Virus record (IMG/VR): IMGVR_UViG_2534681998_000004
Strand: one strand, 5' to 3'
Origin: a virus
Taxonomy: Duplodnaviria > Heunggongvirae > Uroviricota > Caudoviricetes
DNA: 4,386 bases
Shown: one piece after another, positions 1 to 4,386 of the stretch
Layout of the letters: every line of letters begins with the position of its first letter
Position numbering within the stretch: position 1 is the first letter of the stretch
Notes under the pieces: generated by a model
The model's database searches: none
What the model was told of the DNA's origin: nothing
What the model saw: the letters and a program-made list of their open reading frames with translations, nothing else
Made by a program: the position numbers and the translations under genes

Positions 1-1
1 T

Positions 2-478
2 GCACAGATTGGCGCGATGACTGAACAGCAAATCCGGCAGGTCTGCCGTCAGTGCATGGACCGCTGCCGGGCGGGTGAAACGTGGCCTCCGGACCTGGCT
101 GAGTTTGTGGCGTTGATTTCGGAGAGCGGGGCAAATCCATTTGGCCTGACGGTGGATGCCGTGATGGAGGAGTACCGTCGCTGGAGGAATGAATCCTGGC
201 GGTACGACGGGAGTGATAAATACCCGTGGCCACAGCCGGTGCTGTACCACATTTGCCTCGAGATGCGTGACAGAGGGATTGAGCGGCAGATGACGGAAGG
301 TGAGTTAAAACGACTTGCAGAACGGCAACTGACGAAATGGGCAAAGCAAGTTGGTAACGGGATGAGTATTCCCCCGATCCGGAGACAACTCGCATCGCCG
401 AAGTGCCCGCAAGGGCCAACGCCAATTGAATTACTGAAACAGGAATACGAGCGCCGGAAGGCGGCTGGTTTTGTTTGA
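2..478 (+). CDS. Replication protein P-like protein (lambda P C-terminal-domain homolog); probably 5'-partial, reading frame is open to the window edge (alternative: complete 153-aa protein from ATG 17)
   Basis: Frame is open from position 2 with no upstream stop in the window; stop TGA at 476-478. From memory of lambda P, the product shares motifs with its C-terminal half (PPDLAEFVAL vs PSPGQFVAW; YPW; LT-x-GEL-x-R-x-AE vs LTDAELRRKAADEL; IPP vs IPEP). Not confirmed by search. Confidence 0.55.
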   Translation, partial: AQIGAMTEQQIRQVCRQCMDRCRAGETWPPDLAEFVALISESGANPFGLTVDAVMEEYRRWRNESWRYDGSDKYPWPQPVLYHICLEMRDRGIERQMTEGELKRLAERQLTKWAKQVGNGMSIPPIRRQLASPKCPQGPTPIELLKQEYERRKAAGFV

Positions 479-512
479 ATCTGAGAAACGATTTTGTCGG
501 AGGAAATTTTAA

Positions 513-1228
513 TGGAAACCGTATCTGACGCACTGAAAGCACTGAAAAGAGCCTCTTCACATGTGGTGGCAGCTCGCCTTGGAATTAGTCGTGAAGAGGC
601 TGTCAACGAACTGTGGAAACTGAAACGCCGTGGAGAAGCGGATAACAAGGGGGCGATATGGTGGCTGACTCAGGCTGGTGAAAGTGAACCGGTGTCACCG
701 GTACCGAAAGTGACGGCGCAAATGCTGACAGAGGCGATTGAACAACATGGCCCACAAACGGCGGATGAACTGGCATTGATGTTCGGAATTACCTCCCGCC
801 GGGCGAATTCATCGCTGGCAATGGCAATCAGCAAAGGGTGTCTGATTCGCGTGAATCAGGATGGTAAATTTCGTTACTGCATACCGGGCGTTGATTTACC
901 GGCAGAGCCGAAAGCAGCATCCGTAGCTGAAACGGAGGGTAAAGCCCTTCCTCAGCCAGCTGGTGTTGCGTTACCAGTCCAGGAAACGGCTGCACAGGAA
1001 GAAATTAAAACAGAAGCGGTGGAGGACATTGTGAAGTTGCAGCAATCGTTCACTGAAGCGAAAGCAGATGACCTGATTCTACCATCGCTGCATGTGGCTA
1101 ACCGCGAGCTGCGCCGGGCGAAAAGTAATGTTCAGAAGTGGGAGCGAGTCTGTGCTGCGCTACGGGAACTGAACAAACACAGGGATATTCTCCGGGATAT
1201 TACCGCCACCAGAGAGCAGCAGCGGTGA
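513..1228 (+). CDS. Hypothetical prophage protein, about 238 aa, with two N-terminal winged-helix-like segments, a Pro/Ala/Glu-rich linker and a charged C-terminal helix
   Basis: ATG at 513 preceded by GGAGGA (499-504) at 8-nt spacing; the ORF track's start at 494 is a TTG with no better RBS. Long ORF with ordinary amino-acid composition; stop TGA 1226-1228. Fold assignment is inference from sequence pattern only. Confidence 0.6.
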
Positions 1229-1542
1229 GTGGCTGGAAGAAGTGGCGCTGGGCTGAAATCCTGATACTCCGGCAGTGTGCGGGAACGATGAGAGTCGAAA
1301 GCATCGGTTATCTGATTGGCCGTAGTGAGTCAGCCGTCAGGACGAAAGCGCGGGAACTGGGTATCAGCATGATGTTACGGGGTGATTATCACCAGTCAGC
1401 CAAATGTTCACAGCGTGATATTGAGCTGGCGTGGCAACTGCATCAGCGTGGTGTACCCCGACGGGAAATTGCCGAAAAGTTTGGGATGAAGTTGGGCGCA
1501 GTGGATAACTACGTTTATTTCGACAGGAGGGTTCAGGAGTGA
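1225..1542 (+). CDS. Hypothetical small DNA-binding protein with two HTH-like segments ([36 protein letters not shown] and [20 protein letters not shown])
   Basis: GTG at 1225 overlaps the upstream stop as GTGA (translational-coupling arrangement). An alternative start is ATG 1288, but that would cut off the first HTH-like segment. The track's start at 1138 would overlap the upstream gene by 91 nt. Stop TGA 1540-1542. Confidence 0.5.
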
Positions 1543-1841
1543 GGGTGAGGGTTTATATCGCCGGTCCGATGACGGGATATGAAAATTTTAACCGCGAGGC
1601 ATTTCACAAAACGGAAGAGGTGCTGAAACGGGAAGGGCATACCGTTTTAAACCCGGCAGTACTTCCGGACGGGCTGACTCAGCCACACTACATGGATATT
1701 TGCATGGCAATGCTCCGTTGCGTGGATGCGGTTTACATGCTGAAAGGCTGGCAGCAGTCGGCAGGTGCAGGGGCTGAGCTGGCACTGGAGGAGAAACCGG
1801 GCCATGCGGTGATTTTTCAGGAGGTGGGCAGTGAATATTGA
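1539..1841 (+). CDS. DUF4406-like / nucleoside 2-deoxyribosyltransferase-like small protein (100 aa)
   Basis: GTG start at 1539 overlapping the upstream stop (GTGA), with AGGAGG at 1526-1531 at 7-nt spacing. The N-terminal VYIAGPMTG...N...AF motif followed by V-NPA is, from memory, characteristic of the DUF4406 / deoxyribosyltransferase-like fold. Confidence 0.6.
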   Translation: MRVRVYIAGPMTGYENFNREAFHKTEEVLKREGHTVLNPAVLPDGLTQPHYMDICMAMLRCVDAVYMLKGWQQSAGAGAELALEEKPGHAVIFQEVGSEY

Positions 1842-2148
1842 CCCGGCGATAACGATTGATATGGCCCTGAACGCCGGCCTGGCACTTCTTGGTTATTTCT
1901 ACATTATGTTCTGCAGCGGACGATGGCTGTCACTGTTGTTCATGAAAAAATGGAATAAACGCCGTAAGCAGGAGCAACGCCAGAAGGCAATGGATGCATT
2001 TTTCGAAGCCTTCGGAATTGACGGCATGGAACCAGGGGATCCAGCTCGCGCAATCAGCAGAGGGGGTGTAGTAATCCTTGTATATCGGAGTGAAGAGAAA
2101 AATGACGATCACAAAACAACGTGTAGAAGAAATCATATCCCGCATTGA
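1831..2148 (+). CDS. Hypothetical small membrane protein (one predicted N-terminal TM helix MALNAGLALLGYFYIMFCSGRWLSLLF, then a basic and charged tail)
   Basis: GTG start at 1831 with AGGAGG at 1819-1824 at 6-nt spacing; overlaps the upstream gene's 3' end by 11 nt. The C-terminal extent is uncertain because the next gene may start at 2102. Confidence 0.45.
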   Translation: MNIDPAITIDMALNAGLALLGYFYIMFCSGRWLSLLFMKKWNKRRKQEQRQKAMDAFFEAFGIDGMEPGDPARAISRGGVVILVYRSEEKNDDHKTTCRRNHIPH

Positions 2149-2419
2149 AATGTATGGACATGGTGCAGGGTATATCGCAGACGAGGTTAATGATCTGGCT
2201 ATACTGGCGCTGAATTTATCAAATATCGCGAACCTGAAGCGATACGAGCTTGATATGGGAGGTTGCGACTCGTGCGGTCAGGATTGTGGCGCTGATATGA
2301 CTGAAGATCCTGATGGTGATTATGTCCTGTTTGATGACGTGGTTAAGTTGTTTGAATTTGATACAACCACTCAAAAGTTAGAAATCCCGGCAAAGGAGGC
2401 AGCCAGTGGGCAAGATTGA
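2102..2419 (+). CDS. Hypothetical acidic protein (about 105 aa) with a Cys cluster CDSCGQDCG
   Basis: ATG at 2102 with a purine-rich stretch upstream (GGAG 2087-2090, GAAGAG 2093-2098). The track's start at 2078 is a TTG. Stop TGA 2417-2419. Product unknown. Confidence 0.45.
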   Translation: MTITKQRVEEIISRIEMYGHGAGYIADEVNDLAILALNLSNIANLKRYELDMGGCDSCGQDCGADMTEDPDGDYVLFDDVVKLFEFDTTTQKLEIPAKEAASGQD

Positions 2420-2843
2420 CTATCAGGCACTGCGTGAGGCAGCACAAAACTATCAATCGACGCTGGCGTGGTATCAGGCTACCCCGGACAGCCCAAATGC
2501 TGAACGGGATTGTGATGCGGCTCTTGCTGCGTTTAAGCGTCACATCCGTCATCGGGAAGCGGATATTATCGCTGATTTGCTGGATGGACTGGAAGAAGCA
2601 AAATCACAACTCAACGAGCAGCGTGAGTATTACGAAGGCGTTATCTCTGATGGGAGCAAGCGTATTGCTGAACTGGAAGCGCGGGAAGTTCAATTACCGA
2701 CTCGCTACGACCTTCGATATGGACACCCGATAAATGCAGATGAGCGACATGTCATGATACCTAAAGAAAATGGCAGTTGGCTTTACCTGATTGACCTAGA
2801 ACACGCATTACGCGTCGCTGGCATTCGCATCAAAGGAGAGTGA
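2406..2843 (+). CDS. Ead/Ea22-like prophage protein (145 aa), tentative
   Basis: GTG at 2406 with AAGGAGG at 2392-2398 at 7-nt spacing; overlaps the upstream gene by 14 nt. The N-terminal IDYQALREAA motif resembles, from memory, the N-termini of Ea22-like proteins of E. coli prophages. Stop TGA 2841-2843. Confidence 0.5.
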   Translation: MGKIDYQALREAAQNYQSTLAWYQATPDSPNAERDCDAALAAFKRHIRHREADIIADLLDGLEEAKSQLNEQREYYEGVISDGSKRIAELEAREVQLPTRYDLRYGHPINADERHVMIPKENGSWLYLIDLEHALRVAGIRIKGE

Positions 2844-2844
2844 G

Positions 2845-3036
2845 ATGAACGGACAAATATCAATTGTTCGACCAGGAGCATGTGACGATCGCGAAATACG
2901 AATGATTATTCGTCTGGCGATGGGGAAAACAATAACTGCTCTCATTACTCCAGAAAATCTCGCATTAGCATTAACAGGAAAGTCAGACATGCCAGTAGAG
3001 CTAAAGCTGCGAAATGTTGAGATTAAGGTGAAATAG
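2845..3036 (+). CDS. Hypothetical protein (63 aa)
   Basis: ATG at 2845 starts 1 nt after the upstream stop, with AGGAG at 2833-2837 at 7-nt spacing. Stop TAG 3034-3036. No recognisable family. Confidence 0.5.
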   Translation: MNGQISIVRPGACDDREIRMIIRLAMGKTITALITPENLALALTGKSDMPVELKLRNVEIKVK

Positions 3037-3038
3037 CT

Positions 3039-3596
3039 ATGACCACTATTACCAAAGATCGACTGCTGACAATCCAGCATTGGCGCGAAACATACGGACC
3101 GGGTAGCAACGTTGTGCTTCCAGCAGAAGAAGCGGAAGAGCTGGCACGGATTGCGCTGGCATCACTGGCAGCAGTATCGGATGAACGAGCAGCCTATGAA
3201 TTATTTATGGAGAAGCGTTTCGGAGAATCTGTAGATCGCCGCAGAGCAAAAAATGGCGATAGAGAATACATGGCATGGGATATGGCGCTTGGCTGGATTA
3301 TCTGGTGTCACCGCGCCGCCATGCTTCAGGCTGGAAACTTTCGGGAAAATAAGGGTTCGTCAACCAATAATTTTCGGATAATCTCGGAAACGTCAACCAA
3401 CTCTCCGGCAATCCCTGATGAGGTGTTGTCCGCAATCCTGAAGGTCGCCAGGCTTCGTGCAGATTTCGATGCTTCTGAAGTGGACAGGCGAGGTATCGGT
3501 AGTTGTCTGGATGAGGCCGAGCAAGAACTTATCGTTACCATTAACGAATACGCCAGTCAGATCGCAGTAGAAGCGACACAGGGGGAGAACCAATGA
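3039..3596 (+). CDS. Hypothetical prophage protein (185 aa)
   Basis: ATG at 3039 starts 2 nt after the upstream stop, with AAGGTGA at 3025-3031 at 7-nt spacing. Long ORF with balanced composition; stop TGA 3594-3596. Confidence 0.6.
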   Translation: MTTITKDRLLTIQHWRETYGPGSNVVLPAEEAEELARIALASLAAVSDERAAYELFMEKRFGESVDRRRAKNGDREYMAWDMALGWIIWCHRAAMLQAGNFRENKGSSTNNFRIISETSTNSPAIPDEVLSAILKVARLRADFDASEVDRRGIGSCLDEAEQELIVTINEYASQIAVEATQGENQ

Positions 3597-3670
3597 GCCG
3601 GCCAGATGCATTTGCAGGCGTTGCTATAGCTATTGCTTTTCTAGTATATGTTATTTGTCGGTGGGGGTAA
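3593..3670 (+). CDS. Candidate 25-aa hydrophobic peptide (MSRPDAFAGVAIAIAFLVYVICRWG), not in the ORF track
   Basis: ATG 3593 overlaps the upstream stop as ATGA; GGGGGAGA at 3581-3588 gives about 4-nt spacing; stop TAA 3668-3670. Single predicted TM-like segment. Too short for statistical support; hand-translated. Confidence 0.3.
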   Translation: MSRPDAFAGVAIAIAFLVYVICRWG

Positions 3671-3705
3671 AAACGTTCGCCGGGATTCACACCAAGGGAG
3701 GGAAT

Positions 3706-3810
3706 ATGTCGGATGATATTTCACTGGTAATGGAAGGCGCTCTGGCTGTTATTGCTGTTGTGGGTGTTTACTGCCTGGTTGTGTTTTTGATGGAGCGCCT
3801 GGGGAACTGA
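3706..3810 (+). CDS. Candidate 34-aa small membrane peptide (MSDDISLVMEGALAVIAVVGVYCLVVFLMERLGN), not in the ORF track
   Basis: ATG 3706 preceded by a strong purine-rich SD, AAGGGAGGG (3694-3702); stop TGA 3808-3810. One clear hydrophobic helix. Hand-translated. Confidence 0.4.
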   Translation: MSDDISLVMEGALAVIAVVGVYCLVVFLMERLGN

Positions 3811-3820
3811 ATTCATTCCG

Positions 3821-3836
3821 TATGGGAATTCCCATA
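3821..3836. repeat. 16-bp perfect palindrome TATGGGAATTCCCATA (possible operator or RNA stem-loop)
   Basis: Exact reverse-complement symmetry read directly from the sequence; lies between the 34-aa ORF stop and the candidate hok promoter. Confidence 0.5.
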
Positions 3837-3850
3837 TCGGGCAAAACGGT

Positions 3851-3878
3851 TTGCTGTAAAGCGAGAGTTAAGTAGAAT
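3851..3878 (+). promoter_or_regulatory. Candidate sigma70 promoter for the hok-like mRNA (-35 TTGCTG 3851-3856, 16-nt spacer, -10 TAGAAT 3873-3878)
   Basis: The -10 matches TATAAT at 5 of 6 positions, the -35 at 3 of 6. The predicted start near 3885 coincides with the 5' element that is complementary to the mRNA 3' end, giving a transcript of about 420 nt, as expected for hok-family mRNAs. Confidence 0.4.
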
Positions 3879-3881
3879 TGC

Positions 3882-3896
3882 TGCGGGTGCTTGAGG
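3882..3896 (+). promoter_or_regulatory. hok mRNA 5'-end element complementary to the 3' end (fold-back inhibition, 5' partner)
   Basis: TGCGGGTGCTTGAGG (3882-3896) pairs with CCTCAACGCACCCGCA (4259-4274) over 15 bp with one bulged nucleotide; complementarity checked by hand. Confidence 0.5.
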
Positions 3897-3930
3897 CTGT
3901 CTGCCTCGGGCATGCCACCGTAAGGCAGAC

Positions 3931-4005
3931 AGAGAAAAGCCCCAGTTAACATTACGCGTCCTGCAAGACGCTTAACATTAATCTGAGGCCCAATCTATGC
4001 TTCAC
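3931..4005 (-). ncRNA. sok: Candidate Sok-like antisense RNA (antitoxin of a type I TA system); ends approximate
   Basis: Minus-strand candidate promoter: -35 TTGCCT (+4040..4035), 17-nt spacer, -10 TAACCT (+4017..4012), predicting a start near +4004. The transcript would be antisense to the mok start codon (3997-3999) and its SD (3985-3988), as in plasmid R1 hok/sok. No canonical terminator found; a U-rich run (complement of +3931-3939) is a possible 3' end. Confidence 0.3.
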
Positions 4006-4209
4006 AAACGTAGGTTAGCCTCTTACGCGCCGAAAGGCAAGGAGAAGCAGGTTATGAAGCAGCAAAAGGCGATGTTAATCGCCCTGATCGTCATCTGTTT
4101 AACCGTCATAGTGACGGCACTGGTAACGAGGAAAGACCTCTGCGAGGTACGAATCCGAACCGGCCAGACGGAGGTCGCTGTCTTCACAGCTTACGAACCT
4201 GAGGAGTAA
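3997..4209 (+). CDS. mok: Mok-like in-frame upstream reading frame (70 aa) that contains hok; analogous to the MokC arrangement as I recall it
   Basis: ATG 3997 with GAGG at 3985-3988 at 8-nt spacing; same frame as hok and the same stop. Whether it is translated as a separate product is inferred from the hok-family paradigm. Confidence 0.5.
   Translation: MLHKRRLASYAPKGKEKQVMKQQKAMLIALIVICLTVIVTALVTRKDLCEVRIRTGQTEVAVFTAYEPEE
4054..4209 (+). CDS. hok: Hok/Gef-family type I toxin (51 aa, small membrane peptide)
   Basis: ATG 4054 with AAGGAG at 4039-4044 at 9-nt spacing; stop TAA 4207-4209. The product MKQQKAMLIALIVICLTVIVTALVTRKDLCEVRIRTGQTEVAVFTAYEPEE has the Hok signature (TM helix, then TRK-x-LCE-x-R and EVAAF/EVAVF-x-AYE). 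From memory it is very close to E. coli HokD (RelF) and HokC (Gef). Confidence 0.85.
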   Translation: MKQQKAMLIALIVICLTVIVTALVTRKDLCEVRIRTGQTEVAVFTAYEPEE

Positions 4210-4258
4210 GAGACCAGGCGGGGGAGAAATCCCTCGCCACCGCTGATGTGTCAGGCAT

Positions 4259-4274
4259 CCTCAACGCACCCGCA
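4259..4274 (+). promoter_or_regulatory. hok mRNA 3' element complementary to the 5' end (fold-back inhibition, 3' partner)
   Basis: CCTCAACGCACCCGCA is complementary to 3882-3896 and sits immediately upstream of the terminator hairpin, as expected for the 3' partner of hok mRNAs. Confidence 0.5.
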
Positions 4275-4277
4275 CTT

Positions 4278-4304
4278 AACCCGCTTCGGCGGGTTTTGTT
4301 TTTT
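4278..4304 (+). terminator. Rho-independent terminator of the hok-like transcript
   Basis: Stem AACCCGC (4278-4284), loop TTCG, stem GCGGGTT (4289-4295), followed by TTGTTTTTT (4296-4304). Confidence 0.8.
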
Positions 4305-4386
4305 CCTGGCATTCTGGTTTACAATTCGCACGCCAGCCTGAACAACTGGCACCTGCTGCGCCAGCAGAGACAACCGATGGCGCACG

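Follow-up and report, generated by a model that had tools for sequence, protein, structure and literature searches.

Genes A and B, which adjoin one another in the window (the whole 4,386-nucleotide stretch of phage DNA analysed here, IMG/VR record IMGVR_UViG_2534681998_000004), appear on balance to be two independent, separately mobile accessory genes of the delayed-early class in a Rac-like O157:H7 prophage, each encoding a putative nucleic-acid binder. The prophage was traced to Escherichia coli: a Rac-like lambdoid prophage of O157:H7 matches the window at 99.9% identity. In the O157:H7 strain TR01, the matching prophage adjoins potC/potD-cobB and carries, in order, genes for RacR, a YdaS-like protein, YdaT, a DnaT-like protein, P, a DUF1627 protein, a hypothetical protein (gene B), a DUF4406 protein and, further on, HokD. 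The RefSeq annotation of the 99.9%-identical prophage gives the same coordinates for both genes.

Gene A encodes a full-length YdaW-family protein

Gene A occupies positions 512..1228 of the plus strand, stop included, and encodes 238 residues. The ATG lies at 512 and the TGA stop at 1226-1228; the start at 513 given in a preliminary description was off by one base. A Shine-Dalgarno-like GGAGG, read from the sequence, is found at 499..503 of the same strand, 8 nt 5' of the ATG. The product matches PF07789 with 271.5 bits (cut-off 28.1, E 2.3e-81), its residues 76-230 spanning all 155 profile positions, and phrog_630 with 1.1e-114, residues 1-237 covering positions 1-252 of 253. It is 100% identical to the RefSeq protein WP_000451012.1, a 'DUF1627 domain-containing protein', and aligns end to end with 33 family members, down to about 20% identity. 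Its score above the cut-off, its complete architecture and its position after a loader gene are those of the DUF1627/YdaW family, and by sequence gene A is a full-length YdaW/DUF1627 (PHROG 630) member that is already catalogued. A dN/dS ratio of about 0.2 indicates purifying selection, the winged-helix (wH) domains being most constrained (0.13-0.17) and the linker less so (0.41). Together with the 271.5-bit DUF1627 match, this ratio shows that gene A is more than a chance open reading frame.

The family is a narrow one, amounting to just 143 of the 50%-identity clusters found among 1.84 billion proteins. Of 5426 complete E. coli genomes, 3230 (about 60%) contain DNA resembling gene A, at 7214 places in all and at up to nine in a single genome. 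Literature searches on DUF1627, PF07789 and ydaW turned up no functional study beyond a listing in an RcaT screen and a survey that describes transcription factors. The YdaW protein of the K-12 Rac prophage (b1361) belongs to the same family, with 57% identity to A over both winged helices, and its gene likewise directly follows the helicase-loader gene in an immunity and replication region of the RacR/YdaS/YdaT type. The K-12 copy is a 186-residue truncation that lacks the end of the linker and the C-terminal helix, whereas A is full length, and the Rac loader is the DnaC-type YdaV, whereas that of the window is P-type.

Genes and DNA signals surrounding A and B

Upstream of gene A, the plus-strand gene at 17..478 encodes a 153-residue protein matching PF06992 (Phage_lambda_P, 6.8e-16) and phrog_109 ('P-like helicase loader', 5.2e-55), called 'replication protein P' in RefSeq; a P-like gene had indeed been placed just upstream of A and B in the preliminary description. 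Downstream of gene B, a DUF4406 (nucleoside 2-deoxyribosyltransferase-like) gene occupies 1539..1841 on the same strand (PF14359, 2e-33; phrog_355, 4.2e-43). In phage D6 and in an Enterobacter prophage, too, a DUF4406 gene adjoins a B homologue or lies in its vicinity. Neither A nor B nor any of the six proteins encoded downstream matched a PADLOC model at E ≤ 0.1. A review of regulators encoded by EHEC islands does not mention CP-933M, OI-36 or Sp4.

The GTG start of B overlaps the stop of A as GTGA, the stop of B likewise overlaps the GTG of the next gene, and GTGA or overlapping junctions join every gene from 512 to 3596. Promoter and terminator signals in the 480-1550 interval did not exceed shuffled controls, and no operators, iterons, promoters or repeats rose above the shuffled expectation across the window. 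The sole local palindrome, the 13-nt GGTGATTATCACC at 1381-1393, merely consists of the codons of a conserved G-D-Y-H motif of B, about one such palindrome being expected per window by chance. Both genes are presumably transcribed together with the replication genes, in the delayed-early class, and the overlapping GTGA junctions may couple their translation.

Domain organisation of the YdaW protein

On the evidence of AlphaFold2 (AF2), Foldseek and profile-profile comparison, the YdaW protein is predicted to consist of two winged helices, a disordered linker and a long C-terminal helix; the two winged helices and the long helix had been proposed, correctly, from the sequence of the 238-residue protein. 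The AF2 model of the whole protein is poor (pTM 0.33), and Foldseek matches to the PDB are weak (best E 1.5e-3).

The first winged helix (wH1, residues 1-58, 512..685, plus strand as for all segments) is modelled as three helices over residues 1-55 with a pLDDT of 56-73; the wing is not modelled. Profile-profile comparison by hhalign shows it to be homologous to the second: 54 columns align in register, with 87% probability and an E of 3.8e-6. Its L34 and W50 do not vary in the family alignment. The second (wH2, residues 68-126, 713..889) is a canonical winged helix over residues 69-123, with helices 69-79, 84-91 and 95-107 followed by strands 112-116 and 119-123, at a pLDDT of 83-89 and with a dN/dS of 0.13. 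Foldseek superimposes it, in short local matches, on winged helices of the MarR, ArsR, TFE, Z-alpha and AspA types with r.m.s.ds of 0.9-2.5 Å over 56-65 columns, and PDB profiles match it for ADAR1 Z-alpha/beta (3.4e-5) and AspA (3e-3). The fold is thus the one found in MarR/ArsR/TrmB, Z-alpha, AspA and FeoC proteins, at a local r.m.s.d. of about 1-2.5 Å over these 56-65 columns.

The linker (residues 127-181, 890..1054) is acidic, rich in proline, alanine and glutamate, and predicted to be disordered, with a pLDDT below 50 over residues 129-187; its length varies among relatives. An I-P-x-F motif precedes the C-terminal helix in most relatives. This helix (residues 182-238, 1055..1225; modelled over 182-237) is basic and amphipathic, with nine consecutive hydrophobic a/d positions from I189 to L217, an invariant R201 and the consensus EIRRTKxxLxxLExLR. 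Searched alone, it finds no relative in the PDB, and among PHROGs nothing beyond YdaW-family profiles, one marginal match and phrog_1888, which is uncharacterised. It is probably a coiled-coil or oligomerisation module.

The same alternation of charge is kept throughout 34 family members, down to about 20% identity, with mean net charges of -2.1 for wH1, +3.4 for wH2, -5.4 for the linker and +5.6 for the C-terminal helix. That wH1 is net acidic across the family argues against DNA binding by both winged helices. Winged helices in many cases make protein contacts instead of binding DNA, and contacting a protein is a likelier task for wH1 than reading DNA, while the net basic wH2 is likely the nucleic-acid-binding module.

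Several divergent family members are recognised by Pfam, above cut-off, as Penicillinase_R, TrmB, HTH_24 or AlkZ-like, whereas A itself remains below the cut-off of every such winged-helix family. The tandem winged-helix proteins ScpB, AlkZ/YcaQ (HTH_42) and UFL1/DDRGK1 are structural comparators for the fold of A, but the glycosylase or kleisin-binding context of such proteins is absent around it. Assignment to the MarR regulators was rejected: MarR_2 reaches 15 bits, below its cut-off of 27, the Foldseek resemblance is confined to the winged-helix core, and no dimerisation helices flank wH2 in the AF2 model. A Z-DNA binder of the Z-alpha type, raised by the ADAR1/ZBP1 profile matches, was rejected as well, the contact residues N and Y not being conserved in the family alignment.

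Candidate roles of the YdaW protein

Lambda Ren, encoded by the first gene after P, allows growth despite the Rex exclusion system. Gene A occupies the same slot, directly after the loader gene, and could thereby be taken for a host-takeover or anti-abortive-infection gene, whose winged helices and acidic linker would bind and neutralise a host defence effector, for instance the NDT-domain toxin RcaT, and would not regulate transcription. We consider this reading rather unlikely. The Ren family profile and wH2 can be aligned in register, at 54% probability and an E of 1.3e-4, and phrog_142 ('Ren-like exclusion protein') matches A at 1.4e-4, with no stretch passing alone; the whole of A, however, reaches only 17% probability against Ren. 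Lambda Ren is a single winged helix, whereas A has two, with the acidic linker and the C-terminal helix in addition. The C-terminal N-x-x-F-x-E-C-R-x-S-x-x-M-x-R-V-L motif of Ren and Ren-like proteins is absent from A; the E-C-R motif is shared by lambda Ren and the 143-residue Ren-like proteins (93% probability) in the form N-x-(I/V)-(F/C)-x-E-C-R-x-S-x-x-M-x-R-V-L. Membership of A in the Ren family was consequently rejected, the similarity being generic to winged helices, with neither E-C-R nor an aligned C-terminal segment. Behind A, phage 75/02 Stx carries a genuine Ren-like gene, so that A is no substitute for Ren there.

A counter-defence role is suggested by other observations. Both wH1 and the linker are acidic, and the family is narrow, mosaic and multi-copy (up to nine places per genome), as accessory arms-race genes often are. 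The gene after A at the most distant locus weakly matches Lar restriction alleviation. The absence of a PADLOC match for A says little, as PADLOC covers defence and not anti-defence. RcaT, the retron toxin, bears an NDT-like domain (PMC8632793). In a genome-wide overexpression screen, the truncated ydaW of K-12, which retains just the two winged helices (57% identity to A residues 1-139), was listed among the prophage-gene 'blockers' of RcaT (10.1101/2020.06.22.160242). The screen validated 11 blockers; in the passages covered here, ydaW appears solely in the hit lists, with no mechanism attached.

A partnership of A with the phage initiator, loader or origin, say as a cofactor in origin binding or helicase loading, is unlikely too. 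Such a replication-accessory role was raised by the constant position of A behind replication genes. Gene A lies directly 3' of a loader or replication gene in K-12 Rac, in phages 75/02 Stx, 673R7, pPE4 and PPompW, and in about 80 non-redundant IMG/VR loci, and it immediately succeeds the replication module in nearly all classifiable non-redundant loci, behind about 38 P-type and about 45 DnaC/YdaV-type loaders. At the outlier locus L168 (30% identity), it directly follows an HTH_36 initiator-like gene; at locus L149, the upstream gene is unclassified. The tandem winged-helix layout recalls ScpB and is comparable to that of iteron initiators.

Identical A alleles (100%), however, are found behind both P-type and DnaC-type loaders, which indicates that A is not co-adapted to either and argues against a loader-specific partnership; the mosaic joint sits exactly between the loader gene and A. 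Of the replication association proposed in the preliminary description, the position after the replication genes stands, but a dependence on the loader does not fit these alleles. The other role suggested there, that of prophage regulators, is conceivable. Lambda has no DUF1627-family gene in this region, P being followed by ren, of another family, and in Pluralibacter the loader gene is directly followed by B and not by A. One representative protein has a DUF1376 (YdaU-like initiator) N-terminus fused to the C-terminal half of DUF1627, but this single case is what a decaying prophage would yield on losing ydaV by deletion.

Gene B encodes a small basic protein with two helix-turn-helix units

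Gene B (1225..1542, plus strand) encodes a basic protein of 105 residues (pI 9.85), 'hypothetical' in RefSeq (WP_000017339.1), with homologues named 'DNA-binding protein'. Its dN/dS of 0.16 indicates purifying selection, and B, like A, is more than a chance open reading frame. The start at 1225 is supported by the conservation across genera of the segment from W7 to G20, which precedes the internal Met22. AF2 predicts two three-helix units, both at a pLDDT of about 85, as the two HTH-like segments recognised in the sequence had suggested. The profile HMM and structure prediction check that had been put forward thus recovered winged-helix folds in A and HTH folds in B.

The first unit (HTH1, residues 9-45, 1249..1359, plus strand as for the other segments) comprises helices 9-18, 24-31 and 35-45 at a pLDDT of about 87 and has no Pfam match. 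Residues A10, E11, R16, Q17, C18, A19, G20, L30, G32, R33, A37 and R39 are invariant. The linker between the units (residues 46-62, 1360..1410; pLDDT about 53) carries a conserved L-R-G-D-Y-H-Q-S-x-K segment in which L51, G53, H56 and S58 are invariant. The second unit (HTH2, residues 63-104, 1411..1536) comprises helices 63-74, 79-86 and 90-104 and probably falls in the sigma-70 region 4/HTH_23/resolvase class. Across 40 members of the B family, Sigma70_r4_2 matches HTH2 in 33 (E ≤ 0.01, best 5.5e-7), HTH_23 in 18 and HTH_7 in 15, and HTH_28 and HTH_38 match as well; for B of the window itself, Sigma70_r4_2 gives 20.9 bits against a cut-off of 25.7. Comparison of HTH1 with HTH2 revealed no detectable homology that would point to an internal duplication.

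The closest solved folds found by Foldseek are 2LVS, a CRISPR-repeat-binding tandem-HTH protein, and Tc3 (1u78), with Cef1/Myb, SETMAR and Mos1 also among the matches; these PDB matches are weak, with E from 4e-2 at best to 1. The layout predicted for B, two three-helix units with a linker, resembles that of Tc3/mariner and IS630 transposase N-termini, the paired domain, Myb repeats and 2LVS, but no transposase, sigma or endonuclease domain is attached to the units of B. The layout is shared by 19 small uncharacterised phage proteins (BFVD, E ≤ 1e-3). The match to phrog_323 ('transcriptional regulator, D5-like'; 7.7e-24) is partial, covering profile positions 147-248 of 319 only, so that B corresponds to the internal DNA-binding portion of longer proteins; the regulator name is an annotation-level label. 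Kinship with the LEE regulator RgdR (ECs1581), raised by the R-G-D tripeptide, was rejected at an hhalign probability of 0.3%.

The two genes are separately mobile

The adjacency of A and B appears to be a mosaic accident, and the functional pair envisaged in the preliminary description is not supported: the genes are separable in context, in genome counts and in dS. DNA resembling B is found at 1892 places in 1369 of the 5426 complete E. coli genomes, against 7214 places in 3230 genomes for A. Elsewhere, A is followed by Ren-like/LygF genes, Ead or others. Measured over one set of loci, dS amounts to 0.23-0.26 in A and to 0.7-0.8 in B, a roughly threefold difference that places a recombination joint between the two genes.

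That A and B form a cognate module, either a regulator with its co-regulator or a pair of the toxin-antitoxin kind, is very improbable. The 4-nt GTGA overlap suggests translational coupling, but such overlaps run through 512-3596 and are not specific to the pair. In E. coli prophage loci of IMG/VR, B lies immediately 3' of A in 70 of 80, all B copies with 77% identity or more that lie away from contig edges have A upstream, and in PPompW prophages a degraded B-like remnant follows an A of 64% identity; a local co-function within E. coli prophages is thus conceivable. Outside these loci, on the other hand, B homologues of 60-70% identity occur without A: after RecE-like genes near xis-int in Salmonella, in the left operon in Pantoea, after O-DnaB-DUF4406 in Enterobacter, directly after a DnaC-like loader in Pluralibacter, and after DUF4406 in P1-like phage-plasmids, namely phage D6 and about 113 of its relatives. 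The 235-residue protein upstream of the Enterobacter homologue was considered as a cryptic YdaW and rejected, having no similarity to it and matching phrog_4657 instead. Neither A nor B has a PADLOC match. The species-wide survey of context in genome contigs covered 5 loci only, the search patterns being too specific.

Proposed functions and significance

Under the preferred reading of two independent accessory genes, A would be an oligomeric nucleic-acid-binding adaptor made on prophage derepression, in which wH1 would contact a protein, wH2 would bind nucleic acid and the C-terminal helix would oligomerise. B would be an early DNA-binding factor, possibly acting as a bipartite monomer on an asymmetric site in the manner of paired, Tc3 and Myb domains. 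The sole experimental evidence on the YdaW family, the RcaT blocking list as far as that source was covered, points to protein-directed counter-defence in preference to DNA binding.

Both genes are already in RefSeq, so that their annotation is routine and no new kind of system is involved, and they are best not treated as one unit. The description of the YdaW domains becomes clearer: the winged helix is duplicated, its two copies are oppositely charged, and an acidic linker and a basic helix resembling a coiled coil follow. In E. coli the family is widespread, A-like DNA being present in about 60% of complete genomes, and it is functionally uncharacterised apart from one screen-level link, in the portion of the source covered, to the blocking of a retron toxin. 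It is a long shot that YdaW proteins are counter-defence adaptors, whose tandem winged-helix half neutralises NDT-domain abortive-infection toxins such as RcaT. If they were, the slot after the loader, held by ren in lambda and by ydaW in Rac-like phages, would be a dedicated anti-abortive-infection locus, and the neighbouring NDT-like DUF4406 gene might share in the same biology.

Genomic setting

The 4386-base window is 99.9–100% identical to a Rac-like lambdoid prophage of E. coli O157:H7, e.g. that of strain TR01, which is integrated beside potC/potD-cobB. The TR01 prophage encodes, in order, an integrase, an excisionase, the RacR repressor, a YdaS-like HTH protein, YdaT, a DnaT-like initiator, replication protein P, a DUF1627 protein (A), a 'hypothetical protein' (B), DUF4406 and DUF4752 proteins, further small proteins, an Ead/Ea22-like protein, a DUF551 protein and HokD, followed by RusA and the lysis genes. 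The window extends from P to HokD; it is the delayed-early right operon, from the replication genes to Q/lysis, and the counterpart of the lambda ren-nin region. A, B and their two immediate neighbours lie on the + strand. The upstream neighbour of A, at 17–478, encodes a P-like helicase loader (PF06992, 6.8e-16; phrog_109, 5.2e-55), as the preliminary description had suggested.

Gene A spans 512–1228, from an ATG at 512, preceded by GGAGG 8 nt upstream as read from the sequence, to a TGA at 1226–1228; the start had earlier been placed one base off, at 513. Gene B spans 1225–1542. Its GTG start overlaps the stop of A as GTGA, and its own stop overlaps likewise the GTG of the DUF4406 (NDT-like) gene at 1539–1841. 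The B start is supported by the conservation across genera of residues W7 to G20, upstream of an internal Met22. RefSeq gives the same coordinates for A and B. Across the whole run of genes at 512–3596, each stop codon overlaps or abuts the next start codon (as GTGA at 1225 and 1539, with further overlaps at 1831, 2102 and 2406 and abutting codons at 2843/2845 and 3036/3039). This run fits a single translationally coupled early transcript, and no promoter or terminator signal above shuffled controls was detected in it.

A complete hokD/sok type I toxin-antitoxin locus occupies 3885–4299. It consists of sok (3885–4059; Rfam match of 114.9 bits, cut-off 59), the Hok open reading frame (4054–4209; PF01848, 1.2e-23), an overlapping mok-like frame (3997–4209) and a strong intrinsic terminator (4278–4295). 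Just downstream of hokD, the stretch 4218–4299, with the terminator at its end, resembles the Hfq-binding sRNA isrK below the threshold (RF01394; 27.2 bits, cut-off 50, E = 0.005). It may encode a prophage sRNA, or the resemblance may be that of the terminator alone.

Structure and conservation of the YdaW protein A

A matches the DUF1627 profile at 2.3e-81, and pairwise comparison with 21–25 distinct alleles gives dN/dS values of about 0.2 (A) and 0.16 (B); A and B are therefore real genes under purifying selection. Within A, dN/dS is lowest in the winged helices (0.13–0.17) and relaxed in the linker (0.41). The family is narrow, since HMMER, run exhaustively over 1.84 billion representative proteins, recovered only 143 clusters. 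An alignment of 34 full-length members, the most distant about 20% identical, extends from one terminus to the other. Among 5426 complete E. coli genomes, 3230 contain A-like DNA, at 7214 places in all, with up to 9 per genome and 8 in TR01. These repeats within single genomes are paralogous copies in co-resident lambdoid prophages, and are potentially recombination substrates.

The AlphaFold2 model, built from a shallow alignment (mean pLDDT 63.5, pTM 0.33), comprises a three-helix N-terminal domain of lower confidence (wH1, residues 1–55), a confident H-H-H-β-β winged helix (wH2, residues 69–123, pLDDT 83–89), a disordered linker (residues 129–187) and a long C-terminal helix (residues 182–237). 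Foldseek matches in the PDB are winged-helix proteins only (best E = 1.5e-3), including MarR, ArsR, TFE-α, Z-α, FeoC and AspA as well as the tandem proteins ScpB, UFL1/DDRGK1 and AlkX/YcaQ; short local matches have rmsds of 0.9–2.5 Å over 56–65 columns. Single divergent family members exceed the Pfam cut-offs for Penicillinase_R, TrmB, HTH_24, HTH_27 and AlkZ-like domains. When wH1 and wH2 from the 34-member alignment were compared with hhalign, 54 columns aligned in register (87% probability, E = 3.8e-6), indicating an internal duplication. For the C-terminal module, neither the PDB nor PHROGs yielded a characterised relative.

Mean charge is partitioned consistently across the family: −2.1 in wH1, +3.4 in wH2, −5.4 in the linker and +5.6 in the C-terminal helix, which displays nine consecutive hydrophobic a/d positions from I189 to L217. 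Because of this partition and the a/d stripe, wH2 and the basic C-terminal helix would be the nucleic-acid-facing parts, and the C-terminal helix would oligomerise A. With its E/D-rich 'recognition' helix, wH1 is more likely a protein-contact module. The tandem winged helices and long C-terminal helix initially proposed for this 238-residue protein are borne out by structure prediction, Foldseek and hhalign.

Structure of the small protein B

The AlphaFold2 model of B (mean pLDDT 75.3) contains three-helix units at residues 9–45 and 63–104 (HTH1 and HTH2), in agreement with the two HTH-like segments first described. The protein is basic (pI 9.85). The linker L-R-G-D-Y-H-Q-S is modelled with low confidence and is the most invariant stretch of the family. 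In 33 of 40 homologues, HTH2 can be assigned to the sigma-70 region 4 / HTH_23 / resolvase class; B from the window itself falls under the sigma-70 region 4 cut-off (20.9 vs 25.7 bits). HTH1 has no Pfam match and no detectable relationship to HTH2. Among solved structures, the closest matches agree with one another although each is weak: the tandem-HTH CRISPR-repeat-binding protein 2LVS, the bipartite DNA-binding domain of Tc3, the Myb repeats of Cef1, and the HTHs of IstA and ECF sigma factors. The same layout is shared in BFVD, at E ≤ 1e-3, by 19 phage proteins of about 100 residues; most of them are uncharacterised, and a few are fused to endonucleases. PHROG 323 matches B at 7.7e-24, only the middle third of its profile being covered.

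The 13-nt palindrome GGTGATTATCACC at 1381–1393 coincides exactly with the codons of G53-D54-Y55-H56, of which G53 and H56 are invariant. It is probably a by-product of coding, since chance alone would produce roughly one such palindrome per window.

Linkage between A and B

B lies directly downstream in 70 of the 80 closest A loci in IMG/VR, and all B copies with 77% identity or more that lie away from contig edges have A upstream. Homologues of B of 60–70% identity in other genera occupy varied early-gene contexts, none of which includes A: downstream of RecE-like genes near xis-int in Salmonella, in the left operon in Pantoea, after O-DnaB-DUF4406 and two further genes in Enterobacter, and directly after a DnaC-like loader in Pluralibacter. 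B also adjoins DUF4406 in the P1-like phage D6, and is carried by about 113 plasmids classed as non-mobilizable; those listed are 90–95 kb long, like D6. The gene downstream of A varies too: it is Ren-like/LygF in phages 75/02 Stx and 673R7, Ead in pPE4 and weakly Lar-like in the most distant locus. B-like DNA is far less common than A-like DNA, with 1892 places in 1369 genomes. In loci with both genes, dS is 0.23–0.26 for A and 0.7–0.8 for B, which indicates a recombination joint between them. The GTGA overlap is not specific to the pair, as the whole run is joined in similar fashion. A and B are paired locally, not generally; the adjacency originally described holds, and a general partnership is not supported.

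DUF4406 lies beside or near B in three backbones with differing gene order, those of the window, D6 (L006, 3387–3998) and the Enterobacter prophage (L174, 2846–3136), and is absent near B in the Salmonella, Pantoea and Pluralibacter loci; a loose linkage is possible. Homologues of B in two differing backbones have an uncharacterised phrog_1372 gene, of 110 aa, beside them, upstream in Pantoea (L172, 3672–4004) and downstream in Pluralibacter (L176, 4312–4644).

Replication or counter-defence

In nearly every locus that could be classified, the replication module is directly followed by A. Loaders of P type and of DnaC type (about 38 vs 45 non-redundant loci) both precede A alleles that are 100% identical. 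A is therefore not co-adapted to the loader, and the boundary between loader and A is exactly where a mosaic joint falls. The replication association once suggested survives for A by position only. In the 313-aa representative protein P0267, an N-terminal DUF1376 domain, like that of the initiator YdaU, is followed by the C-terminal half of DUF1627. This arrangement is the expected outcome of a deletion in a decaying Rac-like prophage, or else P0267 is a genuine fusion. The most divergent YdaW locus (30% identity; L168, 4599–6714, 'Bacterium BS0013') continues with a weak Lar-like restriction-alleviation frame and a colicin immunity/pore-forming colicin pair, inside the prophage early region.

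The main rival to an accessory adaptor, and the most interesting alternative, is a counter-defence role for A, which we consider unlikely. A sits after the loader in the slot occupied after P in lambda by ren, the Rex-endurance gene, but lacks the C-terminal motif that defines Ren. A genome-wide overexpression screen lists K-12 ydaW with the prophage genes termed 'blockers' of the retron-Sen2 toxin RcaT, although within the accessible text of that preprint it figures in lists of hits only (bioRxiv 10.1101/2020.06.22.160242). The K-12 protein is a 186-aa truncation with both winged helices only, 57% identical to A over residues 1–139 of A. RcaT has an NDT-like domain (PMC8632793), as has the DUF4406 product encoded two genes downstream of A, but A is found in many contexts without DUF4406. 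Together, the screen, the NDT-like domains and the ren slot make a testable hypothesis, short of evidence. YdaW also appears in a survey of uncharacterised E. coli transcription factors, where a MarR-type domain was noted (PMC9308461); no functional study was found in the literature on DUF1627, PF07789 or ydaW.

We are highly confident that A is a full-length YdaW/DUF1627 tandem winged-helix protein and B an unrelated small bipartite-HTH protein. More tentatively, A would act as an oligomeric nucleic-acid-binding adaptor and B as a monomeric bipartite DNA reader, both made only after derepression, outside the replication machinery and not as a cognate pair. There is no novelty at the level of kind: A and B are already catalogued, evolve under purifying selection, are separately mobile, and belong to the delayed-early accessory genes of a type of prophage that is very common in E. 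coli.

Follow-up and report, generated by a model that had tools for sequence, protein, structure and literature searches.

The open reading frame at positions 1539-1841 (+ strand) of the window, by which we mean the whole 4,386-nucleotide stretch of viral DNA that was analysed (IMG/VR record IMGVR_UViG_2534681998_000004), encodes a DUF4406 protein, and its assignment by family and fold to the N-(deoxy)ribosyltransferase-like superfamily is close to certain. Reading its active-site residues against those of characterised enzymes, we give about even chances to the reading that this protein, expressed with replication genes, works by a covalent mechanism on Glu80 as a small N-glycosidase or base-exchange enzyme directed at dNMPs. 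The gene, the family name and the likely fold are already known from Pfam, PHROGs and RefSeq, the last of which already names the window allele 'DUF4406 domain-containing protein'. Since gene, family name and fold relationship all stand in public annotation, the finding mostly confirms what has been annotated, for an allele present in hundreds of sequenced O157:H7 genomes. The value that remains lies at the level of the family, which temperate phages of widely differing hosts carry in their replication module and which gave 17,727 clusters at 50% identity in an exhaustive search (E <= 1e-3), making it very large. For this family, the residue analysis provides a concrete and cheap hypothesis consisting of a dNMP substrate, a Glu80 nucleophile and an atypical acid position.

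The 1539-1841 open reading frame is a real gene, and its start is the only uncertainty. It runs from GTG 1539 to a TGA stop at 1839-1841, encodes 100 residues and corresponds to ECs_1513 of prophage Sp6. The sequence strings on which the earlier note had based its reading are present in the product, VYIAGPMTG as residues 5-13 and NPA as residues 38-40, and the open reading frame list and the sequence show VLNPAVLPDGL and, further along, SAGAGAELALEE. Two candidate starts were read in the region 1525-1547 (+ strand) from the sequence and from the starts of homologs. AGGAGG (1525-1530) is located 8 nt 5' of GTG 1539, the start used in the Sakai annotation, and AGGAG (1535-1539) is located 5 nt 5' of GTG 1545, which encodes residue 3 and is equivalent to the position at which the majority of homologs start (MK[IV]YIAGP). 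By sequence, both GTG codons are plausible starts. The stop codon of the upstream HTH gene (TGA 1540-1542) overlaps GTG 1539, which suggests translational coupling, and at its other end the gene shares 11 nt (1831-1841, + strand) with the start of the downstream DUF4752 gene at GTG 1831, an operon-like packing seen in the open reading frame list. No internal stops were present in any of 79 gap-free copies from related prophage loci, and comparison with diverged alleles gave dN/dS values of 0.08-0.2 (Nei-Gojobori). The DUF4406 gene is thus under purifying selection, with dN/dS of about 0.1.

The earlier note had proposed from the letters alone that this protein is DUF4406-like and has a Rossmann-like fold of the deoxyribosyltransferase type, and both proposals were borne out. 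Pfam DUF4406 (PF14359) matched across the whole profile (positions 2-90 of 91) with 115.1 bits against a cut-off of 22 and E = 2e-33, and PHROG 355 matched with E = 4e-43. The profile search that had been suggested as a check therefore succeeded for DUF4406 and failed for the nucleoside 2'-deoxyribosyltransferase family, as PF05014 gave no match even at E <= 10; DUF4406, PF05014 and DUF1937 are families that we take to share one Pfam clan. NCBIfam and PADLOC had no match for the DUF4406 protein or its neighbours. In size and in residues Y6, G9, S74, G76 and E80 the protein is like other members of DUF4406 and PHROG 355, and its gene, like theirs, sits in the early replication module of a temperate phage. 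The conserved family residues Y6, G9, G13, N18, F22, P39, P43, G45, Y51, M52, S74, G76, A77 and E80 are all present, and the conserved A84 is Glu in the window allele.

Structure prediction and comparison had also been suggested as a check, and agreed with the proposed fold. An AlphaFold2 model built from an alignment of 32 homologs had a mean pLDDT of 87.8 and a pTM of 0.82. Strands 4-8, 35-37, 64-67 and 90-93 alternate with helices 19-31, 48-59 and 75-85 in a Rossmann-like alpha/beta arrangement with a parallel sheet, which is nearest to the solved members of the nucleoside 2'-deoxyribosyltransferase (NDT), DNPH1 and MilB groups. Query-normalised TM-scores were 0.67-0.75 for the Foldseek matches in the PDB, which were almost all NDTs, DNPH1/Rcl, MilB and BcmB and had the deoxyribosyltransferases 2a0k and 6evs at the top, and BFVD contained many phage proteins of the same fold already named deoxyribosyltransferase or DUF4406. 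Sequence profiles gave the same neighbours. A profile of 60 diverse DUF4406 members matched the T. brucei deoxyribosyltransferase 2a0k in the PDB with E = 3.9e-5, with weaker matches to LmNDT, BlsM, BcmB, 1t1j and MilB, and profile-profile comparison with a DNPH1 alignment gave E = 1e-4 over 93 columns (hhalign probability only 58%), the DNPH1 query sequence having been verified against PDB chains. The entry 1t1j is a structural-genomics protein of DUF1937, a separate Pfam family which is itself uncharacterised and adds no functional information. Two other searches were set aside: hhalign against a single DNPH1 sequence aligned the N-terminal motif alone (E = 0.14), and a PDB search with the single protein or the narrow alignment A1 returned spurious matches (SIRP-beta, sulfhydrylase).

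Three conserved segments of the protein correspond to the active sites of these enzymes. The codons for Tyr6-Ile-Ala-Gly9-Pro-Met11-Thr-Gly13 (1554-1577, + strand) cover the end of strand beta1 and a glycine-rich loop, as placed by hhalign and by the alignment of the profile to the PDB. Here Tyr6 is aligned to Tyr24 of DNPH1 and, in the T. brucei transferase, to the Tyr of 'KIYIAGP'. Among the 60 diverse members this column holds Tyr in 54 and Phe in five, Gly9 is invariant (60/60) and Met11 is found in 53. The codons for Tyr51-Met-Asp53-Ile-Cys55 (1689-1703, + strand) lie at the start of helix alpha2. Met11 and Tyr51 are aligned to the base-packing residues Ile29 and Ile76 of DNPH1. The codons for Ser74-Ala-Gly76-Ala-Gly-Ala-Glu80 (1758-1778, + strand) encode a [S/D]-x-G-x-x-x-E active-site motif at the start of the helix that follows strand beta3. 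This motif aligns to S98-L-G-V-G-Y-E104 of DNPH1, to S-P-G-T-H-[VI]-E of the CMP hydrolases BlsM and BcmB and to D-C-G-T-A-F-E of the nucleoside transferases TbNDT and LmNDT, so that Glu80 falls on the Glu of all five enzymes. Ser74 was conserved in 60/60, Gly76 in 58/60 and Glu80 in 59/60 of the diverse members. These alignments identify Glu80 as a putative covalent nucleophile and Ser74 as a putative 5'-phosphate ligand.

DNPH1, a 2'-deoxynucleoside 5'-phosphate N-hydrolase that acts on hmdUMP, shares the fold with the DUF4406 protein at about 20% identity, and its Tyr24, Ser98, Gly100 and Glu104 are the counterparts of Tyr6, Ser74, Gly76 and Glu80. The DNPH1 triad consists of Y24, of D80, which protonates the base, and of E104, on which a covalent deoxyribose-phosphate ester forms; the phosphate ligands are S98 and, contributed by a helical extension of the partner subunit, S128' (PMC10603095). 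In MilB, a Phe (F17) replaces Y24 and ribose is accepted (PMC10603095). MilB, BcmB and BlsM, which are N-glycosidases of CMP and hydroxymethyl-CMP, differ from the DUF4406 protein in having Phe at the position of Tyr6 (BlsM 'VFLAGP') and in their length of 160-190 aa with a C-terminal extension. NDTs are described as holding the 5'-OH by Asp or Asn, a position at which nucleotide hydrolases have small uncharged residues (PMC12884076). Column 74 divides the aligned enzymes in this way, with Asp in TbNDT and LmNDT and Ser in BlsM, BcmB and DNPH1. The combination of a nucleotide-type Ser74 with a deoxyribose-type Tyr6 led us to propose that the substrate is a 2'-deoxynucleoside 5'-monophosphate and that the mechanism is covalent, through Glu80; we infer from this residue pattern that the substrate is narrowed toward a deoxynucleoside 5'-monophosphate rather than a nucleoside.

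The nearest functional precedent, by analogy, is the experimentally characterised DmtZ of the Gordonia phage Ghobes and the Arthrobacter phage Wayne, a dAMP hydrolase and deoxyribose-5-phosphate transferase (PMC12884076). As described, DmtZ resembles the DUF4406 protein in being a phage dNMP enzyme of the NDT superfamily with a Tyr/Glu core and an uncharged phosphate site (PMC12884076). It differs in its size of about 145 aa, its five strands, its use of Asn77 as the third triad residue and its link to PurZ0/DutZ in Z-genome phages; no genes of the PurZ0/DutZ type were found in the window or in Sp6. DmtZ shows that the superfamily is capable of unexpected nucleotide chemistry in phages.

The DUF4406 protein is a minimal member of the superfamily, with four strands, three helices and about 98-100 aa, and its gene is a free-standing mosaic cassette in an early-right replication or nin-type operon of a lambdoid prophage. 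On the dNMP-directed reading, it would bind a 2'-deoxynucleoside 5'-monophosphate and cleave the N-glycosidic bond by way of a covalent deoxyribosyl-5-phosphate ester on Glu80. Tyr6 would orient Glu80 and exclude a 2'-OH, with the phosphate held by Ser74 and the Gly9-Gly13 loop. Release of the base to water, as by a DNPH1-like hydrolase, or its exchange in a DmtZ-like transfer would follow. The biological role may be the editing or sanitising of dNMP pools during phage replication. The earlier note had raised, as speculation, an effect on nucleotide pools, on modification and on phage-host conflict; no link to DNA modification or to defence or counter-defence was found (PADLOC negative).

The protein departs from the characterised enzymes in three ways, the third of which is the pair of substitutions in the window allele described further on. 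The general-acid column, to which DNPH1 D80 and the Asn of TbNDT align in two independent alignments, is column 55, and the residue there is Cys. Among the 60 members this column holds Cys in 35, Asp in nine and Gly, Ala, Thr or Ser in the rest. Asp53, two residues earlier, is invariant in enterobacterial relatives and is Asp in 23 of the 60 diverse members, and in 31/60 members neither column 53 nor column 55 is acidic. With Cys55 in this protein and so many members lacking an acid, the catalytic machinery appears incomplete by the DNPH1 or NDT definition. The second departure is at the C-terminus. The window protein ends 20 residues past Glu80, where the family median is 28 and DNPH1 has about 58, and the model stops after strand 90-93, with the fifth strand absent. 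It is therefore without the helical extension that in DNPH1 supplies Ser128' to the neighbouring active site and closes it. It has the Ser six residues before the Glu (S74 = S98). In place of the Glu55/His56 helical element and shielding loop of DNPH1, DUF4406 has the conserved LNPAxLPDGL segment. The DUF4406 protein fits the DNPH1-type hydrolases only in part.

Both departures count against the dNMP-directed reading, as do the hhalign probability of 58%, the finding of name mentions alone for DUF4406 in the literature searched, the substitutions in the window allele, and the failure to find a fixed partner gene or a verified informative domain fusion. Several other explanations were weighed. 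The protein could be a true nucleoside 2'-deoxyribosyltransferase that serves salvage by exchanging the base of a free deoxynucleoside for a free base, and both annotation and matches point that way: PHROG 355 (E = 4e-43) carries this label, many BFVD relatives are so named, the top Foldseek matches in the PDB are 2a0k and 6evs, and the best sequence-profile match in the PDB is TbNDT, with 'YIAGP' in common. The resemblance to the NDTs (L. leichmannii NDT, T. brucei PDT 2a0k, PF05014) extends to the aligned nucleophile Glu and a Foldseek TMq of 0.73. However, the 5'-OH-binding Asp that these enzymes have at column 74 is an invariant Ser here, the state of nucleotide hydrolases, and PF05014 was unmatched; lacking these two defining features, the DUF4406 protein lies outside the nucleoside 2'-deoxyribosyltransferase family proper. 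NDTs, which act on nucleosides, are also longer, and their C-terminal residues, which serve the active site of the partner subunit, are missing from this protein. Neither do names count for much, as the labels on homologs are visibly inconsistent and include MazG-like and dCMP deaminase, and no transglycosylation of nucleosides was seen with phage PF05014 NDTs taken from unmodified contigs (bioRxiv 10.1101/2025.10.22.683976), which means that NDT labels are not reliable predictors. We regard a true nucleoside transferase as unlikely. An action on, or binding of, some other N-glycoside with a good leaving group, such as an immune signal (NAD-derived or another nucleotide) or a nucleotide with a modified or cationic base, would give the protein a role in counter-defence or signalling. 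The two observations that suggest this are the apparent lack of a general acid and the presence of TIR domains among the structural neighbours. NDT, DNPH1 and MilB nevertheless outscored every TIR domain, the sequence motif is of the NDT type (S-x-G-A-x-x-E), Tyr6 argues for a 2'-deoxy sugar, PADLOC was negative and association with known anti-defence genes was not seen, and we consider this explanation improbable.

A bolder proposal, to which we give similarly little credence, is that DUF4406 is a very large class of minimal phage N-glycosidases with non-canonical catalysis, acting on a specific non-canonical or signalling deoxynucleotide in early infection. Conservation of Glu, Tyr and Ser together with the lack of a conserved general acid and of a C-terminal lid would fit such a class, which might, for example, destroy a toxic or defence-generated nucleotide or deplete one dNMP to bias replication. 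If true, phage nin-type regions would carry a widespread and undescribed nucleotide-editing or counter-defence function. A further explanation concerns the window allele rather than the family, and is compatible with any function at the family level: the family may be enzymatic and this copy, in a resident O157:H7 prophage, weakened or inactive. Compared with DUF4406 at large, the window allele has Glu for the near-invariant Ala84 (GAG 1788-1790) and Pro for Leu87 (CCG 1797-1799), both encoded within 1788-1799 (+ strand). Position 84 is Ala in 56/59 homologs and position 87 is Leu in 40/59, while Glu84 and Pro87 occurred in none of the 31 + 59 aligned homologs; the Ala84 column aligns with the conserved Ala108 of DNPH1 and lies one helical turn from Glu80. 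A84E and L87P, absent from these 90 homologs, suggest that the Sp6-lineage copy may be impaired or hypomorphic, as does a dN/dS of about 0.58 against the nearest alleles compared with about 0.1 against diverged ones, a high value that rests on fewer than ten substitutions. Against impairment, the open reading frame is intact, alleles at least 99% identical are present in 278 complete E. coli genomes, and AlphaFold2 folds the protein confidently with Pro87 just past the end of helix 75-85. On balance, an impaired allele seems unlikely.

The dNMP-directed reading includes expression with replication genes, and the genomic setting is that of an early phage module. Prophage Sp6 of E. coli O157:H7 Sakai, like many other O157:H7 genomes, matched the window at 99% identity, and the window represents the early-right accessory part of a lambdoid, Sp6-like E. 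coli O157:H7 prophage. This matches the prophage accessory block in which the earlier note had placed the gene, as it lies between replication gene P and RusA/Q. In Sakai, ECs_1513 is annotated as hypothetical, and within Sp6 it has the replication genes (O-like and P-like) on its 5' side and hok/mok, DUF968, RusA and the antiterminator Q on its 3' side. By Pfam and PHROG matches, the gene order in the window is P-like helicase loader, DUF1627, HTH protein, DUF4406 and DUF4752, followed by PHROG 3126, an Ead/Ea22-like gene, PHROG 1222, a DUF551-related gene and hok/mok. The downstream gene matches Pfam DUF4752 with E = 7.5e-39. The upstream HTH gene (1138-1542 or 1225-1542, + strand) matches PHROG 323, a D5-like transcriptional regulator, with E = 7.6e-24; its mechanical open reading frame begins at 1138, within the last part of the DUF1627 gene (494-1228), and the Sakai start is the equivalent of 1225.

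Genes from 494 to 3036 of the window overlap or abut head to tail. No promoter of its own and no convincing terminator were found near the DUF4406 gene on the + strand, where site counts equalled the shuffled expectation. Together with the head-to-tail overlaps, this indicates that the gene reads as one cistron of an early-right operon. Its neighbours vary. Among 80 close-relative loci, DUF4752 was downstream in 13, an Ead-like gene was downstream in 30 and the HTH gene was upstream in 33. We therefore rejected both DUF4752 (13/80) and the HTH gene (33/80) as a conserved partner, and the DUF4406 gene behaves as a mosaic cassette of its own, tied to no obligate partner. Our scan of viral contigs gave solely relatives with at least 85% identity, and served for dN/dS and neighbour variability, not for distant context. 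Distant homologs were also located in the early module, in Vibrio, Arthrobacter, Mycobacterium and Pseudomonas phages and in one Vibrio prophage, with neighbours including genes for SSB, helicase, exonuclease, RusA, dNMP kinase, DNA methylase and NinB/NinG. Within E. coli, the DUF4406 gene was present in 1115/5426 complete genomes.

Published work and product names gave little guidance on function. No characterised DUF4406 member was found in the literature searched, which held name mentions only, in three papers, and searches of the same literature for ECs1513 and DUF1937 returned nothing relevant. Homologs in deposited phages carry conflicting labels (nucleoside deoxyribosyltransferase, MazG-like pyrophosphatase, deoxycytidylate deaminase and hydrolase), and names this inconsistent are unfit as evidence for function. 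At three loci, homologs are named MazG-like pyrophosphatase (L084:3504-3872), deoxycytidylate deaminase (L085:3480-3854) and MazG-like (L089:3157-3285, a 42-aa fragment), and these conflicting names look like labels propagated from fusion proteins.

Among the long homologs examined, no verified informative domain fusion was found. In 38 such homologs Pfam showed only DUF4406 and unannotated extensions, with one DUF551 and one PF05014 cross-hit, and PHROG and Pfam scans of ten long proteins gave nothing further. A DUF4406-MazG fusion was dropped as a candidate, since the 'MazG-like' protein of Pseudomonas phage Orisa01 is a short open reading frame with a copied label. The one piece of fusion evidence retained is a pair of BFVD proteins of uncultured phage, A0A6J5LQ71 and A0A6J5S4N9 (216 and 462 aa), labelled dATP/dGTP diphosphohydrolase N-terminal domain-containing, in which a DUF4406-like domain is present (TMq 0.81-0.85, 32-39% identity). 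Such a fusion, if real, would couple dNMP production physically to a DUF4406-like domain.

Other features were observed further downstream in the window. The gene at 3039-3596 (+ strand) encodes a 185-aa protein that matches PHROG 14306/660/60 and whose RefSeq neighbours are named DUF551 domain-containing. Here the alignment to O157 genomes is split in two (96% coverage) and the Sakai counterpart is 195 aa long, which suggests that this gene holds an indel or a mosaic joint. A 51-aa open reading frame at 3655-3810 (+ strand), with a hydrophobic C-terminal half (ALAVIAVVGVYCLVVFLMERLGN), is located just 5' of the sok/hok module; in this interval Sakai annotates a different short open reading frame (ECs_5710). 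The module itself is a complete hok/mok-sok type I toxin-antitoxin module at 3885-4209 (+ strand), in which Rfam sok matches 3885-4059 with 114.9 bits and the 70-aa mok/hok open reading frame at 3997-4209 matches Pfam HOK_GEF with E = 3e-23. Directly 3' of the module is a strong terminator-like hairpin at 4278-4295 followed by a T-run.

Follow-up and report, generated by a model that had tools for sequence, protein, structure and literature searches.

Two conserved genes for predicted single-pass membrane peptides upstream of hok in the nin region of an E. coli lambdoid prophage

Introduction

Toxins of the Hok/Gef family (PF01848) are small, have one hydrophobic helix, and are borne by phages and plasmids. 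The same description fits the products of two short open reading frames, here called ORF1 and ORF2, whose genes adjoin hok in a 4,386-nt stretch of phage DNA (IMG/VR record IMGVR_UViG_2534681998_000004; hereafter, the window). The likeness ends at the C-terminus, where Hok has a domain of ~25 residues with an L-C-E-V/I-R motif that ORF1 and ORF2 do not have. Hok loci also have a mok-type frame that overlaps the toxin gene, a leader that is long and folded, and an antisense RNA of the Sok type; none of these was found for ORF1 or ORF2.

A second point of comparison is offered by KdpF, AcrZ, MgtS, and CydX, E. coli proteins that are small, cross the inner membrane once, and modulate larger membrane proteins. 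By analogy, ORF1 and ORF2 would resemble them in their size (25 to 35 aa), in consisting of one helix without further domains, and in the short motif conserved at the membrane interface. They have no sequence relationship to these four proteins and, unlike them, are phage-borne. For Enterobacteriaceae, Fesenko et al. 2024 (PMC11188072) described families of intergenic small ORFs that are under purifying selection; these belong to the same general class, being short, hydrophobic, conserved, and mostly unannotated. Unlike those families, ORF1 is not strictly intergenic, since it overlaps the upstream stop codon, and neither peptide was found in the supplementary text of that paper as available.

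Direct relatives have also been recorded. The RefSeq protein WP_001278460.1 is exactly ORF2, and XECs145, a reading frame reported from ribosome profiling of strain Sakai (Huecker et al. 2017; PMC5597208), is the Sakai allele ECs_5710; its published start was placed ~20 codons too far upstream, thereby missing the Shine-Dalgarno (SD) sequence and ATG equivalent to 3706. The nearest relatives of ORF1 are 27-codon frames in 933W, VT2-Sakai, Min27, BP-4795, and P1-like plasmids, which have in common with it an N-terminal cap, a hydrophobic core, a C-R-W-G/R end, an ATGA overlap, and an SD in the tail of the upstream gene. The 933W-type frame often lies directly upstream of hok, whereas in the window the ORF2 cassette stands in between. 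A literature text search for the ORF1 and ORF2 peptide strings returned no paper, nor was one found in the literature on hokW, 933W, and small ORFs.

Results

Location and features of the locus

The locus lies in the P-to-Q (nin) region of a lambdoid prophage of the E. coli O157 type. A preliminary description of the window had taken the gene upstream of ORF1 for the last phage gene; this was wrong, as DUF968, rusA, and Q genes still follow downstream. The locus is present in 674 of 5,426 complete E. coli genomes (~12%), with up to five copies in each. Its features are collected in Table 1. ORF2, its SD, and the palindrome together form a 173-nt cassette between two AAAACG repeats, and this cassette is missing in phage 933W. 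The palindrome is retained with the hok module in phages without ORF2.

Table 1. Coordinates of the features of the locus, counted from the first nucleotide of the window.
Feature	Position	Strand	Remarks
Upstream accessory gene, 185 aa	3039..3596	+	mosaic, EaA/DUF551-neighborhood protein; matches PHROG families of unknown function; TGA stop overlaps ORF1 start
ORF1 SD, GGGGGAGA	3581..3588	+	within the final codons of the 185-aa upstream gene
ORF1, 25 aa, predicted single-TM peptide	3593..3670	+	shortened allele of the 27-aa family
AAAACG direct repeat, left copy	3670..3675		one border of the 173-nt ORF2 cassette
ORF2 SD, AAGGGAGGG	3694..3702	+	AAAGGAGGG instead in most alleles
ORF2, 34 aa, predicted single-TM peptide	3706..3810	+	type A; its family is narrow (E. 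coli phages)
Perfect palindrome, TATGGGAATTCCCATA	3821..3836		22 bp in most alleles; stable RNA hairpin, no U-tract
AAAACG direct repeat, right copy	3843..3848		other border of the ORF2 cassette
Putative hok promoter, TTGCTG, 16-nt spacer, TAGAAT	3851..3878	+	conserved in 933W, PPompW, and Tritos; an inferred call, the interval not being flagged by a simple promoter scan
hok mRNA leader and Sok antisense region	3885..4059	+	Rfam RF01794, 114.9 bits
mok, 70 aa	3997..4209	+	overlaps hok (4054-4209, 51 aa)
Terminator hairpin after hok	4278-4295		

Start signals and hydrophobicity

ORF1 extends from its ATG at 3593 to a TAA at 3668-3670 and encodes the 25-aa product MSRPDAFAGVAIAIAFLVYVICRWG, and ORF2 extends from its ATG at 3706 to a TGA at 3808-3810 and encodes the 34-aa product MSDDISLVMEGALAVIAVVGVYCLVVFLMERLGN. 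The positions and lengths given in the preliminary description were thus confirmed, as was the hydrophobic character of the two products. When the 72 window ORFs with 20 aa or more were ranked by their 17-residue Kyte-Doolittle score, Hok/Mok (3.22), ORF2 (2.95), and ORF1 (2.66) came first, second, and third. The translation signals that had been called credible also stood up. The ATG of ORF1 (3593-3595) overlaps the TGA of the 185-aa gene (3594-3596) to form ATGA, and both ORFs are preceded by a strong SD, with anti-SD duplex energies (-9.4 kcal/mol for ORF1 and -11.8 kcal/mol for ORF2) that beat that of hok (-8.5 kcal/mol).

ORF2 is an annotated gene with ribosome footprints on one allele

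Both frames had been described as unannotated, which holds for ORF1 (without RefSeq annotation) and not for ORF2. PGAP annotates exactly 3706-3810 as hypothetical protein WP_001278460.1, on a stretch 100% identical over positions 3400-3900 of the window, and further alleles are recorded in RefSeq as WP_001278459, 450, and 454. The exact ORF2 sequence is present in a large protein collection. Sequence identity, a length of 34 codons, an SD and ATG of its own, and an L-M-D/E-R-L-G-N ending place it in its family. The length is 34 aa in 119 of 123 copies, and in one allele the ATG has become GTG, with start function retained. More divergent homologs, which we call type B, have 29 to 30 aa, a GTG start, and about 45 to 50% identity; in phages Tritos and HannyBb they occupy the same place upstream of hok. 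A HMMER profile search of the whole library with the ORF2 family returned 12 cluster representatives, all from the family itself including type B, and thus no remote relatives; the protein also had no match among GTDB species representatives. The Rac and Qin prophages of K-12 (with DLP12 and e14 left out) contained no homolog of ORF1 or ORF2, and neither peptide therefore has a K-12 gene name.

The Sakai allele, ECs_5710 (YP_009502606.1, prophage Sp6), differs from the window's ORF2 at 2 of 34 residues and has the same flanks, namely ORF1 and mok/hok. In the data of Huecker et al., footprints on this frame (XECs145) reached an RPKM of 346 in LB, compared with 79 for RNA, with an RCV of 4.35 and a coverage of 0.99 (PMC5597208, S2 Table), values that belong to a multi-copy prophage sequence whose reads cannot be tied to a single copy. 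It was classed there as "real" and predicted to be an inner-membrane protein with one TM helix (PMC5597208, S2, S3, S8, and S10 Tables). The tables examined list no ORF below 93 nt, and ORF1, at 78 to 84 nt, falls under that size.

ORF1 is a variant of a widespread 27-codon family

We defined the ORF1 family in the present analysis by a 27-aa signature, M-x-W-P-E/D-A-F...C-R-W-G. By tblastn, it is found in 93 to 99 phage records and 180 plasmid records, with carriers that include 933W, VT2-Sakai, VT1-Sakai, the virulent phage Av-05, Min27, BP-4795, and P1-like plasmids. The gene is unannotated in the six phage records inspected (VT1-Sakai, Stx2a_WGPS2, Av-05, vB_EcoS-666R9, 933W, and Min27), and a few GenBank submitters have annotated it as "bacteriophage protein" or "hypothetical protein" (e.g. 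AOM45384.1 and ASL59396.1). A pattern scan of GTDB species representatives recovered E. coli and Shigella copies only, besides one mis-binned contig and chance matches, and the 2 kb examined of the P7 upf89.5 region contained no copy. A cluster look-up that linked ORF1 to 121-aa DUF551 proteins was an artefact, as those sequences do not contain the peptide.

ATGA, with A as the fourth base, is present in all 219 collected copies; its TGA directly closes the upstream reading frame in 197, the overlap falls on an additional in-frame ATG (ATGATGA) in 17, and a stop codon immediately precedes the ATG in the other 5. An SD-like tetramer lies within 16 nt upstream of the start in 219 of 219. At least six unrelated C-terminal classes are nevertheless represented among the genes upstream, and homologs at 60 to 70% identity retain exactly 27 codons, the ATGA, and the SD amid unrelated flanks.

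The window's copy departs from this pattern in its coding part. Aligned with the 27-aa alleles, it has an in-frame 6-nt deletion that leaves 25 codons, and its N-terminus, M-S-R-P-D-A-F, carries R where the third residue of the family's cap is W. The C-terminal end, ...AFLVYVICRWG followed by the stop, fits the hydrophobic core and C-R-W-G of the family, and the ATGA overlap and the SD-like motif in the tail of the upstream gene are both in place. It is a family variant by descent, with flanks and remaining ORF aligning at ~90% nucleotide identity. A collection of 15 billion proteins contained no exact match to the 25-aa product. This allele is presumably translated, and the loss of the conserved W3 and of two residues could make it a weakened copy.

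Profile searches

Neither peptide, nor any of several homologs, rose above noise against Pfam, NCBIfam, PHROGs, and PADLOC profiles. Among the small inner-membrane proteins named above, the best match was KdpF, which was sub-threshold (E=0.024, 14.7 bits against a cutoff of 26.85). PHROG matches all had E values of 0.006 or worse and pointed to families of unknown function, and PADLOC defence models gave nothing significant, which speaks against homology to known anti-phage defence or superinfection-exclusion proteins, though not against such a function. ORF1, ORF2, and a type B homolog had no match to the Pfam/NCBIfam Hok/Gef profile even at E up to 10, and the neighboring mok/hok frame scored 81.6 bits against it. 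No Rfam family overlaps 3593-3810, the sok model matching 3885-4059 only, and no overlapping upstream mok-type frame with a start codon was found for either ORF. The sole minus-strand promoter-like site (3671 to 3643) has 9 of 12 matches, which is chance level, and the sequence beneath it, compared by eye, is not conserved in the other ORF1 clade. The peptides also do not look like a holin or antiholin: the genes have replication gene P on one side and antiterminator Q on the other and thus precede the lysis region with its endolysin gene, and the products have 25 and 34 aa with no charged tail.

Frame conservation and selection

The collected ORF1 family comprises 58 nucleotide alleles encoding 37 peptides, and 13 of these alleles specify one and the same peptide. 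The allele sets of both ORFs were gathered by pattern search, and selection was tested only on codons left unfixed by the patterns, which for ORF1 are 17. Over a minimum spanning tree, these 17 codons have undergone 85 synonymous and 79 non-synonymous changes where the expected synonymous fraction is 0.276 (p=5e-11; omega ~0.35), and the other two sense frames have omega values of ~1.0 and ~1.9. Replacements in the sense frame are conservative, with a mean BLOSUM62 score of +0.73 vs -0.57 for random single-base changes. The counts along the tree replaced pooled pairwise pN/pS ratios, which separated the frames poorly (0.51 for the ORF1 frame vs 0.58 for the +1 frame). For ORF2, there were 23 synonymous and 21 non-synonymous changes (expected synonymous fraction 0.296; p=1.3e-3; omega 0.38) in what is a weaker test, as the diversity is low (20 distinct segments); its replacements are again conservative (+0.38 vs -0.45 for random changes).

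Frame-disrupting indels in close homologs, which the preliminary description had named among the observations that would speak against two genes, were not seen apart from one IS5 insertion and rare homopolymer variants. Indels among ORF1 alleles are all in frame (6 nt). Both frames are preserved among the alleles, and since the synonymous excess and conservative replacements occur together in the proposed frames only, we conclude that these are coding genes rather than spacer. That they are more than chance frames is evident from their conservation, not from their composition. On this comparative evidence, ORF1 and ORF2 are real, conserved coding genes.

Discussion

We consider it likely, taking the explanation as a whole, that the accessory early region (nin/ea type) of lambdoid and related phages harbors ORF1 and ORF2 as genuine micro-genes, separate from each other, and that each peptide is little more than one TM helix. 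This explanation builds on demonstrated reading-frame conservation, protein-level selection, conserved initiation signals, and footprints on an ORF2 allele; membrane insertion, topology, and function are inferred from sequence. ORF1 would be translated by stop-start coupling, its ATG overlapping the TGA of whichever gene lies upstream and its SD lying within that gene's last codons. The peptide consists of a short M-x-W-P-E/D-A-F cap, ~17 hydrophobic residues, and the C-R-W-G end, and is probably oriented in the inner membrane with the N-terminus out and the C-terminus in. ORF2 would be translated from its own strong SD and ATG, and its conserved part is the helix together with the ending L-M-D/E-R-L-G/S-N/D. 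Both genes travel as small mosaic modules, the ORF2 cassette lying between ORF1 and the hok promoter. Both peptides are predicted to insert into the membrane, where they would most likely act as accessory, non-essential single-pass inner-membrane peptides that bind or perturb a host or phage inner-membrane component.

Other readings are less probable. The region from the last nin-region gene to hok might be proposed to be untranslated spacer, with chance ORFs in DNA conserved through recent common descent or for regulatory sites, because short hydrophobic ORFs commonly arise by chance, because no curated family matches either peptide, and because among type A copies the 35-nt gap, with only 3 variable sites, matches the two ORFs in conservation. 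This reading is largely refuted, and we regard it as very improbable: only the proposed frames show an excess of synonymous changes together with conservative replacements, divergent ORF1 homologs hold their length and start signals in unrelated contexts, the ORF1 indel is in frame, and an ORF2 allele carries ribosome footprints (PMC5597208). The preliminary description's suggestion of real small membrane-peptide genes is supported by the same observations. That the source of the conserved signal is an opposite-strand gene over ORF1, for which the minus-strand 49-aa ORF at 3541-3690 could be proposed, is to us barely credible. The synonymous-excess test alone could not exclude it, since the frame sharing ORF1's third codon positions is also synonymous-rich (86/164, p=3e-13) and is interrupted by a stop in just 3 of 58 alleles. 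Replacement conservativeness and open-frame boundaries settled the matter: antisense-frame replacements score no better than random changes (-0.50 vs -0.39), the limits of the open frame vary widely among 125 contexts, there is no conserved start codon or SD, and the synonymous excess is the expected shadow of the sense gene. A programmed -1 slip where ORF1 ends, on U GGG GGU AA, would instead fuse the two ORFs into a two-helix protein of 70 to 74 aa. The ORF2 frame is indeed -1 relative to ORF1 and open from before ORF1 to 3810, two 74-aa database proteins (P0037 and P0038) match the slip product exactly and P0034 is a similar fusion, and two of the three variable gap sites are synonymous in the ORF2 frame, too few for significance. 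Such fused proteins are simply explained by homopolymer variants (G5 to G6, T6 to T7) or assembly errors, however, and every ORF1-family member must have the G-run on account of its conserved W-G codons. Furthermore, a strong SD and an ATG are conserved at ORF2 itself, ORF1 is widespread where ORF2 is missing, and 57 of 58 type B ORF2 copies lack an ORF1, all of which makes the fusion extremely unlikely.

The position beside hok raises a different possibility, namely that one or both peptides are working parts of hok/sok or extra type I-like toxins which add to killing, modulate Hok, or protect against it. Both are predicted to be small hydrophobic membrane peptides, as type I toxins are. A Hok ORF lies just downstream in 142 of 160 ORF2-family copies, including both divergent types, and within 750 nt downstream in 46 of 95 ORF1 copies from an unbiased scan; in 933W, the 27-codon ORF sits between ST933Wp77 and sokW/hokW and directly abuts the hokW promoter. 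Many of the hok-linked copies come from near-identical Stx phages, so that these counts are not independent events. The remaining 49 of the 95 ORF1 copies have no hok within that distance, 17 of 160 ORF2 copies are without it, and hok occurs without ORF2 (in 933W and PPompW) and without ORF1. Proximity to hok is therefore real and recurrent, yet obligatory in neither direction. Of the possible roles that the preliminary description had suggested (additional toxins, membrane modulators, superinfection-exclusion factors), that of toxins is weakened by the absence of any Hok/Gef likeness and of a known RNA family or convincing antisense promoter overlapping either ORF; in addition, an ORF2 allele with an exposed strong SD is apparently well translated in growing Sakai cells, to judge from its high footprint density, unlike a tightly silenced toxin. 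We do not think that the ORFs are hok/sok parts or stand-alone toxins, and give this reading a small chance. The recurrent position could still reflect a functional link, which is discounted in our preferred explanation. A more speculative form, which we hold to be doubtful, is that the order of ORF1, optional ORF2, and hok/sok reflects function, with the peptide or peptides acting with Hok in the inner membrane to tune its insertion or toxicity, or to confer a Hok-linked exclusion phenotype on the lysogen; a less likely variant involves the -1 slip that fuses ORF1 and ORF2. If micro-peptides do act with Hok, prophage hok loci would be three- or four-component systems.

Under our preferred reading of two separate accessory micro-genes, the consequences begin with the gene map. 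Few temperate phages have been studied as much, or matter as much medically, as the Stx-converting ones, 933W and VT2-Sakai for example, and a conserved 27-codon gene beside hok/sok is missing from the 933W and Sakai RefSeq annotation that was checked, as well as from Pfam, NCBIfam, and PHROGs. Recognition of ORF1 and of the true start of the ORF2 family corrects that map. If no phenotype is found, the result is still a useful annotation fix, with no new biological principle. The two peptides are short and easily synthesized and can be offered to assays of membrane physiology, phage exclusion, and Hok activity. The ORF1 family itself provides a clean case of stop-start coupling that has been conserved despite swaps of the upstream gene.

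The reading frames lie in a mosaic prophage region

The window comes from Shiga-toxin-type E. coli, where it forms the P-to-Q (nin) region of a lambdoid prophage. Many O157:H7, O26, and related chromosomes match positions 3400-3900 at 100% identity, and the gene order in one such genome is cI/cro, replication genes, a series of small genes for hypothetical proteins, hokD, DUF968, rusA, and Q. Positions 1-3414 are 99.7% identical to Sakai prophage Sp6 and the remainder is closer to another prophage type; therefore, the window is itself mosaic. Of 5426 complete E. coli genomes, 674 contain the 251 bases around ORF1 and ORF2, at most five times each.

The two hydrophobic frames lie exactly where the preliminary description had placed them. 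Their anti-SD pairing energies (-9.4 kcal/mol for ORF1 and -11.8 kcal/mol for ORF2) are both stronger than that of hok, and the three most hydrophobic of the 72 window ORFs of at least 20 aa are Hok/Mok, ORF2, and ORF1. Both frames had been called unannotated, which holds for ORF1, without a RefSeq call in the homologous loci fetched, but not for ORF2, which PGAP annotates as WP_001278460.1. Every homologous locus fetched has a 34-aa hypothetical protein at the ORF2 position (ECs_5710 in Sakai). A collection of 15 billion proteins did not contain the exact ORF1 sequence.

Features of the window and their positions
Feature	Position	Strand	Remarks
105-aa ORF	1831-2148		hydrophobic N-terminal segment
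185-aa upstream gene	3039-3596		TGA overlapped by ORF1 ATG
ORF1 SD			GGGGGAGA, 4 nt 5' of ORF1 ATG
ORF1	3593-3670	+	25 aa
Promoter-like site	3671 to 3643	-	TTTACC, 17 nt, TATACT
AAAACG direct repeats	3670-3675 and 3843-3848		bound 173-nt segment extra relative to 933W
ORF2 SD			AAGGGAGGG, 3 nt 5' of ORF2 ATG
ORF2	3706-3810	+	34 aa
Palindrome centred on GAATTC	3821-3836 (core); 3819-3839 (aligned with other alleles)		perfect
Rfam sok model match	3885-4059
IsrK-like stretch	4218-4299		sub-threshold
Terminator hairpin	4278-4295

Several further observations concern the surroundings of the two frames. The 185-aa gene is a hybrid whose 5' part matches Sakai ECs_1518 and whose 3' part matches WP_000137954.1 from another prophage type, with a recombination joint inside the gene (positions 3415-3606, compared with Sakai Sp6 and a second locus, L001). 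The 105-aa ORF, in a region nearest Sakai Sp6, has a hydrophobic N-terminal segment beginning MNIDPAITIDMALNAGLALLGYFYIMFCSG and may encode a further small membrane protein of this nin region. Relative to ORF1, ORF2 is in the -1 frame, which is open across the gap between them (3655-3710). Three database proteins (P0034, P0037, and P0038) are 74-aa ORF1-ORF2 fusions arising from one extra G (G5 to G6) or T (T6 to T7), and we took them to reflect homopolymer variation or errors of assembly; the same fusion would result from a -1 slip on U GGG GGU AA.

ORF1 belongs to a widespread family under protein-level constraint

Close homologs of ORF1 in E. coli genomes and IMG/VR numbered 123 and fell into 45 haplotypes. 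Of the 123 copies, 121 keep an intact frame, nine of which lose the last two residues by a W-to-stop change. The sole indel, of 6 nt, preserves the frame and accounts for the two lengths of 25 and 27 aa, and one copy is interrupted by an IS5 element. The window allele, with R for W3 and two residues missing, represents a type found in 25 of the 123. Using the 27-aa form, tblastn returned full-length matches of 60-70% identity in 99 phage records. With a second clade as query, it returned 93 phage records and 180 from plasmids, most of these P1-like and from E. coli and Salmonella. In VT1-Sakai, Stx2a_WGPS2, Av-05 (virulent), vB_EcoS-666R9, 933W, and Min27, the homolog has 27 codons, is unannotated, and begins with an ATGA over the upstream gene's stop.

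A degenerate pattern scan recovered 219 copies with 58 nucleotide alleles and 37 peptides; for one of these peptides there are 13 different nucleotide alleles. The fourth base, left free in the pattern, is A in all 219 copies, giving ATGA, and residue 2 still varies (T, N, I, S). The overlapping TGA directly closes the upstream frame in 197 copies, the overlap is on an extra in-frame ATG in 17, and a stop immediately precedes the ATG in the remaining five. The upstream genes have at least six unrelated endings, with an SD-like motif in each.

We counted changes along a minimum spanning tree of alleles, using only the 17 codons unfixed by the search pattern, and found that 85 were synonymous and 79 non-synonymous, where a synonymous fraction of 0.276 was expected (p=5e-11, omega ~0.35). 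This excess was not seen in the other two sense frames in the same counts. The antisense frame sharing third codon positions with ORF1 shows it, as it must, but its replacements are not conservative (mean BLOSUM62 -0.50 versus -0.39 for random changes), whereas those of ORF1 are (+0.73 versus -0.57); the limits of the antisense open frame also vary among 125 contexts. Judged by its pattern of sequence change, ORF1 is a protein-coding micro-gene, because its frame is conserved, synonymous changes are in excess, and conservative replacement is confined to the sense frame.

The promoter-like site antisense to the ORF1 3' end has 9 of 12 matches, which is chance level, and its sequence is not kept in the other ORF1 clade. 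Two records carry other host labels. A 1.8-kb contig from a Segatella copri MAG (JAJXBQ010000377.1, locus L137), probably a mis-binned enterobacterial phage fragment, has an E. coli-type ORF1 at 1609-1686 with a 1-nt deletion at the start. PP818812.1, "Actinobacillus phage vB_Apl-pPE4," carries an ORF1 100% identical to the E. coli clade (13106-13186) plus this Hok type, which may reflect a wrong host label or recent transfer.

ORF2 is a constrained reading frame, ribosome-occupied in one allele

Word-indexed and full HMMER profile searches of 1.8 billion representative proteins returned the ORF2 family alone, essentially from E. coli. Type A (34 aa, ATG start, changed to GTG in one allele) lies downstream of ORF1 in 118 of 126 copies. 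Type B (29-30 aa, GTG start after AGGAGG, sequence MLVLKCALAIAAVMAIYCLAVVLMDRLSD) is not preceded by ORF1 in 57 of 58 copies and is carried by phages Tritos, HannyBb, Evi, and mEp460_ev081. Both types have the helix and the ending L-M-D/E-R-L in common. Across 14 pattern-unfixed codons there were 23 synonymous and 21 non-synonymous changes (expected synonymous fraction 0.296; p=1.3e-3, omega 0.38), and replacements were conservative (+0.38 versus -0.45), with every other frame doing worse.

Huecker et al. 2017 (PMC5597208) list the Sakai ORF2 allele as XECs145, with its start called 20 codons too far upstream. The RPKM of XECs145 in LB was 346 for footprints and 79 for RNA (RCV 4.35, coverage 0.99), and in BHI 150 and 121, values from multi-copy prophage DNA whose reads are not assignable to a single copy. 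The authors classed it as "real" and predicted one TM helix and an inner-membrane location. Among the table entries covered, no ORF is under 93 nt, and ORF1 is smaller than this.

The two frames and hok/sok are separable neighbors

No Rfam match overlaps 3593-3810. A Hok ORF lies within 600 nt downstream of ORF2-family genes in 142 of 160 copies and within 750 nt downstream in 46 of 95 ORF1 copies from an unbiased scan (35 of the 46 without intervening ORF2), counts which overstate independent associations, since near-identical Stx phages account for many linked copies. A hok-linked function of ORF1 and ORF2 is possible but unlikely. ORF1, ORF2, and hok/sok are mosaic neighbors, each separable from the others, since ORF2 without hok, ORF1 without hok, and hok without ORF2 all occur. 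In the 17 hok-less copies, ORF2 is intact and divergence from the others begins a few bases past its stop codon. PPompW phages have lost ORF2 and kept the palindrome and hok. In 933W, the hokW promoter directly follows the ORF1 stop.

The segment between the AAAACG repeats, which contains the ORF2 SD site, ORF2, and the palindrome, looks like a deletion or insertion through short repeats; 933W has a single AAAACG copy and lacks the segment. The palindrome is 16 bp in the window and 22 bp (CGATATGGGAATTCCCATATCG) in most alleles, and lies ~15 nt upstream of the putative hok -35 element. Its RNA hairpin has 9 bp (about -20 kcal/mol, z -2.9 to -4.8) and no U-tract. Possible roles for the palindrome are as an operator, as a block to read-through into hok, or as a stabilizer of an mRNA end. 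Further downstream, a sub-threshold match to the Salmonella small RNA IsrK (27.2 bits, E=0.005; gathering score 50) spans the hok mRNA 3' end and its terminator hairpin.

Proposed role and significance

The data show that the frames and their initiation signals are conserved, that there is constraint at the protein level, and that ribosomes occupy one ORF2 allele, that of Sakai. We propose that ribosomes of the upstream gene would produce the ORF1 peptide by termination-reinitiation, and that each peptide would insert in the inner membrane as a single helix; ORF1 has a basic residue close to its C-terminus, which points to an N-out, C-in orientation. Both may be non-essential accessory peptides acting on a membrane partner, in the manner of known small membrane proteins. 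We consider a toxin role less likely, because neither peptide has Hok similarity, no antisense control of either was detected, and growing cells appear to translate ORF2 freely.

ORF2 is already known, by annotation and published translation evidence, and the ORF1 family is uncurated and mostly unannotated, yet widespread among phages that have been well studied. Conserved ORFs that are small and hydrophobic form a recognized class in Enterobacteriaceae (PMC11188072), and the two frames are therefore a further example of an existing class. The result is not surprising, and it provides a useful annotation correction and a testable lead.

Follow-up and report, generated by a model that had tools for sequence, protein, structure and literature searches.

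An intact hok/sok-family toxin-antitoxin cassette of the HokD/HokW type in the early-right region of a lambdoid prophage

Relation to described hok/sok systems

Among type I toxin-antitoxin systems hok/sok is the textbook example, and the element examined here is an already known module of the HokD/HokW type, annotated in thousands of genomes. Enrichment of hok/sok in prophages has been reported in a study that used HokD as a known-toxic control (bioRxiv 10.1101/2025.08.07.668861). A close prophage paralogue, hokW-sokW of the Stx2 phage Sp5, was characterized in 2021, establishing that HokW is toxic and that sokW protects (Takada et al. 2021, PMC8621323).

We analyzed a 4,386-nucleotide stretch of viral DNA (the window; IMG/VR record IMGVR_UViG_2534681998_000004), in which the cassette occupies 454 bp on the plus strand, at positions 3851-4304, within a lambda-like Escherichia coli prophage. 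The initial annotation had proposed a complete hok/sok-type type I cassette, and protein family, Rfam leader, covarying mRNA architecture, a mok frame with its Shine-Dalgarno (SD) sequence, an antisense promoter and the comparison with K-12 hokD all agree with that proposal. We are highly confident that the region is an intact cassette of this family, HokD/HokW type, carried by a lambdoid prophage in its early-right (replication-to-Q) part and most likely working as R1 hok/sok does; it is real and, judged from its sequence, probably functional. The full cassette is present in 74 of 80 IMG/VR loci, and hundreds of O157/O26 genomes carry its 454 bp at 100% identity, annotated as hokD. In the Sakai Sp6 and O157 PV15-279 contexts it lies mid-prophage, between replication/ea22-like and accessory genes on one side and DUF968-RusA-Q on the other, so the "edge of a prophage gene block" to which it had been assigned is the edge of the window and not of the prophage. 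The cassette is co-oriented with the early genes, its hok strand holding 83% of long-ORF bases within 4 kb.

hokW-sokW is the same type of cassette, likewise prophage-borne and co-oriented with neighboring early genes (PMC8621323). The copy in Stx2 converting phage I (Sp5-like), a sequence that contains the published hokW primers, is 92.5% identical to ours at the DNA level over 93% of the 454 bp, and shares with it an in-frame 70-aa mok, identical tac and fbi sequences, and the hexamers and spacing of the sok promoter. The two differ in position, as the hokW-type copy is surrounded by ea-type genes and close to the attachment site; in the Hok C-terminus, which reads TAYEPEE in the present copy and VDYESEK in the hokW type; and in the Sok 5′ tail, with five differences from sokW in the first 15 nt.

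The Hok peptide is identical (51/51) to HokD/RelF from the cryptic prophage Qin of E. coli K-12, and near-identity of the two loci at the DNA level extends from the hok SD across the 3′ UTR, fbi and terminator, with an equivalent neighborhood downstream (ydfU/DUF968 and a Q-like gene). K-12 hokD, however, has only relBE sequence in place of what precedes the hok SD in the window, and promoter, tac, ucb, sok gene and mok are all missing from it. The form in the window is the ancestral and complete one of this truncated locus, and the earlier statement that the cassette is intact, unlike degenerate chromosomal copies, holds for K-12 hokD, which keeps only the hok SD onward. The modest value of the present locus is that of a clean reference, a complete form of K-12 hokD with every regulatory element; possible uses include study of the role of hokD-type modules at the nin-region position of lambdoid prophages and of cross-talk among EHEC copies.

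More distantly, hok/sok (parB) of R1/IncFII is laid out in the same way and has each of the named elements (tac, fbi, ucb, dcb, mok SD, and the metastable and 3′ protective hairpins), with its sok promoter in the same place and at the same 17-nt spacing. It differs in its carrier, a plasmid instead of a prophage, in a Hok peptide only 42% identical, in DNA too diverged for blastn, and in a Sok hairpin about 20 nt shorter than that of the present copy (alignment columns 87-106); the present copy, moreover, is not known to stabilize its carrier. Chromosomal loci of the hokC (gef)/sokC type (L025, L028-L036) share family and architecture and carry CACTCT at the sok -10 position; a passage of PMC12214031 describes the K-12 hokC locus as broken by an insertion element.

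Coding frames and architecture of the hok mRNA

The toxin gene hok (4054-4209, plus strand) encodes a small hydrophobic protein of 51 aa, WP_000813254.1, annotated hokD, and lies inside an in-frame mok reading frame of 70 codons (3997-4209, plus strand), as had been read from the letters alone. Searched against the Hok/Gef family as then suggested (Pfam PF01848, HOK_GEF; cutoff 22 bits), Hok scored 82.9 bits and Mok 81.6 bits; a match to PHROG 251, "MokW-like host killing", reached 114.7 bits. Hok shares 47 of 51 residues with the HokW-type peptide. The NCBIfam Hok models gave sub-threshold scores only (Hok-family 48.5 against 73; HokA 40.2 against 89) because they describe other subfamilies, and were uninformative for subfamily naming, which identity to WP_000813254.1/HokD settled. 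Minus-strand ORFs of 54 and 42 aa over the cassette were set aside as chance frames, since they overlap the conserved coding region of hok and parts of the structured RNA.

Both frames have an SD sequence of their own, in agreement with the initial annotation: AAGGAG at 4039-4044, 9 nt before the hok ATG, and GAGG at 3985-3988, 8 nt before the mok ATG at 3997. CAAGGAG is nearly invariant in alignment A1, and in 41 of 41 loci a mok ATG preceded by GAGG is followed, 56-58 nt further on, by the hok ATG. Translation of hok would be coupled to that of the overlapping mok frame.

The 5′ end of the hok mRNA was set at G3885 by alignment to R1-type and other family members. The candidate promoter upstream (3851-3878, plus strand) comprises a -35 element TTGCTG (3851-3856), a 16-nt spacer and a -10 element TAGAAT (3873-3878), matching the consensus at 3/6 and 5/6 positions, with a start at about G3885. 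Read by eye, nearly all of the diverse loci listed have a hexamer of the TAnnnT type that precedes the conserved GGG start by exactly 6 nt (one has GAAAAT), and the flanks differ. This comparative pattern supports the plausible upstream promoter proposed earlier, although a consensus promoter scan called neither it nor the sok promoter, both being weak matches below its threshold. The scan did call TTAACA-18-TATGCT on the plus strand at 3972-4001; that candidate lies inside the Sok hairpin and mok start, lacks comparative support and was rejected.

From G3885 to the terminator the predicted full-length mRNA spans 420 nt (3885-4304, plus strand), consistent with the roughly 420-nt transcript and intrinsic terminator proposed at the outset, and folds with a minimum free energy (MFE) of -174.9 kcal/mol (z = -6.5). 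The terminator (4278-4304, plus strand) has a stem at 4278-4295 that stands directly before TTTTGTTTTTT; it reads AACCCGC-UUCG-GCGGGUU and then UUUGUUUUUU. K-12 hokD and several genome loci have this hairpin after fbi, as does the present copy. The hokW-type locus lacks it, and the mRNA 3′ end given here is a prediction.

Further upstream in the 3′ UTR, a nine-bp hairpin of the MFE fold (4216-4237, plus strand) likely forms the protective 3′ end of the processed mRNA. It corresponds to helix 11 of A1, in which four pairs show compensatory changes, and the equivalent R1 stem-loop shields Tr-hok from 3′ exonucleases (PMC9841398). Rfam hits to isrK (27.2 bits, gathering score 50) and rsmX (21 bits, gathering score 56), both at 4213-4299, were driven by the two 3′ hairpins and were discarded. 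We also set aside an identification of the 3′ UTR with PasA, an Hfq-bound, processed sRNA that a preprint reports near Sok matches; its text puts pasA by the holin/lysozyme operon, near RusA/TerB, downstream of the window.

The 5′ leader matches Rfam RF01794 over the whole model (positions 1-157 of 157, plus strand) with a score of 114.9 bits, the gathering score being 59. The covariance-model search proposed in the initial annotation therefore identifies a conserved, structured hok leader and not the antisense RNA itself, since it is the sense strand of hok that the Rfam "sok" model recognizes. The ends of the mRNA are complementary, as had been noted. In the MFE fold the tac element at the 5′ end (3885-3896, GGGUGCUUGAGG, plus strand) pairs with fbi (4259-4271, CCUCAACGCACCC, plus strand) in a duplex of 6 + 6 bp with one bulged C, at -19.8 kcal/mol, a value that shuffling of the 3′ segment matched in only 19 of 2000 trials. 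This 12-bp duplex closing the full-length mRNA is kept in 41/41 loci, and its column pair 4/430 is U-A in 26 and C-G in 12, a compensation recovered independently by RNAalifold. Cognate and non-cognate tac/fbi energies were of little use as a specificity test (means of -20.4 and -18.9 kcal/mol), a small difference arising because most loci share the same tac; column-wise covariation is the informative measure.

Thermodynamic folding also predicts alternative pairings for other states of the transcript. A fold of -18.8 kcal/mol is obtained for the first 30 nt, and in the nascent RNA tac would pair with the sequence just downstream in a metastable 5′ hairpin (3887-3913, plus strand), matching the metastable structure described for R1 hok (PMC9841398). 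The anti-SD box GCCCC (ucb; 3939-3943, plus strand), part of an AGCCCC that is invariant in A1, has the mok SD as its partner in the full-length fold and tac in the truncated fold (3885-4250), in which the mok SD pairs instead with dcb (GCCUC; 4018-4022, plus strand); dcb is next to the sok -10, in agreement with its place in R1 (PMC9841398). In these predicted folds of the full-length, truncated and nascent RNA, the four pairings named for R1 hok all recur as PMC9841398 defines them. Across 41 diverse loci, RNAalifold returned the tac/fbi helix and 10 other helices, kept with compensatory changes: 96.9% of alignment cells were paired, against 38-44% when partners were slid, and 22 base pairs showed compensatory changes, a number reached by none of 500 shuffles.

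The antisense RNA, its promoter and a predicted mode of action

Opposite the mok initiation region, the minus strand carries a putative sok gene with promoter, hairpin and U-rich tail. The predicted Sok RNA (3932-4005, minus strand; about 70-75 nt, its ends placed from the -10 position and the U-run) would consist of a single-stranded 5′ tail, a long hairpin at 3937-3991 and the U-rich tail. This strand folds at -31.7 kcal/mol (z = -4.6), and the hairpin pairs covary in helix 3 of A1. Its promoter (4012-4040, minus strand) has a -35 TTGCCT (4040-4035), a 17-nt spacer and a -10 TAACCT (4017-4012), with 4/6 and 3/6 consensus matches; the -35 is TTGnnn in 41/41 loci and the -10 TAnnnT in 34/41. 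This candidate, already picked out in the initial annotation, gains weight from sokW, whose mutationally tested promoter has the same hexamers and spacing: mutagenic primer YO-421 replaces exactly the TAACCT -10 in sokW and abolishes antitoxin activity, and sokW in trans partly restored the protection lost on -10 mutation (PMC8621323).

Among 50 prophage variants there is no variation in the sok -10, sok -35, mok SD or ucb and hardly any in tac and fbi, whereas the segments neighboring these boxes vary; this pattern argues that the regulatory boxes are under selection. The most variable segment of the otherwise near-invariant cassette is the Sok 5′ tail and its target (3997-4011).

For transcription, processing, Sok action and toxicity in the present context we infer a course modeled on R1 hok/sok and hokW-sokW. 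A weak constitutive promoter would yield a stable hok mRNA of about 390-420 nt, whose translation would be blocked by the 5′ metastable hairpin in the nascent transcript and, once the mRNA is finished, by closure through tac and fbi, with ucb sequestering the mok SD. Slow 3′ trimming to the 4216-4237 hairpin would remove fbi, letting the 5′ end re-pair with ucb and the leader open. The short-lived Sok would then bind the opened leader across the mok start, blocking translation of mok and hence the coupled translation of hok, and marking the duplex for RNase III. Were Sok synthesis to stop, the accumulated mRNA would be translated and the 51-aa Hok would enter the inner membrane and depolarize or lyse the cell.

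Possible roles in the prophage and alternative readings

The least certain part of this explanation concerns what the cassette does for its carrier. By analogy, Hok may be released on prophage induction and aid lysis and phage release, as in Sp5, where RecA-dependent induction leads to loss of Sok, production of Hok and an approximately two-fold rise in phage release (PMC8621323). Prophage addiction and exclusion of other phages are possible further roles. That the cassette serves mainly as such an addiction (stabilization) or abortive-infection module, and not as a lysis helper, with Hok killing the cell once prophage loss or phage shut-off stops Sok, strikes us as plausible but the less probable account. 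An unstable Sok and a stable hok mRNA would respond to any stop in transcription, and R1 hok/sok stabilizes plasmids and, from a high-copy plasmid, cut T4 plating by 42%, in work cited in PMC8621323; yet the one prophage copy tested, hokW-sokW, raised phage release on induction. PADLOC gave no match for Hok, Mok or the three neighboring proteins. Hok has no model there, so this result is compatible with exclusion activity, and no defense role can be read from databases.

It is also conceivable, and to our minds improbable, that the cassette is structurally intact yet silent or inert, a remnant that hitch-hikes as several chromosomal hok loci do, without killing or any effect on the prophage. 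The two promoters match the consensus poorly, any single copy may be redundant in genomes with up to 10 related places, and hokA, hokB and hokC, with elements apparently intact, failed in post-segregational killing according to a summary in bioRxiv 10.1101/2025.08.07.668861, so that intactness does not guarantee activity. Against such inertness stand the invariance or near-invariance of all regulatory boxes beside varying adjacent sequence, the 22 base pairs held by covariation across genera, and the demonstrable activity of the paralogue hokW-sokW (PMC8621323). Truly decayed copies, moreover, look different: K-12 hokD is truncated, and four family members (L013, L051, L052, L057) show a mutated tac or a broken ORF. 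Less credible still is a reading that concerns mok alone, in which its 70-aa product is a real, N-terminally extended Hok and mok has no separate coupling role. Public annotation, which names the element hokD/mok, often calls only a 70-aa "MokC/MokW" CDS, and mok is in frame with hok here and in 30 of the 41 loci; in the other 11, however, it is out of frame (+1 in five, +2 in six), and six of these have a mok of just 19 codons that stops at the hok start. The position of mok is conserved and its product is not, as this variation in frame indicates. In addition, no part of the cassette varies more than the mok extension, the SD that hok itself possesses is strong and nearly invariant, and the 51-aa HokW is toxic by itself (PMC8621323).

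Within our preferred reading of a functional, R1-like cassette, its placement and fine variation may themselves be functional, a suggestion that we regard as speculative and rather unlikely. Antiterminated early transcription of the prophage runs in the same direction as the cassette, so that on induction read-through could interfere with the convergent sok promoter and silence it; if true, such transcriptional interference would account for the RecA-dependent loss of Sok observed with hokW, and Hok would be a built-in timer coupling induction to lysis. Variation in the Sok 5′ tail and its target could, for its part, keep the hok/sok copies that reside together in one genome, up to 10 in number, mutually orthogonal.

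The hok and mok frames and their relatives

The toxin of the cassette (window 3851-4304), a 51-aa peptide (MKQQKAMLIALIVICLTVIVTALVTRKDLCEVRIRTGQTEVAVFTAYEPEE) encoded on the + strand at 4054-4209, matches Pfam HOK_GEF with 82.9 bits (cutoff 22) and PHROG 251 ('MokW-like host killing') with 114.7 bits. It is identical to E. coli K-12 HokD (RelF) at 51/51 positions and to the HokW-type peptide of an Sp5-like Stx2 phage at 47/51, and shares 42% identity with R1-type Hok. On the same strand, a 70-aa mok frame starts at ATG 3997 in frame with hok, and Shine-Dalgarno (SD) motifs for mok (GAGG, 3985-3988) and hok (AAGGAG, 4039-4044) can be read from the sequence. A terminator scan placed an intrinsic terminator downstream, with its stem at 4278-4295 (+ strand), a UUCG loop and then TTTTGTTTTTT. 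The initial annotation had described a complete hok/sok-type cassette with a Hok-family toxin nested in mok, both SDs and a terminator; the observation is real and its interpretation right.

We collected 59 genomic loci with Mok/Hok relatives from E. coli, Shigella, E. albertii, E. ruysiae, Kluyvera, Citrobacter, Pantoea, Erwinia and Photorhabdus, added one hokW-type locus and one R1-type plasmid locus, and aligned 41 distinct full-length mRNAs. The mok ATG with its GAGG SD lies 56-58 nt 5′ of the hok ATG in 41/41 loci; mok is in frame with hok (0) in 30 of them, shifted by +1 in 5 and by +2 in 6. A kept position with a variable frame fits the accepted view that translation of mok counts and its product does not. 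Five near-identical E. coli-type cassettes (L009, L012, L039, L049 and L054) come from short contigs whose assigned sources are Veillonella, Xanthomonas, Acinetobacter, a 'Scatousia' MAG and a Haemophilus MAG; contamination or mis-binning, not a genuine host, most likely explains these assignments.

From the hok SD through the terminator, K-12 hokD is almost identical to the window copy; 5′ of the SD it is unrelated, and there relE sequence takes the place of the promoter, the mRNA 5′ end (tac), the GCCCC box (ucb), sok and mok. The earlier contrast between a complete copy here and degenerate chromosomal ones thus holds for hokD; decay is also seen at other genome loci, for example a mutated tac in L013 and disrupted ORFs in L052 and L057. 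The hokW-type locus (L002, 3001-3423) departs from the window copy directly after fbi, the 3′ partner of tac, and lacks the GC-hairpin/T-run terminator found here (compare 4272-4304). Within the stretch identical to K-12 hokD, the Tyr47 codon TAC at 4192-4194 is followed by G (UACG). K-12 hokD mRNA is reportedly A-to-I edited at a low level (6%), supplying the cysteine equivalent to the conserved Cys46 (PMC12214031). TACGAA varies hardly at all among the 41 aligned loci, and editing at A4193 could modulate how toxic this prophage copy is.

Leader folds and covariation of the hok mRNA

The Rfam family RF01794 ('sok') aligns over its entire model to 3885-4059 of the + strand (114.9 bits, gathering score 59). 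Because this model has the same sense as the hok mRNA leader, with a consensus that stops at the hok AUG, the match identifies the conserved leader rather than the antisense RNA itself and sets the mRNA 5′ end at G3885. Automated 'Sok' annotations derived from RF01794 consequently fall on the hok leader, the strand opposite to that of the antisense RNA.

Folding of 3885-4304 (-174.9 kcal/mol, z-score -6.5) pairs the first 12 nt (tac) with fbi (4259-4271) and the GCCCC box (3939-3943) with the mok SD. When the 3′ end is left out (3885-4250), the 5′ end switches its pairing to AAGCCCC and the mok SD pairs with GCCUC (dcb, 4018-4022). Folded by themselves, the first 30 nt make a hairpin (-18.8 kcal/mol). 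For R1 hok mRNA, the closed full-length form combines tac/fbi with ucb/SD, the processed form combines tac/ucb with SD/dcb, and the nascent chain forms a metastable hairpin (PMC9841398); the folds predicted here give exactly the defined R1 pairings in all three forms. A stem-loop at 4216-4237 is placed like the R1 stem-loop that shields the processed 3′ end.

RNAalifold recovered the tac/fbi helix unprompted from the 41-mRNA alignment, together with ten further helices. In this structure, standard pairs fill 96.9% of cells, versus 38-44% after partners have been shifted 1-3 columns, a control that somewhat favours the structure because it was derived from the same alignment. Compensatory double changes are the stronger evidence: they occur in 22 pairs, a number attained in 0/500 shuffles. 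Within tac/fbi, 26 sequences have U-A and 12 have C-G at column pair 4/430, and the second half of the helix holds more compensations, such as G12A with C to U in Photorhabdus. A duplex of ~12 bp is kept in 41/41 loci, bearing out the end complementarity noted initially.

The hok 3′ UTR (4213-4299, two hairpins and a U-tail) also shows sub-threshold similarity to IsrK, an Hfq-binding prophage sRNA (27.2 bits, gathering score 50, E = 0.005), probably a generic hairpin-plus-terminator likeness.

The sok gene, its promoter and a variable target segment

The antisense promoter suspected in the initial annotation lies on the - strand (-35 TTGCCT, 4040-4035; 17-nt spacer; -10 TAACCT, 4017-4012) and shares its hexamers and spacing with sokW. 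Its consensus match is weak, and a promoter scan of the window did not call it. In the hokW-sokW system, the 'pro-less' mutant (primer YO-421) replaces exactly the TAACCT -10 and abolishes protection, which sokW in trans partly restores (Takada et al. 2021, PMC8621323). Across the 41 loci, the -35 reads TTGnnn in 41/41 and the -10 TAnnnT in 34/41, with a spacing of 17-18 nt. From about 4005, the antisense strand is predicted to form a long hairpin (3937-3991) between an unpaired 5′ tail and a U-rich tail (-31.7 kcal/mol, z = -4.6), which would give a Sok RNA of ~70-75 nt; this hairpin is ~20 nt longer in the group of the window copy than in the R1 and Photorhabdus loci (alignment columns 87-106). 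The hok promoter proposed upstream (TTGCTG-16-TAGAAT, 3851-3878, + strand) likewise draws its support mainly from comparison: by eye, a TAnnnT-like hexamer stands 6 nt 5′ of the GGG start in nearly all listed loci (one has GAAAAT), amid flanks unrelated among loci.

IMG/VR holds at least 594 viral contigs encoding a relative; in 74 of the best 80 the full cassette is present, at 93.5-100% identity and as 50 sequence variants. These variants all share the sok -10 and -35, the mok SD and ucb, and differ very little in tac and fbi. The most variable segment is the 15 nt from the mok ATG to the sok -10 (3997-4011), which encodes the Sok 5′ tail and its target (mean minor-allele fraction 0.156 versus 0.006 for the hok CDS). 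Three alleles predominate there, and additional ones occur in hokW and other paralogues. Speculatively, the Mok N-terminus may be under relaxed constraint, or there may be selection for non-cross-reacting Sok/target pairs in multi-copy genomes.

Prophage setting and possible role

Many genomes, E. coli O157:H7 and O26 ones among them, carry the 454-bp cassette with 100% identity and annotate it 'hokD'. Copies covering at least 80% of the query occur in 3953/5426 complete E. coli genomes, at a median of 2 and a maximum of 10 places per genome, and 79 deposited phage genomes match. A preprint reports hok as four-fold enriched in prophages (bioRxiv 10.1101/2025.08.07.668861). Prophage Sp6 of O157:H7 Sakai, annotated over 1541611-1590033 (about 48 kb), matches the whole window at 99.0% identity with 96% of the window covered; in Sp6 the 70-aa frame is labelled 'regulatory protein MokC for HokC'. 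In Sp6 and the related PV15-279 prophage, the gene order is integrase, repressor/cro, O/P-type replication, DUF1627 and ea22-like accessory genes, hok/sok, DUF968, RusA, Q and lysis genes. The cassette thus lies ~10 kb inside a lambda-like prophage, in the nin-equivalent region, and the prophage gene-block edge at which the initial annotation had placed it is only the window's end.

Judged by sequence, every requirement of the R1 pathway is present and under selection. We adopt that pathway as the mechanism and infer that transcription, processing, Sok binding and killing would follow it at this copy. The only prophage copy with direct role data is hokW-sokW, where sokW vanishes after mitomycin C, HokW appears RecA-dependently and localises to the inner membrane, and deletion of the locus halves phage release (PMC8621323). 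By analogy, the cassette most likely serves here as an induction-coupled lysis helper (perhaps even odds), with addiction or phage exclusion as the chief alternative and an inert passenger as a lesser one. At the IMG/VR loci, a crude ORF count places 83% of long-ORF bases within 4 kb on the hok strand, so the cassette is usually co-oriented with early phage genes; this suggests, speculatively, that the convergent sok promoter could suffer interference from read-through on induction. The element is already known and annotated, and a close paralogue has been characterised experimentally.

The window's genes form a same-strand phage run that the cassette closes. Pfam identifies a lambda-P-type replication protein (17-478), DUF1627 and Ead/Ea22-like proteins and a DUF4406 protein (1539-1841, 115 bits), and several further ORFs fall in PHROG families without assigned function. 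The DUF4406 gene, located among the prophage's accessory genes upstream of the cassette, has a further match in a PHROG annotated as nucleoside 2-deoxyribosyltransferase. Directly upstream of the cassette are two tiny hydrophobic ORFs of 25 aa (3593-3670, MSRPDAFAGVAIAIAFLVYVICRWG) and 34 aa (3706-3810, MSDDISLVMEGALAVIAVVGVYCLVVFLMERLGN), which gave no NCBIfam or PHROG match and, for the 34-aa ORF, no Pfam match. They may be small membrane peptides of unassigned role, and O157 genomes annotate a 34-codon CDS as a hypothetical protein at the position equivalent to the longer one.

Follow-up and report, generated by a model that had tools for sequence, protein, structure and literature searches.

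Probable tac/fbi fold-back helix in the mRNA of a hok/mok/sok-type cassette from an Escherichia coli O157:H7 prophage

The stretch of DNA analysed here (the window, 4,386 nucleotides, from a Caudoviricetes virus record) carries a hok-like gene whose presumed messenger could pair its own two ends. The locus thus raises the question of whether this pairing is the fold-back inhibition described for hok mRNAs, and whether it belongs to a regulated toxin-antitoxin locus rather than to a fossil. We consider it very probable that 3882–4304 encodes the hok mRNA, that this gene belongs to a complete type I toxin-antitoxin cassette (hok/mok/sok, of the hokD/hokW type) carried by a lambdoid/Rac-like prophage of E. 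coli O157:H7, and that the 5'–3' complementarity is the tac/fbi fold-back helix of this family. The tac/fbi element is an ordinary feature of the hok family, already known and described in the 1990s. The value of the result lies mostly in the correct annotation of a complete hok/mok/sok cassette in an O157:H7 prophage.

The cassette is located in the early-right (nin) region of the prophage, which is Rac-like/lambdoid and carries racR, ydaT and P, and hok is co-oriented with P ... DUF968, RusA and Q in the early-right operon. The RefSeq name for the locus is hokD. O157:H7 prophage loci annotated as hokD are 99% identical to the window, and mokW/hokW/sokW of VT2-Sakai is 92% identical. The cassette is mobile among prophages and plasmids, with identities of 88–99%. 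The structured 5' UTR of hok mRNA is present in the window, as the full Rfam model RF01794 (1–157) matches 3885–4059 on the + strand with 114.9 bits (gathering score 59). The Hok reading frame scores 82.9 bits with Pfam PF01848 HOK_GEF (cut-off 22, E = 1.2e-23) and contains the conserved motifs TRK(D/S)LCE and EVA.F.AYE. The genes and signals of the cassette are as follows.

4054–4209, + strand: hok toxin gene, 51 aa, HokD/HokW type (Pfam PF01848 HOK_GEF; RefSeq hokD).
3997–4209, + strand: mok reading frame, 70 codons, from the ORF list; annotated as mokW or mok in VT2-Sakai and Rac-SA53.
3985–3988, + strand: mok Shine-Dalgarno (SD) GAGG, 8 nt upstream of the mok ATG, from sequence.
3935–4005, − strand: predicted Sok-type antisense RNA gene, ~71 nt, placed by homology to annotated sokW.
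4035–4040 (−35 TTGCCT) and 4012–4017 (−10 TAACCT), − strand: inferred sok promoter, with the same hexamers in hokW.

By definition, the mok frame overlaps hok from upstream and has a Shine-Dalgarno of its own, and the translation of hok is coupled to it. Both the frame at 3997–4209 and the GAGG 8 nt upstream were found, and the coupling itself is putative. The sequence GAGGC is invariant across 23 homologues. As mok is in frame with hok here, Mok is an N-terminally extended Hok, and proteins of this 70-aa form are frequent in the protein database. The predicted sok gene was placed from the sokW misc_RNA at 691–761 (−) of the VT2-Sakai locus (L002), in which position 641 is colinear with window position 3885. 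Its position and promoter hexamers are identical to those of the annotated, experimentally confirmed sokW, and the promoter scores under the threshold of the consensus scanner.

The ends of the transcript determine how much of the complementarity can form in the RNA, and the following features bear on them.

3851–3878, + strand: putative hok promoter, read from sequence, with −35-like TTGCTG at 3851–3856, a 16-nt spacer and −10 TAGAAT at 3873–3878.
3882–3884, + strand: UGC, extra bases of the 15-mer, complementary to 4272–4274 and probably upstream of the transcription start.
4272–4274, + strand: GCA, extra 3' bases whose complementarity is unconserved.
4278–4304, + strand: intrinsic terminator of the hok transcript, with a 7-bp stem, a UUCG loop and a T-run, present in the folds.

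The preliminary description had set the mRNA 5' end at 3882. The 3885–3896 part of that segment stands as a conserved core, but the sequence makes G3885 the more likely 5' end than T3882, because position 1 of RF01794 aligns there, TAGAAT ends 7 nt upstream, and the three outermost pairs are unconserved. These three pairs (alignment columns 1–3 with 66–68) are formed in only 52.8% of cells among 62 homologous loci, and the bases flanking the helix core vary freely. A start at G3885 would probably leave about 12 of the 15 bp inside the transcript, and we refine the paired core to 3885–3896 with 4259–4271. The hok promoter scores under the threshold of the consensus scanner; in the homologous hokC locus the matching −10 hexamer is TATAAT (alignment A3). 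At the other end, the terminator hairpin (4278–4295) and its T-run lie directly 3' of the complementary segment, in agreement with its earlier placement just upstream of a terminator. This is the sole terminator-like site within 3600–4386, and the whole window adds four weaker 5-bp sites.

The helix itself is readily verified. The segment 3882–3896 is TGCGGGTGCTTGAGG and 4259–4274 is CCTCAACGCACCCGCA (reverse complement TGCGGGTGCGTTGAGG). They form 15 Watson-Crick pairs, and C4265 on the 3' side is the only bulged base, exactly as first described, and the loop from 3896 to 4259 spans 363 nt where about 370 nt had been estimated. Two elements make up the core.

3885–3896, + strand: tac element GGGUGCUUGAGG at the 5' end of the hok mRNA (RF01794 position 1 = 3885), supported by folds, conservation and covariation.
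4259–4271, + strand: fbi element CCUCAA-C-GCACCC, paired with 3885–3896, with C4265 bulged.

These segments correspond to tac and fbi in published descriptions of hok mRNAs (PMC9841398; PMC2891591). The 15-mer pairs with the real 3' UTR (4210–4304) at −27.3 kcal/mol, compared to −15.3 ± 2.3 kcal/mol for 2000 dinucleotide shuffles of the same 3' UTR, none of which was as strong. The 12-mer that begins at the presumed +1 pairs at −21.1 kcal/mol, a value equalled by 3/2000 shuffles. Among background tiles of the window, 4/421 match the observed duplex energy, the strongest at −31.5 kcal/mol, a value that fits a perfect duplex; these four are taken to be overlapping minus-strand tiles over the reverse complement of the 5' segment. 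The helix is found in both the minimum free energy (MFE) and the centroid folds of 3882–4304 (−180.5 kcal/mol, z = −7.97) and of 3885–4304.

Further evidence comes from homologous loci, where covariation of the two segments had been proposed as a check. The covariation set contains 62 distinct loci from about ten genera (Escherichia, Kluyvera, Photorhabdus, Pantoea, Sodalis, Mixta, Erwinia, Enterobacillus and others). Its diversity was obtained from tblastn on plasmids and from a scan of genome contigs; a homology search with the Hok protein returned near-identical E. coli proteins only and added no diversity. The 12 bp from the inferred +1 (3885–3896 with 4259–4271) are conserved across the 62 loci. 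Pairing in the core helix reaches 99.2%, and 24 double-sided changes occur in it; the pair 3888/4268 is U-A in 33 loci, C-G in 24, U.G in 3 and unpaired in 2. In the true register 82% of cells are paired, which beats all slid registers (31–52%). With a bulge of 0–2 nt permitted, 5.55 of 6 pairs are retained in the lower helix, and there are matched variants such as GAGA/UCUC and CCUGAG/CUCAGG. In Sodalis and Mixta (5' CUCUGGAUC) the lower helix is entirely different and complementarity is kept. Scored in a fixed register (MAFFT alignment A2), 77.5% of lower-helix cells are paired, a figure held down because the Photorhabdus and R1-type loci are without the bulged C and therefore one column out of register.

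Since rescoring with an allowed bulge leans towards structure, a cognate-versus-permuted test and an unguided RNAalifold analysis were added. Cognate 5' and 3' partners have a mean energy of −21.5 kcal/mol versus −18.8 kcal/mol for permuted partners, and 0/5000 permutations are as low as the observed mean. The unguided RNAalifold consensus of 23 full-length transcripts recovers the long-range helix, in which one pair is U-A in 13, C-G in 9 and U.G in 1, with no broken pairs. The contrast in lower-helix pair counts (5.55 cognate versus 5.17 non-cognate, of 6) is weak because 5' UUGAGG is almost invariant, and it is not main evidence. Within the window's own sequence class the covariation is modest (cognate −21.5 versus non-cognate −21.1 kcal/mol) because 5' GGGUGC also pairs with GCGCCC-type fbi through G.U. 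Because ucb and the metastable hairpin, both described below, also constrain much of the 5' segment, its conservation cannot be credited to the fbi helix alone. At the level of sequence comparison, the concerted change of the two halves across genera shows selection on pairing in the hok family. The 62-locus set re-confirms the classic 1990s model with modern data, and it could guide compensatory-mutation work on hokW-type loci. For the plasmid hok variants L016 and L017 (no Rfam match), L088 (partial 5' UTR match only), L045 and L051, a blind 5'–3' complementarity scan gave weak duplexes only, at inconsistent positions and with −14 to −17 kcal/mol.

The transcript was folded in nascent, full-length and 3'-trimmed forms, in which tac is predicted to change partners: 3903–3913 in the nascent chain, fbi in the full-length RNA and ucb after 3' trimming. 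Four further elements take part.

3887–3913, + strand: predicted metastable 5' hairpin (3887–3897 with 3903–3913, 11 bp), which would sequester tac in the nascent transcript; in silico.
3937–3945, + strand: ucb/anti-SD box AAGCCCCAG, paired with the mok SD region in the full-length RNA and with tac after 3' trimming.
4018–4022, + strand: dcb box GCCUC, paired with the mok SD region in the trimmed and family consensus folds.
4217–4238, + strand: GC-rich 3' UTR hairpin GGCGGGGGAGAAAUCCCUCGCC, present in all folds, with compensatory changes (columns 373–394).

The 5' hairpin appears in the MFE folds of nascent chains of 26–48 nt, the 11-bp form in those of 31–48 nt, and its kinetic persistence is putative; a metastable structure with the corresponding role is part of the R1 hok mRNA as outlined in PMC9841398 and PMC2891591. 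In the full-length fold, 3939–3945 pairs with 3983–3989 and the mok SD is masked. With the 3' end at or before 4250, 3937–3943 pairs instead with 3885–3891, and ucb is off the mok SD, which pairs elsewhere; at 4250, 3985–3989 is paired with 4018–4022. The Rfam consensus structure pairs the ucb segments likewise, and the SD/dcb helix (columns 130–134 with 165–169) is formed in 22–23/23 sequences of the family consensus. Removal of fbi alone (3' end 4258) produces no flip, as a weaker substitute helix with 4249–4258 forms and the SD is still masked. The switch thus needs trimming to ~4250 and not just the loss of fbi, so that the real processing site matters. With this proviso, 3' trimming in silico reproduces the R1 switch to the tac-ucb stem. 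By analogy with the role of the last stem-loop of Tr-hok in R1, as presented in PMC9841398, the 4217–4238 hairpin is predicted to be the 3'-terminal protective stem-loop of the processed mRNA. A reading of the 3' UTR (4218–4299) as an independent Hfq-binding sRNA, for which a sub-threshold isrK match (27 bits versus 50) and the processed 84-nt PasA gave leads, was ruled out: PasA is encoded between the esterase and holin genes and so away from hok, and the isrK score is no better than chance.

These features can be arranged in a mechanism modelled on the published R1 scheme of tac/fbi, ucb, dcb, 3' processing and a metastable hairpin, as set out in PMC9841398 and PMC2891591. Transcription would begin at about G3885, and in the growing chain the 5' end would be held in the local hairpin of 3887–3897 with 3903–3913. 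Upon completion of the 3' UTR, GGGUGCUUGAGG (3885–3896) is predicted to pair with CCUCAA(C)GCACCC (4259–4271), closing the ~420-nt RNA into a compact form. In this form ucb (3939–3945) would lie on the mok SD region (3983–3989), and ribosomes as well as Sok RNA would be excluded if it functions as in plasmid R1. Slow 3' exonucleolytic trimming, again as in R1, may then remove the terminator and fbi back to the hairpin at about 4217–4238. Northern blots of hokW did show shorter RNAs, whose relation to the R1 truncated form was explicitly left open (PMC8621323). The freed 5' end would take ucb (3937–3943), which in the folds leaves the mok SD, giving what is by the R1 model the translatable form. 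As long as the prophage is present, Sok, antisense to about 3935–4005, would bind the trimmed RNA and RNase III would destroy the duplex. Upon loss of Sok, mok and then hok would be translated and the membrane toxin could act.

The locus resembles hok/mok/sok (parB) of R1 in the order of its elements: promoter, tac at +1, metastable hairpin, ucb, mok SD, antisense Sok, dcb, hok, 3' hairpin, fbi and terminator. In both, the whole 5' UTR fits one Rfam model and the 5'–3' helix is at the homologous place, R1-type loci pairing GGCGCUU with AAGCGCC. The refolding predicted upon 3' trimming agrees with PMC9841398. However, the Hok proteins are only about 41–44% identical, and mok is in frame with hok in the window, whereas in the R1-type locus L015 it is a separate overlapping ORF in another frame (annotated DUF5431). 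The window helix has U-A where R1 has C-G, an extra outer G-C pair, and a bulged C instead of the internal G-G mismatch of R1. R1 is a plasmid, and the window is part of a prophage. Homology, covariation and folding together support the fold-back inhibition that was originally suggested, with the folding part resting on models.

Could the complementarity be inherited and functionless, in a recent or decaying copy that has had too little time to decay? The fbi element can clearly persist without a partner. K-12 hokD (relF), downstream of relBE, encodes the identical HokD protein (L023), and in K-12-type hokD (L023, L028) fbi and terminator are 100% identical within an identical 3' UTR, but the whole 5' UTR with tac, ucb, mok and sok is gone, so that fbi is left unpaired where the window has both ends. 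The locus L022 keeps fbi opposite a decayed, uncompensated tac. In K-12 hokC (gef), conversely, IS186/IS421 inserted just past the ORF has removed fbi, though intact hokC loci of other Escherichia pair tac GGGUGCUUGAGG with CUUCAACGCACCC. Moreover, identity among E. coli copies says little on selection because the cassette moves between prophages and plasmids (88–99% identity). Chromosomal hokA, hokB and hokC showed neither post-segregational killing nor a rifampicin response in the summary given by bioRxiv 10.1101/2025.08.07.668861, so that the intactness of all elements is no proof of the classical phenotype. Against a fossil stand the covariation of the tac and fbi halves across genera and the state of the window, where the hok ORF, the mok ORF and its SD, ucb, dcb, the sok promoter hexamers, tac, fbi and terminator are all intact, unlike K-12-type hokD and L022. 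The closest characterized relative, hokW-sokW (mokW) of the Stx2 phage Sp5 / VT2-Sakai / 933W, is 92% identical in nucleotides over the cassette, shares identical tac and fbi (GGGUGCUUGAGG / CCUCAACGCACCC) and sok promoter hexamers, and is also carried by a lambdoid prophage. It is a type I TA pair by experiment, with hokW toxic and sokW an RNase III- and Hfq-assisted antitoxin (PMC8621323). The two differ at the Hok C-terminus (TAYEPEE in the window, VDYESEK in HokW), in the prophage (Rac-like/lambdoid with racR, ydaT and P, not Sp5), and downstream of fbi, where the window has the canonical terminator at 4278–4295 and the Sp5 copy diverges immediately. With these elements intact, the earlier preference for a regulated locus over a fossil is reasonable; the hok cassette here is apparently intact and regulated, not a K-12 hokD-like remnant, and we regard the functionless reading as very improbable.

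Two other readings accept a working cassette and assign the helix a different weight. The end-to-end helix may mainly shield the 5' end against attack by RNase E and pyrophosphohydrolase and slow 3' exonucleases, giving a long-lived mRNA pool, while translation is controlled mostly by ucb/SD pairing and Sok. In the folds the mok SD is indeed masked by ucb and not by fbi, and it is masked with the 3' end at 4258 although fbi is absent. The two roles are not really exclusive, however: in the models ucb stays on the SD only for as long as the 5' end has another partner, and the loss of fbi with its neighbours lets the 5' end capture ucb. In addition, the truncated RNA is the translatable, Sok-binding form in the R1 model as given in PMC9841398 and PMC8621323. 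Stabilization as the main role seems unlikely to us. Still less probable is that prophage control dominates, with hok made mainly on antiterminated early-right read-through during induction, defined ends absent and transcription colliding with the sok promoter, such that fold-back is largely irrelevant to the timing of Hok. The co-orientation of hok with the early-right operon favours it, as does the P-to-hok interval, which on the + strand has only two terminator-like sites, both weak (5-bp). On the other hand, the cassette keeps promoter-like signals of its own and a strong terminator, tac/fbi pairing and covariation are kept alike in prophage, plasmid and chromosomal settings, and an internal tac could pair with fbi even in a longer RNA.

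A related proposal retains the fold-back helix and wires the cassette to prophage induction. Antiterminated read-through from pR would make hok RNAs lacking native ends, which would need no processing, and would meet the sok promoter head-on, so that Sok falls. A timed burst of Hok would then aid lysis and phage release, and fold-back would mainly silence the constitutive hok transcript of the lysogen. We offer this as speculation that is on balance doubtful; if true, it would account for two observations on Sp5, the RecA-dependent loss of sokW and the production of HokW.

The predicted 5' end of the hok mRNA (3882-3896, TGCGGGTGCTTGAGG) and a segment of its 3' UTR (4259-4274, CCTCAACGCACCCGCA; reverse complement TGCGGGTGCGTTGAGG) form 15 Watson-Crick pairs with a single bulged C4265 and 363 nt between them, in agreement with the 15 bp, one bulge and distance of about 370 nt given in the preliminary description. 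When the 3' UTR was shuffled 2000 times with its dinucleotides preserved (mean -15.3, sd 2.3), no shuffle reached the duplex energy of -27.3 kcal/mol; for the 12-mer starting at 3885, 3 of 2000 reached its energy. The 423-nt RNA has a much more stable fold than its shuffles (z = -7.97), and the long-range helix is present in both the MFE and the centroid structures. The 5'-3' complementarity is genuine and no chance match. In the hok mRNA family this element is known as the tac/fbi fold-back; both its structure and its covariation are described in work citing Thisted 1995, Franch 1996/1997 and Gultyaev 1997.

Position 1 of the Rfam model RF01794 aligns with G3885, and a TAGAAT hexamer ends 7 nt upstream of this residue, where hokC has TATAAT. 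Among 62 distinct homologues, the outer three pairs (3882-3884 with 4272-4274) are standard pairs in just 52.8% of cells, and the next six pairs are formed in 99.2%. Based on the model alignment, the hexamer spacing and the poor conservation of the outer pairs, we conclude that the hok RNA probably starts at ~3885 and that the functional helix would be 3885-3896 (tac) with 4259-4271 (fbi), 12 bp plus the bulge. The mRNA 5' end previously predicted at 3882 is thus modified: some 12 of the 15 pairs would remain inside the RNA, with the outer three outside it. The probable start does not lie downstream of 3896, where it would have spoken against the fold-back.

The cassette in the window consists of the following elements.

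4054-4209, + strand: hok toxin ORF (Hok/Gef, PF01848, E = 1.2e-23)
In-frame ATG at 3997, 5' of hok, + strand: mok frame of 70 codons, with GAGG 8 nt before the ATG
~3935-4005, - strand: putative sok antisense RNA, position transferred from VT2-Sakai sokW
4278-4304, + strand: terminator hairpin of 7 bp with a T-run, directly after the 3' pairing segment

The equivalent of the mok frame is annotated as mokW or mok in VT2-Sakai and Rac-SA53. The VT2-Sakai locus is colinear with the window, 92% identical to it, and carries an annotated 71-nt antisense sokW, whose promoter hexamers (TTGCCT / TAACCT) are the same in the window. From 3885 to the hok start, RF01794 is matched end to end over 175 nt with 114.9 bits (gathering score 59). 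This match to a model named 'sok antitoxin' (3885-4059, + strand) lies on the hok-mRNA strand, not on the minus strand encoding the ~71-nt Sok; in effect, what the model describes is the hok leader, with the Sok target, the mok Shine-Dalgarno (SD) sequence and the stem between tac and ucb, a box at 3937-3945 able to pair with either the mok SD or tac.

Codon 47 of hok (UAC, 4192-4194, + strand; Tyr47) is located within CAG-CUUACGAAC-CUG (4187-4201), a small stem with a UACG loop that resembles the tRNA-Arg anticodon arm. The surrounding UUACGAA motif is invariant in 23 of 23 aligned homologues (alignment columns 342-348). TadA A-to-I editing at the equivalent codon, changing Tyr to Cys, is reported in a recent preprint for the hokC, hokD and hokE mRNAs (bioRxiv 10.1101/2025.08.07.668861). 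The sub-threshold match of 4218-4299 (+ strand) with isrK, an sRNA that binds Hfq (27.2 bits against a gathering score of 50), reflects the hairpin-spacer-terminator layout of the hok 3' UTR. The same segment was ruled out as the processed prophage sRNA PasA, which lies between esterase and holin genes.

To evaluate covariation, loci were gathered from E. coli genomes, phages and plasmids (19) and from one-genome-per-species contigs (79), with the 5' end placed by a 5' UTR profile and the 3' side by the hok stop codon. Alignment A2, in which the 5' 19 nt are joined to 3' UTR +35 to +80, was built without reference to structure. The window structure imposed on A2 is paired in 82.4% of cells, compared to 31-52% in every slid register, and double-sided changes number 48 against 22.4 ± 4.8 in shuffles, with 0 of 500 shuffles as high. 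The clearest covarying pair, 3888/4268, is U-A in 33 loci, C-G in 24, U.G in 3 and unpaired in 2. The lower helix is shifted in register on A2 in loci without the bulge; when a bulge of 0-2 nt is permitted, a mean of 5.55 of its 6 pairs is formed. Matched variants of the lower helix are GAGA/UCUC in Kluyvera and Photorhabdus, GAAG/CUUC in Citrobacter and CCUGAG/CUCAGG in Enterobacillus, and Sodalis and Mixta keep complementarity with a wholly different lower helix, 5' CUCUGGAUC with 3' GAUCCAUGAG or AAGAUCUGCGAG. Over the 11 distinct 5' sequence classes, pairing with the cognate partner has a mean energy of -21.5 kcal/mol versus -18.8 ± 0.7 with permuted ones, and the cognate mean was reached by 0 of 5000 permutations. 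Unguided RNAalifold of 23 full-length transcripts also predicts the long-range helix (U-A 13, C-G 9, U.G 1, 0 broken). The covariation is confined mainly to a few positions of the helix, the 5' segment being nearly invariant because it has other pairing partners as well, and the independent evolutionary events behind the counts are estimated, without a tree, to be few, at least two or three.

Degraded relatives serve as natural controls. The K-12-type hokD loci downstream of relBE (L023, L028; 385-860) have fbi and terminator 100% identical to the window, with the entire 5' UTR gone. L022 (385-860) has kept fbi, but its 5' end, GACUGCAUGUGG, carries four uncompensated changes and its ucb has indels. 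All three are natural fossil hok loci. As fbi is retained in them without an intact 5' partner, its presence does not by itself prove function. In K-12 hokC (L003, ~740-1138) and in a hokD-type locus on an IncHI1B plasmid (L010, ~660-960), IS186/IS421 sits ~25 nt after the hok stop and has replaced the GC-rich 3' hairpin and fbi; the identical junction sequence suggests recurrent insertion at one spot 3' of hok. Unlike in these loci, every element is intact in the window, which agrees with the earlier view that the locus is not a fossil.

In the predicted fold of the full-length RNA (3885-4304), the 5' end pairs with 4259-4271 and ucb (3939-3945) with the mok SD region (3983-3989). When the 3' end is cut to 4250, 4240 or 4230, the MFE structure switches: the 5' end pairs with 3937-3943, a stem that the Rfam consensus also shows, and ucb leaves the mok SD. 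The SD region then pairs with the box dcb (4018-4022) at 3' end 4250, a helix also found in the family consensus fold (RNAalifold), and with 3999-4004 at shorter lengths. Removal of fbi alone (3' end 4258) causes no switch, a weaker substitute helix with 4249-4258 being formed; therefore the actual processing site matters. Nascent chains of 26-48 nt fold into a local 5' hairpin, 3887-3897 with 3903-3913. These three predicted states correspond one to one to structures described for the plasmid R1 hok mRNA, the metastable one, the inert one of the full-length RNA and the active one of the truncated RNA (PMC9841398; PMC2891591). We propose that the nascent 5' end would be held in the local hairpin, that tac-fbi pairing with ucb on the mok SD would follow in the full-length RNA, making it translationally inert as in R1, and that 3' processing of the R1 type would let tac take ucb and release the mok SD, with access for Sok expected by analogy. 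The fold-back interpretation put forward before is supported by the in silico pairings together with the covariation. Hok toxicity and Sok antitoxin activity have been shown only for hokW-sokW, 92% identical to the window cassette, whose shorter RNAs were left uncharacterised (PMC8621323).

The element is already known, with nothing new in kind, and mokW/hokW/sokW annotation of prophage copies dates from the VT2-Sakai and 933W genomes. Compared to R1, the window subtype has mok in frame with hok, U-A instead of C-G at the same helix position, one additional outer G-C pair, and a bulged C in place of an internal mismatch; all four differences are inside the known variation of the family. VT2-Sakai hokW (L002, 1025-1070), the copy studied experimentally, diverges from the window (4272-4304) directly after fbi and does not have its AACCCGCUUCGGCGGGUU terminator. 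The primary hokW transcript may end elsewhere, which would change the length of the 3' tail available for processing.

A single less ordinary reading is left for this locus, and it concerns the prophage setting. All sizeable ORFs of the window are on the + strand. An O157:H7 E. coli prophage, 99% identical over 96% of the window's length, has the matching order racR, ydaT-like, DnaT-like, replication protein P, DUF1627, DUF4406, DUF4752, ead/Ea22-like and DUF551, followed by a 34-aa hypothetical protein, hokD, DUF968 and RusA; in a related prophage the order extends to Q. This annotated gene order places the complementarity, which spans the gene annotated as hokD, in the early-right (nin-like) part of a lambdoid/Rac-like prophage. 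Although co-oriented within the early-right operon, with replication genes on one side and rusA/Q on the other, the cassette carries promoter-like signals and a terminator of its own. Late-gene activation would have to read through the hok terminator, and early-right transcription would run head-on against the sok promoter. Because of this co-orientation, antiterminated read-through at induction might circumvent the fold-back and also disturb the sok promoter; if true, this could explain the RecA-dependent sokW loss reported for the Stx2 prophage Sp5.

Directly 5' of the hok promoter are two small hydrophobic ORFs, 3593-3670 (+ strand, 25 aa, MSRPDAFAGVAIAIAFLVYVICRWG) and 3706-3810 (+ strand, 34 aa, MSDDISLVMEGALAVIAVVGVYCLVVFLMERLGN), the latter labelled hypothetical protein in RefSeq; a Pfam search with both products gave no match. 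The cassette is widespread: of 5426 complete E. coli genomes, 4066 carry a copy covering at least 80% of 3840-4320, as do 74 phage records and 254 plasmid records. E. coli-type hokD or R1-type hok contigs filed under Veillonella, Acinetobacter, Xanthomonas, Ferruginibacter, Streptomyces and Oscillibacter (L029, L039, L046, L089, L090, L091) most likely stem from contamination by, or mis-binning of, plasmid or prophage DNA of enterobacteria.

What the first reader, a model, noticed from the sequence alone, without database searches (positions are those of the whole stretch)
3897..3932. Strong stem-loop at the 5' end of the hok-like leader
A perfect 9-bp inverted repeat (CTGTCTGCC / GGCAGACAG) with an 18-nt loop lies immediately after the 5' complementary element. 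hok leaders carry conserved structural elements that gate mok/hok translation, and this hairpin is a candidate for one. On the minus strand it could equally affect the 3' end of the antisense RNA.
Basis: seen in the sequence. Interest (0 to 1): 0.35.

Follow-up and report, generated by a model that had tools for sequence, protein, structure and literature searches.

The report
Known hok mRNA 5' leader hairpin
The hairpin is real and conserved, but it is an already-described part of the RNA switch that controls when the Hok toxin of a prophage hok/sok toxin-antitoxin locus is made, so it is an ordinary, known element.

Summary
It is perfect for 10 bp. Alone it is weak evidence, since 0.30 such repeats are expected per window.

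It lies at about +13 to +48 of a complete hok/mok/sok locus in a lambdoid prophage. The Hok is HokD/HokW-type. Rfam RF01794 scores 114.9 bits against a cut-off of 59.

Across 76 distinct hok leaders aligned without reference to structure:
- The 9-bp core is paired in 96% of cells.
- Five of the nine pairs show compensatory double changes.
- RNAalifold predicts exactly these nine pairs from 16 full-length mRNAs, together with the 5'-3' (tac/fbi) pairing.
- G·U wobbles place the constraint on the hok-sense RNA (96% paired, against 87% on the minus strand).

Its 5' arm is shared with a conserved, mutually exclusive metastable hairpin (3887-3913, loop CUGUCUG). The stem is therefore the upper part of the published hok "tac-stem". 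It persists in the inert full-length mRNA. After 3' trimming it lets the 5' end pair with the anti-Shine-Dalgarno box, which opens mok/hok translation and Sok binding.

A role at the antisense RNA's 3' end is not supported. Verdict: already known, low interest.

The parts
3851..3878 (+). Putative hok promoter: -35 TTGCTG at 3851-3856, 16-nt spacer, -10 TAGAAT at 3873-3878. The start is inferred at 3885/3886.
   Evidence: Read from the sequence. The start is placed by homology with R1 hok +1, GGCGCUUGAGG; that numbering checks against G4/C5/U6 and A70/G71/C72 of PMC9841398. The consensus scan did not call it. Inferred.
3885..3896 (+). tac, the translational activator element at the 5' end of hok mRNA. 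It pairs with fbi in the full-length RNA. Its 5' part (3885-3892) pairs with ucb in the truncated RNA.
   Evidence: I3, I8; tac/fbi pairs with U-A to C-G covariation in 6 of 16 sequences. Nomenclature from PMC9841398.
3887..3913 (+). Metastable hairpin I: 3887-3897 pairs with 3903-3913, with loop UGUCU inside the CUGUCUG (CUNUNUG) motif. It is mutually exclusive with the stable stem.
   Evidence: It is the MFE of nascent prefixes up to about 52 nt, and its core pairs have probability 0.91 in the 48-nt prefix. Covariation: 97.6% paired for the 5-bp core and 91.3% for 11 bp. The CUNUNUG consensus comes from PMC1524914.
3897..3932 (+). The finding itself: stable stem-loop S. The 9-10 bp stem is 3897-3906 paired with 3923-3932. 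It is the upper part of the tac-stem.
3937..3943 (+). ucb, the upstream complementary box (anti-SD), AAGCCCC. It pairs with tac in the truncated RNA and with the mok SD region in the full-length RNA.
   Evidence: (helix 1, 96.9% paired).
3934..4005 (-). Sok-like antisense RNA, about 72 nt: 5' end near 4005, terminator hairpin, then U-tract GGGGCUUUUCUCU ending at about 3931-3935.
   Evidence: Coordinates mapped from the sokW annotation in VT2-Sakai (L001 1591-1661 minus strand; 92% identical locus). Minus-strand fold, z = -5.5. Inferred by homology.
4012..4040 (-). Putative sok promoter: -35 TTGCCT (4040 to 4035), 17-nt spacer, -10 TAACCT (4017 to 4012).
   Evidence: Read from the sequence. 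Its position is homologous to the R1 sok promoter, which is my own recall. Inferred.
3985..3988 (+). mok Shine-Dalgarno GAGG.
   Evidence: Sequence. It pairs with dcb in the Rfam consensus and in the fold of the truncated RNA.
3997..4209 (+). mok-like reading frame (70 aa) overlapping hok.
   Evidence: phrog_251 'MokW-like host killing', E = 7.7e-33.
4018..4022 (+). dcb, the downstream complementary box, GCCUC.
4054..4209 (+). hok toxin gene (51 aa, HokD/HokW-type), with SD AAGGAG at 4039-4044.
   Evidence: Identical proteins carry PF01848 and are named Hok family toxin or HokD.
4217..4238 (+). G+C-rich stem-loop expected to form the 3' end of the processed (truncated) mRNA.
   Evidence: columns 370-387, with covariation. 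Role taken from PMC9841398. Inferred.
4252..4274 (+). fbi, the fold-back inhibitory element. The core 4259-4271 pairs with tac.
   Evidence: (I3, I8).
4278..4305 (+). Intrinsic terminator of hok mRNA.

Best explanation
The stem-loop at 3897-3932 is the conserved stable hairpin near the 5' end (about +13 to +48) of the hok toxin mRNA. The mRNA belongs to a complete, prophage-borne hok/mok/sok type I toxin-antitoxin locus of the HokD/HokW type. The hairpin is the apical part of the tac-stem in the published hok folding pathway. The pathway has three stages.

1. Transcription. The 5' arm of the stem is first captured in a fast-forming metastable hairpin (3887-3913) that also sequesters tac. The stable stem and the tac/ucb helix therefore cannot form, and ucb is left free to mask the mok Shine-Dalgarno.

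2. Full-length RNA. Once the 3' end is made, fbi (4259-4271) pairs with tac (3885-3896). This frees 3897-3907, which pairs with 3923-3932 to give the stable stem, abutting the tac/fbi helix. This RNA is inert.

3. Truncated RNA. After 3' exonucleolytic trimming removes fbi, the pre-formed stem holds tac next to ucb (3937-3943). The two pair, ucb releases the mok SD, and the leader becomes translatable and can bind Sok.

What is shown here:
- the stem exists;
- it is conserved, and it covaries on the sense strand;
- the alternative metastable helix covaries as well;
- the predicted folds of each RNA form match the model.

What is inferred from the literature on plasmid R1 and from thermodynamic prediction: the order of events, the 3' processing, and the clamp role of the stem.
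For: - Rfam RF01794 matches 3885-4059 on the plus strand at 114.9 bits (gathering cut-off 59). The stem lies inside the model's first helix.
- The same model finds the element in VT2-Sakai hokW, in R1/F-type hok and in an SrnB-like locus, with compensating differences in the stem.
- In the structure-blind MAFFT alignment of 76 distinct leaders, 92.0% of cells pair, against at most 62.4% when partners are slid. Nine pairs carry double changes. No shuffle of 500 reached the covariation score.
- Within the 9-bp core, pair 3899/3930 occurs as A-U 39, U-A 24, G·U 7 and G-C 3. Pair 3901/3928 occurs as C-G 55, U·G 16 and U-A 5. Pair 3904/3925 occurs as C-G 35, U·G 31, U-A 6 and G-C 1.
- RNAalifold on 16 full-length mRNAs predicts exactly these nine pairs plus tac/fbi.
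- Strand asymmetry: 96.2% paired on the plus strand, 87.1% on the minus strand.
- The metastable hairpin is supported by covariation and carries the published CUNUNUG loop consensus.
- In the 48-nt nascent prefix the metastable hairpin has pair probability 0.91 and the stable stem about 0.09 (0.07-0.09). In the 59-nt leader and the full-length RNA the stem is at about 1.0, and in the truncated RNA at 0.96-0.99.
- tac/ucb is worth -10.0 kcal/mol on top of the stem and -5.9 without it. Forbidding the stem costs the full-length fold 11 kcal/mol.
- The predicted fold of the truncated RNA equals the Rfam consensus: tac/ucb, the stem, the Sok-target hairpin and mok SD/dcb.
- The published model of the tac/fbi, tac/ucb and metastable structures is described in PMC9841398, PMC6733600 and PMC1524914.
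- Every fetched hok copy without a model hit lacks an intact leader. The leader is replaced by relE or by an insertion sequence, or it has decayed. Two short contigs, L015 and L029, were not examined.
Against: - There are no experimental data for this locus. The transcript ends, the 3' processing and the toxicity are all unmeasured.
- The clamp role rests on nearest-neighbour energies, not on kinetics.
- The sequences are related, so the shuffle controls overstate significance. The slid-partner control and the variety of pair types are the stronger evidence.
- The two innermost pairs of the Rfam helix (3906/3923 and 3907/3922) are poorly conserved: 24 and 39 of 76 cells are unpaired.
- The stem might instead, or also, simply stabilise the 5' end.
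Confidence: 0.85

Rival explanations
1. The hairpin acts on the minus strand, as part of the 3' end of Sok antisense RNA: a terminator, a read-through stop or a stabiliser.
For: The minus-strand 36-mer also folds well (-20.5 kcal/mol, z = -4.0). The Sok U-tract template (3931-3939) touches the last two nucleotides of the 3' arm.
Against: Seventy-eight G·U cells in the 9-bp core become C·A mismatches on the minus strand. That gives 87.1% paired against 96.2%, and only 22 of 76 sequences keep all nine pairs against 54 of 76. The structure model scores 71.7 bits on the plus strand and 14.5 bits on the minus strand. Sok has its own terminator hairpin and U-tract before this point. No U-run follows the minus-strand hairpin. 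The annotated sokW ends at the window equivalent of 3935.
Confidence: 0.04
2. It is a DNA-level palindrome, such as a protein operator next to the hok promoter or a cruciform, and not an RNA structure.
For: It lies about 20 bp downstream of the putative -10 element.
Against: Both arms change together so that pairing is kept, not sequence: A-U, U-A, G-C and G·U all occur at one position. Loop length ranges from about 12 to about 37 nt. G·U pairs are tolerated on one strand only. These are signatures of RNA helices, not of protein-binding palindromes.
Confidence: 0.02
3. It is a chance inverted repeat with no function.
For: A perfect repeat of at least 9 bp with a short loop is expected 0.30 times per window of this composition, and 21.5% of shuffles contain one.
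Against: It is conserved at the same position in 76 distinct leaders, from Escherichia, Kluyvera, Photorhabdus, Serratia, Pantoea, Mixta, Ewingella, Buttiauxella and plasmids, with compensatory changes.
Confidence: 0.01
4. The stem is real but serves mainly as a 5' stabiliser or passive spacer of hok mRNA. It protects against 5'-end-dependent decay and has no active role in the translational switch.
For: 5'-proximal hairpins commonly stabilise bacterial mRNAs (general knowledge), and hok mRNA is described in the R1 literature as very stable (my own recall). The stem is present in both the full-length and the truncated predicted folds.
Against: Its 5' arm is shared base for base with the covarying metastable hairpin, which is hard to explain for a mere stabiliser. 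The stem improves tac/ucb closure by about 4 kcal/mol. In R1, the G64T loss-of-function mutant maps, by my numbering, to the closing pair of this stem; that mutant keeps the truncated mRNA but loses Hok protein, which points to translation rather than stability.
Confidence: 0.08

Closest known systems
hok/sok of plasmid R1 (parB): the tac-stem of hok mRNA and metastable hairpin I. Sources not read here: Gultyaev, Franch and Gerdes 1997; Nagel et al. 1999; Moller-Jensen et al. 2001. Summaries read: PMC9841398, PMC6733600, PMC1524914.
   Same: The position in the leader is the same: R1 C12-C20 with G56-G64 corresponds to window 3897-3905 with 3924-3932. The flanks are the same: tac GG(C/U)GCUUGAGG and ucb A(A/U)AGCCCC. 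The alternative small 5' hairpin with a CUNUNUG loop is the same. So are the tac/fbi, tac/ucb and mok SD/dcb pairings.
   Different: The loop is 16-18 nt here and about 35 nt in R1, so there is little room for R1's second metastable hairpin. Instead, metastable hairpin I is predicted to extend to 11 bp and to cover almost all of tac. The Hok protein is only about 43% identical to the R1/F-type Hok. The locus sits in a prophage, not a plasmid.
hokW/mokW/sokW of Stx phages 933W and VT2-Sakai, and the HokD-type loci of lambdoid and P1-like phages.
   Same: The locus is 92% identical over about 440 bp and has the same architecture, with annotated sokW, mokW and hokW. The hairpin is the same, with one compensated pair: G-C here and A-U in hokW.
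   Different: Only point differences. The window's exact leader sequence also occurs in other genomes and viral contigs (for example L154), and one E. coli plasmid record is 99.8% identical.
Chromosomal hokD (relF) of E. coli K-12, downstream of relBE.
   Same: The Hok protein is identical (100%) in the relE-adjacent copies L013 and L018.
   Different: Copies next to relE lack the whole leader. Homology starts just upstream of the hok SD, so the hairpin, tac, ucb and sok are all absent.
aapA/IsoA type I toxin-antitoxin systems of Helicobacter pylori (PMC6733600).
   Same: The logic is the same: successive metastable hairpins, 5'-3' end pairing, and activation by 3' trimming.
   Different: The sequence and the toxin are unrelated. 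The metastable hairpins there mask the SD directly.

Membership tests
[quoted passage not shown] | Small Hok toxin ORF of about 50 aa with the Hok/Gef domain. | tested here: met
   ORF 4054-4209, 51 aa. Identical database proteins carry PF01848 and are named Hok family toxin or HokD. phrog_251, E = 7.7e-33.
[quoted passage not shown] | Overlapping upstream mok reading frame with its own SD. | tested here: met
   ORF 3997-4209, 70 aa, with GAGG at 3985-3988.
[quoted passage not shown] | Leader RNA matches the curated covariance model above its gathering score. | tested here: met
   114.9 bits against 59, E = 1.4e-26, full length 1-157.
[quoted passage not shown] | Long-distance 5'-3' pairing (tac/fbi) in the full-length mRNA. 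| tested here: met
   3885-3896 pairs with 4259-4271. RNAalifold recovers it, with U-A to C-G covariation in 6 of 16 sequences.
[quoted passage not shown] | Alternative tac/ucb and mok SD/dcb pairings in the 3'-truncated mRNA. | tested here: met
   The predicted MFE of 3885-4242 shows both. The tac/ucb helix is 96.9% paired across 76 leaders. This is a prediction only; no processing data exist.
[quoted passage not shown] | Metastable 5' hairpin with a CUNUNUG loop, mutually exclusive with the tac-stem. | tested here: met
   The CUGUCUG loop is present. The hairpin is the MFE of nascent prefixes and is 97.6% or 91.3% paired with compensatory changes. The consensus comes from PMC1524914.
[quoted passage not shown] | Antisense Sok RNA with its own promoter inside mok and a terminator, complementary to the leader. 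| tested here: inconclusive
   The minus strand has a terminator-like hairpin plus U-tract and promoter-like hexamers. The homologous sokW is annotated in VT2-Sakai. There is no transcript evidence, and the consensus scan did not call the promoter.
[quoted passage not shown] | Toxicity of Hok, repression by Sok, and post-segregational killing or prophage maintenance. | not testable with these tools
   Needs experiments.

The most novel reading that the evidence does not exclude
Stem integrity may be an active requirement for translational activation, not just scaffolding. By my numbering, the unexplained R1 suppressor G64T of PMC9841398 (truncated mRNA present, Hok protein lost, 'no mechanism') hits the closing pair of this very stem: C12-G64, which corresponds to window C3897-G3932. 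In the predicted ensemble of truncated R1 mRNA, G64U drops the stem from 0.63 to 0.02 and tac/ucb from 0.18 to 0.00.

In the short-loop HokD/HokW clade, the stem and an 11-bp metastable hairpin that covers nearly all of tac are predicted to be isoenergetic, at -22.5 kcal/mol each. This clade would then run the switch with one long metastable hairpin instead of R1's two short ones.
Probability: 0.35. Interest if true: 0.3.

Novelty: already known. Interest (0 to 1): 0.1.

Why it matters
It matters little beyond annotation. The result confirms that this prophage carries a complete, apparently functional hok/mok/sok module with every published RNA switch element intact. That contrasts with K-12-type hokD copies and IS-disrupted copies, which have lost the leader.

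It also gives a clean worked example of one 11-nt segment (3897-3907) under double selection from two mutually exclusive helices.

The one possibly useful by-product is a candidate explanation for an unexplained R1 suppressor mutation, G64T, which appears to break the closing pair of this stem.

Tried and rejected
- **Protein search.** The search with Hok returned only near-identical sequences and gave no diversity. Diversity came instead from tblastn on plasmids and from pattern scans of genome and viral contigs.
- **Regular-expression anchors.** These missed the Kluyvera, Photorhabdus and Serratia leaders. A covariance model recovered them.
- **First MAFFT alignment.** It shifted the SrnB-like sequence by one column because of a trailing base, so it was redone.
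- **Papers not held.** Nagel et al. 1999 (PMC1369862) is not in the library, and the supplementary tables of PMC9841398 are not held. The full list of "unknown" 5' UTR suppressors therefore could not be mapped onto the stem.
- **Explanations rejected.** The minus-strand (Sok 3' end), DNA-palindrome and chance explanations were considered and rejected, for the reasons given under the rival explanations.
- **Sub-threshold Rfam hits.** The isrK and rsmX hits in the 3' UTR fall below their gathering scores and were not pursued.

Full report
**Observation**

The window reads CTGTCTGCC at 3897-3905 and GGCAGACAG at 3924-3932, with 18 nt between them. The perfect complementarity continues one more pair (T3906-A3923). 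An imperfect extension gives 21-nt arms, 3886-3906 and 3923-3943 (I1). As RNA, the 36-mer folds at -21.2 kcal/mol, z = -5.3.

Taken alone, the repeat is not remarkable. Perfect inverted repeats of at least 9 bp with a 3-20 nt loop occur 0.30 times per dinucleotide-shuffled window, and 21.5% of shuffles have at least one. Whether it means anything has to be settled by context and comparison.

**Context**

The window is a lambdoid-prophage early region:
- a P-like helicase loader at its left end;
- a run of small phage ORFs;
- a complete hok-family locus at its right end.

The locus has a 51-aa Hok ORF at 4054-4209 and an overlapping 70-aa mok frame from 3997. Identical proteins in the databases carry PF01848 and are named Hok family toxin or HokD.

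Rfam RF01794 matches 3885-4059 on the plus strand at 114.9 bits (gathering score 59, E = 1.4e-26). The finding's stem lies inside the model's first helix.

The nearest annotated relatives are HokD/HokW-type loci of Stx and other lambdoid or P1-like phages, at 88-96% identity. VT2-Sakai annotates sokW, mokW and hokW at the homologous place. One E. coli plasmid record is 99.8% identical.

By homology with R1 the transcript starts at 3885/3886. The R1 numbering checks against G4, C5, U6 and A70, G71, C72 of PMC9841398. The stem therefore occupies about +13 to +48.

The other parts of the switch are all present:
- The 5' 12 nt (3885-3896, tac) pair with 4259-4271 (fbi).
- An intrinsic terminator follows at 4278-4305.
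- AAGCCCC at 3937-3943 is the ucb, or anti-SD.
- GAGG at 3985-3988 is the mok SD.
- GCCUC at 4018-4022 is the dcb.
- On the minus strand, a Sok-like RNA runs from about 4005 to about 3934. It ends in a long hairpin followed by GGGGCUUUUCUCU.

**Comparative test**

I fetched 168 related loci:
- plasmid hok copies;
- one scan of species-representative genomes;
- one scan of viral contigs.

A covariance model of the 5' domain found the element in Escherichia, Kluyvera, Citrobacter, Photorhabdus, Serratia, Pantoea, Mixta, Ewingella, Buttiauxella and other enterobacterial loci.

To avoid fitting the alignment to the structure, I aligned the 76 distinct 5' domains with MAFFT alone and then counted pairs:
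- 92.0% of cells form standard pairs, against at most 62.4% when the 3' partners are slid by 1-3 columns.
- Nine pairs have changes on both sides.
- No shuffle of 500 reaches the observed covariation score.

For example:

| Pair | Pair types observed (number of sequences) |
|---|---|
| 3899/3930 | A-U 39, U-A 24, G·U 7, G-C 3 |
| 3901/3928 | C-G 55, U·G 16, U-A 5 |
| 3904/3925 | C-G 35, U·G 31, U-A 6, G-C 1 |

The smaller 20-sequence alignment gives the same picture.

RNAalifold on 16 full-length mRNAs, with no structure supplied, predicts exactly these nine pairs. It also predicts the tac/fbi pairing, which itself covaries (U-A to C-G in 6 of 16).

The two further inner pairs of the Rfam helix (3906/3923 and 3907/3922) are poorly conserved.

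**Which strand**

G·U pairs on the plus strand become C·A mismatches on the minus strand.

| Measure | Plus strand | Minus strand |
|---|---|---|
| Core cells paired | 96.2% | 87.1% |
| Sequences with all nine pairs formed | 54 of 76 | 22 of 76 |
| Covariance model score | 71.7 bits | 14.5 bits |

The Sok terminator and its U-tract lie before the minus-strand copy of the hairpin, and no U-run follows that copy. The constraint is therefore on hok mRNA. It is not on Sok and not on the DNA.

**A second, mutually exclusive helix**

The 5' arm of the stem is also the loop and 3' arm of a small 5' hairpin. GAGGC (3893-3897) pairs with GCCUC (3903-3907) around UGUCU. This matches the published CUNUNUG loop consensus of hok "metastable hairpin I" (PMC1524914).

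That helix covaries as well. It is 97.6% paired, and four of its five pairs show double changes.

In this clade it extends to 11 bp (3887-3897 with 3903-3913) and is 91.3% paired, including a U-A to C-G switch at 3888/3912.

Position 3904 pairs with 3896 in one helix and with 3925 in the other, and it varies consistently with both. This reproduces the "coupled covariations" reported for the hok family by Gultyaev et al. 1997. That paper is cited in PMC6733600 and PMC1524914; I did not read it.

**How it most likely works**

The predicted folds of this sequence follow the published pathway.

1. *Nascent RNA.* Prefixes up to about 52 nt fold into the metastable hairpin. In the 48-nt prefix its pairs have probability 0.91, against about 0.09 (0.07-0.09) for the stable stem. 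The two states are isoenergetic at -22.5 kcal/mol.

2. *Full-length RNA (3885-4300).* The fold has tac/fbi with the stable stem abutting it. Stem pair probability is about 1.0, and forbidding the stem costs 11 kcal/mol.

3. *3'-truncated RNA (3885-4242).* The fold has tac/ucb, the stem, the Sok-target hairpin and mok SD/dcb. This is the Rfam consensus structure and the published translatable form.

The tac/ucb helix is worth -10.0 kcal/mol when it closes on the stem and only -5.9 without it.

My reading is that the stem is the upper part of the tac-stem. It is blocked during transcription by the metastable hairpin. It is formed and parked on the tac/fbi helix in the inert mRNA. After 3' trimming it acts as a clamp that lets tac capture ucb, which frees the mok SD and exposes the Sok target.

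The structures and their conservation are shown here. The temporal order, the 3' processing and the clamp role are inferred from the R1 literature (PMC9841398, PMC6733600) and from thermodynamic prediction.

**Supporting natural experiments**

Every fetched hok copy in which the covariance model found nothing has lost its leader. Two short contigs, L015 and L029, were not examined.
- relE-adjacent, K-12-type hokD copies: L008, L013, L018, L035, L041, L060, L120 and L124.
- Copies with an insertion sequence just upstream of the hok SD or inside the leader: L002, L006, L007, L165 and L080.
- One visibly decayed leader: L012.

**A link to published mutagenesis**

With R1 numbering, the stem is C12-C20 paired with G56-G64. 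PMC9841398 reports G64T as a loss-of-function substitution. The truncated mRNA is still present but Hok protein is lost, and the authors could propose no mechanism.

G64 is the closing pair of this stem and corresponds to window G3932. In the predicted ensemble of R1 nucleotides 1-361, G64U lowers the stem from 0.63 to 0.02 and tac/ucb from 0.18 to 0.00. This is only a computational suggestion. The supplementary list of other unexplained positions was not available.

**Verdict**

The main interpretation, a conserved hok-leader element involved in gating translation, is right. The minus-strand alternative is not supported.

The element, its partner structures and their covariation are already described for the hok family. 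This locus is a close relative of the annotated hokW/sokW. Novelty: already known. Interest: low.

Noticed in passing
window 3885-4059 (+); L001 1541-1715 (+) against the annotated sokW at 1591-1661 (-): The Rfam family RF01794, named 'sok antitoxin', matches the hok-sense strand, from the mRNA 5' end to the hok start codon. Its consensus structure is that of the truncated, active hok leader. Only its central third is complementary to the antisense Sok RNA. Annotations made with this model would therefore put 'sok' on the wrong strand and make it too long.
   Followed up: partly
R1-type locus L083 543-617 (R1 nt 1-75); window 3897/3932: The unexplained loss-of-function substitution G64T of PMC9841398 maps to the closing C12-G64 pair of this stem. 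In the RNAfold ensemble of truncated R1 mRNA, G64U removes the stem and tac/ucb.
   Followed up: partly
window 3593-3670 and 3655/3706-3810 (+): Two short ORFs encode very hydrophobic peptides: a 25-aa one (MSRPDAFAGVAIAIAFLVYVICRWG) and a 34-51 aa one ending ...AVIAVVGVYCLVVFLMERLGN. They lie just upstream of the hok promoter and may be small phage membrane proteins.
   Followed up: no
window 3821-3836: A perfect 16-nt palindrome, TATGGGAATTCCCATA, lies between the small ORFs and the hok promoter (I7). No U-run follows it and its function is unknown.
   Followed up: no
window 4218-4299: A sub-threshold Rfam hit to isrK (27.2 bits, gathering score 50) covers the hok 3' UTR, including the 3' stem-loop, fbi and the terminator. 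It is probably a resemblance of a terminator plus hairpin.
   Followed up: no
L008, L013, L018, L035, L041, L060, L120, L124; L002, L006, L007, L165, L080; L012: Many hok copies with an intact toxin ORF have lost the whole regulatory leader. Some are fused downstream of relE (K-12-type hokD). Others are cut by an insertion sequence just upstream of the hok SD or inside the leader. L012 keeps a visibly decayed leader.
   Followed up: partly
L019, L029, L036, L081, L082, L083: E. coli or plasmid-type hok loci appear in assemblies labelled Veillonella, Acinetobacter, Xanthomonas, Ferruginibacter, Streptomyces and Oscillibacter. Most are on short contigs, which suggests contamination of those assemblies.
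   Followed up: no
L051 557-609 and 1186-1238; L066 545-601 and 1133-1189: Two hok leaders lie about 600 bp apart in Photorhabdus temperata and Serratia fonticola, which indicates tandemly duplicated hok loci.
   Followed up: no

Follow-up and report, generated by a model that had tools for sequence, protein, structure and literature searches.

The window analyzed here, a 4386-nt stretch of viral DNA (IMGVR_UViG_2534681998_000004), carries a complete hokD-type hok/mok/sok locus: a toxin gene, a longer reading frame (mok) that ends in it, and a predicted antisense RNA gene across the start of mok (Table 1). Systems of the hok/sok family are the paradigm of type I toxin-antitoxin modules. We conclude that the minus strand between 3929 and 4040 is very probably the sok gene of a complete module of this type, residing in a lambdoid prophage. 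The hok product, a small hydrophobic toxin of the membrane, matches Pfam PF01848 (HOK_GEF, Hok/Gef) with 82.9 bits against a cut-off of 22, forms the last 51 codons of the mok frame, and is 100% identical to the Hok of loci L004-L009 in our homologue collection, including the K-12-type L006. The Rfam model RF01794 (‘sok’) aligns over its full length (model positions 1-157) to positions 3885-4059 of the plus strand, with 114.9 bits (gathering score, 59). This model describes the hok mRNA leader, whose conserved sequence and structure are present in the window. Because the match falls on the hok mRNA strand, it certifies the locus and not the antisense transcript itself, and for the same reason the antitoxin gene is easily overlooked in annotation.

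Table 1. Features of the hok/mok/sok locus, in positions of the window
Feature	Position	Strand	Basis
Complete hokD-type hok/mok/sok type I toxin-antitoxin locus	3851-4305		
Probable hok mRNA promoter, TTGCTG, 16 nt, TAGAAT	3851..3878	+	Homology
hok mRNA 5' end GGGUGCUUGAGG, pairs with the 3' fold-back element	3885..3896	+	Complementarity, fold
Predicted Sok antisense RNA, ~71-77 nt, 5' G at 4005, 3' end at ~3929-3935	3929..4005	-	sokC mapping, fold
U-rich tail UUUUCUCU after the Sok hairpin, intrinsic terminator tail	3931..3938	-	Sequence
Sok stem-loop, also the terminator; contains anti-Shine-Dalgarno CCUC (3988-3985), both TTAACATTA copies and GCGTC/GACGC	3939..3989	-	Fold, covariation
Sok 5' recognition tail GUGAAGCAUAGAUUGG, complementary to the mok start codon and target loop	3990..4005	-	Fold, likeness to R1
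Sok target stem-loop, stem 3992-3999/4009-4016, loop 4000-4008, mok AUG in 5' arm	3992..4016	+	Fold, Rfam
mok reading frame, 70 codons, in frame with hok; Shine-Dalgarno GAGG at 3985-3988	3997..4209	+	ORF list
Sok promoter -10 hexamer TAACCT	4012..4017	-	Sequence, conservation, homology, sokW mutation
Small hairpin GCC-GAAA-GGC overlapping the Sok -35 box	4029..4038	+	Compensatory variants
Sok promoter -35 hexamer TTGCCT	4035..4040	-	Sequence, conservation, homology
hok toxin gene, 51 aa, identical to HokD/RelF of K-12-type loci	4054..4209	+	PF01848, RefSeq
Fold-back inhibition (fbi) element CCUCAACGCACCC, near the mRNA 3' end	4259..4271	+	Complementarity, fold
hok mRNA intrinsic terminator, 7-bp stem then TTGTTTTTTC	4278..4305	+	Terminator scan

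The elements of the sense transcript are intact in the window, including the Shine-Dalgarno sequence and ATG of mok, the target hairpin, the complementarity between the two mRNA ends and a strong terminator. The hok mRNA is probably transcribed from the promoter listed in Table 1 and would start near 3885. This promoter aligns with TATAAT upstream of K-12 hokC and is identical in the prophage locus hokW, and the Rfam model begins at 3885. The predicted mRNA 5' end is complementary to the fbi element, with one bulged base, and the minimum-free-energy fold pairs them; the role of such an element is taken from the model for plasmid R1 (PMC9841398, PMC1635323). Folding the 416-nt mRNA to minimum free energy yields the target stem-loop, which the Rfam consensus structure also contains; the loop is complementary to the first bases of the predicted Sok RNA. 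The small hairpin downstream of it occurs among homologues in the variant forms GACC-GUAA-GGUC, GACC-UUCG-GGUC and GCGC-UUU-GCGC, which include GNRA and UUCG loops. Sub-threshold Rfam hits to isrK (27 bits against 50) and rsmX (21 against 56) at 4213-4299 were dismissed as the hairpin and terminator of the hok 3' UTR.

Loci of this kind are common in Escherichia coli. A Megablast search with the 491-bp locus found a match in 4739 of 5426 complete E. coli genomes, with at least 80% of the locus covered in 3861 of them, and the number of matching places per genome has a median of 2 and a maximum of 11. The best E. coli matches are 99.4% identical and are labeled hokD in RefSeq. At the 99.4%-identical place examined, in the O157:H7 strain Z1723, a lambdoid prophage carries the locus, with replication genes (DnaT-like, P) on one side and DUF968/RusA/Q on the other; RefSeq annotates hokD alone there, with mok and the Sok RNA left unannotated. 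A literature search for ‘sokD’ returned nothing relevant. The finding is correct but ordinary and in substance already known, since the family is thoroughly known and the locus amounts to an allele of a prophage system already studied by experiment.

That system is hokW-sokW of VT2-Sakai (Sakai prophage 5, Sp5, of EHEC O157:H7), also a hok/mok/sok module of a lambdoid prophage, with a 181-nt leader 91% identical to that of the window. Its -35 (TTGCCT) and -10 (TAACCT) hexamers, long Sok hairpin and U-tract are identical to ours, the spacer carries a single difference, and mok is arranged in the same way. The two leaders differ at 6 of 22 bases in 3990-4011 as against 2 of 42 in 4012-4053. The Hok C-terminus reads ...FTAYEPEE in the window and ...VDYESEK in HokW (read from primers YO-369 and YO-560), and the 3' UTRs diverge past ~4275. 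In this system HokW is toxic, and the cell is protected when sokW is transcribed from its own promoter; protection is lost when the region of the sokW -10 is mutated, and sokW in trans restores it partly (Takada et al. 2021, PMC8621323). The same work describes 71 nt of complementarity for sokW, detects the sokW RNA on northern blots, from which it is gone after mitomycin C, and finds that RNase III and Hfq contribute and that the active module roughly doubles the release of Sp5 phage after RecA-dependent prophage induction (PMC8621323). As we deduce from primers YO-421/YO-422, the ‘pro-less’ sokW mutation of that study replaces minus-strand TAACCT by GAGCCG; the hexamer altered is the one proposed as the Sok -10 in an earlier reading of the window made from its sequence only (the sequence-only reading). 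Probes YO-592 and YO-597 of that study match the window sequence except for the allele-specific tail.

More distant relatives show which parts of the design are shared. The hok/sok (parB) locus of plasmid R1 has the gene order, regulatory logic and antisense promoter inside mok that we see in the window. R1 Sok measures 64 nt and consists of 11 single-stranded nucleotides at the 5' end, its tail, and a stable stem-loop (Faridani et al., PMC1635323), and the T7 template primers of that study give its ends as 5'-GACUAGACAUAGGG... and ...GGGGCUAUCUUCUU-3'. Both systems combine a 5' tail, a stem-loop and a U-tail in Sok, carry the anti-Shine-Dalgarno CCUC, show fold-back pairing between the mRNA 5' and 3' ends, and match RF01794. 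They differ in context (a prophage in the window, a plasmid for R1), in the Sok start (mok +9 and mok +10, respectively; PMC1635323), in the Sok hairpin, which is ~18-20 nt longer in the window (giving an RNA of ~71-77 rather than 64 nt), and in the mok frame, which is in frame with hok in the window and out of frame in the R1-type locus L057. R1 Hok is only distantly similar to the window Hok; HokW, close to the latter, shares 44% identity with R1 Hok (PMC8621323).

Two K-12 loci complete the comparison. The chromosomal homologue hokC/mokC/sokC (gef) has an annotated 59-nt Sok RNA (sokC, 16952-17010) opposite mokC (16751-16960), with hokC at 16751-16903. As in the window, mokC is in frame with hokC and shares its stop, and the sokC 5' end lies 9 nt inside mok. 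It differs in its short hairpin, its -10 (CACTCT) and -35 (TTGACC) hexamers and its Hok, a different paralogue, and its leader is 78% identical to that of the window. The second locus, hokD (relF) of the Qin prophage, shares the 51-aa Hok and the 3' UTR with the window and is 98% identical from 4040 on. K-12-lineage genomes match only from query base 201 (window 4040), with relB-relE directly upstream of hokD, and loci L006, L027 and L043 have the same breakpoint. In the K-12 copy relBE stands in place of everything upstream of ~4040, and with that region it has lost mok and the promoter of hok as well as the -10 of Sok and all of the Sok RNA. Judged from these alignments, K-12 hokD is a truncated remnant and the window locus the intact form.

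The truncated copies, in which relBE adjoins hokD, raise the question of whether the window locus might itself be transcribed on both strands and yet be inert, a decaying relic like several K-12 hok loci in which Sok has no present role. Degenerate copies do exist, such as L005 with its damaged -35 and shortened hairpin, and the chromosomal hokA, hokB and hokC are, according to reports cited in a bioRxiv preprint (10.1101/2025.08.07.668861), inactive in post-segregational killing, which is why the role of the window copy stays one assigned by analogy. We nevertheless consider decay unlikely for this copy. All known hok/sok elements are intact in it, it belongs to a lambdoid prophage, where the replication genes and Q flank it, and the 91%-identical paralogue hokW-sokW is active, with its effect of about 2-fold on Sp5 phage release after induction (PMC8621323).

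The sok gene itself was approached from the sequence-only reading, which had proposed an antisense promoter and RNA over the mok translation-initiation region; homology and conservation support that proposal. The -35/-10 pair was confirmed by script on the minus strand, at 4040..4035 and 4017..4012 and separated by a 17-nt spacer (TTCGGCGCGTAAGAGGC, 4034..4018). The -10 is as weak as had been said, agreeing with the consensus at 3 of 6 positions. With 7 of 12 consensus positions in all, and 42 sites as good or better in the 4386-bp window, the pair taken by itself is not above chance. Consensus scans for promoters and terminators missed both the promoter and the terminator of Sok; the -10 has only 3 consensus bases and the stem is bulged. 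The promoter and the repeat features discussed below gain significance only through structure and comparison, that is, through homology, conservation and covariation.

The comparison draws on 53 loci taken from one-genome-per-species contigs and on 80 prophage or viral contigs. With K-12 hokC and an R1-like plasmid they yield 75 leaders of distinct sequence, whose sources are Escherichia, Shigella, Kluyvera, Citrobacter, Pantoea, Photorhabdus, plasmids and prophages. By alignment, the putative antisense promoter sits inside mok at the position of mapped Sok promoters. Its hexamers occupy the same columns as TTGCGC and TATCCT of the R1-like IncFII plasmid locus (L057), which reads TTGCGC, 17 nt, TATCCT, GATGTT, G on the minus strand, and the -35 column holds TTGACC in hokC-type loci. 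The TTG of the -35 is kept in 74-75 of the 75 homologues. Within the -10, A2 is invariant (75/75) and C5 and T6 are each kept in 74 of 75; positions 3-4 vary, giving TAACCT, TAATCT, TATCCT, TAGTCT and CACTCT.

Mapping against sokC defines the predicted Sok RNA. The start had been placed near 4004, and the annotated 5' end of K-12 sokC aligns to 4005, a G that lies 7 nt past the -10, is invariant in all 75 homologues and shares its alignment column with the start G of L057. An RNA starting at ~4004/4005 on the minus strand covers the mok ATG (3997) and its Shine-Dalgarno GAGG, just as had been anticipated. The 3' end, which the sequence-only reading had left undefined, can now be placed at ~3929-3935: the annotated 3' end of sokC (16952-17010) aligns to 3929, and the hairpin with its U-tract ends in the same interval. 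The 77 nt between these limits exceed the 59 nt of sokC because of an 18-nt insertion in the window hairpin. Folded from 4005 to 3929, the minus-strand RNA has a predicted energy of -33.2 kcal/mol (z = -6.0), with a single-stranded 5' tail of ~14 nt, a long stem-loop that includes the anti-Shine-Dalgarno, and a U-rich tail. The 5' tail is free or weakly paired in the predicted folds and corresponds to the 11-nt single-stranded tail with which R1 Sok begins binding (PMC1635323). A fold computed for L057:245-308 takes in six bases ahead of the true R1-type start and carries no weight in these conclusions. The U-rich tail is homologous to the R1 Sok 3' end as given by primer ‘sok F’ (PMC1635323). 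Its segment GGGGCUUU is kept in 73-75 of the 75 homologues, as is GGGGCTTT on the minus strand, and the anti-Shine-Dalgarno CCTC is kept in every one.

The sequence-only reading had also described a 9-bp direct repeat of TTAACATTA (3946-3954 and 3972-3980) flanking an inverted repeat, and had suggested that these could structure both RNAs. Both copies of the repeat are present, and GCGTC (3956-3960) and GACGC (3967-3971) are reverse complements. Direct repeats of 9 nt within 60 nt occur four times in the window, where about one is expected. The idea of a structured RNA holds, most clearly for the antisense strand, on which the isolated hairpin folds with -18.1 kcal/mol compared with -11.9 kcal/mol on the plus strand; the notion of separate repeats does not, and we rejected both a repeat element and a binding site as explanations of the direct repeat. 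The sequence TTAACATTAA is self-complementary except for CA at its center (UG on the minus strand), so the two TTAACATTA copies are the two arms of one hairpin. The central UG forms two G·U pairs there and would leave C·A mismatches on the plus strand. Positions 3973-3981 pair with 3946-3954, one base off the register of the repeat. Base pairing joins GCGUCU to GGACGC at the tip and, at the base, GGCCUCAG to CUGGGGCU, after which UUUUCUCU follows. According to this predicted fold, the direct repeat and the small palindrome are one element, the Sok stem-loop and intrinsic terminator, and this identity fixes the 3' end given above.

Comparative data agree with the fold. In an alignment of 38 distinct Sok sequences, a 21-pair structure is paired in 97.1% of cells, against 37-49% when the partners are slid by 1-3 columns. 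Compensatory changes occur at six pairs (38 cells), and the observed covariation score was reached by none of 500 shuffles. The hairpin keeps four of its positions as U·G or G·U wobbles. Since these would be C·A on the plus strand, and since the minus strand folds better, the structure is tuned on the antisense strand.

This strand asymmetry bears on whether sense-strand constraints alone (hok mRNA folding, mok initiation and the hok Shine-Dalgarno sequence) could conserve the region, the antisense hexamers being a silent by-product without any functional Sok. The weak hexamers, at chance level by themselves, are compatible with such a view, and every part of the Sok promoter overlaps a sense-strand element. 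The -35 overlaps the small sense hairpin and adjoins the hok Shine-Dalgarno sequence, GTAAGAGGC of the spacer is complementary to GCCUC, the box to which the mok Shine-Dalgarno sequence pairs, and the -10 lies within the 3' arm of the Sok target hairpin. Nearly all conserved bases thus have a sense-strand role as well, and conservation alone cannot prove promoter function. However, the minus strand forms much the better hairpin, because its conserved G·U pairs are C·A on the plus strand, and the U-tract follows it on that strand only. The start G and A2 are invariant and T6 nearly so, yet the predicted partners of A2 and T6 in the sense hairpin (3992 and 3996) vary, which points to a constraint beyond the target hairpin. 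Finally, the identical sokW promoter is required for antitoxin activity, and the sokW RNA has been detected (PMC8621323). We therefore judge an explanation by sense-strand constraints alone very improbable. Least credible of all, and rejected as a chance match, is that the plus-strand pair TTAACA-18-TATGCT (3972-4001) is the relevant promoter and yields a short hok transcript without the Sok target: it is the sole site from the consensus scan in 3700-4386 (9 of 12 positions), but 0.4 such sites are expected, which makes one not significant, TTAACA is one arm of the Sok hairpin and is absent from all short-hairpin homologues (hokC-type, Photorhabdus and R1-like), and TATGCT includes the mok ATG and varies in its first base.

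With an antisense Sok gene as the preferred reading, its action can be outlined. Its sequence anatomy, homology, conservation, covariation and strand asymmetry are observations on the window copy itself; for transcription, the pairing pathway, RNase III cleavage and biological role we draw on the experiments with R1 and sokW. By this analogy, a constitutive sigma-70 promoter (TTGCCT, 17 nt, TAACCT) within the first mok codons would start Sok at G4005. The Sok 5' tail would pair with the target-hairpin loop of the 3'-processed, refolded hok mRNA, and the duplex would extend across the mok start codon and Shine-Dalgarno sequence and block mok translation. With hok translation coupled to that of mok, this block would stop toxin synthesis, and RNase III would cleave the duplex. 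When Sok synthesis stops, the unstable Sok would decay and the stable hok mRNA would be translated. Binding of Sok to hok mRNA, the mok block and RNase III cleavage are described for R1 (PMC1635323, PMC9841398), and in the paralogue hokW-sokW toxin is made on prophage induction (PMC8621323).

A separate observation concerns variation among hokD-type copies with the same Hok and with promoters and hairpins that are nearly alike. We computed per-site differences among 47 long-hairpin leaders. Averaged over pairs, the difference per site amounts to 0.34-0.38 for the discriminator and Sok tail (4011-3990), compared with 0.10 for the promoter and 0.07 for the hairpin with its U-tract, so that 3990-4011 is ~4-5 times more variable per site than its flanks. 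Among 24 pairs of paralogues from the same genome, the tail is shared in one pair and the hairpin with the 3' end in 11. Up to 14 Hok genes have been counted in EHEC Sakai (PMC2887945).

As a discovery, the sok gene of the window is of small value: most E. coli genomes contain hokD-type loci, and the 91%-identical paralogue hokW-sokW has been characterized, promoter included. One tentative explanation for the diversity of the tail, which from the alignments we hold somewhat short of an even chance, is that diversifying selection or recombinational shuffling keeps co-resident prophage hok/sok modules mutually orthogonal. If this is true, each prophage would control its own toxin only, and a hypervariable recognition tail on a constant scaffold would be a possible mechanism of orthogonality in EHEC strains with many prophages.

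The mok reading frame of the window locus is in frame with hok, and translation starting at the mok ATG would therefore yield an N-terminally extended Hok of 70 amino acids. This arrangement is similar to that of mokC/hokC in K-12 but different from that of plasmid R1, whose mok lies in another frame than hok and encodes a separate overlapping peptide. Our consensus scan of 3700-4386 returned only one promoter-like site, TTAACA-18-TATGCT (9 of 12 matching positions), which is located inside the hok leader and is built from one hairpin arm plus the mok ATG. The short-hairpin homologues (hokC-type, Photorhabdus and R1-like loci) do not conserve this site, which probably arose by chance.

A small hairpin in the sense RNA overlaps the Sok -35 box, such that the same bases serve both as sense RNA structure and as an element of the antisense promoter. 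Homologues carry compensatory variants of this hairpin with stable tetraloops (GACC-GUAA-GGUC and GACC-UUCG-GGUC), and the counterpart in the R1-like plasmid locus, GCGC-UUU-GCGC, is also a compensatory variant. The K-12-type hokD copies adjacent to relBE (homologous loci L002, L006, L027 and L043) have a common, precise breakpoint corresponding to approximately position 4040 of the window. In these copies, the hok promoter, mok, the Sok -10 element and the entire Sok RNA have been replaced by relB-relE sequence, leaving only the hok Shine-Dalgarno, coding sequence and 3' UTR.

Positions of the sequence features in the window
Feature	Position	Strand	Content or context
Direct repeat (10 bp)	3358-3400	+	copies at 3358 and 3391; in 185-aa ORF 3039-3596
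Second variable patch	3915-3923	+	loop of 5'-proximal hok mRNA hairpin
Promoter-like site	3972-4001	+	hok leader
Variable segment	3990-4011	both	minus: Sok 5' tail and discriminator; plus: mok start and target loop
mok	3997-4209	+	
Small hairpin GCC-GAAA-GGC	4029-4038	+	overlaps Sok -35 box
isrK match	4218-4299	+	hok 3' UTR

At the 3' end of the locus, a match to the Rfam isrK family covers the 3' UTR hairpin GCGGGGGAGAAAUCCCUCGCC and the terminator; at 27.2 bits (E = 0.005) it stays below the family's gathering score of 50. The sRNA IsrK binds Hfq and originates from a Salmonella Gifsy prophage. The match may be a mere hairpin-plus-terminator resemblance; alternatively, isrK may have descended from a hok-type 3' UTR. 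Elsewhere in the window, the direct repeat CGTCAACCAA codes for a repeated 'SSTNNF / TSTNS' motif and has no relation to the Sok finding.

The loop of the 5'-proximal hairpin reads GCCACCGUA in the window and GAACACCAA in the paralogue hokW, with conserved stem arms on both sides. Among hokD-type copies with identical Hok, promoter and hairpin, the segment containing the Sok tail and the mok target loop has 0.34-0.38 differences per site, compared with 0.07-0.10 in its flanks. Just one of 24 paralogue pairs within the same genome has a common tail; the hairpin and 3' end are common to 11 of the 24. This hypervariability, together with the rarely shared tails, suggests that Sok/target pairs would be orthogonal in genomes with many prophages.
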